Shown here in pieces: positions 1 to 64,000 of a stretch of DNA of 64,000 bases. The notes beneath the pieces were generated by a model. It was not told the DNA's origin. It ran no database searches and saw only the letters and a list, made by a program, of their open reading frames with translations. Each line of letters begins with the position of its first letter. Position 1 is the first letter of the stretch. Location of the stretch: assembly GCF_021869535.1 (NCBI RefSeq), contig NW_026262582.1, forward strand, positions 32,364,001 through 32,428,000, read 5' to 3'. Both the position numbers and the translations under genes were made by a program. This stretch comes from Mytilus californianus (taxonomy: Eukaryota).

Positions 1-605
1 CACTTAATCCATTGGATGTTGGATGTGTACGGATTGATAATTTAGTCTTGGATACATGAATTTTTTTTATTAGTTGTTAGTGGCTTTGAACTAACTGTCA
101 GTAACTGCGAGTACTCTCAGATCTGTACTTAGTGTCTTTTTGTTGTTTGGATGTACAATTACCCGGCCACGTCCACTTGTATTTGTATAATTTGTATTTT
201 CATCCATCTGATGAGTTAAGCCTCTTTCAACTGATTTTTATAGTTCGTTCTTATGTTCTACTGTTACATCACTGTCCTAGGTTAGGGGGAGGGTTGGGAT
301 CCCGCTAACATGTTTAACCCCGTCACATTCTGTATGTATGTGCCTGTCCCAAGTCAGGAGCCTGTAATTCAGGGGTTGTCGTTTGTTTATGTGTTACATA
401 TTTGTTTTTCGTTCATTTTTTGTACATAGATTAGGCCGTTAGTTTTCTCGTTTGAATTGTTTTACATTGTCATTTCGAGGCCTTTTATAGCTGACTGTGC
501 GGTAGGGCTTTGCTCATTGTTGAAGGCCGTACGGTGACCTATAGATGTTAATTTCTGTGTCATTTGGAGAGTTGTCTCATTGGTAATCATACCACATCTT
601 CTTTT
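1..605 (+). repeat. Dispersed non-autonomous element, called family E here; runs off the window start
   Basis: Closely similar to 50678-51470. Ends in 'tcattggtaatcataccacatcttctttttt', the reverse complement of the starts of the copies at about 9775 and 55257. Confidence 0.8.
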
Positions 606-825
606 TTACAATTAAGAAATAATTTCTTCATGTCATGCGCTTTGATCATTTTAACATGGGTAGGCATTATATTTGTCGATATTTTACACGGAGCGTTAGA
701 GAGGTGTAAACTATGGTCAAATATAATGCCTATCCATGTTAAAATAAGCATAGAGCATGACATGAAGGAATTATTTCGATTCTAATAGGACAAATACAAC
801 ATTGTGTGCCTCTTTGTTAAATATT

Positions 826-1145
826 TGTTTGTTTTGAGATTGTGACACAGTGATGACTGCTGTACCCATATTTTGACAATGTTACGTATTATGTCTGTTT
901 TGTTCACGCATCGTTGTAAATATAATGGAATTTGATGCGACTGTCATACAAGTGAGAGGTTTAGCGCTATAAAACCAGGTTCAATCCATCATTTTCTACA
1001 TTTGAAAATGCCTGTACCAATTCAGGAATATGACAGTTGTTGTCCATTCGTTTGATGTGTTTTATCATTTGATTTTGCCATTTGATTAGGGACTTTCCGT
1101 TTTGAATTTTCCTCGGAGTTCAGTATTTTTGTGATTTAACTTTTT
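826..1145 (+). repeat. Dispersed element (family B-like) nested in the LINE
   Basis: Reverse complement of 27240-27455 ('gctataaaaccaggttcaatcca...cctgtaccaattcaggaatatgacagttg...gggactttccgttttgaattttcctcggagttcag'). Confidence 0.75.
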
Positions 1146-2053
1146 TTTAGGTACGAAAATACCGTAGAAATGTTTGGCTACTCCAGCTTCCTCCCCATGA
1201 ATTATGCACATTACATTTTCATATTTAATAAGTTTAAAAACTAATAGCAGGGTAAATATATGATGTTTTAATATCAATATTTAATAAAATGTTATGAAAG
1301 CAGCTAAAATATATATATATTTTTAAGGATAAAATGAAAATAACGAGAATGCAAACAGTTAGTTTGTGCGCATGTGTCAAACATATTTTATGCTAATTCG
1401 AACACGGCTTTGTTTACAAAGCGTAATAAGGACGTCATATTAGAATGTGAAATATTGCATTGCTGTCAATGGTTTTTATTCAGATTTTTCTTAAATAACG
1501 TTGGTTTGATGCAAGGAGAGGTGAGGTTTTATCTCTTATATTGTTTTCTATATATGAGAATGACTGTGAAATGGAATTTATAAAAAAATATTGCAAAGCT
1601 GTTGAGTTGAAAGAATTAAGTTTATTTTTATTAATGTATGCGGATGATATGGTTCAATTTTCTGAATCCGTGAATGGATTGCAAAACATGTTAGATGCCT
1701 TGTTAGATTACACTAAAAGGTGGAAACTATGTATAAATATAAGTAAGACTAACATGGTAATGTTAAAAATAACGAACAGTGGTTTTATAATGATGTGCAA
1801 CTTGTCATTGTAGATTTTTTTTACGTATTTAGGGGTTGTTCTCAATTATAATTGAAAATTTTCAAAAACACAAAAGCATATAGCTGAGCAGGGAACACAA
1901 TCTATGTTTGCTCTTCTTACAAATGTCAAACCATATACTTTTAATCATACTTTGTTAACAATGTTTGCTTGATACTTAAGTTGATAGTGTATTATTTACA
2001 GTTCTGAGATATGGGGTTTTCATAATGCCCTTGATGTCGAGAGAGTACATATA

Positions 2054-2334
2054 CCCCGCCGTATTTTTTGCGCCTGTCCCGTCAGGAGCCTCTGGCCTTT
2101 GTTTGTCTTGTATGTTTTTCTTTGTTTTAGTTCATTTATATGTTTCGGAGTTTAGTGTGATGTCCATTTTCAATGAACTAGTACACATTTTTGTTTAGAG
2201 GCCAGCTGAAGACCGCCTCCGGGTGCGGGATTTTCTTGCTGTGTTAAAGACCCATTGGTGGCCTTAGGCGGTTTTCTGCTCTTTGGTGGGGTTGTTGTCT
2301 CTGTGACACATTCCCCATTTTCATTCTCAATTTT
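2054..2334 (+). repeat. Dispersed element (family A) inserted in LINE ORF2
   Basis: Homologous to 13630-13790 (+), about 9855-9995 (+) and 20435-20765 (-). 'atat' occurs on both flanks, and removing the insert restores the reading ERVH-MEFCKRIL. Confidence 0.8.
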
Positions 2335-4099
2335 ATATGGAATTTTGTAAAAGAATATTATGTGTAAAGACAAGCACACTAAATGTTATGATATATTATG
2401 AGCTTGGTAGATACCCTATGTTATTATCTAGAAAATTAAGAATTTTCAAATACTGGAATAAGTTATTGAATAGTGATAACTGCATTTTACGTGGCTGTTA
2501 TGGATATTTGTATGACATGTCTTTGAAATACCCAAATAACAAGAATAATTGGGTTTGTTGTATTCGAAATGAACGTTTTTATCTTGGTCTAAATGATATG
2601 TGGTTTGCACAAAACTCTGTAAAGAACACGTTTGTATTATAAAGCAAAGGCTTCATGATATTTCTAAGCAAGGATTTGATATGAAATTGAATGCTTCATC
2701 TAAATGTTCTATGTATAAATTTCTTGTTTCGAATACTTGTTTACAATCATATGTATGAAAATCCATTTCTGAATTGTATAAAAAATGTATTATAAAAATA
2801 CGATTATCTTCTCATAGTCTTGCCATCGAGCAAGGCAGGTTTTCAAACGTTTCTAGGGATATGCGAATATTTAAAATGTGTATTGACGGAAAAGAGGACG
2901 AAATGCATTTCATTATTATGTGTCCATTGTATTTAAATTTACGGAGTAAATTTATAGAGCCTCATTTTTGGAAAAGGCCATCAGCTTTTAAATTATTACA
3001 ATTGTTAAACTCTTCAAAGGTAACTGAACTATGTAACCTTGGTAAATATATATATTTTTAAATTTAGATTTGAATTGAGAAACGATTGTTTCTGACCAGT
3101 TAATATTAATATTTTGGTAGAATATTTTGTATATTACTGCTTTAATTAAATGTATTGTTCTTCTGTCTGTCTATCATGATCATGTGTATGTATTATATTG
3201 ATGTATTATATTATACCTTATGAGTTGTAAACCTAACGGTCAATAAAGAATTGAAGTGAATGTTTCCTTAATTGGACAATTAAGTAATAATAACATTATG
3301 GACCATTATATATTGAAACATGGTAAACAAAAACTGTTTTAAAACAATCGCCTAGTTTGTGATTATGAAATCGATGAATATTTACTGACAAATTTTGAAC
3401 ACAGAAGATATGTAAAATGAGGATTAGTGGTCACTTTTTTTTTTAAAGAAAAGGGTCGTTATAAAAGATGAAAATAAAATGACAGACCTTGCCAGACGTA
3501 CAAACATTAAATATTTTGAATATAAAATTCAATACTTTTTCCATAGCCCCTTATATGAAAATTACCAAAAGAATAAGAAACTAAAGTTTATAGTTTTTAT
3601 TATTAAACAACAACTCATGATGGAAAATAGTTTTGGATAATAAGCAGTGTCTGGTCAATTCGTTTACAAAGTCCACTTTCCATCAATATTCTCAGGCTTT
3701 TTACTTTTTTGATACTTGACTGCATGATTCTGCAATTTTAATATCGTCTTCCAGTTTCCTTATTAGTATTTATGTATTGACCGGCAATGGCATGGTTAGA
3801 AAAAACAAAAAATAACACCATTGATATGGTAAACATCACAAAAAATACGCCATTTTTTGTGACGTTGATTCATTCAAATGACGCTCAGTTTCTATTTCGT
3901 TTGTGGTGTCCTGGTATGTTTTCATCCATTCATGGTGTCCGTTGTTGTTTTTCGTTTTACATGTTTTAATGTACTAAATATATTATTTATTTATGTATTT
4001 CTTTGTGGTGAGTGTTGTTGCGTTTGTTTGTATTGTACCCATATTGTTTGTTCACGCAGTGTTGTCATTTCAGCGGTATTTTTAACATTGCCATATATA

Positions 4100-4345
4100 T
4101 AGGCGCGAGGTTTTGCTAGCCATAAAATTAGATTCAACCCACCATTTTTCATTGCCCTGTACCAAGTCAGGAATATGGCAGTTGTTTATCATACAGTCCG
4201 TTTCTATGTATGTTGGCGTTTGATTATTTTGTAGTTCAGTGTTTCCATTGTTCCGTTGTTTTCCTCTTGTAGTTGATGTGTTTACTTCAGTTAATGTTTT
4301 TTCTTAAATAAATCTAATTATGACTATTGAACAGCGGTATACTAC
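4100..4345 (+). repeat. Dispersed element (family B) fragment
   Basis: Homologous to 34200-34470 (+), 5092-5480 (-) and 28645-29050 (-). Confidence 0.75.
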
Positions 4346-4766
4346 TGTTGCCTATATTGTGTTTACGTGAAGATGTACATTTCAAAATTAAAGACATTAT
4401 TTTAATAAAAACCGCTATGACTTATATTATAATAAGTTAAATCTAAGGATTTTTAGCATATTTCTATATTTGAAACGTAATTATAAGAATTGAAAGCAAT
4501 TTTATGTATGTATGATGCTACCACGCATCACACACACAGGGTTTCGGTTAAAGCTTTAACAAGCCGATAGGACAACAACAATTTGAATTTCACCATTTAG
4601 GGACAGGGACAGCGACGTCTTTACATGTAACGGAGATATTTCGATTTTTTAAAAATTAGAGTAGTTTAAAATATATTTACAATATAGTCAACATCTGGAG
4701 AATGCATATCAAAGGGTAAATACTTATCAAAGGTATACCAGGCTTATAAATTTTTCTACGCCAGAC

Positions 4767-5035
4767 GGGGGGCTTCGGTGGCCGAGAGGTCTAAGTAGTT
4801 ACTACTGTAATCACTAGCCAGTCAACACTGAGGTTGTGAGTTCGAACCCCGCTCGTGCGGGTGCACTCGACTCCAATCTTAATTGACTAGGATTGTCAGT
4901 TTTCCTATCGAAGGTCGGTGGTTTCCTCCGGTCACTCCGGCTTCCTCCACCAATAAAAACTGGCCGCCACGAAATAGCCCAAAAGCGGTGCTTAAAAGTG
5001 GCGTTAAAAGACCAAAAATCAAATCAAATCAAATC
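4767..5035 (+). mobile_element. tRNA-derived SINE, V-SINE-like
   Basis: A box 'tggccgagagg', B box 'gagttcgaacc', central 'ggtttcctccggtcactccggcttcctcc' resembling the V domain, and an (aaatc)n tail. Flanked by the direct repeat ctacgccag (4756-4764 and 5035-5043). Confidence 0.85.
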
Positions 5036-5091
5036 TACGCCAGTTTCGTATATACAAGACTCATCAGTGACGCTCGAATCAAACTAATTGT

Positions 5092-5830
5092 AAGGCTAAA
5101 TAAAGGCAACAGTAGTATACCGCTGTTCGAAATTCATAAATCGATTGAGAAAAAACAAATCCGGGTTACAAACTAAAACTGATGGAAACACATCAAATAT
5201 AAGAGGAGAACAAAGACACAACAGAAACACTAAAATGCAACACACACAGAAACGAACTATAAGATAACAACAACCATTTTCCTGACTTGGTACAGGACAT
5301 TTTAAGAAAAGATGGTGGGTTGAACCTGGTTTTGTGGCTAGCCAAACCTCCCGCTTTAATGGCAATGTTAAATATAACACTAAAATGACAACATTACATG
5401 ACAGGACTACAATACAAATAAGTGGAAGAACATACAGGACAGAGAAACACACAAATAAACAATACAATAGAACATTACGACAAGCTAATAGTTATCAAAG
5501 GTGCCAGGCCTAAAGATGAAGAGCATTGATGACCCAAAATTCCAAAAAGTTGTGCCAAATACGGCTAGGTTATCTGCCTGGGATTAAAAGATATTTAGTA
5601 TTTAGAATAATTCATATTTTTGCAAACAGTAAATTTATAAAATATACAAATGACCATATAATTGATATACATGTTAACACCGAAGTGGTGACTAACTACA
5701 GAATAAAAACGAATACGTAAAACAACCTAGATCAGCACATAAAAACAACACAGCCGAACAACGCATTGTATGTCAGCCGAATAGATCGACGCACAAAAGT
5801 GACGTCACAGGTAAATTTCTAAAAATTTTC
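5092..5830 (-). repeat. Composite dispersed element (family B plus adjacent module)
   Basis: Collinear with 28645-29460 from 'aaaggcaacagtagtataccgctgttcga' through 'gtgacgtcacaggtaaatttctaaaaa'. Strand is nominal. Confidence 0.75.
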
Positions 5831-7559
5831 AAAAAATAGGATAGAGTTCAAGATTAGGTTTGTAAAACTGATATTACATGTATATAAATAATTCCAAAAA
5901 TTATGCCAAATACGACTAAGGTAATGTGTGCCTGGAGGTAGAGATCTTTAGTATTTCGAATACTTCAAAGTTTTTCAAACAGTAAATTTATATAAAAAAA
6001 ACAATATCATTGATATTTCATGCCAACACAGAAGTGTTGACTACTGGGCTGGGGATACCCTCGGGGACGAAAGACATGCATGATAGACATGATTATAGAT
6101 GATTTCATACAATTAACAGTGCTGTTTTCTTTCCAATTGAAATAAAAGACAAAAATCAAGACTCAATGATCCCTGCCCAAAAAAAGAACTGAACGATTGT
6201 ATATAGTTAACTTGAACTTTAAACTACATATCTCAAAATCAGAACAATTCCTACAACTATATGTATCGTTACCTCTTTAAACTTTAAGACTAAAGCCGTA
6301 TGACTTCTTGGTGTACTTTTCATGAACATATGCAAAAGTATTAAGATACAATGCTATAAAAACCGAATCTGGGTCAACACATAATGGCATTGTCAAGGTG
6401 ACCTTAGTCTTTAAGAGTATGAACCTCTATTCCGGTTTCTCTCTTGTCAAGATATATATGTTGGATACAAGTTGTGGTCAGTTGTAAGTTTGTACAAATT
6501 ATAATTTGTACAAGTTATAAGTTTTTTGAAACATGCTTTCTTGCACCAGGTGATAAAAGGTTATCGTCTAAAAACTATCAGTTTGGTGTTCTTAATAAAA
6601 ATTTGTATACTCCAATAATACTTAGTGCTGTATTTTTTTCTGTCCTATAACTGCAAAAGATGACACCTGAATAGTTTAAATTGTATTTTTATTATTACCT
6701 TAATGCCAAAATCATATCCATAAAGAATCTTTTTGCAGACTTATAATTTGGTTGCATCAATGCTGAGTATGTGACTGTTTCATGAGGTCAAAAAAAAAAG
6801 GACAAAAAAAATGTTAACATAAGACGGTGTGTTTGTATTATCCATTTGTGTTAAGAGATTCACAAAACACTGATAACTTGTACAAAAATTCTATACAAAT
6901 TATAATTTGTACAATATTACAATTTGTACACAGCATTATATATATAACACCAGTATACGTTTTATCAAAGTAGGTCAAGAAAATTTAGGTTGTACTTCTG
7001 GTATTAATTACGGTAAAACATTCTACTTTAGGAAACAGTTACATCGACCTTTAAACTATTAACGTAAAAATCAATGTCCTGATATCTAGTCCCTGTGTCC
7101 GTTTCAACAAAATATAAATGTGTCAACGAAAATTGTAATTAATCTTTGGAAAACATAATTTTTGTCAAAACAGTATTTTTATAAACATAGACATACGAAA
7201 TTAAACTTCGAGAGGATAAAACATGACTTTGTCTTTGGTCAATTATCTAACATCTATGTAAGTTTCATCAAAATCTATCAAAGGAAATTATTCTACGAAA
7301 ACCTAATTTCAGTTCAAAAATTTAGTTTTAAGATATAGTGACATCGGTCTTTCCCCATCGGACCTTATATCGATGGGGTTCTTTCATTTGCTTTGATATA
7401 ACACTGTGAAGGTTCATCGGATTGATCAAGAAAAGTTACAAATTATGCTTCGCAAACTAAGAGGTGATTCACGAACGAAAGGGTGCGTGGGAACCGAATC
7501 TTTATTCTTTACTTTGAAATAGGGCAAGGAACAAACACTATAATAAACAAACTCAGTTT

Positions 7560-8830
7560 TATTTGAATCTAAACTTAGTAATCATGTCTCTCAAAACATT
7601 GACGTCAACATCTGGAACAACTGACGACCCTCTGATGGTGTTTGAAATATGTCGCGTCCTCCAAAGGTACACCAGTTATGAATTGAATTCTAGTAAGAAA
7701 TTGTTGTGAACATCCTCGATATAGCTTCGGCTCTGTGTATCTATGTGAAATTTCATCTAATACTCCAATATTGGCTGGAATTTCATATGACCAGTCAGTT
7801 GCATCACAGATTAATGGTTGGTGATACATGACATCCGGGATGCCATATCTACCAGTTCCATCAATCGATCTTCGATTACGAATTCTGTGGTTATTCCATG
7901 TGATTCTGAATGTATCTAAATGTCTTTGAGTCATTGGAAGAAAACAGAAACGCACACATTCCATGTGAGTACGATCTGTGTTATCTAGTTGACCAGCATC
8001 AATCAAATCTTTAAAAAAAAATTCGCCAAAAAACTATAAAATGTGGCATGAGGAAGCTCCGCAGCATTTCTATTCTCTGATTTGCACTTGATGTACACAC
8101 AGTGAAAGATCTACAGCCTTCTACATTGTCGTTGTGAAATGATCGAAGTACCATTTGGATGTATTTGATATCTACATTTTCTGTTCCAGCATCGGCACGA
8201 ACCATTCTAGGAACGCCCTTAATGGTTTTTAAATAATGTACATAGTCAAAGGCAACAAAACGTGGGTTTTTGTTACTATGACTAGCTGGCAGCCATAGTA
8301 TTTTCCTAGAAAACCCACCTATTGCTCCGTGTATGGAGATTCCATATGGTTTAAGTTTATCATAACCGTCGTTATGGATGCAAAAGTTTGGACCTTTATT
8401 TCAATACTGCCTCCGTGTCAATCGTCTGTTCAATCTTCTTACCACCTATGACCTATCTAGTGCGTTTAATGCAAACCTAACTGTTTCCTGAGTGGCACGT
8501 ATTCCACAATAAGTATTTAGTATTCTCCACATCGACCTGTACCCAACCTCAGAATAGCCTTGCTCTCGGAGAAGTACAATTTTATCAAGAATATGTGGTG
8601 ATTGACTTTCATTGTTGTATCGTTTCAATTTTAGTTTACTCATAATACGGTTCACAGTTTTTACACTCACATGCGTCGAGTGAACAAACAACAAAAACCC
8701 ACAGATTTCCTTTGCAGTGTAGGGCAACTTATGATAGTGTTTCACTAAATCCTCTATAGTGGCATCAATCATGTCTTGTGGGAAAACAGGGTTGTCCATT
8801 TCATCTGTTAGGTTACCTAAAACACAAAAA
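7560..8830 (-). mobile_element. Decayed DDE integrase-core transposase element, copy 1 (IS3/IS481-like, IS3EU-type)
   Basis: ORF fragments 8446-8904, 8011-8205 and 7605-8006 give an HTH-like N-terminus, RADAGTEN, NQRIE and FCF...WNNHRIR. Nearly collinear with 63158-64000, but with frameshifts. Confidence 0.8.
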
Positions 8831-9336
8831 ACAAAAATTTGAATTTCAAATAATGTTTGGGTTTTGATCTTTATTTTCAGATGATTATTAGATACTTTTT
8901 GCACAAACTTTATTCAAAACAATATGTAGTGTCCATTATGGAAAAAATAATGCATTATGTCAGTCCATCACTGGATAGAAAGTGTCTTCGATACAAAATC
9001 AATCCGTTATGGGACAGTTTCTCCATTATGGCCCTGGCATAATGCCCTATGTATCCACAATGTACTTAGTTACCTTATTCACAAATGATAAGCATTTGAG
9101 CAATAAATTTAAATAGCTGTTTAATTGTGAACTTTTATATTTAAATCATATTCAAGAAAAACTTGTTCAGAGGGACGATAAAACAGAACCTGGATTATCC
9201 TTTTAGGGCCACGTGTGATTAGGAAAATGATATTTAATTTAATTATGTTTTTACTTGTTTTACTAATCTTAGGGTAGTGCGGTCCGATTGACGTGCCTCC
9301 TGAAAAAAGCGACTGGTCCCATTAAAGGCATTTTAA

Positions 9337-9690
9337 GGAGAGTCGTGTTGTAGTGGTAAGCGCATCGGACTACAAACACAAAGGTTCCTGGTTCGATCCC
9401 CGTTCCGGGCAGAAAATTTCAGGGACTGAATTTTCGGCTCTCCCTTGATACCATTTGCGAGTATGGTCTTGAGAAACGATGATAGTCCGTCGGAAGGGGA
9501 CGATGAATGGCTGACACGTATTTAGACAGAGCAATATCTCTTGCACGTAAAAGACACCCTTGTAGATTTCGAAAAAAAAACAGGCTAATGCCGCTACATG
9601 ACAGCACTCGCACCAACAAAGTGGAAAGGGATTAATATAAGTTGTAATAACTTGTTTCCCAATCCACTATAAATAAATATGTTTTAACTA
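9337..9690 (+). mobile_element. tRNA-derived SINE (central domain possibly Deu-like)
   Basis: tRNA-like head with A box 'tgtagtggtaag' and B box 'ggttcgatccc', followed by a roughly 270-bp non-tRNA body ending in 'ataaataaatatg'. Confidence 0.75.
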
Positions 9691-9769
9691 AGGTACGATC
9701 ATTCGTTTTTCTAGGGTTGAAGGTTTTTTTTAAGGGTTTTTTTCTTTTCACTTTTTGATAATAGATATA

Positions 9770-10265
9770 AGAAGATGTGGTATGATTGCCAATGAGACAA
9801 CTCTCCATCCAAGTCACAATTTATAAAAGTAAACCAGGTAACCAGTAAAGGGTTGAGATCTCACAAAACATGTTTAACCCCGCCGCATTTTTGCGCCTGT
9901 CCCAAGTCAGGAGCTTCTGGCCTTTGTTAGTCTAATATGTTTTTTAATTTTAGTTCATTTAAATGTTTTGGAGTTTAGTGTGACGTCCATTTTCACTGAA
10001 GCTATAAAGGGCCCCAAAAATTACTAGTGTAAAGCCATTCAAACTGGAAAACCAACGGTCTAATCTGTATAAAAAACGAGAAACGAGAAACACTTATGAA
10101 CCATATCAACAAACGTCAACTACTGAACATCAGATTCCTAACTTAGGACAGGTGCAAACAATTGCAGTGGGTTTAAACGTTTTAATGGTACCAAACCTTC
10201 ACCCTTATCTGAAACAATAGTGTAACATCACAACATAGAAAGACACACTATAAAATATCAATTAA
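9770..10265 (-). repeat. Family E-related element with a nested family A fragment (about 9840-10000)
   Basis: Collinear with the uninterrupted copy at 55255-55690. Confidence 0.75.
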
Positions 10266-11206
10266 AATGGAAGGTGGTGTATTCATTTTTCGCGACTTCG
10301 CATCGCATTTATTTATTTTCAGCCTCTTTTACAACCTAATCTTGCGTTGTAATGCAGTTTTGGGAACAGATTATTCATTTTTAATCCAATAATTAGCCCA
10401 GTTTATATCCGTTTTAAGTTATTGGTAGTTCAGATTATTCATTTTCAATATCATCTTGACCCCCTAGAATATCAAATGGTCGTCCCCTTAGGTACAACCT
10501 TTGAACAGATAAATTATAAATGGGGAAATGATATACAGTTTACCAGATTGTTTCTTCTTTTTCTATACTTCTGTGGTAGATGTGGGTGACCCAGACGACT
10601 TAACATTTCACTTTATAAACTAACAATAAGGTACTCACGTGAATTGAAATAAAAAACCGTACATCTGTTATCAATACCATTCGAAATGACAACCTCTTCT
10701 GCTGCTTGAGTAAGAAGGCGGAAACAGTTTTTGTTTGGCAGCTAAATCATATTATGTATGCCAACATCATATTTATCGCAATTAATTCATCACAATTTAT
10801 CGCACTTTAATTTATATAAGCGAAGAAAAAAATAGAAATGTTGTGAAACAATGCGTTATCTCGCGTAAAATTAATTTGTCATACAATAAGTCGTATTATT
10901 TATATCGACTTCTCATTTATCACAACTAGTTATTCTCACTTTAATTGAAATATGCGAGAAAAATAAGAGAAAAATTGCGAGATAATGTGTGTTCTCGCCT
11001 AAAATTAAGTTGACATGACGTAACTCGTTTTATTTAAGTCGACATATTATTTATCTCAATTAATATATCACACTTCTATTCAAATATGCGAGCAAAACAA
11101 AGAGAAAAATTGCCAAATAATGTGTTATTTTGCTTAAAATAAATTGAATAATCCTTAAAAAATGAACGAACACGAGGCCAATATACTCTTCCGTAGATAT
11201 GTATGC

Positions 11207-11270
11207 TAAGTCGTTATAACAACTTAGCTAAGTCGTTATAACAAGTTAGCTAAGTAGTTATAACGACTTA
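11207..11270. repeat. Three tandem near-palindromic 22-bp units (gctaagtcgttataacaactta)
   Basis: Read directly. Each unit is almost its own reverse complement, centred on ttataa. Confidence 0.85.
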
Positions 11271-11536
11271 AAAATAAAACTCCACCCTGACTAAAATTAT
11301 CATAATACTTATCTTGTTAAGTCGACTTAATTTGCAATTAAATGTCAATTTAGCATGATAATTATCTTGTTATGTCGACTTAATATTGAATAAATTATCT
11401 TGCTATCTTGACAAGTCGATGTCACTTACATGCCACTATATTAAGCAGTTCTCAATATGTTTCAACTTTTTATTTTAATGTAATATATTGAAGAATTGTC
11501 CGTCAAGTCTAGCAAAAGCCTTATACTATATTTAAG

Positions 11537-11661
11537 GGATTCCCTTTTGATTCCAGTTATAAACTGTCTGACAAGTTTTTATGCGGGATTCGTCATCTTT
11601 TCTGTCCTGGGTTTTATGGCTCACAAGAAAAACACGTCAGTGGATCAGGTAGTAGATGAAG
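11537..11661 (+). CDS. SLC6 exon (DSLLIPVINCLTSFYAGFVIFSVLGFMAHKKNTSVDQVVDE)
   Basis: aag| acceptor and |gtattt donor; 125 nt, phase 2 to 1; open frame. Confidence 0.92.
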
Positions 11662-11807
11662 GTATTTTGTGTTAAAAAAATGATTTCTTATCATTGTCAA
11701 AAACAGCTACGAGGTATACTTGTTGAGACATAAAGTCAAAATCAAAACTAAGCTTCCGGTTGCATGTATGTATTCAATTTTGCTACAGCAACCAGACGTA
11801 TTGATAG

Positions 11808-12110
11808 GTTGATGGATGGCTGCTTAACGTCCATCGACAAATTAGTATGTATATCCAGGACGAGAATATGTTAATGCAAGATGACAATTAACCCTGCACT
11901 GTACTACACCGACACGCTGAATCGGATTTTAAGGTGCTAGTTCACAAGGTACCAGTCCGCAAGAAGACATGTTATCTAACCCGGACACATTATTCTGACT
12001 CTGAGCCAATCAGTCTTTGCTTTTACTCCCTAATGTCTCGTGCTTACCGGAAAAGCAGCAAATACCAACATTAAAGTCTTTAGTCTGACACAGCCGTTGT
12101 TCGAACCCGA
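11808..12110 (-). mobile_element. tRNA-derived SINE, Meta-domain-like
   Basis: The minus strand reads B box 'ggttcgaac' then 'gtcagactaaagact...ggtatttgctgc...taagcacgagacattagggagtaaaagcaaagactgattggctc', resembling the MetaSINE domain. A matching 3' tail fragment lies at 45722-45781 and a degraded 5' fragment at about 47600-47740. Confidence 0.7.
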
Positions 12111-12210
12111 CAAATTATAGTTAAAATGAGAGAGAAAAACTCAAGTTGACGTATATTTATAGAATTTGTGTTCTTTTCTAAACTCTGGTGGCCTGTAGGT
12201 AGGACACATA

Positions 12211-13009
12211 CAGTGGAGATCACTTCTATCCTCTCATCAAATCTGTCAGAATCTGTCAGGAGAACTGTTTAGGACAGTATGTAGAACTGTCATCATGACA
12301 CCTTTTAGACAGTTCTAGCTAGAACAGTTCTAATCTAGAACTGATTTGGTCAGTTCTACCTAGAACTGATTTAGACAGTTCTACCTAGAACTGATCCTGA
12401 CAGTTCTACCCTAGAACAGTTTTAGACAGTTCTACCAAATCTTTAGTCAGTTCTACGACTAGAACAGTTCTACAGACTCGTTGTCTTAAATATAAATAAG
12501 TCAAAAGAATATAATATATATTAAAAAATTATTAAACGATAATGATAACACTGAATGGTGACCAGTGAGATGCCCTAACTGCATTGACGTCATTTAGAAT
12601 TGTTCTACAATCCTGACAGGTTTGGTCAGTTCTACTGCTAGAACAGTTTTAGACAGTTCTGCTGACAGTTCTGCAGACAGTTCTGCAGTTAGAACTGATT
12701 TAGTCAGTTCTGCTGACAGTTCTACGGTTAGAACTGATTTGGTCAGTTCTGCTGACAGTTCTACGACTAGAACTGATTCGGACAGTTCTACCTAGAACAG
12801 TTTTAGACAGTTCTACCCTAGAACTGATCCTGACAGTTCTACCTAGAACTGATTCTGACAGTTCTACTTAGAACTGGTTCTGAAAGTTCTACTTAGAACA
12901 GTTCTAGGGAAGAACTGTTCTAGGTAGAACTACTCTAGGACAGTTTAGAACAGTTCTATGACAGATTATTCTGACAGTTCTAATGAGAGGTTAGAAGTGA
13001 TCTCCACTG
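12211..13009. mobile_element. 799-bp MITE (Tc1/mariner-type ends) filled with an internal minisatellite
   Basis: 27-bp TIR cagtggagatcacttcta(t/a)cctctcat with one mismatch, TA on both flanks, and an interior of cagttct/agaactg repeats. Confidence 0.92.
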
Positions 13010-13317
13010 TACCTCCGTAGTTAATATACCAGTCAAGGTTAAAACACAATTATGGCATTAAACTATCGCAGAGCGTTTCATTTCTGAAAAAAAAGACACT
13101 AAAGACTGTACTGCGGCTTGGAATCAAAATATGGTGTACGAGAGGAGACGGTATGAATCCTTGCGGAACATTGCTTGTTAAATATTTGGCACTTTTTTTG
13201 TGAATTTGATATTGAGTATAGTCTTTCAATAATTGTAGGGACGATTTCTCGTATACTGTTTTATTATCAAAATTGTGACAGATACATTTAATATCTTTGC
13301 TAAAATATGTATTAAAG

Positions 13318-13430
13318 GTCCGGGACTAGCGTTTGTGGTGTATCCTGAAGCCCTGGCACAAATGCCAATATCACCACTATGGGCTGTTCTTTTCTTCATA
13401 ATGATGATGACGCTTGGATTTAGTTCCTTG
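13318..13430 (+). CDS. SLC6 exon ([38 protein letters not shown])
   Basis: aag| and |gtaagc; 113 nt, phase 1 to 0; canonical SLC6 EL4/TM8 motif. Confidence 0.95.
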
Positions 13431-13956
13431 GTAAGCATGTAAATGTAAAAATGCCATCGCAAAGAACGATACCAATAGTTTTTAATATATTTAAAAAATT
13501 ACATTTAAAACACGCAAACCGTTTTACTTTCAGGAAAGTATATATACTATATAGTACATGTTTCATCCAATGACGAACAAAATCGAGAAGCATTTATTTT
13601 TTGTTTAAATTCATGAAATTATTTTCACTGAACTAGTCCACAATTTTGTTTAGGGGCCAGCTGAAGACCACCTCTGGGTGCGGGATTTTCTCGCTGCGTT
13701 GAAGAACCATTGGTGGCCTTCGGCTGTTGTCTGCTCTTTGGTCGGGTTGTTGTCTCTTTGACATATTCCCCATTTCCATTCTCAATTTTTTTAACTACCT
13801 ATCGTCTTTACAGCAAAACAATTTAACAAGTTTGAACTTGATAATTAATGTAAAGATATTTGATATCGGGATAATAAACAATGTTTATTGATTTTCATAG
13901 TTCATACTCATGCACATGAATTAGGTTCATACATGAAACCGTATACGTATTTTCAG

Positions 13957-14097
13957 TTTTCGATAACAGAGACAGTTATTACAGGCCTTGTGGACCAAAT
14001 GGGAGATTTGGTAGAAAAACAAAGTCGTAGACTTTATATATTTAGATTCTGCATTTGCGCATTATTTTTTCTTCTTAGACTACCAATGACTACAAAG
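13957..14097 (+). CDS. SLC6 exon (FSITETVITGLVDQ...LFFLLRLPMTTK)
   Basis: tttcag| and |gtattt; 141 nt, phase 0 to 0. Confidence 0.9.
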
Positions 14098-15275
14098 GTA
14101 TTTACGACACTAATTACAAGCAATGAAAGGGTAAATGAATTAACTGAGTACTTTTTTCAAAATGTACATGTATGAACACCAATGATACACAAAGCTAGCA
14201 ACACGAGTCTTCCTAAATCACACACAAAGCTTGTTTATTGTTGAACCCCATAGTTTGACCATTTTAGATAATTTTTGAGGGGATTATTTTGATTTTTGGG
14301 GGTTTAGCTTTCTTGGTGTATACCATCTATTTACCTTTATTTATGTCAAAAGGTCACCATAATGATACAGTTTACCTAGATGGAAGCACGTTGAAACCAT
14401 ATAGCACAACGCGAATCAGTGCGTTTTTAGAAAGATTGTAGATGGAATTACAATTTTCGGTAGAAAAAATGGTTGCAAGAAAATCACTGTTTTAAACCAA
14501 GATTTGATTTTTTTTATGAGACCTTGCTTATAACTGTAGATCTAGATAGCCGTTTCAATCTAAAATAAATTTAATGTGGTATGACATGTATATTTATATT
14601 TAATTATTGTGTAACGCACAAAATGACAGAATTAGTGTATGTGCTACATATGTACATGTACATACAAATACTGTCATTGACTTTAGCTCTAATGCGCATA
14701 ACAAATATGCTTGTCCTCGTGAAGCCTCTCGTCGGGAAGTGCAAGAATATTACAAAAAAGTCAAACGTGAATTCTTGTTTTTTAAGTACATAAAAACATA
14801 TCGTATTGTCATTTAATTTCATGGAGAAAAAAATATAGTTTCCGAAGGTACATCATACATGTACAGACACACACACACACACAAAAGTGCTTTTCTATTA
14901 TATTTTTTTAAATTATTAATCATATTCGAATTATTGTTCCTACACGCTAATCAGGTAGCATATAAAGACAAAAACACCAGCAGACATGTATAAGGCTAGT
15001 AAAAATCCTGCGTTAATATTTACAAGGAACCGTTTAAAAAGGACTTGCCTCTTTCATTTTGACAAAAACTAAAACATGTGTGATGATGGAAAAAATTCAG
15101 CTTAACAAACAATTCTTATGTTCTCGACTGGGTTTTCCGGAGAAAGATAACAATTGTTATTATGGTTGTATTGCTCTCTTTCTCCAGATAGATTCGATTC
15201 ATACTACATTTTTTTGTAGTATAAACGGTGTCTTTCAATTTGGCATGAATTCACAAAACACATTGTATATTTTAG

Positions 15276-15374
15276 GGAGGAATGTACATGTTGAATCTAT
15301 TAGACAAATCAGTCGATGGTTCCCTTTGTTGGTGGTAGGGTTTGTGGAACTTTTGGTCATCATTTACATTTATG
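15276..15374 (+). pseudogene. SLC6 TM10 exon with a 1-nt frameshift
   Basis: GGMYMLNLLDKSVDG, then a shift to (F)PLLVVGFVELLVIIYIY. The exon is 99 nt where the flanking phases (0 and 1) require 100. Confidence 0.88.
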
Positions 15375-16194
15375 GTATCTCTAACAGAACCCTTGACACA
15401 AAGGCATTTCCAAAGATTTTATTCAGAGGTGTACTTAGTACTTAATATGTTTATCTATTAAAGCATACACAGTGTATCGTGGTTGCTGCATTTACAAATT
15501 TAGCTTAATTGGGAAAGCTAAGAGTCGGACATTTAAAAGGCACGGGCGTATGATTAACACATTGGGGCTACATAAAGGTGCATATTTCGTACCATGCCAG
15601 TAGCGAAAACGTTACTGACGCTTGGCAAAAAATGCCGTTCCTATTTTCTAAAACGATCAACAGTGGCCGAAATATAACATAGAGCAAAAACCATCTGATA
15701 TAATTTTCGTCAAAGAAAGTTTCTAAATTAAGTTTTAGTTGAAAAATTAAAAGTCAATACAATAACAATTTAAAAAAAAGTCAGTATGCATAATAGAAAC
15801 GTACAATGTACATGTAAGGCTTACCCGTCTTTCAGATTTTTCTTTCACTTTCAAACGAAATTCACGACGACGACATTTGACTTGAAAAACAATATCCCTT
15901 GAACGACATTAGACATAATTGTTTATGCTAAGTATATGTATACCTAAAATGTATACCTTAATATCATATATGAAAGTAAAATAAAAATACTTTAGGCGTT
16001 AGACAATATAGATCAAGAATTAAAATACATTATACTGAAAACCTGCTTTAATTTTCTATTCAAGTTATTTTGGTAGTTTTCTATATTCTATTATGCACTC
16101 GAGTATATTTATTGAAATAGCCGATCTTAATTCGTATCCACCTTCCTTTATGGTGTCATTATTAAATACATATTTATGCTTCCCAATATTGCAG

Positions 16195-16274
16195 GTTACC
16201 TGCGGTTGAAATCTGATATAGAAATGATGCTTGGTAGTTGGATACCAGTCACTAAAGGTTTCTTTATTTCGTTG
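16195..16274 (+). pseudogene. SLC6 exon truncated by a MITE (GYLRLKSDIEMMLGSWIPVTKGFFISL)
   Basis: tattgcag| acceptor, phase 1. The expected W..I.P continuation and a phase-0 donor are absent after the insertion. Confidence 0.8.
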
Positions 16275-16438
16275 CATATGCGGATCGGGGGGGGGGGGGG
16301 GGGGGGGTTGTCCCGCCTCCCCTTTAGTTGGAAAAATTTATTTGATTATACAGCGAATTACTGACCCATGAGGAGCTGGACCCCTCTTAGGGCAGTCAGT
16401 GACCTCCCGCCTTATGAAAATTTCTGAATTCGCCACTG
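16275..16438. mobile_element. Short MITE with a poly-G tract
   Basis: Degenerate TIRs catatgcggatc / gaattcgccactg and a G21 run near the left end. No clean TSD. Confidence 0.6.
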
Positions 16439-17087
16439 TATTGTTTTCTGAAACAGTATTATACCATACTTTATTTGTTGTATCACGAATAAATGAAGAA
16501 TTATGAATTATTAGGGTACAGGTCAAAAACTCAACGACACCAAAAAATCAACATGTATTTAAAAAATCAAAAAATGATTTATTTATATTTATGAAAAATC
16601 GATATGTAGAATATTTATCATTGTATCACGTGACACTAAGTATGTTTTCCTTAGAGAGCACTATATCTGTACGCGTTTTTTTTCTTTTTTTTTTTTTTTT
16701 TCACTTGTTAAACTGACAGATGTCGTTATTACTTCTATATCGGTATGAGTGTGTATCATCTTCATGAGAAGTGACCAACAAGTGCTGCTATTGAAAGAAA
16801 ATGTGCAGTCGGAATGATTTAAGGTAGTCTTCACTACACATTATTCTAACATGGTTACCTTGAACCATAACACATTGCACATCATCTTAGAAATGGATAA
16901 AGTTCTAAAATACAAACACATAACTGAATGACAATATAGACAGAAAAACACAGGAATACATTTTATGTACAATTTTTCATACAATTGTCATGCTTGTAAC
17001 TTTTCAAAATGCTTACATATTTTCAAACGTCACTGTTGAATTCATTGGCGTAATCACCAAACACTTTGCACAAATCTTAATCAGCTT

Positions 17088-19270
17088 TTAAGCTCACAGG
17101 AGGGCCCCATGTGAGCTTATGCCATCACTTGGCGTCCGTCGTCCGTCGTCGTCGTCGCCGTAAATTATTTCAAGAATCTTCTCCTCTGAAACTTCTTGGC
17201 CAAATACCTTCAAACTTTGACTGAATGTTCCTTAGGGTATCTAGTTTATAAAATGTATCCGAAGTTTTGATCCAAGAACAAACATGGCCGCCATGACTAA
17301 AAATAGAACATATGGGTCAAATGCAGTATTTGGCTCATATCTCATAAACTTAAGCATTTAGAGCGAATCTGACATGGGGTAAACAATTTCATTAGGTCAA
17401 GGTCTATCAGCCCTGAAGTTTTCAGACGAACCGAACAACCCATTGTTAAGATGCTGCCACTAAAATGGTAATTATAAGGGAATTTTGCAGTTACTGGTAA
17501 TCATCTTGAATATTATGGAGATAAAGATAAACTGTAACCAGCAAAAATGTTCAGCATAGTAAGTTCTACAAAAAAGTTTAATAACCAAAATCTAGTTTGC
17601 TTGTCTTACTTTAAAAAATCTTCTACTTTCGAAACTGCTGAATTATTTTCAGCCAAACTTTGGCTGAATGAGTTTCAGAGTATCTAGTATACATTTTGTA
17701 TTTTATTTCCTTGTATGTCAAGAAACATAACCACTATGGCTATAATGGAACATAGGTGTAAAATGCATTTTTATGCTTTTGAAGAAAATATGACAGATAC
17801 AAAGAACCTTTAAATGGCATTTATAAGGCACCCATTAATATATATTAATATATATTGAAAGGCAAAACGAGAGGCTCCAAGGAGCCTGTGTCGCTCACCT
17901 GATATTTTTATTTACAATTGATGCATGAAATAATGCAACCGTTCTACTTTTGCTTTAGTTTCAGAGATATAAGTCAAAAACTGCATTTTCCCCTATGTTC
18001 TAATTTTAGCCATACCTGCTATGTTGGTTGGAAGGCAGGGTCATCGGACACATTTTTAAAACTAGATTCGCTAATGCTGATTGTGGCTAGGTTTGGTTAA
18101 ATTTGTCTCAGTTTTTTGAGGAGAAGACTTTTGTAAAAGATTATAAAAATTTACGAAAAATTGTTAGATTTAACTTTAATGGGCAATCACTCCTTATGGG
18201 GTCAATTGACCATTTTGGTCATGATGACTTATTTGTAGATCTTACTTTGCTGAACATTATTGCTGTTTACAGTTTATCTCTATCTATAATAATATTCAAG
18301 ATAATAACCAAAACCTGCAAAATTTCCTTAAAATTACTAATTCAGGGAAACAACCCAACAATGGCTTATCTGATTCGTCTGAAAAATTCAAGACAGATAT
18401 ATCTTAACCTGATGAACATTTTTAATACTCTTAATGCTATAGTTTTAGATATATAAGCCAAAAACTGCATTTTACCCCTATGTTCTGTTTTTAGCCATGG
18501 CGGCCATGTTGGTTGGCAAGCAGGGTCATCGGACACATTTTTTAAAAAGATACCCTAATAATGATTGTGACCAAGGTTGGTTAAATTTGTCTCAGTAGTT
18601 TCAGAGGAGAAGATTTTTGTAAGATAACAAAATTTTTTTTAAATTTGTTAAAAATTTACTATAAAGGACAATAACTCCTTAAGGAGCCAATTGACCATTT
18701 TAGTCATGCTGACTTATTTGTAGATCTAACTTTGCTGAACATCATGCTGATCACAGTTTATCACTATCTATAATAATATTCAAGATAATAACCAAAAACT
18801 GCAAAAATTCCTTAAAATTGCCAATTTAGGGGCAGCAACCCAACAACTGGTTGTCCGATTTGTCTAAAAATTTCAGGGCAGATAGATCTTGACCTGATAA
18901 ACATTATACCCTTTGTCGGATTTGCTGTAAATGCTTTGATATTGAAGACATAAGCCAAAATGTACATTTTACCGCTATGTTCTATTTTTAGCCATGGCAG
19001 CCATCTTGGTTGGGTGGCCAGGTCATCAGACATATTTTTAAAACTAGATAACCCAATGATAATTGTGGCCAAGTTTGGTTAAATTTGGCCCAGTAGTTTC
19101 AGAGGAGAAGATTTTTGTAAAAGTTGACGAATGACGACAGACGACGGACGACGGACGACGGACGCCAAGTGATGAGAAAAGCTCACTTGACCTTTTAAAA
19201 AATCATTGATGAAAGATTAAAGCAAAAAATTACAGGTGAGCGATTGAGGCTCTTTGAAGCCTCTTGCTTT
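17088..19270 (+). mobile_element. Helentron-associated non-autonomous element (HINE-like), outer copy
   Basis: 5' 'ttttaagctcac...gtgagct' plus a (cgtc)n microsatellite, and 3' 'aggtgagcga' plus the hairpin 'gaggctctttgaagcctc' and a T-tract. Interrupted by an inverted copy. Confidence 0.7.
17862..19196 (-). mobile_element. HINE-like element nested in inverted orientation, carrying tandem repeats of about 490 bp
   Basis: 5' end with microsatellite at 19138-19196 (minus) and 3' hairpin at 17865-17897 (minus). Repeat units start at 17969, 18453 and 18950. Confidence 0.75.
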
Positions 19271-19369
19271 ATATTCGAAACAACTAATGTACTGTATTCT
19301 ACACATGTTCAAGCTGTTAAAACTTCATTTGTATTTAGCCAAGTTTTAGCTGATCTGGACGGTTATTAT

Positions 19370-20330
19370 ACCCCACGCAACGAGTTGTGGAGGGTATAAT
19401 GTTTTTGACCCGTCCGTCCGTCAGTCCGTCTGTCCGTCAGTCCTTTATTTTGTCATCGCAACTCCTCTCAAACCACACAACAGAATTTCACGAAACCTTT
19501 TTAGATAAAAAGGACATATTATGTAGTTGTGCATATCGACAGGAAATTACGATTCAAATTTTTTTCTAGGAGTGACGCCCCTTTGAACTTATTTGCTTCA
19601 ATTTATTACTGCAGCAGTTTGTCATCGCAACTCCTCTGAAACCACACAACAGAATTTCATGAAACCTTTTTAGATAATAAGGACATACTATGTAGATGTG
19701 CATATAGACAGGAAATTACGATTCAATTTTTTTTCTAGGAGTTACGCCCCTTTGAACTTATTTACTTTAATGTACTGCAACAGTTTGTCATCGCAACTCC
19801 TCTGAAACTACACAACAGAATTTCATGAAACCTTTTAAGATAATAAGGACATACTATGTAGATGTGCATGTCGACAGGAAATTACGATTCAATTTTTTTT
19901 CTAAGAGTTACACCCCTTTGAACTTATTTGCTTTAAGGTACAACTTCAACAGTTTGTCATCTCAACTCCTCTGAAACCACACAACAGAATTTCATGAAAC
20001 TTTGTAGATAATAAGAACATTCTACGTAGATGTGCATATCGACAGGAAATTACGATTCATTTTTTTTCTAGGAGTTACGCCCCTTTGAACTTATTTGCTT
20101 CAATGTACTTCTGCAACAGTTTGTCATCTCCACTCTTCTGAAACCACACAACAGAGTTTCATGAAATTTTGTAGATAAGAAGGACATACTATGTAGATGT
20201 GCATATTGACAGGAAATTATTATTCAATATTTTTTCTTATACAATTTTTTTTTGTTACACTTATTTAATTTCTCCAATGACAATGTGTGGAAGTGGGATA
20301 TGTGAGCGTGCTCACTAAGGTTCTTTATTT
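19370..20330 (+). mobile_element. HINE-like element with a five-copy satellite array of about 168 bp
   Basis: Starts 'ttataccccacgcaacgagttgtggaggg' plus (gtcc)n. Units begin at 19452, 19621, 19787, 19956 and 20123. Ends with the hairpin 'gtgagcgtgctcac'. Confidence 0.8.
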
Positions 20331-20434
20331 AAACATAACTTTGTCAAATCAACTGGACATTGATGACACTTTTCTAGATTGGGACTGTACTGAATGATTA
20401 CAATGGATGGACGCCGTACTATGTGTATCATAAA

Positions 20435-20765
20435 ATTGAGAATGGAAATGAGGAATGTGTCAAAGAGACAACAAATCGACCAAAGAACAGAAAACAGCCA
20501 AAGGCCACCAATGGGTCTTCAACGCAGCAAGAATCCCGCACATGGAGCTAGCTCCTAAACAAAAATGTGTACTAGTTTATTGATAATGGACGTCATACTA
20601 AACTCAGAAATATAAAAAAAAAAACTGAAATTAAAAATCATACAAGACCAACAAAGGCCAGAGGCTACTGACTTGGGACAGGCGCAAAAATTCGGCGCGG
20701 TTAAACATGTTTTGTGAGATGTCAACCCTCCCCCTATACCTTTAGCTAATGTAGGAAAAACAAAC
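20435..20765 (-). repeat. Family A dispersed element
   Basis: Reverse complement of 2054-2334. Confidence 0.8.
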
Positions 20766-20874
20766 ACACAGCAATTACCACAGTAAATCTGGTTAACAGC
20801 TCTGAGCTGGTTAATTGTTGCCTTCTCTATTAAATTTGTATTCGTTCCAACATGGATGTTGTTTATTCTTCTAG

Positions 20875-21022
20875 GTTGTGATAGTATTGAAAGTATTACA
20901 CATTAGACGATTATGTGTATCCTGATTGGGCAACAGCTCTGAGCTGGTTGATTGTTGCCTTTCCTATCGTATTCATTCCGGCATGGATATTTTATTACTG
21001 TGCATGCAGAAATAAAAGAAAT
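20875..21022 (+). pseudogene. SLC6 TM12 exon with a frameshift
   Basis: cttctag| and |gtacgt. VVIVLKVL in one frame, then TLDDYVYPDWATALSWLIVAFPIVFIPAWIFYY in another; 148 nt is not a multiple of 3. Confidence 0.82.
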
Positions 21023-21566
21023 GTACGTATGTTTTGCTTTTATATAGTAACATTTATAAAGTAAAAGTACCTACAAGAGAATAATTGAGTTCAATATATA
21101 AATCATAAGGCACCATTTACACAAATCAGTATCAAAAAACTTATATAAGGTTGAGTTAGGCAGAGCAATTTCCAATATGAGGTTGACTGTCCCTCTGGTA
21201 TCGTTCGTCCCTCTTTTGCAACATCTCTTAGACTTATCAAATTTCATAAGAATTCAGGAAAATCTACATATACACGAATGTATAGTTATTACATAATTAA
21301 TATATTCCGAGATACAATTCAACTGTTCTTGTTTGAAACAAACATGTAAATTTAAAATATATCATGGCAAAAACGACGAAAAGATCAACAACAGTCCACA
21401 AAACACTTAACTGAAATTACATCATAGTAGAAAAGTGTCCGGGGTGATGACCACTACAAGTGGTCATCGATTACCTATATTAAGTAATAAAGTACATGCT
21501 AAAGTTAATAAATGCGTTCTGTTACTCTATGCAATTTGAAAAAATGTCATTGAATTATGTTGGCAG

Positions 21567-21890
21567 CTTTGTCATCCGAAGGCAAATTGGGGCCCAGCAT
21601 TTGAAGAGAACAGAACTGGTATATATTCCAAAGATTTGACTTCCTTTTACCAGTCGCCAATGGCATCAACTGTCTTGGAAAAAGATGGATACCAATTTAT
21701 TAGAAAAGACACTAATGAAGTTAACAAGACAAATATATATCAGCCATATTCAGAACCTTCTATCATGGCGACTTTCGAAAGTCGGACAGATTCTTCGTAT
21801 GACAACAAACGTTATGTTCATGATGTAGTAGAATCTACCAAACCCTTATATTTTTTTATCGTAATGGTGTATCATCATGGCGAACAATAA
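21567..21890 (+). CDS. SLC6 terminal exon (LCHPKANWGPAFEENRTGIY...*)
   Basis: P..NWGPA...R motif typical of SLC6 C-termini, open to TAA at 21890. The acceptor (ggcag|) is weak, so the start is uncertain. Confidence 0.75.
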   Translation, partial: LCHPKANWGPAFEENRTGIYSKDLTSFYQSPMASTVLEKDGYQFIRKDTNEVNKTNIYQPYSEPSIMATFESRTDSSYDNKRYVHDVVESTKPLYFFIVMVYHHGEQ

Positions 21891-24800
21891 TGATACTATA
21901 TTTATATATCAACAGGGAAAGTTTGATTACCTAAGTGTAGTGAATGTGATTTTCAAACAATGTCCGAGCATTATAATTTAAGACATTAGTTTTATTGATA
22001 TCAAGGAATTTGGAAGTAATTTCCTTTTCAATGTCACATGTTATAAAATGTTAAAATATGTTTTACATTAATATATTATATTTGCCATAAACGTAAAAGT
22101 TAAATTATAATTTGATGTTTAAAGTCAGTTTAACTATTTTTACTCTTAGCCATGATCATGACGGTCTATCAGTTTTTAATTATCAATGGTTTTTCTAGTT
22201 TTACTCTTAGCCAGGCGATGTAGAATATATATTTTGGCATTTTTAGGTATCAAATGAAAGGTGAAGGACTGTGGATCCTTGTAGAACACAATTTTTCTTA
22301 TCAATTTGAATAATAAACACATCATGAAATAATTCTAAAATTAAGGACACATATGGGCTGTTTCTCTGATATGAAGTACCTGGCTTGGTGTATTCAAAGT
22401 TCAGGTAGCCAGTGAGCTTTGATGTGAAAAAAACGGTATATTTATCCCACAATTGAAGTAGTATGTTAATATATTACATATATAATTAGAGTATTACATT
22501 TAAACATAAGATTGCAGTACAAGACAAAACCATCACAATTCAGCTGGAAACATTCAGCATTCAGCATTAATGCTACATCTTGTGGTGGCTTGTGACAGAA
22601 CTTTGACAACTGTCCGATTTTGTCTCGTGGGAAACTGATTTTATATCTGTTTCGAATTGTGCACAAGTTTTATCTGGTCTTTTGTGGGTTTATGCTGTTC
22701 AAGGTGATTTTCGGTGCAGTGCTATGTGGGCTGTTATTTTCTTTCATTTGTTATTTTTTCCTCTGTGTTACACAACCTTGTACTTTTTGTATTGCCCTTT
22801 TACATCTCCTGCTTCTGTTTAAACCTTTACCACTAATATATCATCTGGTTTTAATAAGATAGTGTCTCATTCCCTAAATTTATTATACAGGAATTCATTT
22901 TAATATCAGTTTTTTATAAGCATATAAACTGCTTGGTCTCTTCACACAACTTATTTTTAGGACGGAATATGCATCAATAGGTACATACATGCACCAGGTC
23001 GCTGATATATATATAAGTACACATTATGTGCATTTGACCTCCACAAGAAATCTGAAACATACATAGAATATTGCTTTCGTTAGGTTGTTGTCTCATTGAC
23101 ATAAACCTCATATTTCATTTTTGTCATAGCTTCTGTGCCTTTCAAATTTATTGCAGAAAATATTTGCATACACATTTTTCAAAACAGGAGAGGTGATATT
23201 ATAGTGATCACAGCATGAGGACATGTACAACTGAAACAACACAACATATAAACACAAACAAGCACCATTGTTAAAGGACTGAAACAAACATAGATGATTA
23301 CCAATATGAGCCCATAACGACTAGTGTACAAGTAGAGTGAACATTTCTTGCTTCTTATTCAACACCTTTTGTCATTTAATGAAAACAATTGAATATGTTA
23401 CTTTCCATAGAGAGAAAGGAATTTGTGAAACGAAATATTTTGCTATTTAGCACTGTCAAGTTTTATATTCACAGGGGTGTTGTGGCATACATGAACGTTT
23501 TCTCTTTTTTTTTTACATTATGCTACCTTTATGATACAAAGGTAGCATTTTCCATGATGTACAAAGATATTATAGAGTGGTGTTCCAATGATAGTAATAC
23601 ATGGACACCATTGTTTCATTGGCAATCATACTACATCATCATATTGTTATACATTTTGTACATGTATGTAAAAACTATGTATACTTTAAATTTGTAAACG
23701 TAAAGAAGACAAATGAAGTTGAACACAAGATTTTTATTTGCATTTTTATCCTGTATAGTCTCTGCACAACTGCCCCTGTTCCACTTCCGCTTCAAATTCA
23801 ATAGATTGAATGAGAGTCTTGTATTTGTTTTTAGTTCAATGATGTCAATTACACAAAAATTGCATACACGTGTAAATCAAGTTTAGCATATGAACTACAA
23901 TAATATGGTGTTTTCACAGTCAGGATGAGCACCTGATATCTTCTATCTTACAAAACCTTTTTTAAGTATCATATTGATAGGAGTAGTAATCGGTCCACTA
24001 CATGACTGTCATGACTGTGTTGTCATAATTGGAAAAAGTAATCACTAAAAGTTATTTCTGTCTGCCAGTGAGTCTTATTTTCAAACAGAAAGAATTGGGA
24101 ATCCTGCATTCATCACTTGTTACTACATCTCTTGTATGCTGCACTGTTAGGCAAATTTGATCAAAAACTTTGTTTATTTAAAACAGGATCCTGTTCAAAA
24201 AAAATAAATGCTGTCAGATACTGAATGTAGATATATATAAAATTGTAAATTTCATCAAAGTGGGTGAAATAATTAAAAAAAACTTGAAGATGGACAAGTT
24301 GATAAACCAAAACTAGGGACAGGGGTATGTCTTTATATATGAAAAAAATCAACCTGGTCGACAGAAAAATAAATAAATAAATACTGATTTTTAATTATAT
24401 ATTGCATTAAAGTGGGTGAAATAATGAAAATAAACCAACTTATATACACAAAACCAGAATGTCATGGGAAATTAATTTATGTGATAGGTACAATAATTCT
24501 CTGATGATGGACAAGTTTATAAACTGGAACCAGGGACAGTATATATAAACAAAATCAACATGGCTGACAGCTATAAAACTGTTTTTCAACTGAAAATTGC
24601 AACTTATAATTACTATAAACTGAATAAAAGAAAGTAAATAATATATACTTACATTATGCTGTTTTGAAATGCTTCATGTAAAATTACTATCGAGTGGCAG
24701 TTGCGAACTTTCGTTGATGTTACAAAATGGCTATCAACGCTCTCGTTAAAGTCTCATCGTAGGATGCGTGTTTTCAATTAGATTTCGCTGACCACTGTTA

Positions 24801-27239
24801 CAGTTGCCAATTGCAATCTCTGTGTATATATTTCTCTCGTGTCATTGATATGTCTTTTGTAGTGCCTAAAAGAGGAAGCAAAATTGAAAAACTTAACCAA
24901 AAACATGTATGAACAGGATATTTCTGTATAAAGGTATACTGAGCACACATTTGTAGGTACGCACTGAGTACGTACCAAATTTCAGCTCATTTTATCCATC
25001 TTTTATTAAGTAATTGAACACAAACTTTTATACATGCTTTTAAAAGTTCTTGTATAGTGTTTGTGGTATGCACGTAACTCACAAACATAACCAGATCCTT
25101 CAAATGGAACATAAAGGTCAATGTATCCTAACCAATTAAACTGAAACTTGTTGTACACCTTAAAATTTTCCAATGGTCAATGCTATGCCTAATTCAGTGC
25201 CTTTCGATTGTGGACGCTATCGAGAATTGAACTAAACTGAGATATTGTATGAACAAGGGTATTTCTATATGGAGGAGGTATACTGAGACCAAAGTTTTAG
25301 GTTCAAACAGACAGATAAAGATATATGTCTCCACTTGACAAATTTCAGTTGATCCTCATCATAACATAATTAAAAACAAAATCCAATACCTTTTTTAAAT
25401 AATCAAAAATTCACAATGATAATTAAATAACAATTACATATAAACAGTTGCACACATTTATAAAAAGCCCATATAGTAAATATATAACAAGTCTTTACAT
25501 ATCACACTTTATATGAATAGATATACAAGACACTGCCGATGGGTTCAAACAAAAGAAAACTTCTTATCAAACGAATTTTTATTATCATCTTTGTTTCTTT
25601 ATGTAACAAAAATAAATGCTTTTTGCATTAAACAACACTATTGATAAACATGTAAAATGTTATGCGTGTCCCTGCAGATAAAAACAGATATGGCTGGAAG
25701 ATTACTCCAGACAAAAATAGAGGTTAACGGTTTAAGTACTGGAGGTTACTAATTCTGTATAATACCATCAATTTGCATCCATCAAAAACTAATCATGATA
25801 TACACCCATTCCTACATGTATATAATCTACAAATAAGTCACAACAATATGAGTTTCTTTTTTGGTTTTGGTGATCTTAAACGTTGGTTTTATTAAAGTCT
25901 GAGCAATACAATTTGCATCTATCAAAAACTATCTCTACTTTGTAGTTGTAGAAATACTGTGGTAAAATCATTACTGTTTACGTTTCACCTAATGTGTAGG
26001 AACTGATCAGTTAAACATATAAACAATTTCGCCGTGAACAAACTATAGTTACACGGATCTTATATTTAAACATTGGAATATAAGTGTAAAAGATACTATA
26101 TTATATTGTAATCCTAATTGTTTTGTTTCATGATTTTTTTGTTAAATCAGTCATATCATGCATATATACATGACCACAACGCACATAATAAACATATACC
26201 TCATTGTATTTTTTAATTCAATTGATGCAATTATTTGAAGAAAAAAAAACATGGTACATGTGTACACTATATATTTTTTTATGCTTTTGTTTCATCAAGT
26301 GCTTGCCTTAACGGTACTGAAAAATTGAATGCATTCTTTATTCGTTATGTGAAAATTAAAATGAAATTTGATATCTTTATCATCGCAGTGTTATTATCCA
26401 TGACTAAATAGGTTACGTTATGATATAGTTAAATATCAGGGGATTGAACATTGGTTTTAGCATTGGTAAAAATCCGTCATTCAATGACAATAGTTCCTAT
26501 AGCAGTTTAATGGCGAACTCAGTCTCGGTCATGTTGAAATAATTGTAGATCTTTCATTGCTATCGTTAATTTCATTATGTCTCCCATAGTTTCTGTAAAA
26601 AACAAATTATGAATCATCCTTTTTATTTTCATGCATCCCTTAATGCACCTTTCCTGATTCTTAAAAAAATCTTTTGTACAAATTAAGCTATGGAAAGTCA
26701 GTTGAGAAAGACGAATATGTGAAATTTCATCAGAAATCTTTGTGTTTAGACAACTTAAATGGTCTTTACTTTTGAAAAGGGTGCATAATTTAAGATGAGA
26801 AAATATAAAACATAAACAAGATGTAATAATGTGATATATGATAACAAAAATGTTTTAATAATTATTAATTACAGTAAAACCTGATACAAAAAAAATGTAA
26901 TATTTCTTTTCCTTTCTGTAACAGCCAATATATGAACTATGTCCTACAAAATGATATACATCTCAAAGTTCTGTCAGTCAGTAGATTCGTCATTTTTCAC
27001 ACTATTGCAAGAGGAAAAAGATTTACATTATATGTACTGCAACAGACCATTGACTTGTTTTAGCAACCGTATCGGATCGATGCCACCCTAAGTGCAGGTA
27101 GTCTTACATTAACTGTGAAGCCATTCTTCAATTGTTGCTAAAATTGATGTTCTTAATCTAAAAGTGATTTCATGGAGTACTTTCACTCTTGTTCCTGTTT
27201 TAATACCACAGTGATTTTTTTTAGGAAAATTTGTATACA

Positions 27240-27455
27240 AATAATTAAAATCACAAAAAATACTGAACTCCGAGGAAAATTCAAAACGGAAAGTCCCTAA
27301 TCAAATAGCAAAACCAAATGATAAAACACATCAAACGAATGGACAACAACTGTCATATTTCTGACTTGGTATAGGCATTTTCAAATGCAAAAAATGGTGG
27401 ATTGAACCTGGTTTTATAACGCTAAACCTCTCACTTGTATGACAGTCGCATCAAA
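27240..27455 (-). repeat. Family B-like dispersed element
   Basis: Reverse complement of about 940-1140. Confidence 0.75.
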
Positions 27456-28644
27456 TGTTATCAATACAAGATATTTTTCAGGTAATCTGTTAAAATAAGT
27501 AGTAAAATAATATATTTTAATCTTCTACATTTAGAGATTCAGTAAATCAAATATAGCTGATATTGTGTCAAATGTCGTTATTTGTTTTCTATAAAATAAT
27601 TGGTGTATATTCCTAACATAAGTAACTATATTTCTGTGTAACCATTCTTTCAAACTAAACCATATCTGTTTAATTTTTCACGAGTTGATGATTTATTTAA
27701 ATAAAATTGGAACATTACCTTCGCATGCAATTCATTCGAATGTCCATGAAAAAACAGGGGTCCTCTATCTATTTATTATTGTTTTCATGATAATAAGCAA
27801 AATTGAAAACTGTCAAAATTCTTCTGTAAAGGACAATAACTCATATAATCAGTCGACTATTAAAAACAACATTACTATTTTACAGAAAATGTATTGCTAA
27901 ATATGACTTTTTTTATTGTGATAAATCAGTTTTTAATGAAATAAATATATGAAGAGCATATTTAACATGCAAATTCCTGTTCTTATCTTAACATGATTTC
28001 CAAAATTTAGAAAAAAGCAAATTTGGAGAATTTCATACCTTCTGGGTCTTTTCATTTCCCTTTTTGTGTCCTTTTGTGATTGTTTGGTTACACTTGCAAC
28101 TAAAACAAATGAGATCATATATGCAAAATATGGTTTAACAGGTAACGTTTATCAATACATTATAGTGTAGATTTTTAAATACGTGATATCATAATTCATG
28201 TCTTTGAATGTCTTTGAATAGGTAAAACTCAGAATAAGCATGCTTAGAAATACTTCAATGAGTTTAAACAAGTGTTACAATGTAAATGAACCGTTCTGAG
28301 GTAGTGGTGAGGTGAGTAGGTTTTGTTCTTTATGTAAAAGGGCCACTGTCACTTTCAGATGAGAAACTACAAAGAAAGTGCTGTTCCTTCTATTTTTGGC
28401 TTTCATGCACGGTTTTTAGTCCTAAACTAATAAACCATGTCCTATCTTTTTCTTTTGATAGAAACCAAACTTAGCACACTGACTTTAAGTTTAGTTTCCG
28501 GTGGTTGGCTTATGTCTTTTTAAATTCAATAAAATGAAAGTGATTAGATAGGTTTCTTAGTGAGAAGAGAAATTAGGAACCTTAAAAAAAATAGATTGTA
28601 CAACAAAAATCATCTATTGTTGTCAGTCGTCTACGCAATAGGAA

Positions 28645-29460
28645 TAAAAAGAGACTTTTAGCCAAATAAAAGCAACAATGGTATACCGCTGTTCGAAAGT
28701 CATAAATCGATTGAGACAAAAACAAATCCGGATTACAAATTAAACCCGAGGGAAACACATCAGCTATAAGAGGAAAACAACGAAACAACAGAAACACAGA
28801 AAAACAAACGACAATGCAACACACACAGAAACGAACTATAAGATAACAATTGCCATTTTCCGGACTTGGTACAGGACATTTTAAGAGAAAAATGGTGGGT
28901 TGAACCTGGTTTTGTGGCTAGCCAAACCTCGCAATTGTATGGCAATGTTAAATATAACTCTAAAATGACACCATTACATGACAGGAATACAGTACAAATA
29001 AATGCAATAACTTTGAGGACAGGGAAATAAACAATACAATAGTACATTTCGACATGCTAATAGTTATCAAAGGTACCGGGCTTATAATTTAATACGCCAG
29101 ACGCGCGTTTCGTCTACATAATACTCATCAGTAACGCTCAGATCAAAATAGTTATAAAGCCAAACATGTACAAAATTGAAGAGCATTGAGGACCCAAAAT
29201 TCCAAAAAGTTGTGCCAAATACGGCTAAAGTAATCTATGCCTGGGATAAGAAAATCCTCAGTATTTCGAAAGAATCATACTTTTGTGAACAGGAAATATA
29301 GAAAAATGACCATACAATCAGCTAACCACAGAATAAAAACGAACACGTAAAACAACATAGGACAGCACACAAAACAGCACAACAGAACCACGAACTGTCT
29401 TTCACACGACTGGGTCAACGCCACAAAAGTGTCGTCACAGGTAAATTTCTAAAAATGTTG
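28645..29460 (-). repeat. Composite dispersed element, second copy
   Basis: Collinear with 5092-5830. Confidence 0.75.
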
Positions 29461-29769
29461 AATACTGTTCAAAATCAGTTTTGTAACTATGTCATTTGAT
29501 GTATTTTATAACAATTACAAGAATATTAATATAGAATTGTGTTAGTAATGAGATAATCAATAGTATTATCTAGCTATGTCGGTATTTTTCTAAATCAAAC
29601 TGTAAAACAAAGAAATAGTGTACATATAGTCGCTTTAAACTTAAATCTTAGAAATGAACCGGGTGATCAATTATCTTCACCTTTACATACGAATAGAAAA
29701 TAACAAAAGGTAGAACTACAACTACAAACGATAAGACATTTAACAATATCTGATATATAGAGAATAATA

Positions 29770-29892
29770 CATGGCAAAATCCGTATCATATGCCGTATCA
29801 TCCCGAGATACCAATATCAGCCCGAGGGCCCTTAGGACCGAGGGTTGATATTGGTCGAGGGTGATACGGCATGTGATACGGATTTTGCCATG
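29770..29892. repeat. Fold-back (long imperfect palindrome) element
   Basis: Arms catggcaaaatccgtatca...tatcagcccgaggg / ccgagggttgatat...tgatacggattttgccatg. Confidence 0.85.
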
Positions 29893-31997
29893 TTTTATAC
29901 GCTTTATCATATATTTGAATAGAAGAGTATATAGGAATTGCTTACTGATCCAAAGCATCTGGGTAACCTTCAGATTTAGTTTTGCCTTGTTTTAACAGCT
30001 TTATCATATATAGGAACTGCTTAATTATTCATCAGAAGCATCAGAGTTAACCTACAATTTGCGTCCTGTAGTCCATAGAAATATTTTGTTTTTTTAATTT
30101 TTTGTTGTTGTTTATTTGTGTTTTGTTTTCATTGAGTTCTTTTTGTCCTACTTTAGTAATGTTATACTATGTACAACACATTCTGAATAAAACCTATTAA
30201 TAAAAAAAAATAGTTACAATAAACTAACAATTTAATAACAAGTATACTGTATTAAACAAAAGACGAATTTGAGACTAATAAGTAAAGTGTACACTTTTGA
30301 AATATCAAAATTTAAAGTTTAACCCTCTTGCTGCCCGTAGTTTTTTTATGATTTCATTTCTTGTGCCAGAAAATAGGAAAACTCGACGTCTGTGACGTCA
30401 CATGTCAAACAATGACGTCATTCCAAAAATGCCGTAATGACCGTTTCATTTTGGTCCCATTGAAGAAAAATATTTCTCTAATTTTTTCGCTATTTTCATA
30501 TTTCCGAGTAGGGGTGTGATAAAGGGTAGGCACGTCTTATAGCAATGCAAATTCACACTCAGCAAAACAGTCATATTCGGGAATAGGTCATAAAAACCAT
30601 AGGTTCATATTTTGAAAGTGTATACTAGCATATATGCAGATACAACATGTACAACAAAATTGTAACCCTTTGAAATATCATTGTAGTATATTATTCAAGG
30701 ATAATTGTTTCTTATCTGTGCCATGTTATTAAATTGTTTTATCCTAAAATGAAACATTCTTAATCTTAATATTTTAACTTACAGAACATTCCTCTTCCTA
30801 TTTTCGAATAATCTCCATAACTGTGATGAAATGTCTTGATCACCGGAGGTCCCTTGTTTCTGATTGCTGTTTGGCAACAACGAAATATTTCATTTTGTCT
30901 TTAGAATAACTTTTATCCATCTGAGTGGAAACTGTCTCTATGTTATTCTAGGTGTGCGAGAAATCCGCCCTTACACTGTTTTGACGTATGTTCAATTTGA
31001 TAATCGAATAGACATCACAACTATGGTAATCTCGATTTTAGTTTATTTATGTAGATCTTTATGTAGATCTTCTAGAACTAAGCATTGTCTTTGTTAAATG
31101 GGCCTTCCTTAAAATTATTTTAATTGTACCATGGTCTGTTATCTTTTTCGCCATCCCAAAAAGCTTTGTATTGCTTTGTATTTTCCAAATACTCGTTGCT
31201 AAATCCCGGATAGACTTATAATGCAGAGGTTTAGCATGGTTCTCAATATCATAATGTATTCATATAATCTATGAACGTATGTCGTAAATTACGTCAAAAT
31301 CCTTTATGTTTGGGAACAATACTTCAAGACGAGGAATAGTTTCAGCATTACTCCTTTGTAGAGTTTCATCTATTCACCTGAAAGCAGCATCCACGTGTAA
31401 ATGTCCAACTCGCATGAATGCTTAATCCACTTAAAAAGAAATCAAAACTATTTCATTGTTGTTCGTTACAATATTTGGCTATTATAATACGCGAAGCTTT
31501 AATGCTTGAAGGAACTAAATTATGCTAAATTGTTTCAATCTATGTTCATCGTGCTGTAGGACACTTCATTGGCTAATAAATCTAGTTGGTTCAATTAATA
31601 GTCTTCCAGATATAAAAGTTATATCAAAAACGAAAATGCGATTACATTTATAGACTTAATACTTTATCTTCTCGCAAAATCACAACTTATTCTTCAGTTA
31701 ACTTAAAAACATAATTTCAACGTTAACTTTTGTACAAAAATTTCACGAGTACTGAAGATTTTAAGAAATTTGGTCGTGTCTTGAAATAATATTTTTCTCA
31801 GTGTTTACTTTGGGATACGGTATCATATCTACTCTTTTTTTATTGCTTTAATTGTTAGTTTGGATTGAAATAACATATTTCCTAAACATGCTGAGACATA
31901 AAAAGAATATCAAAGACTATTTATATCCTCGCGCGCGCGCGATCGGTTTTGTTGAAACAACTTGCTCTAAATCAATATTTTTTTTTTAAATTGTTAA

Positions 31998-32545
31998 GTG
32001 GGCTCGAGGGTATCAATCAATTTTTTTTTAAATATAGGATTTCGCTACGTTTTTCTATAATTGAACTTTATCATATACTTAATAGAAAAATAAAATAAAA
32101 AAATGGGGTCACCGTTCATTTAAGCTCACAATCTGCTTTCGAAAGAAGCATGCATTTTCGTTAAGGTACTTAATGAACTAATAGGAGAAATAGAGGTAAT
32201 ATCGAAATAAAAAAAGAACTAAATTACAGAAATCGCTTAAATCTTACAATTGTTTAGTTTTAAGAACAGATAATTTGAAAAAAAAAATATAGGTCACCGA
32301 TGAGTTAAAAAAAGATATTTCAATCTTAATGCCAAAATAAATGCATTGTTGCACCAAAGGGAGATAATTCGGAGCTTTTTAAATGATATAAACATTTTAA
32401 AAGTCATCTAGGGCCAAAACGAATCGATTTTTAGGGTTGACTTTCATAAAGTAACAACAAATAGTGTAATAAAGAAAATTTGTAATAAAAAAAAAAAAAA
32501 AAAGCTTTAAAATTTTAGTTGAAAATTTTGTACCCTCAAGCCTCC
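31998..32545. mobile_element. MITE with TTAA-type target (Kolobok-like)
   Basis: TIRs gtgggctcgagggtatcaa / ttgtaccctcaagcctcc, flanked by ttaa and ttta. Related internal sequence at about 45940-46580. Confidence 0.65.
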
Positions 32546-33299
32546 TTTAGTACTTAATATTACTTACCATAGTTTGTTAAGTCTTGCTAAGAATCATCAT
32601 AGATAGTCATTGTCAGACAAGAAAGGTGAACATGTTGTTTTGTCCATGGGATGAAACTCCAGTAACATGTGTTTTCAGTTTATCAACTGTAACATGTGTA
32701 ATCACATCCTGCACTTAAATGTGTATATTAATTTACATGTAAACACTTTGTAATAAATTGTACTAGTCAATCTTGAATGCATGATGAGTGAGAAAAAAAA
32801 AGATAACCGTAACTGAAACTTGTGGCCACTAATAGAATCTATAAATGATTCTTATGTATCACAAACTATTTCATATTTCAGAATCTTACTAAATGCAATT
32901 GAAAAACACGTCAGCTATATTAAAACAATTCATGCTTCATCTATTTGGCCACTATATTAAAAAACATACTTTCTTCCATTAAAATATCTTGTCGTCCACC
33001 ATGAAAATTCTATTACAGGGCACAGAAATGACAGCTGTCCAGTAGAATCATATTTCAATAGGAAATCTACTCATACTTCAGGAACAAATAATGTAACCAA
33101 AAAGCTATTTGTGACCTCGCAACCTCGTAATTGAAACCGAATGTATATCAACACCCATGTATTTTGCAGCTATCATCCTTATGTTTTTCAAATTTTGTTC
33201 ACATGTTTCTTTTTTGCAAGAAACGTGAAATTTTACATCTCTGTTTTCTGAAACAAATACGTAATATCCATTGTTTATTAGTTAATTATCCTGATGAAA

Positions 33300-33830
33300 A
33301 AACGTCACAAAACACAAGTAGAAAATCTAAGTTGTAAAATTGTTTGATTAAATTGTACACGAAAAAGTACATACACATAATACACAGGCACTGGGGACCA
33401 TTGCACTCACATAAAGTAACAAGATGAAATAGTTGTTGTTACGTCCGAAACTAATTACCGAATTGTATTTCTAGACATGGACCCGATTTCATATGGAAAT
33501 TGCTCATGGCATTAATTTCATTTTTTTTTGTTACCCGATATATTTTACATTTTCAAATAATGTCTTTCTTGTGTGTAGCATCTGGATACTTTGTACTGTA
33601 TTTGCATTATTGTCCCTATATGTTGTTTTACATATTTGTACAAATCAGTGAATATATATATATTTCAATTCAGAATGAATTATATCTTTATTTCTGATCT
33701 TTGGTTTATTGCTTTGGTCGATGCTTCTCTTTCACAAGAACTTCTTGTACTAAATTTGCATTTTGAAATCGTTGAAATTTATCGTTAAAATTTTGAAAGG
33801 TTATAAATTGGACATTTTCTCTCGGTAATC
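33300..33830 (-). mobile_element. Possible old L1/Tx1-type LINE 3' remnant
   Basis: Minus-strand fragment 'MQIQYKVSRCYTQERHYLKM*NI' loosely matches the zf-RVT region. Many stops. Confidence 0.3.
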
Positions 33831-34199
33831 CATACTTAAGGATAGTGAGTTGTTTGTATCCAGTCCCCTTTGACAAAAGTTAATGTCATATTATTGGTCA
33901 ATATACGTGAAGTTTAATCATTTTAATGATTATCCGTTTAAATTTGTTTTAACATAAAATAATTGTATATAGTTCGAAATTGCATGTTAGTTATGTAAGC
34001 GCGTCACTGTTTTTGATAACCTGTGGCGTTTGTCGTTGATAGAATATGTTCGTTGTTGTTCTGTGGTTTGTATGTTGTGTCTACTATTAAATTATTTGTT
34101 TGTGCGTTTCACTGTTATGAATGTTCTTGCGAGTGTTTGTGCTGTGTTTCTGTCACGTAGTGTTTTAGCGATATTTTTTTAACATTGTCATAAAGCGGC

Positions 34200-34470
34200 A
34201 GGTTTTGCACGCCAATAACCAGGTTCACATCACCATTTATCTTAAAATGTCATGTACCAAGTCAGGAATATGGCAGTTGTTGCCAAATAGTTCCTTTCTA
34301 TGTGTGCTGACGTTTGTTTTTGTTGAACGTCTGAGTTCCTGTTGTTCCTTTGTTTCCCTCTTATGGTTGATGCGTTTCCTTCGGTTCTGGTTTGTAACCC
34401 GGATTTGTTTTTGTCAATCGATTTATGACTTTTGAACAACGGTATACTATTTTTGCCCTTATTTACAGAT
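34200..34470 (+). repeat. Family B dispersed element
   Basis: Homologous to 4100-4345 and the reverse complement of 5092-5400. Confidence 0.75.
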
Positions 34471-36019
34471 TGCTCGCAAATCAAACATTATTTCTTATTG
34501 TAATTTTTTTGTGGATAATAGATCCCGAAGGTTTATACATAATCTAATGGAGAACAATATATGGTAATAACTTGCTGCATTTATATGCATCTGTCCTTAT
34601 ATAGGAGCCTGTTGTTCAATGGTTGCCGTTTGTTGATGTGGTTCATATATGTTTCTTGTTTCTCCTTTTTTATATAAATTATAAATTAGAACGTTGATTT
34701 TTTTCTGTTTGAAATGTTTAACATTAGTCTTTTGTGGCCCTTTATAGCTTGCTCTAAGCGGTGTTGAAGACAAGTCTTTGACCTGAAATTGTTAACTTTT
34801 TATACATAGTGGCTTCTTATTTATATAGACAAAGAACATTTGTAAACTGTATGACAAACAACGTGTTTATCCTCATGATATACTTTTAAATAAAGATAAA
34901 CGTATTAATGAACTGGTATAAGTGCATAATGATGACAAAGTTGAAGCGCATAGTGGACCCCAGATCCAAAGGTAATCAAGTGCTGGTTTCGAAAATTCTT
35001 AATATTACGAAATATTCAGAGTAAACAGGTAATTAATAATTACATGAATTGTGACCATATCAATTATAATTCATGTTAGCATAGAAGTGTTGACTACTAG
35101 GCTGGTGAATCTCGCGGGGAGAAACATGAGAAACATCCAACAGTACTGGCATCGACCGAATGGTGGTAAATACACTCATCATAATTACAAAATTAAACAT
35201 GTGTTTGTCAGACGTGCGTTTCATCCTCAAATGTCTCATGGGATGATTAATACATCCTTAAAGGAGCATTAGATGTTAAACACATGTTCACCACTTTCAT
35301 TCAATTGAATTATAACATACTTAAACGAATGTTTAAATTATAAACAATCTTTAATCAACAATGCATGGGTTCGATGATATGTATCAGTATGTCGTGTGTA
35401 TTTTAGTTTATACGCCATTTAATTAACTATTTAGGTGACCTCCAATAATGTTAACGCCACCATCACTTAATGTACATAATGGATTAGGATGTATATCTCG
35501 CTAACATAATATCATAGTCCGACGGACGAAAAGTGACAACTGCAGATCAAATAGCCCTATCGACATGATGAGCTAAACGAGATACTACATGCACTAATCT
35601 TGTATATGTGTCTGTATTGCTAAGACATTAGTTTCTTTTAAATAGGGTATTGTACACTGCTGTTTATTTGTGTCCTTTCATTGTTAGCTATGATTTTGTC
35701 ATTTCCTCTGCACCATGTTCACCTTGTGAGTTTTTATTCCCATCTAATGTTAACCATCTGTGTATGGTGAATTGAGTCTTCAAATATTCATAATATATGT
35801 TAATACAACTGAAAAGGAAACAAGTCGACTAACACAAGCTTTGTATATTATATTGCTGAGTTTGCCAATTGGTCTATTTTACTAGACTACAACAGTGTTT
35901 CGGTTGATGTCTCAACATCTCCAGTTTGAATCGTAGTGGAGGAAAAATATAATTTGCACAAATGAAGTGCTGTCAATCTTGATTTGATTGGTAGTACGAA
36001 AAAGTAAACAGATACTCAC

Positions 36020-36238
36020 CTTGATTACTAGTAGGTTCGTAAAAATGTAAAGTATCCTTATAAATTTTCCCATATTCCATAAGCTTTTTATACAAATCGA
36101 TCTTCCTAGCATGATATAGCATAGCTTGCAGGAATAAAATGTTATCACGTGCTAATTTACCATTGTCTATTAAATGGCCAAACAGCTGCCATGGCGATGA
36201 AATTTTTTCTAAAACTGAGCTTGGAGATCCATCTTCTC
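36020..36238 (-). CDS. DED-DED gene exon C: rest of the second death effector domain
   Basis: aaacag| and |gtgagt; 219 nt, phase 1 to 1; open: GEDGSPSSVLEKISSPWQLFGHLIDNGKLARDNILFLQAMLYHARKIDLYKKLMEY...HFYEPTSNQ. Not in the ORF track because it has no start codon. Confidence 0.85.
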
Positions 36239-39084
36239 CTGTTTATAACAAATAAATTTAAAACTACACAGAAGCCAATTAAATCGGATGCACCTTAATG
36301 CGTGAATCATAGGTACACATATGATAGTGTGATTTTGAAATGTATCCATTTATTATGTTGTTAACAAAAACGTTGTTTTTCTTATATTTTAAATATTCAG
36401 TTTTCGATTTTGTACAAATAAATTCAAAGCAATTAAATACGTTTGATCTTTAGTGACAAAACAACGTTAGGAATAAATAAAAGATATACGTAATGGCTTT
36501 AAGCTAAATAGGCATCACAATATCTACTACGGTCACCACTGATTAGAAATAATTTGTAGATCTCAAAGTGCTCGCTAATCTTTTTTTACAGGTTCAGAAC
36601 GAGCAAATGCTTTCAATAGAATATTGAAAATAAAGAGTTTACAAATCATCTTTTGAATAAAGGGCAATAACTCCAATTTACGGATCGTTTTTAGCCATTT
36701 GTCCCATTTGTATATATATATATTGCAAAAAAATATACACGGTTAGTGTTTACAGTTTCTGTTCATTAAAAATGTGTCATACCTAATACGTACATGGAAG
36801 AAGAAAAATCTGACAACCCTTGGCACAAATCAAAGGACGATAAAAACAACATAAAACTTTAGACTGAGCAACATAAATCGAACCAAAAAGATTGATTGGA
36901 GGTGCTAAGGAACAGTTGAAATCCAACAAAAGAAATGGAACTCTTTGTTTTGTTAGAGAAGGGGGAAAAAGTCAAACTGGTTTATTTGAATTGTTTACAT
37001 CTGTTACTATGGGCTTTAAAAGTTTCATAAAAGTGCATGATTTAGGATTTTTGGCATCTTATATACGTGTTTTTACTTGAATAATAGTATGGAGCTTCGA
37101 TATATTTGTAAACTTTTAAATCATAGACAAATTTTCATAAAACTGTCGGTTGTGGTAGGTTCAACTCAAAGTGGATCTCTTTTGTGCATAAGCATTAATT
37201 CCGCCAAAAACTTTCAGCAGAAAGATAAAGCATTATTTTGCAGTTCTGACACGGCGATAGTTTTTTGGGAAACGATCCCCAAAATGGCCAATAATTGCAT
37301 CGAAAAGAGAAAGTCGAGTGCACCTTTTTATATTCGGTTGTGTTTGAGTTGACTGTTACGTCTCAAAAACGTTTAAAGCAAAAATATAAGATACATCATC
37401 TCGCTGCAGATTCTTTTATTTTTACATATTTTATATATTTAAGCTACATGTTGATTCAATAAAAATAAAAATTCCCAGTACTTAAGAATGAAATATATAG
37501 GTCAAGTTAAATACCTTTCTAATGAGACATAACAACAGAGTAGGTGTGTTCGAATAACAAATGTTTACTAAAAGTATTTGACGACAGACTTTACAATTGG
37601 GTCTTAAAAATGCATTACTTAAGAAAAAGCTTCATTTTTTGTGTGTGCTATCTAGGGTTATTAGTTTTCAACCTCTAAAAATGTTTAGTCTGCCTTTCTA
37701 GGAAATATTTAATTAGATTTTTTTAAATGCTTTTTAACTTTAGAAAATTCCTCCTGACAACCGGTCAGACAATAGTTTTAAGTTGACTGAATGCAAAAAA
37801 GTACATTAAACGAGGCTCAATAGCTAGTAGATATATTTGTCTTTTATAATACAACTGGCATATAAGGATTGTAATGGTGCTATGTGGATACATTTATCGG
37901 TTTTAAAGAGCTAAATTGGCAGCGCGTCATCCCTACAATGGCTTCCATTTAACGATGGTAAAAATTGACTGGCGTAATGGGGAGATTATTTTGACGAAGT
38001 AGATTCCTGACTGCCTGGTCATTTGTGACACAGATATTTCAAAACGGTCAACCAATTAGTGAAAGCGTCCGTAAAACTTTCCAAAGACTGCACCTATTTG
38101 ACGCCAATTCATTTACATTCAAGAATCCTCGTGAGTAAGGTTATCAATGCCGTCTTCTAGTGGTTGTGGTTGTCATCGTCGTCTGAGTGAGCTGTTGTAA
38201 TAACCAAGAATGCATATCCAGTGCCCAAGACTCGTGATCATATTATTTGACCAGTTACGCATACCGTTTTTCATCTACAGACAGTGCACTTCTTTGTAAC
38301 TTTGGCTTTCTCAAACTCACCTTGTCCATCTTTGTGTGTTATCCTACATTCTAAGCCATAGGGTATCTAGCGCATCTGCATTGAGTCTCAAGTCTTTAAG
38401 CCCTAACACCCATGGTTGTTTAGCTGTTGAGGTCTTTTCTTTGTACTATGCCGATCATTAAATCAAACTGTAGCGTGGTCATGAGTTAAAGAAATGCGGG
38501 TAGGGACAGAGGTCGTCACATACACGATCAGAATTAATTGGAAGCAGGTGCAACGCATGGTGGAGTTCACTTCTTTTTCTAATTGTGTGTGTGACGACTT
38601 CTAGACTTATGTTGTACATTTTTCCATTCTGATTCCGAATCAGCGGTGATTCATAATTATATAATTCAATTCCCCTTTTTAATATTGCATTTCATAACTT
38701 CGGTTAATTTTATCGTCAGTTGCTGCAACATTTGTGCATAGTTTATACATCTTGTGTGATTATTATTTATATAAGATCTGTAAAATCATCAAAATCCATT
38801 AAAAGGAAAGATAATTCAATTATAAATACAGACATCTGACACGCCTACTGACGGAAGAGAAATGAACCTACGGAAGAAGTTTAGCTAGCAATTAAAATAT
38901 GTATATCTGATCAACAGATAAACTTCAGAGTTACAAATATAACAATGAAAAATTTTTAAGTACTCAACAATACCAGTTTAAGATATAACAGGGGAACAAA
39001 TATGTCCCTATAATTACAAACACAAAGACGACACGATCTCTACATCTCTTGTTCATTTCAAAACCCTTAGGTTATTAGACTTAC

Positions 39085-39252
39085 CTTTAAGAATAAAATT
39101 CATTGCGTCTAAATTATTCGCATCTAACTCAAGTGCAACTTTTGTTAACCAAATTTTTAGTTTATAATCTGGACCTGGCGAGTTCAAAGTGTAAGCAGGT
39201 ACTGTCTCTGGAGAACACTTTCCTGGAGAACGACACACTTTTTGATCTAAAA
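39085..39252 (-). CDS. DED-DED gene exon B: linker plus start of the second DED
   Basis: catctag| and |gtaagt; 168 nt, phase 1 to 1; VLDQKVCRS...YKLKIWLTKVALELDANNLDAMNFILK. Confidence 0.85.
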
Positions 39253-41438
39253 CTAGATGAAGCAATGAGAAATACTTTGCTTCAGAGATTTAGCGTCAAT
39301 GTGAGTCTTTTTCTGTTGTCATTTATAGTAAGCATGGTAAGCAGCAGCTAACAATTTAATGCAAACTTCGAAATAGGGTGATAAATTCACTTAAGGATTT
39401 AGAAAACACAAGAAAACAAAATGAAAAGTGCACATCTCAAATATCTGTTAAAAATATTATTTTGTTAAAATTATTTCTTTTGAATGGTTTGGGAATCATT
39501 ATGAATATCTAATTTAATGACATTGTAATCATTCAACAAGCAATAATCAAACAAATAGAAAATTAGGAGTATTAAATATTGAGTAAAGGGATGTCAAATT
39601 CAAAAATGAGCCACTGAGTGTTTTATATTGAGTGACTCAAGTTTCCTAGTTGTACCCTCTGGACCTGAATAAAAGTAAATCCATAGTTATAAAATATGAG
39701 ATAAAAACACACAAAAAACAATCGAGTTTAATATGAAAATTTTAAAGTTTAATACAAGGTGTTTACTGCTATATGCATTGACAATGCTATGCCACTGATT
39801 AAATTGAATACCAGTAGTTCACACTCGTAACTTATCAGATGTGGGGAAACTGTGGCTTATAGTTGTCTACAAACTTTGATGTAAAGTACGGTCCCACCAT
39901 AAATAATACCATATTGCTAACTCGTTAATTATGTTATTATAGATGTAATGTGTATGTGTTAATGAAATAAGTCATGTAACACAAAATCTTACTTTTTCCG
40001 TCGGTTTTAATAACAATCGAAAATCGAATTGAGCTTATTGAATTGCCATTTTGCCTTGTACTTTTGGAGTTATGATTTACCAAAAATAATATAAAATATT
40101 GTTCATGCGCGCTTGATTTGTTTTTAGTTTTCATAGATTGGGAATGACAATCGATTCGTTAAAGTATAAATTAACTTTATTTCCCCCGTGTTATCGGCAT
40201 TAAAATCGTCAATATGGAAGACTGTGTTTCTGGTAAAAAGTCATTTTTTGTAATTCAGATAAAGGAAACATATTTAATATCTTTGTCACAATTATGTTAT
40301 CTAAGCATTGTTAGAACATATTGAAACTCTAAATGTGTAAAGCTTTTTGATGGAAAGAATGAGATGACAGAATGCATTTTCTATCAAAGATAAGTGTATA
40401 TACATTTACATATAACTATGACATTATAGATGAAGGAATAACGTATCTGGCTTCATATACACGTGTATGAGCTTGACGACTTAACCGATTAAAATGTGCT
40501 GTTATTGTCGGTGAAGCGATTATAGTATGCTCCGTTTTTTTACTCCTTATGAATCAAGTGCGCCGCTAAATTATTGTTTGAGACGACCCCGGTAATTTTT
40601 GCTTTCAGAGTCAGAGTCAACAGTCGGAACCGAGACTTTCCGTAAATCTCTTCTACTCATAATAAGTGTTTATTTCACATGACAAAAACGATTCGCAGTC
40701 ACTGAACCATGAAAATAGCAGTGAACTTATGACTGACTGAACCTGCATCACGTAAAGTATATATTTAAGCAAATATCTACAAGATCAAAATAGCAAAACC
40801 ATGTATAATGCTATTAAACATTTATATTACCATTAATTATAATGGAATGCCAGCCAGATGTGTTATCCTTGTAATTGGTAATCAAGTTATCCACATATTT
40901 GTAGATCATATGTTGCTGACCATTTCTCACATATTCAGATTCTGTCAACAAGTCATAGTATTAAATAAAATAGAAAGCTAAAACGCCAAAATGTGTCAAA
41001 AGGACAATTATTTTTATAAGGGAACAATTAATGGTTCAAGCCCTATTATATTTTTGTTGATGTTTCTTTGCTCTTAAATTGTCCATGTAAGGTTTGCACA
41101 TCGGCTATTCATTTTTTTTTCTGTTGTTACGCATACTTAGTAATTTTCACTTTTTTTTCGGCTCGTTTAATTTTCATAAAATTTTGACAAAATATTTACT
41201 TTGACCCTTTGACAAAAATATCAAAATTTCAAAAAACTTGAACCAGACACTTTATTGGAAAAAATTGGTTGGGTACATAGCAGTTTAACAAGCACTAATT
41301 TTGATCATTGAGAAGCTTCATATTTTCTTAACAATAGAACGTGATTAAAACGTTCAGCTGATTTTACAGAGTTATTTCCCTGTAGTGTTATGTACCACCT
41401 TAAGGCAAGATGAGTTAAAAGTTAGGTAGGAAGCTTAC

Positions 41439-41855
41439 CATGAAAAGAGTATGGTACAATTTCTGCTTGTTCCTGAAAGGTAGAGATATCGGATTCCAAT
41501 CTTATTTTGTCTTCAATTGGTTCTATAACGTCTCTAATTATTTTAACATTGATTCCTGATAATGCCTCTTTCAGTTTCTCATATTTTCCTGGTGCTATCA
41601 TATCTTTCCGTTCCAATATGGACAACAGAGATGACATGTCATTTGCAGCTTTGTTATCTTTAGGAGTCAGATTGAATAAACTCCTAAATGATTTGAATTC
41701 ATGTTCATCTATTGTATCGTCTATATGTTCTGTTAGTGTTGTGATTAATCTTCTATGGCTATCTTGTATGGATCTAGAAGAGGTTAACAGTTTTAAATAA
41801 CGATTTCTCAAAATGATACGTCTACTACTTCTTACAATGCAACTAAATTTGTTTG
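41439..41855 (-). CDS. DED-DED gene exon A: first death effector domain
   Basis: Open frame HRRLITTLTEHIDD...DMSSLLSILERKDMIAPGKYEKLKEALSGINVKII, a DED-like helical pattern. Donor catg|gtaagc is phase 1. The acceptor is ambiguous: 41855 (phase 1) or 41842 (phase 2). Confidence 0.8.
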
Positions 41856-42505
41856 CTGATTAATCAATAACGAATCCTAGACCTAGGAGGATATGTGATA
41901 TTCTTATGCAGGAGAATTTCAGACTATAGATATAAAACATTATTGAGAGAGTGATAGAGTAGATTGTTACCCCGAGAAAGTATTGTCGAAGCCAAGATTG
42001 ACAATGATTATTCGGTGGATAACAATCTGCACCATCACCCGATAAGCTATGTGTTATTTATTGTGCTTTACTTTTTTTTAAATGTTATAGGCCATTATTG
42101 GCTTTTAAATTTTAAATTGAAAAGAATTAACTATGATTCCATGTACATTACAACGTTACAGTTATCAAACAACAAAATTAAAGCAAGATGTATCTATATT
42201 TTAACAGTCTAAGAACATGATTTACATTCATTCTTCACATAAAACACGCATCAAATCATAAAATTTCGTTGGTCGATAGCACTTTGTTATATTTTAAATT
42301 CAGTAAATATTACATGTTACTAAAACACTCATGGTAATATGAACAATGATCGACACTTTGAGTTACCTAGGTCCCAATATTCTTTAAAACACGAGCATGA
42401 AACGACCTAATTTGTGGCTTTGCCATATTACTACTGTAACACTATTATAACAATTCATAGTAAGCACTAGTAAATATTTTACCAAACAAATAATAATAAT
42501 CTCAC

Positions 42506-42986
42506 CGCTCTTTTCTTGTGTTGGGCACATCACTACCCCTGTTCTCTAGACTAGATGGGCTGTTTATTTTGCTTGATGTAGGTGACGAAGAACAGGTACT
42601 TATATCATTCAGGAATGGGCCTGAAATGCTGCCACTTAAAGGTTTTGTTGATTTATTTATCAATGGTGATAGATTAAAAGTTGCTGCTCCTGGCACTATT
42701 TGTGAATCAGGACTTAAAACTCCCTTAGATGCATTTATTATTCTTACTTCTATGAATTGTTCTGCTTCAAAATTTAAGTCTGCATCAGAATCTAAATCAA
42801 TGTAATCTCCAACATCGCTGTCGAATACTTGAAGATGTACATCATTTAAATTAAACTTATTTTTCACACTTTCGTGAATGACATTAAAATTTATTCCATC
42901 AGTCACAGATATTTTTTTCCTTCTTTGGCCATAATACAACAAGAAAAACTTTCGCTCCATGATGCATGTAATTGAAATACAATCAC
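42506..42986 (-). CDS. Intact exon encoding a PB1/ubiquitin-fold-like N-terminal domain plus a Ser-rich linker
   Basis: ttttttacag| and cg|gtgaga; 481 nt, phase 1 to 2; ATG at 42960. MERKFFLLYYGQRRKKI...LQVFDSDVGDYIDLD has an N-terminal basic cluster and an acidic OPCA-like motif. The fold is inferred from pattern only. Confidence 0.65.
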
Positions 42987-44388
42987 CTGTAAAAAACAAA
43001 ATCAAATTAACAAATTTAAACAAAATTAATGATAGTTTAAGTCAAACTAAACATGTATATTCAAATGTTACCAGAAAAAGGTTAAGGAACAAAATGTTTC
43101 CAGTTTTCAAGTATCCACAATTATTTTACTTATAGTTTCAAGTCAATACCTGAAGAAACGTGTAATGCTTTTAACATGTTTAAGCCAGATACAGGAGTAA
43201 CCAAATGCGAAACATTACTATACAGTACTGATAACACATGTTCTTTCTACTGTGCGCTTGTACAATGCATCCATTGCATCACCTACATCAAATGGTTAAG
43301 CATGACGAAATTGTGTCCTTAAAGAGGCACTAGCTGTCAAATTCATGTTCACCTATTTGACTCAAATTCTTATACAATGTATTTGATTTATATCCAACGT
43401 AAAACATTTATCCAAATTATAAAAAGTCTAAAATAAACAATTTACAGGGCATGAGCTCGATAATATGTAGCTTCGTTTCGCGTGTATTTTAGTCTTGACG
43501 CCATCTAATTAACTATCGAGTTGACCTCCGAATACCTTCTGGTCATATAAGCGATATAAACATAAATATAGATATAAATATAAAGTGAACTCGTGTTATT
43601 GGATTCTTCTAGGTTTGTTAAATTTTATATTATAGATTAAAAATATATGCTAATCATCGTTTTTACCTGCATAAGAATGAGTTTTTGTGGATTGAATCAG
43701 TAAATTAAATGATTTATCTATGTTTCACTTTCAATGTTGACATTCTTTTCCTTTAAATAATTTTTAAAACACGCACAATGCATGCGTTATCCATCTCTAG
43801 GTAAGGAGTTAAATTAAAGTTCACATGAATACGGATTCAATGAGGTCGAATTATTCACTTGCAAGTGAATAATTCAGCATCAATATTTGTTAGCTTATTT
43901 TAACAAAATTGTTACAAATGTATGGTCTTTTGTCTGAGTCAGAAATTGATTTTTTGGGGTTTTTTTTTCGACGCTATCAATCAAAGTATATTTTTCAGAA
44001 TTTGGATTCAGAATATATTGTTTTTGTCATTTGCATGATCACAATATTTTTTTCCGTCAAATTGGGGATCGGGGTATTATCGATACATTTTTTTTGTTCA
44101 TGTGTTGCTTTTTGATTCATATTAAAACATTAAAATATATATACACTTAACCTACTGTAACATTATCTTTGTTTCTATATACTGTGTAACCCTAAAAGTA
44201 ATAAACCTGTCACAACAATTTAAAAGACATATAACTATGAATTATGCTGCTGATAACAACTTTCTCACACTGAGAGGACAGTTGTACCTTAGTCTTAGAA
44301 CACAAAAATGAAAGGCACTTTATTAAGAAAAAAGGAAAAAAAATATTAATAGCAGTACAAATACACTAACCAATGCAAAACATGATTA

Positions 44389-44671
44389 GGGAGCTACTAC
44401 TAGTAGATTTCTATTGGGGAAGGGGGGCAAGGATGAAAAATTTTGACCTGCATTTTTTTAGTTGTAATTTCTGTCCTGCCTTTAATTTTTACTTTGCACT
44501 CTATTCGTTCCTGTCTTTTTTTACATAAATTGTCATCCTGCCTTTTTTTTTGCCAAGTTGCTCATCCTGCCTTTTGTTTTTTACTCAAAACTTCGGTCCT
44601 GCCCTTTTTCAAATTTCAGCTTGGCCCCCCTGCCAACCCCTTCCCCCAATAAAAATCATATGGTAGCTTCC
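44389..44671. mobile_element. MITE with a TTAA-like target
   Basis: TIRs gggagctac / gtagcttcc, flanks atta and ttaa, and internal tcctgcc repeats. Confidence 0.65.
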
Positions 44672-44824
44672 TTAAGATTTATTCAGCACGAAAATTGTTG
44701 TCAGAATGTCACTTTATTTTGAAACAATGGAAAAATATATATTCATAGCCATTCTCTAACCAAAAAATGATAAAAGATTTATTCATAAACATGTTTTTCA
44801 TGCAGAGACAAGTGACCGCGCGTC

Positions 44825-44935
44825 GGACTGTCGGATTATCATGAGGACTGTCGAACTATCGGGCTGTCGGATTATAGGACTGTCGGATTATAGGATTGTT
44901 GGACTACAGGACTGTCGAATTACAGGTCTGACCCC
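44825..44935 (+). repeat. Minisatellite, unit of about 16 bp (ggactgtcggattata), about 6 copies
   Basis: Read directly. Confidence 0.85.
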
Positions 44936-45368
44936 AATAATTATCAGGGCTTTGTCGTCGTGGAACAATAAATTATGGATTCACGTTAATTCCATGATAT
45001 TCACGCTTTTTTACATACTTGAAATATGCAATAGTTAAGGGGTCAAATCCACAGGCGCTTGTCTCAGAATTTTTTTCTTCTCTTATATACCTATATACGT
45101 GTATAACACAATTTCTCAGACAAATGCATGTGGTAAATCATTACCGGAAATTGTGATAATATTAAAAAAAACAACGTCATAATAAATAAAAGCATGTTCG
45201 GTGCTATGATTCAGCAATTTGTCTATTCATAAAATCTTTAGTTTTGTTGTTGTTACATGATATTATGGAGTACAGAAGTTATAGTTGTCGCTTATTGCAG
45301 TTTCTATTGGCAATGTTTCTTATAATAACAAGGCAGCAGCATTAGTATTCTCTCTGCCGTTGACTGCA

Positions 45369-45640
45369 GGAGGGTAGGAATGCCCTTTACCGTCAGGCGT
45401 CAAACGGTAATTTTCGGCTACCGTTAGTGTCTAATCGGTAAATATTTTGTCGTGATTCGTCAAAATATCCTGATCGTGATTCGTCAGAGATCGTTACCGC
45501 TATTATGGGGGAGGGGGGAAATTACGTGATTCGTCAAAAAAAATTATTTTGTCGTCATGCACCAAAAATTACCGTTAACGTCATTTATCAAGAATTTTTA
45601 CTGTTATTCGTCACGAAGGTAACCCCCATTACAACCCTCC
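45369..45640. mobile_element. MITE with a 4-bp TGCA target duplication
   Basis: TIR ggagggt / accctcc with further partial matches, tgca on both sides, and internal cgtgattcgtca repeats. Confidence 0.7.
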
Positions 45641-48021
45641 TGCAGGTGCCTCAATTTTTAATTATGAAATATATCTAGTTCCTCGATATTTGATTTTGTT
45701 AATGGTAGAAATTCTAACCCATTCGTCCTGAACATGCATGAAATATTTGCCACTGGTCGTTAAGCAACCAACAATCAATCTAACCCATACAAAAATATTG
45801 GTAACATATATCTTATATATTTGGTATGATGTTGCAGAGTTGAACCCGTTTGTAAACCATCTTCACTAACATCCAGTTCTAGTAGTTTGTGCATTTTTCT
45901 GAGTAGATTTTAACAAATATATTAAACTGTGGGTTAGCATTGATAGATTTTTTTAATAATTTGTCAAGATGAAGTTTTTATCCAACTTTTTTTTTTTAAT
46001 GTAAGAAAAATTATGGATCACCGGACTTTTTTTCACGCTACAGGTTGTGCCAAATTGTCAGATTTTGTATAGATTATGCATTGAAAATCAAATTTTGTGT
46101 GATTAAAAAAATCAAATTTTGTGTTATTAAAAGAAAACTACATGATAGAATTTTAAGATAAAATGTGAGAAGATAGCTCTTATAAAATGCTTTTAGATAA
46201 GAAAAAGAAAAAATGGGGTCACCGAACTTGTTTTCGTGCTACATATCAAAAAAGGTAAATTCACAACACTTTCTATTATAAAAATGACTTTGTCTGAGTT
46301 ATCTCCCCTTATTTGACAAAGTTGAAAAATATTAATCCAACATAAATATGGTGATTTTGAGAAATTTCAGCCGTTATTATGATAAAACACACAATTTTCT
46401 ATATTTACATAAACAGTCTTACACATAAATTACATACTACTTTCAAAATTTGCACATTTCATCAAAGATCTAGACCAACGTTATCTGCTACTTCAAAATC
46501 CAAGATGGAGAAAGACCTTAATAAGCTTTCAAATGATATATAATATAGCCGTATTTTAGGAGGGTGCATTAAAGTCGTTAACTAAGCGTCTTTTAGAAAC
46601 TGTCACTCGTCTACTATGCGACAATCCGTATCTATATCAATTGAATGAACACATTTGTATACGCCCGCGTAAAGACGGGACTAACTATGTTATACCATTG
46701 TCCGTCCGTTCGTCCGTCGTCAACACTTTGGACAATTACTTAAAAATCGATTTTTGAACTTTTTATCTAACTTTGACGAATTGTTTAATTCAATATGCAA
46801 ACCAAATACCATTATCATTTACTTATAATAATCTATTATACCCTTCAACTGATCTTAACACTAACTTTAACATGTAATCTATAATGAAGGAGCAGGGCCA
46901 AATAATCCCAGAAAAAATGAGATGTGCAAATACTTAAAAAAAATGCATACAATATATAATTAACGAACCATTCGTGGTTCCCATTAATTTGACCTAATCA
47001 CAAACTTAAAAATTTAAATCTTGGGATTGTCTTAACTACAAGTCAATAGACCATGACTTAGGTGCGGGGTCAAATAATCTCCATGGAAATGAAGTGCTTA
47101 TACAGCTGCATACCAAATATCATTGATGCAGCATGCATGCCATCCGTGGTTCCACTTTACTTTACCAAATCACAAACTTTACACAAGTGATGACGCCTTC
47201 GCCGACGCGGTCGCAAATAGAATATATAGTCTTGCGTTTTTATTTTATTCAGGCGAATCAATGAAATTGAACAAAGTCGATGCAATTTATCTTACAATGG
47301 TCAATGATGGTTAAACATTTCAAACGGCTTTCAAAGTCAAGATGATAGTTATATAATTTATGCTTGTACATGAGTTTAAAAACAATTAATTAATGCCTTC
47401 TTTAATATCTAACCAGTATAATGCATGACACTGAAGGCCATAAAGTGTTTAAGATGACATAAAATGCTATTGCATGGACAAATGTGTCATGAAGTTATAA
47501 TGAAAAGAATTGTTAAATTGAATCTTACTAGTATTTCACTTTCCTCCTAACAAGAACATTTTAAGTTTTTAGTATTCAAACGACACAAACCACATCGAAA
47601 GTGAAGTAGTCTCGTGTTCGACTCGAGTGCTGAAGTTTTTTTTTTTTTTTTTTTTCATCCCAGACTGTGTCAAATCAAAGATTTGAAAACTTGGATTTGC
47701 TGCTCCTACCAGTATATGGTCGCACGTAGAATTAAGAAAAAAAGGTAAGCTCGAACTTAAAAAATTATGTGTCTTGGTGTGTTGGTTTGGTTTTCTATTC
47801 AGTGATACCTTGTGAAATCACACTTTAAATGTCCGACTCAACGTAATGTTTTAGTACAGAGAAGCGTCATCAACGAAAAAAAAAGTTACAATACGAGATA
47901 AGGATCAACGGGCTATCCAGGTCCAATTTATAATATGCATTATCAAACCAGTCTAAACCAGTCTTGAGTAGTGTTACCAAGCAGTGAGAAAAAAACTTAA
48001 CTTTTTCCCTTTTATACTTAC

Positions 48022-48327
48022 CTTTAAAATTATGTCTCGATATTTTTATCTTCTTTGTTTGTGTTTCAAAGCTATAACGACATTTGTAATTACACTGTAA
48101 GTCAGACTCTGTTACGTTGTTGATCTGCACCTTAAATTGGTTATCATTCTTTACAATCTCGCTATACTTAATTGGATCTATTGGATGGCCATTATAACAA
48201 ATCAGTTCAGGACCTTTTGTCCACTGCCTTATAAGTCCTTGGTCGATAATGTCTACATCAGCAACAGTACAAACTAAAGACAGAGGCTCTCCAATTCGTA
48301 TGACCTCTGGTTCAAATGTCCAAAACA
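48022..48327 (-). CDS. Immunoglobulin-like domain exon
   Basis: cttgcag| and aag|gtaagt; 306 nt, symmetric phase 1-1. LVC (B strand), RQW (C strand) and V.INNVTESDL.CNYKC (E/F strands) give the C-W-C Ig signature. Confidence 0.88.
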
Positions 48328-50677
48328 CTGCAAGAGTTGAGATACTTGAATACAAATACTAAAAGTTGAACCCAGAAGTTTATAGACTTATTATACAATA
48401 CAATTATCAAATAATTCTACATTGTATTGCATCTTAGTTGAGAAATGTTGATATAGATCATGTTGATGGCCATAACTAAATCTGGTATTACGATACATAT
48501 CAATTTTGGAATTTTTTATTTGCAATTTTCTTCAACTTCGTGATTATTTATCCTTCCAATTGTTTTAATTCGAGTGACACTGACTTATTAAACTTGCATA
48601 TCATAAAGTAAAGTACCAAGCGCAAAGTACATAATTTTTGCTCGGAACATCATATCCAGTATTTTGGTTGGTTGAATTCTGAGACAGACTACGATAACCG
48701 TGCTCCAAATTTTTTCTTGGGACTTAATACCCAAAAATTTCGGTACCAAACGATTTGATATCATTTTAAAGAATATGTGTCTTCCTTTATCATGTTACTT
48801 ATGTGTGTGTCGTTTTTTATTACTGAGCTGATACATGTAGTAATATAAGGCTTAAAGTTTACTCTACAGATTCAAAAAAGGCATAAGACATTACAGGATT
48901 TAATTGATGCATAAATCACGTCTTCTATTTTCATTTAAATAATTGTCATGAATGGTTTCTTTACAACTTAATGAACAAACAATTTCATTAGTTTTAGAGC
49001 TTTTCACCCCGAATGAACGGTAAAAAACGAAAGTATTTTAAAGCAAGTGCTAACTTTAAAAAAAATCTGCGGAACGGTTATAAATTTTTGAACAACGAGC
49101 TCTGTTTTACATTTTTTAACATTGGAACAGAATTAACATGGTCATCAGTTTGACATTGATGAAAACATGATAAGATCGACATGATTACAATGCAAAAATG
49201 GTATTTATACCCGACCCTATACTCAACTGTAAACACATTTTTTGTGCATTTTATTTGTACATGTTTAGGTCGAAACATGTCTCATTTCTTAACAAATTTA
49301 GGTTGACCAAAGCATGGAAAGTGTTTAGAATTGTGCGCAGGATATTGTTTAGTTTACAAAAAGTAGTGTTTAAATGTTAAACACATTAATTCTAACACAC
49401 ATTTTAAGTGTTTCTATTTAAGACAGGTGTACATGTTTTAAATGTTCTTACTTAAAACTTACCCGGAAACACGTTTAGAAATACACATGACCACAAGGCC
49501 GATTTTTACAGTGTTGCTAAAAAGGGAAAACCATCGACGCCTCATAAATTTCATATAATGTCCAGATATGTATGACTAATTTTGTACGCACTCAGACTGT
49601 TTATTGGTTTCAAACAACGTAGCCAGAACCCAAAATATTAGCAAATTAAAAGTGATTCTAAAATATCTTTTTCTGTTTTACTTTTCTTTAGATACATACC
49701 ATTCGCACTTAATGTGTCTATTATGTGGAACAACAATAAACTCAACTGGATATTATATCGTGCCATTTAATCTGTACCTATAATCACAAAAGAATAATAT
49801 TTAATTTTTATGAAATATAACATGGAAGAGTCTAGCTGGTAAAAAGTTTATTAACGCCTATACTGAATTTATGAATAGTAAAATTATAAACAAACAGTCC
49901 CGTAATCTTCAAGACACAGACAGAGAACACCTACACAAAGACACACTCAACATGCATATCTTGCCAATTCCTTGTACGCTTTTACCCGAATTTTCGACGA
50001 TTTCAAGTTGAAAAGTGACAATTTCTTACTTTTCGTTTTCTATAAAAATAATTTAACTTACGTTACTAAAGGGGTTGTTTGTTTTTGTTTCTAGAAATAT
50101 AAAGTATAAAAGTTCATCTTCATTCCATTTAATTGATAAACATCTATATTTCATAAAGACAAATGTGCGATGTACATAAGGGTTTATTTGAGGACAATGG
50201 GAATTTACGACAGTTTGAAAGGTAATAAAACGATTTTCTAGATATCTTTTTATCAATTTATCTATGACTAGCAGAAACTAAGAAATTTGAACATCGAACC
50301 GACTGCTAACAGCCCGGTTAACAGCCGGTTGGATATTTCATATCGAATAACGAATAACGAACCGGCTGCTAACTTCACATCCATCTTCTTTCTCAAGATT
50401 TTCGGTCTAAGAAAAAACTTTAACTTTCTAAGTATGTTTGATCGGATATGAGCTTTCATTTCGTTTGCATTTTGATTGAACGAGTAGACCAATGGAGGTA
50501 AACACGAGAATGCGTGCTCAAATATCTGAACATGCAGTAAATGAAACTTATTTAAGAAGCAAATTCGAAGTTTTGTCACAAATTGCGATTTTGAAGTTTA
50601 ACCAAAATTTTAAACATATCCGTCAAAACCTGTATCTTGGCATTGCACAAGGTCATGTGTTTCTCTGGCGTCTTCTT

Positions 50678-51470
50678 ACTTAATCCATTGGATTTTGGAT
50701 TTGTACAGTTTGATAATTTAGTCTTAGATGCATGATTTTTTTATAAGTTGTTAGTGGCTTTGCACTAGCTGTCAGTAACTGCATGTACTCTCAGATCTGT
50801 ACTTAGTGTCTTTTTGCTATTGGGGTGTACAAGTACCCGGCCACGTCCACTCTGTGTTTATGTTAATGCGTTTCTATTTGTATCCATCTGATGACATAAG
50901 CCTTTTTCCACTGATTTTTATAGTTCGTTCTTATGTTGTACTGTTACACCACTGTCCCAGGTTAGGGAGAGGGCTGGCGCCTTCAAACTAGTTTAACCCC
51001 GCCACATTCTATATGTGCCTGTCCCAAGTCAGGAGCCTGTAATTGAGTGATTGTCGTTTTTTTGCTGTTTCTCATATTTGTTTTTCGTTTATTGTTTTGC
51101 ATAGTTTGTGCTTATGTTGTGCCGTTACACCACTGTCTCAGGTTATGGGGTTTGGATCCCGCTATCATGTTTAACCGCGCCACATTCTGTGTGTATGTGC
51201 CAGTCCTAGTCAGGAGCCGGTAATTCAGTGGTTTTCGTTTGTTGCTGTGTTACGTATTTGTTTCTTGTTATTTTTTGTACATAAAGTAGACCGTTAGTTT
51301 TTCTCGTTTGAATTGTTTTACATTTGTCATTTCCGGGCATTTTATAGCTGACTATGCTGTTGAAGGCCGTACGGCGTACGGTGACTTTATAAGTGTTAAT
51401 TTCTGTGTCATTCGGTCTCTTATGAAGAGTTGTCACATTGGCAATCACACCACATCTTCTTTTTTTTATA
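50678..51470 (+). repeat. Family E element with an internal duplication (about 50930-51050 / 51110-51240)
   Basis: Collinear with 1-605. Confidence 0.8.
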
Positions 51471-52412
51471 TTAGATTATATCTTATTAGTAGTAAAATTG
51501 AAAAAAATGAACCTTTTGCTTCTTGTAAGTAGCAAGGTGTATGCATTTGATGCAATCATTTAGCTGTTAATTCTATATTTGTTGAAAAAATGCTATAACG
51601 AAGGCTTTACTTAATGAACTGATACTTTCTTAACAGATTTTTTCCCAGCAGTGGGAGTATTTTTCCTATAAAATTCAAGGTTTCATCTTACAGATTATAT
51701 AATAAAATTTTACTGTTCGCGATCAAAATTTCATTGATGAAACCGAGTGCAAAGGGATCGTTTTACGGATTCTACCGGAGAAGCCTCTTGGCCTGAAATC
51801 ATCTCTTCAGATAATAAAGGAAAACCATTCACATACAGACTGATGATGTGCATAAAAATTAATTGAAATATGCAGTTTTATAAATACAAATGAAGGTTAA
51901 CTTTTCTTGCATTCAAGATCACAACCACGAAAACTTTATCATTTGACACACATTAGTGTACAAAATTACATTCTTTAAATTAATGAATCAATGATATGAT
52001 ATACATGTAGACGTACTCTACACAGTGGAGAAGACACCATTGTGCATGAAAAAGTGAACAATTTTCTTACCATTCTTACCATTACTTTCGAAAATTCCGG
52101 AGCATGTAACGTTTATACAATGTATACTTGTATGTATATATCTATATTCGAATAGACTTTTTTTCCGGTTTCCGTTTTTCGGAGAATGTGTAGCATTGTG
52201 TAGTAAAACACTTAGTTTTTGTCTCAAGTATCAATTTCTGGTCATAACAATTTGTCAGTTTTCTTATTTAATCCTTCCTGTAACATATAAAAATCCCCTT
52301 AAAATGTGTTCATATAATTGCTGGATATAGAACAATAAAGTTATTTTTAAATGCCATAATAAAAATATATAAGGATGTTATTGATAAATTTAAGATTAAT
52401 GTGTTTTATTGT

Positions 52413-52530
52413 AGTCCATATAATTATGACGTCTTGCAAGGCTATTTTATTTTCTGAGACGCCTTCCTACGACGGCGTCCCAGAAAAAAAAATTAAAATG
52501 GCCTAACAAGACGTCATAATTATTTGGACT
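52413..52530. repeat. Fold-back palindromic element
   Basis: Arms agtccatataattatgacgtcttg...gagacgcc / ggcgtccc...caagacgtcataattatttggact. Confidence 0.85.
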
Positions 52531-53244
52531 AGTTTTACTGTAGAAATAAAGACAAGAAGAATACGTTGACAAAATAAGGATCAATGGTTATTAGATGCCT
52601 GGTGCACATATTCTTCTTGATTTATTAAAATGAAATGTTTATAACCGAAAAATGTGAGGTCTGTTTAAATTTGCTTGAAAGACTTAGATTATGAAGTTTT
52701 AATCTTCTGTTGCATATCATTCTGTTTTGGCGATCCATTTTCATAAAATTTTCTGGTTTAGTTTCACTATGTACATTGTATACGGTGAATTTGTGTGTTC
52801 CTGTTTGAACATTGTTTTACGACTTTTACAAAGCAACTGATTACTGTTTGCTTCTTTTTTTTTAATTGAAAATGATAACATGGTATTATATCAAACCAGT
52901 TTTCTATATGCCCGCATTCAATGAAGCGCCTGAGATAATCAAACATGTTTTTTCTTCTGTTCGTCGGTCTTCCCATACATCAGCCCTTAGGACAAATATC
53001 AAAATTCTGAAACCTACGACACAATCTACATATATACTGTTTATATTGTGTCACATTTCTAGATTCTTATATTTTAAACTATATATTAAGAGTTGTCTTC
53101 GTCGCAAATTTCGGAATTATAGAATTTGCCAGGACCAAAGTGATGAGCATATTTTGGGTTATGCAAGATATAGTGACGTCTTTTGAATTATTTAGAATGC
53201 GCTGTTACACCTCGAATAAAGTCACAGTATTTAGTGAAATTTAC

Positions 53245-53332
53245 CAAGGGTGTCGGAATTATTATGTCCTGTTGCAAATGTGTCATGCAAATTCAGAAGA
53301 AGAAAATAAATAAACGTTACATATCACATCAT
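53245..53332 (-). pseudogene. Candidate signal-peptide first exon of the Ig gene, with TGA at codon 3
   Basis: ATG ATG TGA TAT GTA... reads MM*YVTFIYFLLLNLHDTFATGHNNSDTL; 88 nt ending g|gtaaat in phase 1, matching the Ig exon. Confidence 0.5.
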
Positions 53333-55025
53333 TGATAAGCTCTCTATGAGTGGATCGACCAGGATAAAGGGTAGGACACTTCGACTGTCAATGGACAACT
53401 AAAAACACGTTGGACAGTTGCAGACATGTTGCCTTGCAACAGTCCACATACGTAGAACGCAGAATTGTTGCAAGCTTTTTCTAATCTAAAGATGGCTTGA
53501 CATTCTTAATACTGGAGGAATCTTACGCAACGTCCCCATTATGACTGAATATAGTTGTTTAATATGTAAATATCATGATGATCAAGAAAATAGGCACATT
53601 ATGCACATTATACAAATGTTTTTAAAAGTAGTTTGATATTTGTGTTGAAATATATTTTCAGGTCTTCAGTAACTAGTAAAATATTATAAAGTATTTTTGT
53701 TCGAAATTGAATCAATTATCATAGTTTATATAATTATATACATAGACATTTGGATTTATGAATGACCCAAGCTTTAGCATTGTTTGTACTTTTTACGATG
53801 CCGTCCCTGAAATAGTAAACAAAAATGAAAACCCCTTTTGAATTGAAAAATAAATGTAATCCCCCTTTCATTTAAGTTTCAAATGGCCGAAGTCATCATA
53901 TTAATATGTAAAGTAAAAAACATTATGTACAACAATAAGTTATATTTTACTCGTATTACTTTACTTTATTTGTTTTACATTGATACATATATACTATATG
54001 AAACCTAATATAGAATTGTAAACCTCGAATGAATATTTAAAACGAAATTGTTATTGTAAATTAATAATTCGTTTTGATTGGCTACTGCAAAATTTCTTGT
54101 TCGTATTTTCTCACGGTCTGCGCATGTACACATAGTTTGTCTTTTACAATTGGGTTATCCTATTGTAAAAATGTTACTACAGGCAAGTAAGTTGATATTT
54201 CATTAGATGTGTTACTTATGATGTCATTCTCGATGCTTAACATAATTATATTATACTTGTAAAGGACAAAAAAATATTCGGAGTCATGAATGATAAGACA
54301 TTACATTGTAATTTAATCAATAATTTATTAACTAAATGCAGTTAATCTCAAAAGTCCAAGACAGTTATACATATTGAGTGTAGCATGTCTATCATGTCTA
54401 TATGGCAATCTAGCCCTGATAACTTATCGTTGAAATCGTGTGTAGTATTGATAATATGAACAGAACCACTTGTTTCTTCCATTGTCAGTTCAGCATTTAT
54501 TAGTAATTCTGTCTATATTTTTCGAATGATAATTGGTCAGTGACGAATATTTCATTCATATTTAGGACGAAAGTAAAATACATATACAACATGATCAATG
54601 GTAGGTTCTGTAGTATAAGTGGACCGTGCTGAAAAGCGGTTATAATTTGTAATGCAGTTGAAAAATTACGATATTTTGAATATGGACAGACATTTTTGCT
54701 TACATACCGGTCCTCATCCCTAAAAGGGTGAGGAGGTTGTATATTTGTATCCACCTTGGAAGATGGGGTCGTGATTAAAAGAAATTTGGAGGAAATCAAG
54801 CCCCTCCAATCATCCCCACGTTTAATTCCACGGTTATGCCAATGCTGCACATTCAGCTGATGAAAAGTAAATTCTGTGTTCATTTTTGTTTTTGTTGATG
54901 TTATTGTTTTGGTTGATGAACAAGAGCTGCGGCAACCTATAGACATTTGTACATTGCTTGGAGTGCAGTGCAGGCCTGCAGGTCTGTGCATGATTATCAT
55001 AATAGTCTCTTGAATTAATAATTTA

Positions 55026-56201
55026 CTAGAACACACCCGCGAAATCGCGGGCATTTTGTGCGTGAAGAAGTAAATAAATTGTTGTAGAATGAATTTTTTA
55101 AAAAGATTTTATGACTGGAGGAAATTTAGGCAAGGTATCAAAAGTCTTAGCCTACGGGTACCGTGGTGAAGGGACAATTTTTTTAGCCCACCCCTTTTTT
55201 CCAAAGTCCGTTATTTTTTGTTTTCTGTTTTTCTGTATACTATGGACATAGAAATAAGAAGATGTGGTATGAGTGCCAATGAGACATCTCACCATCCAAG
55301 TCAAAATTTAGAAAAGTAAACCATTATAGGTCAAAGTACGGTCTTCAGCACGGAGCCTTGGCTCACACCGAACAGTAAGCTATAAAGGGCCCCAAAAATT
55401 ACTAGTGTAAAACCATTCAAACAGGAAAACCAACGGTCTAATATATATAAAAAACAAGAAACGAGAAACACTTATGAACCACATCTACAAACGACAACTA
55501 CTGAACATCAGATTTCTGACTTGGGACAGGTGCAAACAAATGCAGCGGGTTTAAACGTTTTAATGGTACCAAACCTTCACCCTTTTTCTGAAACAATAGT
55601 GTAACATCACAACATAGAAAGACACACTATAAAATATCAACTGAAATAGCTTAACTCAATCAAAGGACATATTAACACCAGTGAACATACACTGAACAAT
55701 AAATTTGACCTATGATACAATGTAAATACAAAATAAACATATCCTAAAAATAAAGTGTATTTGCTGTGTACTACCAATTCTAAGTTTACTTACTATACAC
55801 GGTAGTCACTGATATATTAAATAGAAAAACTCTATATAATATATCATTGACCGCCGTGGATAAACTTGGAATTGATTGTAAATAGCAAATGCACTTTGTT
55901 CATAGTATGATCAAAGTATACAGAAAAACGTGAAAATAATTGTCCTGTCCCCAAGTACTAAGAAATTTAAAACAGCCCTTAACGGAAGTCTTGTCTATGA
56001 CTTAAAAGTCCGTCCGATGACGGAAACAATATCCGGACTTCATTTTTCCTCCCAAAATAACCCAAACTGAATAATCATAAACAAGGATGACAAATGCGAC
56101 TATGCATGGTACCTTTAGGACACAGAGTCATAATGATCAATTTATTGTGGAAGGAAGAGAAGCGACACACAAAATGAGGTCTTCTCATTTAATAGTATAG
56201 A
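55026..56201 (-). mobile_element. Non-autonomous Helitron with both termini
   Basis: On the minus strand: 5' TC ('tctatactattaaatgag') and a 3' GC-rich hairpin gcccgcgatttcgcgggt followed by gtgttCTAG. Inserted between A and T with no TSD. Contains a family E-related insert at 55255-55690. Confidence 0.85.
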
Positions 56202-56691
56202 TTTGTTTTTAAGTGATCAGATATATTATATGCAAATGAATCAATAAACATGCATGCAAAAACTGAAACACGAGAATTATATGAATGTTTTGCAGTTGTA
56301 TATTTGATGCACTTACTTTGAAGTCCCCGGCGGTTCCACCAGCTATCAATTGTTCATTTTAAGTAGATCTTTCATCCCAGCTTCTTTGCTCTACCAGGGG
56401 TGATCTGAGCCGGATCACCCCGGCTTGAGTTTCTTTGTGTTGTAACATTTTGGCGGGAATGCTTTATCCACAATAAAACTTAGAATTATTTAATTACCGC
56501 TACACCAGGACAACTGGATACGAACTCACTGTTAATTTAACATATTTAAACATTGTGTCCGGGGCATAATAAAGGTATATACTATATAATGATATATAAA
56601 GTATATATTAAGGATTGTATGGCGTTCTAAACTAGATTTTATGAAGTGTAAATGGTTTTTTTTTAACTAATCTAGAACAGCTGGGATGTAA

Positions 56692-56799
56692 AATAGTTAT
56701 CTCATTCGGACTTGGTGTATCAGTGTAAGATCACCCTCTGGCCTCCGGCCATCGGGATGATCTTAAACTGACACACCGCGTCCTCATGGGATAACTATT
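56692..56799. repeat. Fold-back palindromic element
   Basis: Arms aatagttatctcat...gtgtatcagtgtaagatcacc / ggatgatcttaaactgacacac...atgggataactatt. Confidence 0.8.
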
Positions 56800-57019
56800 A
56801 CTGAGTTTGTTTACTACTAAATTCAAAGCGAGGCAGAATCTAAAAAATCAATTGTGAGTTCAGTTGTATATATGCATTTCGTTTCATTCGAGTTCTACAT
56901 GTATAAATTTTCTAATGCAGAAGCTTATAAGATAGATAAAGTTAGAATTTTATTCCCAAATTATAGTCCAAACAGGGCATATATATGTGATAGCCTCTTT
57001 ATTTTGTGTAGATTTTAAT

Positions 57020-58063
57020 TGTAAAATAAAGATGTATAATTATGTAAATGTTAAAAAAAACTACAAAACATATTGTCTTTTCTAAATTTTGATTACATTG
57101 AAACGTTTCCATACATTATTGACGTATTGTTGAATATTCATGATTATTTGGATTTCAAGTAATCTGATTGGTTGGTTTGAAGTTTTAGCGCTGAGTAGTG
57201 AGTTTCTTTGTTTGAGTTAGAAGGACTAATCGATTCGAAATGGACAGACGTTTATGTCCAGTAGACATTGAAATAGTTTGAAAGTATATTGAATAGTCAT
57301 GATTGTATTGAAATGACAGACTTGACATTTTGACGTGAGTTTTCTTTATTAATATTTCTAATATATTTTCATAGATTGAATGACTTTTGGTATGAATGGT
57401 TATTTTTCTTCTATCAAAATCCGTTATTTAACATTGTAATTTTGGTTTACAGAATTTGTAAGCTGTTGTATAGAAATTCACTGTATGATTTACCAGTATG
57501 AACTCTTGAAATGGTAACTATACCTTGCTCCACAAGTTGGGAAGGATTAGTAATATGTTATTAGAATTATAATGTATGTTGTTTAAATAGGTTGAATTAA
57601 CTTCGAAGTATGTTAAGCACATAGTTTTGGTATAGAGTTATTTCCCTTGTTTTAGGATGCTTTTAATATTCGCTTAATATATCAATAGTGTTAATTGAAC
57701 ATTTGAATATTACTTGAAAAGACATTTATACTATGATTTGATGATTGAACATAATATTTGTACTAATTATGTTCACAGCTTAGTTGTTTTTTAAGTGCAA
57801 TGTTTTGTATAATACCATTAAATGTAATGAAAGAATATTGTACTTATTATGTGTAATACTATTTACTGTGTTGTCCCGACCGTGCGAGGGCTGTATAGCC
57901 AGTCAATGTCGTTAAAAACTCCTATCATCATAATTGTGTTGTAAAATTAGTATAACTTTATCATTGTTATTACAGGGTGTTTTTACGTTACTGATAAATA
58001 AATATCCTGAACCTTAGCAAAGCGACTTGAGTTTTATTTGAAGCCCAAAAGTCAGCTATTACA
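57020..58063 (+). mobile_element. Putative 5' LTR of the Gypsy element
   Basis: Ends ...ttaca immediately before a PBS, with aataaa at about 57997. The start (tgtaa) is a guess because no second LTR is present for comparison. Confidence 0.5.
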
Positions 58064-58065
58064 TT

Positions 58066-58081
58066 TGGCGCCCTTGTCTGG
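58066..58081 (+). promoter_or_regulatory. Primer-binding-site-like sequence TGGCGCCCTTGTCTGG
   Basis: TGG start 2 nt after the LTR end. The first 8 nt match the 3' end of tRNA-Lys; the cognate tRNA is unresolved. Confidence 0.6.
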
Positions 58082-60258
58082 TGTTTGATTGCACAGATCA
58101 CCACTTTGGAGCTATCTGATGATTTTACCGACGATGTCAATAGTTACCACATGTTACTGGAAGCATGGTTTGTTGTGATCACATGAGACGTCCACCACAT
58201 GTTTATGTTTATCAACAAAAGACTACATGTGCGTGTTACCGGATGTTTACATTCTACACCAAAGAACAACACTACAGTTCATTATATATGTTCCGGAAGT
58301 TACTTTAAATAGTAAGAGAACTTTTTGATTTCCAATTTTGAAATAAGACTTAGTTATTTTGTGAACGTGATTTTGAAATTGATTTGATTAAGATATCAGT
58401 GTTTAATATTTATCAGAAATTAATACTTTGTCATATATATTAGCAGATTATAATTACATTGAAGGTAAATAATTTATATATTATTCCTGTATACATTTTA
58501 ATGTTTTATTTCTGATTTAAACATTACACACACTTAGTTAATTTTAGTTCACACATACACTAGTATATATATATACAGTACTTAGTATTTGTTGATAGCA
58601 TACATTCATACTTTGATACTCGATTACACGTTCACATACGAGCATCACACTACAGTTGATACCTGACATAACTTACACATCCGTGCATACTTAGGTGCAT
58701 CTGTACTTAGGTACATTCATACTGAGGTACATCCATACTTGTTTACATTCATACTTAGATGTTTGATTGATACTTACATGACTTAGTGTCACTTAGTCTT
58801 ATTACTTACCTGATCATAGTCGACTTAGTATAATACACAACTTATGATACGCACATAGAAGTTCATACTTGGAAATTAGTAGTCGTAGTTGTGCATTGAT
58901 AAAATAAATACACGACACTTGCATACACATTTAGGATTTTATTTTTTATTTTTTGTATACAGGGAACGTATATGATATCTTTGTTGGCTGACTCACAAGT
59001 AGCCATGAGGTTGTGAAACACAGTACCATGTCATATTATTGAATAATATGTGGTAATACTTAGATTTTGAAATTGAATATGTGACATTGTATACACATAT
59101 TTTTTAAAACATATTTTGATATTGTTATACCTTGAGTAAAACATATAGGTTTGATTGTTCATGTTCATATGAGTACATACTGGTGATTATTTTGTAAATT
59201 GTTTGTATACATACAGAGAATGTGATATAATATTGGTGTAATATTGTAATATAGCAATAATTTGTCATTATTTTTATGTGATAACTATATTGTTATAATA
59301 TCCCTTGACTGATTGAATATTTAAATAGAAGTGATTTATTTAATACTATTATACTTATACTGATTTTCCTTTGACATTACTTAGACCTTAGACTTATACA
59401 TTGATAGTTTAGTATCGTTGAGTGAGATATTTGTAGTTTGTTTCATAGTTCTGTAGTTACACTACACTTGGTCTTTATTGTTTGTAGTTGCACTTTGGTC
59501 ATTTGAGATTTGAGGGACTGTTGTTCATACTGTGTTCTGAGTTAGATTGATACAGTTTGGAAGTTAGTTTGTTCAATAAGGATTGAGCATACTAGAGTTG
59601 TACTTAGTTGATACTTGAGTTATCTTAGAACTTGCAAACCTTTAATTTTTTTTGGAAACTGAACTTGACTTTTGTCAATAGATTTACTTATTGATATATT
59701 TTGTTGAGATATAGTACATACATTTAATTGATTGTGATTTATACATGTGATTATTGTGATTATTGTGATTGTTTAAACATATATACATAGTTACACTTGC
59801 ATATTTTGTGTTTTTTGAGTTGAGTTTGGAAACGTAAAAGTTTTGTAATTCTCACAACCTAGTTTAGGTACATGAGGTAAGTTTATACTTTTAGAAACCT
59901 ATTAATAAAATTTTCTTTTTCAGATTTCATTAATTATTGTTTTCACATATTATATTTACATTTCTGAATGATATATTGATTAATTTATATAGTTACTTTT
60001 GAATTTCAATTTCTTACTTTAATTACTTAAATATAGTTACAGATTTATCTATTTTAGTCATACTTGATTGATTTATTCTTTTCATTTTGCACTGATTCTT
60101 ATTATCTTTTGCATTTCACAGATTAATATCTGATTTATTTAGATACTTTATTAGAATTCTAAAAAGTTCTGAATAGAACATTAGATTTATTACAGATTAT
60201 TTCATTTTCATTCAGACTTTTGTTTGATATTTTTACTTTCACCTTTAGTTAGACTAGT

Positions 60259-61605
60259 ATGTCGAGTTCTGATATTAAGCATGAGTTGTTACGACTTGGA
60301 CACGTCCTTGATAGATACGAAGAAGATCTCAACATGTTAAGCCAACAACCTAAACAGAAACGTAGACGATCACGTAGAAATAGGAAGCCGTATTGGTATG
60401 ATCAAGAACAGGATATAGCACAGGAACAGGAATTAACACATGAGCCATACATACCTTTTGACACTAGGAAGAAGCCTGTCATATGCTACAGATGTGGAAA
60501 TGAAGGTCACATAGCCATAGGATGCCGAGTTATACTAGATCACTCTCACAAGGCATACAACTTTCAACAGATATGTGCTGAAAACCTTACTTATGCCTCT
60601 TATCAACGACAGTCATCTAAAGAATCACCTGGTTTACTTGGAAGTCCTAATGAAGTGTCAGTCAAGATCAACGAAATTGCATCATCTGCTTCACTTGATA
60701 CAGTATCAACCGTAAGTACACTCAGTGAAACCTTTTACAACAAGTATCGTCATGATCAGCTTATTCAGCCATTGGACCAGATGCTGAAGATAGAATGTGC
60801 TGATGGACGAGACATGCCATACTTAAGATACATCACAGCAAGTATTGAATTACCAGGAGAAGCAACAACTGGAAGTTCCAACCTTTGTTTAATTTTGGTT
60901 GTACCGGACAGCAATTACAACAGAGAGATTCCACTTCTGCTTGGTACTAATATCTTAAAGGAAGTCATGGAAGATGTAAAGTTGCGATTTGGATCAAGGT
61001 TCCATCAAGATGCTAATCGACTAACCAACTGGTACCTTACATTTCAATGTTTATTGGTTAGAGAGAAAGAATTACAGAAGAGGTCAAACAGATTGGGACT
61101 TGTGAAATCAGCTGAAGGAAAGACCATCAAGATTCTTCCAAACAGGGATGTAATTGTCCAAGGTTACACAGATCACGAGTTACCATACCATACAATATGT
61201 GCCATGCTACAACCAACTGAGAAGGCAGCTATTCCAACTGACTTAGATTTAGCTCCTACATTGTTGTCATACAGTTACAGAAACAACAGCACTATACCAG
61301 TCCATATAAGCAACGTCACCAACAGGACAGTAACTATTTCGCCGAATGCCATCTTATGCGAGATACAGCCAGTTTCAGTAGCCGATATAGAGATAGATAC
61401 TGAGTTAGATGATGATCCTACACATCAAGTTACCCTGCCAACGAACTTGTCAGATGCACAACTACAGCAAGGAAAAGATTTGATCCAACAGTTCAGAGAT
61501 GTTTTCAGCAAAAGTGATATAGACATTGGCCATAGTACAGCAGTTCATCACCGCATTGATGAAAGACCTTTAAACAGCGACATCGCCGTATTCCTCCAGC
61601 TATGA
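60259..61605 (+). mobile_element. gag-pro: Ty3/Gypsy minimal gag (CCHC knuckle) plus aspartic protease region
   Basis: CYRCGNEGHIAIGC zinc knuckle and a protease motif LDTVSTVS (DTG changed to DTV). A frameshift near 61568 separates it from the RT. Confidence 0.88.
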
Positions 61606-62150
61606 TCAACGAAGTCCGTGACCATCTTCAACAGTTGTTAGGCGCTGGGATTATCCGCCGCTCTCACTCACCGTGGTCTTCAAACGTTGTTTTATGCCGT
61701 AAGAAGAACGGAAAGCTGAGAATGTGCATAGATTATCGTCAATTAAACCAGAATACCTATAAAGACGCATACGCATTGCCGAGAAGCGAGGAAATACTTG
61801 ATGCACTAGGAGGAAACAACTTTTACACAGTACTAGACATAAAGAATGGATATCATCAGGTAGAGCTAGAAGAAACCCATAAACAACGGACAGCGTTCAC
61901 CGTAGGACCCCTTGGAATTTATGAATTCAACAGACTGCCATTCGGACTCGTCAATAGTCCAGCCACTTACCAACGTTTGATGGAAGAAATCATTGGAGAC
62001 TTGCACCTGAACATCTGTTTCATCTATCTTGATGACCTGATCATCTTCTCCGATACCTACGAAGAACACCTTGATAGACTACATATAGTTCTACAAAGAC
62101 TACGAGAGGGTGGACTCAAGCTTTCACCAAAGAAGTGCGCATTCTTTCAC
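61602..62150 (+). mobile_element. pol: Ty3/Gypsy reverse transcriptase, 3'-truncated
   Basis: SPWSSNVVL, LRMCIDYRQLN, LDIKNGYHQV, TAF, PFGLVNSPATYQR, YLDDLII and LKLSPKKC. Homology stops at about 62150; no RNase H, integrase or 3' LTR. Confidence 0.92.
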
Positions 62151-63157
62151 GCAGGCGGGTTAATGCACTTTGAAAAATTTAGGCATTGATTTTCGATGAT
62201 TGCATCGAAATCTAAATATGACGTCATTTTCTAAACTATGCGACACGTGATTGGCTAGAACGTTACGTCGACGTAAAGTGTGAGCTTGTCACGAACAGCT
62301 GATCGGGCACCTTGTTATGATAGAAGTCAGTCTCAACCGTCCAACAAAAACACGTTAATATAGAAGGATGTTGCTTATATTTTGAGGTAAGTTTGTTTTA
62401 AATCATTTTTAATTAGCCTTTTTACTGCCAAGGTTCGTCGACATTCATTTCATTGATGATTGAGTATGAATGTAGATAAAGCTGCATTGTTTACTTAAAA
62501 AAGGGGCTATTTCCTTTGAATAATTTATGCAAGTCAACACTATTCTATTCGCTTATAAACAATCCTATCTTCATTGACCATTGCCTTAGTAACTTTATGT
62601 AGACATTTTGCAGACTGACCTGCCATGGTCCAAAATGTTTAAATAACGGGCCCATGATGGCCATCAGAAATAAAACATAAGGAGTGGAACAAACAAAACC
62701 GACGATCCGATAGCAAACCACTTCATTCAACATAATCATTCGATGACAAATTTAAAAGTTACCACCATAGAAAGAGTATTTGGAACAGAAATTTACAGAA
62801 AAACAAAAGAAGCCTTTGGGATAAAAAAAATTTAAAACTTTAGAGACTTTGAGAAAATTGATTATATAAGAAGGTCCCATTGCAATTTTGTCGAGTTTTA
62901 ACGAAGAAGTCAACGGAGGCTGTGTGGTTATGTTACCCCAATTTTAAAACTTATTTTGAAGCAAGAATCATATATCTGAACTAAAACATTTTTAATTGTA
63001 AAAATTAAAATACTGTAAAACGGGGGGTTGGGAGGTAAAATACACACTGTAACAAAAAAGTTATGACCGTTTATTCTATGTACCTCGTTCATTTTCATTG
63101 ATAATCAATCGGCCATTAATGATATACAACTGAAGTGTAAAAGTCACGTGATGACCG

Positions 63158-64000
63158 CTATAGTTGGATATGATGTGGCATGAGGAAGCTCCACAGCATT
63201 TCTATTCTCTGATTTGCACTTAATTTACCAACAGTGAAAGATCTACAGCCTTCTACATCGTCGTTGTGAAATGATCGAAGTGCCATTTGGATGTATTTGA
63301 TATCTACATTTTCTGTTCCAGCATCGGCACGAACCATTCTAGGAACGCCCTTAATGGTTTTTAAATAATGTACATAGTCAAAGGCAACAAAACGTGGGTT
63401 TTTGTTACTATGACTAGCTGACAGCCATAGTATTTTCCTAGAAAATCCATCTATTGCTCCGTGTATGGAGATTCCATATGGTTTAAGTTTATCATAACCG
63501 TCGATATGGATGCAAAAGTTTGGACCTTTATTACAATACCGCCTCCGTGTCAATCGTCTGTTCAATCTTCTTACCATCGATGACATATCTAGTGCGTTAA
63601 ATGCAAACCTAACTGTTTCCTGAGTGGCACGTATTCCACAATAAGTATTTAGTATTCTCCACATCGACCTGTACCCAACCTCAGAATAGCCTTGCTCTCG
63701 GAGATGTACAATTTTATCACGAATATGTGGTACTTGACTTTCATTGTTGTATCGTTTCAATTTTAGTTTACTCATAATACGGTACACAGTTTTTACACTC
63801 ACATGCGTCGAGTGAACAAACAACAAAAACCCACAGATTTCCTTTGCAGTGTAGGGCAACTTATGATAGTGTTTCACTAAATCCTCTATAGTGGCATCAA
63901 TCATCTCTTGTGGGAAAACAGGGTTGTCCATTCCATCTGTTAGGTTACCTAAAACACAAAAAACAAAACTTTGAATTACAAATAAATGTTTGGGTTTTGA
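63158..64000 (-). mobile_element. DDE integrase-core transposase element, copy 2 (open ORF 63158-63931, 3'-truncated)
   Basis: 257-aa ORF with HIDGYDKL (D), RADAGTEN (D) and NQRIE (E). An acceptor-like 'gtgttttag|gtaacc' lies just upstream of the ATG in both copies. Runs off the window end. Confidence 0.85.

What the first reader, a model, noticed from the sequence alone, without database searches (positions are those of the whole stretch)
36020..41855. Tandem DED-DED gene that is invisible as a whole in the ORF track and lacks its own start codon
Three minus-strand exons (41439-41855/41842, 39085-39252, 36020-36238) have canonical splice sites and matching phases, and splice into one open frame with two death-effector-like domains. 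Tandem DEDs are the prodomain design of caspase-8/10 and c-FLIP, which form DED filaments. No caspase (QACxG) exon was found downstream in the window, and the first ATG in exon A lies inside DED1, so an upstream exon is required. The exons are read from the sequence; the DED identity and an immune/apoptotic role are inferred.
Basis: partly seen in the sequence, partly recalled or inferred. Interest (0 to 1): 0.72.

Follow-up and report, generated by a model that had tools for sequence, protein, structure and literature searches.

The report
Mussel PB1-like, two-DED adaptor gene
The three exons are real and belong to a five-exon California-mussel gene that codes for a ubiquitin-like/PB1-like head, two death effector domains and no caspase; it is already in the databases as an uncharacterized, only partly modelled gene, so it is a modest refinement and not a discovery.

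Summary
The window is Mytilus californianus chromosome sequence. All three donor sites, the phase-1 junctions and both DEDs hold up. Two 5' exon boundaries needed correction. Exon A starts at 41773, not 41855/41842. The conserved acceptor of exon B puts its start at 39246, not 39252.

The missing start codon lies in an upstream exon, 42506-42986 (ATG at 42960). This exon codes for a beta-grasp, PB1-like domain and joins exon A in phase 2. A fifth exon, 33105-33247, ends the frame with a stop that the homologues share. There is no caspase domain here or nearby.

The complete five-exon reading frame is 437 codons. RefSeq models this locus (LOC127718719, 265 aa) only as the head plus DED1. Its model stops early because it uses another acceptor at 39444, inside an insertion found only in this copy. 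The full design is modelled for the paralog LOC127717933 (436 aa) and for M. galloprovincialis VDH90378.1.

Exons A-C are under purifying selection (dN/dS about 0.3). RNA contigs confirm exon A and its acceptor. No RNA read tested the A/B or B/C junctions.

The most likely function, by inference only, is a non-catalytic DED adaptor or FLIP-like modulator. The gene is a new variant within the known bivalve expansion of DED genes.

The parts
42506..42986 (-). Exon 1: short 5' leader, ATG at 42960-42958, beta-grasp (PB1-like) domain and a Ser-rich linker; GTGAGA donor after 42506, phase 2
   Evidence: Sequence. Identical to residues 1-151 of RefSeq XP_052080734.1 (P0002). Pfam PB1 17-19 bits, below the cut-off. 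The fold of the paralog matches the NBR1 PB1 at Z 7.5 and ubiquitin-likes at about Z 7.
41439..41773 (-). Exon A: DED1 (Pfam match at 41542-41727) plus a linker; acceptor AG at 41775-41774; donor GT after 41439, phase 1
   Evidence: X1 contigs cover 41440-41774 with 0 mismatches and carry unmatched letters upstream. P0002 residues 153-263 are identical. DED 23.3 bits. VIA Z 11.2 to the FADD DED on the paralog model.
39437..39444 (-). Start of the alternative exon used by the RefSeq model: acceptor AG at 39446-39445; it reads D, I, then stop (TGA 39439-39437) and cuts the protein off after DED1
   Evidence: This is the only site in 20000-41439 that gives the 'DI stop' ending of P0002. It lies in sequence absent from the paralog and from L033/L034.
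39370..40881 (.). A 1.5-kb insertion in intron A/B, specific to this copy and partly a dispersed repeat (about 40019-40651); it holds the alternative acceptor
   Evidence: L033 jumps from 40882 to 39369 of the window within 15 bases. Genome-wide repeat hits fall on query positions 231-863.
39085..39246 (-). Exon B: linker plus the first third of DED2 (about 39086-39169); conserved acceptor AG at 39248-39247.
   Evidence: Same junction as in P0034 and P0003.
36020..36238 (-). Exon C: the remaining two thirds of DED2 (Pfam match at 36069-36227), with the K-I-D-L form of the RxDL motif; phase 1 at both ends
   Evidence: DED 36.8 bits, above the cut-off. Whole-genome scan hit. 85% identical to the paralog exon.
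33105..33247 (-). Exon D: last coding exon, 47 codons then TAG (33107-33105); a truncated remnant of the domain that follows DED2 in paralog P2
   Evidence: Conserved acceptor and phase. Same C-terminus as P0034 and P0003. 76-89% identity.
32982..33127 (-). Out-of-frame remainder of the P2-type domain, now past the stop codon (two frameshifts relative to P2)
   Evidence: Three-frame comparison with P1 and P2.

Best explanation
The three exons are the middle of a five-exon minus-strand gene of Mytilus californianus, LOC127718719. Its exons are E1 42506-42986, A 41439-41773, B 39085-39246, C 36020-36238 and D 33105-33247. The complete frame of 437 codons codes for, in order: an N-terminal beta-grasp (PB1-like) domain; a Ser-rich linker of about 70 residues; DED1, closest to the single DED of Mytilus 'caspase-8-like' caspases; a linker of about 43 residues; DED2, FADD-like, with an F-I hydrophobic patch and a K/R-x-D-L motif; and a short tail left over from a truncated domain. 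There is no protease domain.

The gene belongs to a small Mytilus-specific family. The older paralog P2 (LOC127717781, 677 aa) starts inside the DED1 exon and continues into an intact post-DED2 domain and a long C-terminal region. A duplicate gained the PB1-like first exon, a module also carried by a roughly 9-kb Plavaka-like transposon family. That duplicate lost the C-terminal part through a frameshift, and then duplicated again to give P1 and the window copy.

Inferred mechanism, not shown: a soluble, non-catalytic DED protein that joins FADD / DED-caspase assemblies through homotypic DED contacts. It would either dampen them in the manner of short FLIP, or couple them through its PB1-like head to another scaffold.

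In this particular copy, an extra acceptor at 39444 in an insertion found only here can cut the product down to head + DED1. That is the only form RefSeq models.
For: Gene structure: canonical sites and matching phases at all four junctions. P0002 is exactly E1 + exon A. P0034 (paralog, 436 aa) and P0003 (M. galloprovincialis, 392 aa) carry all five parts with the same junction residues and the same stop. X1 transcript contigs stop and start at the borders of exon A.

Constraint: dN/dS is 0.29 against L033, 0.32 against P1 and 0.40 against P2 over exons A-C, with no stops.

Domains: Pfam DED. The AlphaFold model of P0034 has DED1 at pLDDT 97 and a beta-grasp head at about 70. VIA gives Z 11.2/11.1 to the FADD and caspase-8 DEDs and 7.5 to the NBR1 PB1. 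The top 13 Foldseek hits of the DED2 model are all DEDs, with TM 0.69-0.74 to FADD. By sequence, DED2 aligns to the FADD DED at E 8e-4, with the F-L patch and RxDL aligned.

No caspase.

Relatives of DED1: the next relatives in the genome lie beside caspase exons, and P0013/P0019/P0021 are DED+caspase proteins.

Transposon link.
Against: No RNA read or contig supports the A/B, B/C or C/D junctions in this species. The RNA-seq run X4 (6% sampled) has zero depth on exons A, B and C. X1 covers exon A only. The only public model of this copy ends after DED1 (P0002). The function is entirely inferred. The long DED1-DED2 linker differs from true tandem-DED proteins. The PB1 assignment is below threshold.
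Confidence: 0.7

Rival explanations
1. In M. californianus this copy no longer makes the two-DED protein. Splicing from 41439 to the acceptor at 39444, which the insertion brought in, gives a 265-aa PB1-like + DED1 product or a transcript destined for nonsense-mediated decay. Exons B-D would then be an intact but unused relic, with the paralog LOC127717933 carrying the full function.
For: RefSeq's single model P0002 ends 'D-I-stop' using exactly that site. The acceptor lies in a 1.5-kb insertion absent from P1, L033 and L034. X1 contigs cover exon A at depth about 5 but not exons B or C.
Against: Exons B, C and D have no stop, frameshift or damaged splice site. dN/dS is 0.19-0.36 for these exons against L033. 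X1 has no contig on the 39444 exon either. Contigs at depth 5 are patchy, and the alternative acceptor does not exclude use of the conserved one.
Confidence: 0.25
2. It is the prodomain of a caspase-8/10-type initiator caspase whose catalytic exons lie further downstream, beyond the exons the reader found.
For: The two-DED order resembles the caspase-8 prodomain. The more distant relatives of DED1 in this genome lie next to caspase exons.
Against: Exon D ends at a stop shared by P0034 and P0003. No Peptidase_C14 match occurs on this chromosome between 25.1 and 66.9 Mb. None occurs near paralogs P1 or P2 either.
Confidence: 0.03
3. The DED exons are the cytoplasmic tail of a signal peptide-Ig-TM receptor encoded by upstream exons at 47.8-53.3 kb (the scan's other note, s1-302755).
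For: A minus-strand ORF at 47870-48355 has weak Ig matches (E 0.003-0.006).
Against: The acceptor of exon A is phase 2 and matches the phase-2 donor of exon 1, which has its own ATG. RefSeq P0002 and paralog P0034 both start at that ATG. The acceptors at 41855/41842 that this model needs are not used in the X1 contigs.
Confidence: 0.02

Closest known systems
Short c-FLIP and viral FLIPs (e.g. MC159): caspase-less two-DED regulators of FADD/caspase-8 assemblies
   Same: Two DEDs and no active protease. The models match solved FLIP, MC159 and caspase-8 DEDs (Z 10.0-11.1). DED2 keeps a hydrophobic patch and an RxDL-like motif.
   Different: There is an extra N-terminal beta-grasp domain and a roughly 43-residue flexible linker in place of a rigid tandem unit. 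It is not orthologous: its DED relatives are Mytilus-specific. No functional data exist. Vogeler et al. 2021 (PMC7836458) state that no FLIP homologue has been identified in bivalves.
Bivalve 'caspase-8-like' caspases with one DED (Mg8-like, F2XEW8/ADZ24779; P0013 cluster)
   Same: Its DED1 is the closest caspase-linked relative of the window's DED1 (43% identity, E 4e-11). Both use a DED coded by a single exon.
   Different: Those proteins carry a Peptidase_C14 domain with a QACRG site. The window gene has none.
Lineage-specific expansions of DED + TRADD-N adaptors in bivalves (DEDD2/NCOA6 clades; Kaur et al. 2021, PMC8195603)
   Same: A DED followed by a small domain and a variable tail, expanded in sessile marine invertebrates. 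In paralog P2 the region after DED2 resembles TRADD-like_N clusters by language-model features (0.82, a lead only).
   Different: Pfam TRADD-like_N does not match the exon D region of the window or of P2. In the window gene that domain is cut to 47 codons.
FADD
   Same: By sequence and fold, DED2 is most like the FADD DED (E 8e-4; TM 0.69-0.74).
   Different: There is no death domain, but there is a second DED and a PB1-like head.
PB1 scaffolds (NBR1, p62, MEKK2)
   Same: The N-terminal domain is a beta-grasp whose best structural matches include the NBR1 PB1 (Z 7.5/7.4), and Pfam PB1 is its best family hit. It has an acidic D-x-D-x-G-D...D-S-D-x-D-L stretch where PB1 domains carry the OPCA motif (my own comparison from memory).
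   Different: The score is below Pfam's cut-off. Ubiquitin, SUMO and UBX score almost as well (Z about 7). A family profile finds no PB1 among PDB sequences.

Membership tests
Death effector domain (Pfam PF01335, death fold) | Profile score at or above the curated cut-off (35.9 bits) | tested here: met
   DED2: exon C alone scores 36.8 bits; the whole DED2 in homologue P0003 scores 66.2 bits. DED1 alone is below the cut-off (23.3 bits, E 7.7e-5).
Death effector domain (Pfam PF01335, death fold) | Six-helix bundle that superposes on solved DEDs | tested here: met
   Tested on paralog P0034, not on the window's own joined product. DED1 has pLDDT 97, Z 11.2, rmsd 1.5 A over 84 of 87 residues of the FADD DED, and the top 26 rows are all DEDs. 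DED2 has six helices, pLDDT 67, and its top 13 Foldseek rows are all DEDs.
Death effector domain (Pfam PF01335, death fold) | RxDL motif and a hydrophobic F-L type patch | tested here: inconclusive
   DED2 has F-I at the FADD F25-L26 position. The window has K-I-D-L where paralogs have R-I-D-L. DED1 has S-L at the patch, and its RxDL equivalent is unclear.
Caspase-8/10 | Peptidase_C14 catalytic domain after the DEDs | tested here: not met
   No PF00656 match within tens of Mb on this chromosome. The frame ends in exon D.
FLIP (c-FLIP short / vFLIP) | Two DEDs without an active caspase | tested here: met
FLIP (c-FLIP short / vFLIP) | Compact tandem-DED unit with a short rigid DED1-DED2 connection | tested here: inconclusive
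   About 43 residues between the DEDs, pLDDT under 50. Alignments to whole tandem-DED chains have rmsd 17-18 A. The model's confidence for DED2 was low.
FLIP (c-FLIP short / vFLIP) | Binds FADD/caspase-8 DEDs and blocks caspase activation | not testable with these tools
   Needs binding and cell-death assays.
PB1 domain (PF00564) | Profile score at or above the cut-off (23.6 bits) | tested here: not met
   16-19 bits, E 0.001-0.01, and only for the window's own protein among five family members.
PB1 domain (PF00564) | Beta-grasp fold closest to PB1 structures | tested here: inconclusive
   NBR1 PB1 at Z 7.5/7.4 tops this domain's rows, but ubiquitin-likes reach Z 7.0-7.3, and Z under 8 is common by chance.
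DED + TRADD-N adaptors | A TRADD-N (RRM-like) domain after the DED | tested here: inconclusive
   PF20694 gives no match at exon D of the window or of P2. The Atlas feature score of 0.82 to TRADD-like_N clusters is only a lead. The window keeps only the first 47 codons.

The most novel reading that the evidence does not exclude
This Mytilus family would be the first bivalve counterpart of FLIP. It is a caspase-less two-DED protein that tunes activation of the mussel's DED-caspases. Its added PB1-like head is related to a module carried by a Plavaka-like transposon, and could tie DED assemblies to PB1-type scaffolds. That would join two polymer-forming modules in one adaptor.
Probability: 0.2. 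Interest if true: 0.6.

Novelty: new variant of a known kind. Interest (0 to 1): 0.35.

Why it matters
Bivalves have many DED, death-domain and TRADD-N genes, but no FLIP-like brake on DED-caspases has been reported in them (PMC7836458). A caspase-less two-DED protein with an extra interaction head is a concrete candidate for that role. It is also a small worked example of how such adaptors are built: a first exon shared with a transposon, loss of the C-terminal domains by frameshift, tandem duplication, and an insertion that offers a truncating splice site.

In practice, the result corrects the public model of LOC127718719. The locus holds an intact 437-codon frame, not only the 265-aa product. 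Nothing here is surprising in kind to a specialist in invertebrate cell-death genes.

Tried and rejected
RNA test of the junctions. The single read-laying run (window 35990-41989) gave zero depth on exons B and C in all four runs, so the A/B and B/C junctions remain untested. Exon 1 and exon D lay outside the 6,000 letters allowed.

Word-based protein searches. The search with exon A found only a genomic fragment (P0001/L033). The search with the DED2 region found only family members.

PB1 by sequence. phmmer and a family profile against PDB sequences found no PB1.

TRADD-N for exon D. There were no Pfam matches.

Foldseek with the whole 436-residue model gave no match at E <= 0.001. The domain-level VIA alignment and a separate DED2 model were needed.

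The look-up of encoding contigs could not return the RefSeq locus for P0002.

I rejected the acceptors at 41855/41842, the caspase-downstream model and the Ig-receptor model (see rivals).

Joined step left out. The exons were searched one by one by reference, and the database proteins P0002, P0034 and P0003 served as whole-protein proxies.

I did not run complex prediction, because I had no Mytilus FADD or caspase partner sequence in hand and the binding claim is only inferred. The window has no N stretches, and I took no contig for human.
Full report
**Where the window comes from.** It is G000:C2:32364001-32428000 of a 1.65-Gb genome with 33% G+C. Exact protein matches identify the genome as Mytilus californianus.

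**Checking the observation.**
- On the minus strand, the three stretches are open in one frame each.
- They end at GTAAGC (after 41439), GTAAGT (after 39085) and GTGAGT (after 36020). Each leaves one extra base, so all junctions are phase 1.
- Pfam DED scores 36.8 bits on exon C alone (cut-off 35.9) and 23.3 bits (E 7.7e-5) on exon A. The part of DED2 in exon B is too short to score alone.
- A six-frame scan of the whole genome with PF01335 recovers both sites, at window 36069-36227 and 41542-41727.
- A scan with Peptidase_C14 finds about 150 caspase exons in the genome. None lies on this chromosome between 25.1 and 66.9 Mb.

**Corrected exon borders.**
- *Exon A.* Contigs of run X1 cover exactly 41440-41774 without a mismatch. 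X1 behaves as a transcriptome: it has no depth on unique intron sequence, and its contigs end at the exon borders. The contigs then carry 12 and 61 letters that do not match the stretch upstream. The acceptor is therefore the AG at 41775-41774 behind a C/T-rich tract. Exon A starts at 41773 in phase 2, not at 41855 or 41842.
- *Exon B.* The AG that gives a start at 39252 exists only in this copy. The paralog and two related Mytilus loci read AA at that position. The AG six bases further on, giving a start at 39246, is conserved in all four. It is also the one used in the database proteins.

**The missing ends of the gene.**
- *Upstream.* The ORF at 42502-43023 has an acceptor before 42986, an ATG at 42960 and a GTGAGA donor after 42506 that leaves two bases. 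This matches the phase of exon A and makes an Arg codon across the junction.
- A search of 1.8 billion representative proteins with exon A returned RefSeq XP_052080734.1 (P0002, 'uncharacterized protein LOC127718719', 265 aa). It is letter for letter exon 1 + R + exon A, followed by D, I and a stop.
- That ending comes from an acceptor at 39446-39445. It is the only site in the region that can give it.
- *Downstream.* Comparison with two paralogs on the same chromosome revealed a conserved exon at 33105-33247. The paralogs are P1 at 31.39-31.41 Mb and P2 at 22.87-22.89 Mb. The exon has a phase-1 acceptor and a TAG stop.
- The five exons sum to 1,314 bases, or 437 codons plus the stop.
- The same five parts, junction residues and stop are found in RefSeq's model of P1 (P0034, LOC127717933, 436 aa) and in M. 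galloprovincialis VDH90378.1 (P0003, 392 aa, N-terminally incomplete). M. coruscus has a homologue whose model runs into a Mutator-like transposase fragment (P0035).

**Is it a live gene?**
- A related Mytilus genomic contig (L033) and both paralogs keep exons A-C open with the same splice sites.
- dN/dS over these exons is 0.29, 0.32 and 0.40.
- In this species, however, transcription is shown only for exon A. The RNA-seq run X4, about 6% of it sampled, has no reads on exons A-C. X1 has no contig on exons B or C, nor on the 39444 exon.
- The 39444 acceptor lies in a 1.5-kb stretch (39370-40881) that L033, the M. galloprovincialis locus and P1 all lack. Part of that stretch is a dispersed repeat.
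- So this copy may make the full protein, a truncated head + DED1 protein, or both. I keep this open as the main rival.

**What the protein is.** P0002, P0034 and P0003 stood in for the whole product.
- *Overall model.* An AlphaFold model of P0034 built on a 20-sequence alignment gives the order: beta-grasp head (residues 4-76, pLDDT about 70), a disordered Ser-rich linker, a six-helix DED1 (pLDDT 97), a low-confidence linker of about 43 residues, a six-helix DED2 (pLDDT about 50) and a short tail.
- *DED1.* It aligns to the FADD DED at Z 11.2 (rmsd 1.5 A, 84 residues) and to caspase-8 DED2 at Z 11.1. All top 26 rows are DEDs.
- *DED2.* Folded alone it reaches pLDDT 67, and its top 13 Foldseek rows are all DEDs (TM to FADD 0.69-0.74). 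By sequence it aligns to the FADD DED at E 8e-4, with F-I at the F25-L26 patch and R/K-I-D-L at RxDL.
- *Head.* It matches the NBR1 PB1 at Z 7.5, but ubiquitin-like domains score nearly as well. Pfam PB1 stays under its cut-off, and a family profile finds no PB1 in the PDB. I call it 'beta-grasp, PB1-like'.
- *Tail.* It is the first 47 codons of a domain that is intact in P2. The remainder survives out of frame past the stop. That P2 domain resembles TRADD-like_N clusters only by language-model features (0.82) and not by Pfam.

**Relatives and history.**
- Beyond the three paralogs, the next relatives of DED1 are the single DEDs of Mytilus 'caspase-8-like' caspases. Examples are the P0013 cluster, which includes F2XEW8, and the loci on C88 and C24 that sit beside caspase exons.
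- The relatives of DED2 share its phase-1 intron, and none lies near a caspase hit.
- P2 (P0005, 677 aa) has its own ATG in the DED1 exon, no PB1-like exon and a long C-terminal region.
- The PB1-like exon, with its acceptor, ATG context and donor, is also present in a repeat of about 9 kb. The copies are 68% identical to it in DNA and broken by stops and frameshifts. The repeat copies themselves are 94-98% identical on several chromosomes. The repeat also carries a weak Plavaka-type transposase match.
- Which side captured the exon from the other is not resolved.

**Comparison with what is known.**
- Vogeler et al. 2021 describe bivalve caspase-8 types with two DEDs, with two DEDs plus a death domain, or with one DED. 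They state that no FLIP homologue has been identified in bivalves (PMC7836458).
- Kaur et al. 2021 describe large bivalve expansions of DED + TRADD-N adaptors with variable flanks (PMC8195603).
- The window gene fits that landscape as a caspase-less two-DED adaptor with an unusual head. It works most like a short FLIP or an adaptor. It is not a member of the caspase-8 or FLIP orthologous groups.
- The scan has met other Mytilus DED genes on other DNA, and its notes on this same window proposed the PB1-like + DED + DED model.

**Verdict.** The gene is real and largely already in public databases. The borders have been refined and the full frame recovered. The function is inferred only.

Noticed in passing
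L037:6614-10000 + L038:1-5841 (G000:C13:14.29 Mb), and copies on C13:65.27 Mb, C165:4.11 Mb, C2:40.94 Mb, C24:41.60 Mb: A repeat of about 9.2 kb, 94-98% identical between chromosomes. It has a C2H2-like N-terminus and a weak Plavaka-type transposase match (21 bits). It carries a stop-ridden copy of the gene's PB1-like exon, complete with acceptor, ATG context and donor.
   Followed up: partly
window 41160-41404: A short repeat in intron A/B that is very abundant in all four RNA runs (depth in the thousands in contig runs), with many variant letters and loose ends. It is a dispersed, transcribed element and not part of the gene.
   Followed up: no
window 47870-48355 (-): A 161-aa ORF with weak immunoglobulin-domain matches (E 0.003-0.006). 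It is probably a separate gene or relic upstream and is not joined to the DED gene.
   Followed up: partly
G000:C2:22.869-22.886 Mb (P2, LOC127717781, P0005): A 677-aa paralog: DED-DED, an intact small post-DED2 domain (possibly TRADD-N-like), then about 330 residues of mostly helical sequence with no Pfam match.
   Followed up: partly
P0035 (M. coruscus), residues 380-494: The public model of the M. coruscus homologue leaves the family after DED2 and runs into a Mutator-like transposase fragment (28.9 bits). This is probably a mis-joined gene model.
   Followed up: no
P0014 (760 aa, from the representative search): A protein with a DED, a weak ZU5 match and three further DED1-like repeats. 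It shows that this DED subtype is reused in other multi-DED architectures.
   Followed up: no
G000:C154:55531084-55531954 (+): A DED2-type split DED exon followed 550 bases later by a weak TRADD-like_N match (17 bits, E 6.6). This hints that the DED2 subtype is normally followed by a TRADD-N-like exon.
   Followed up: no
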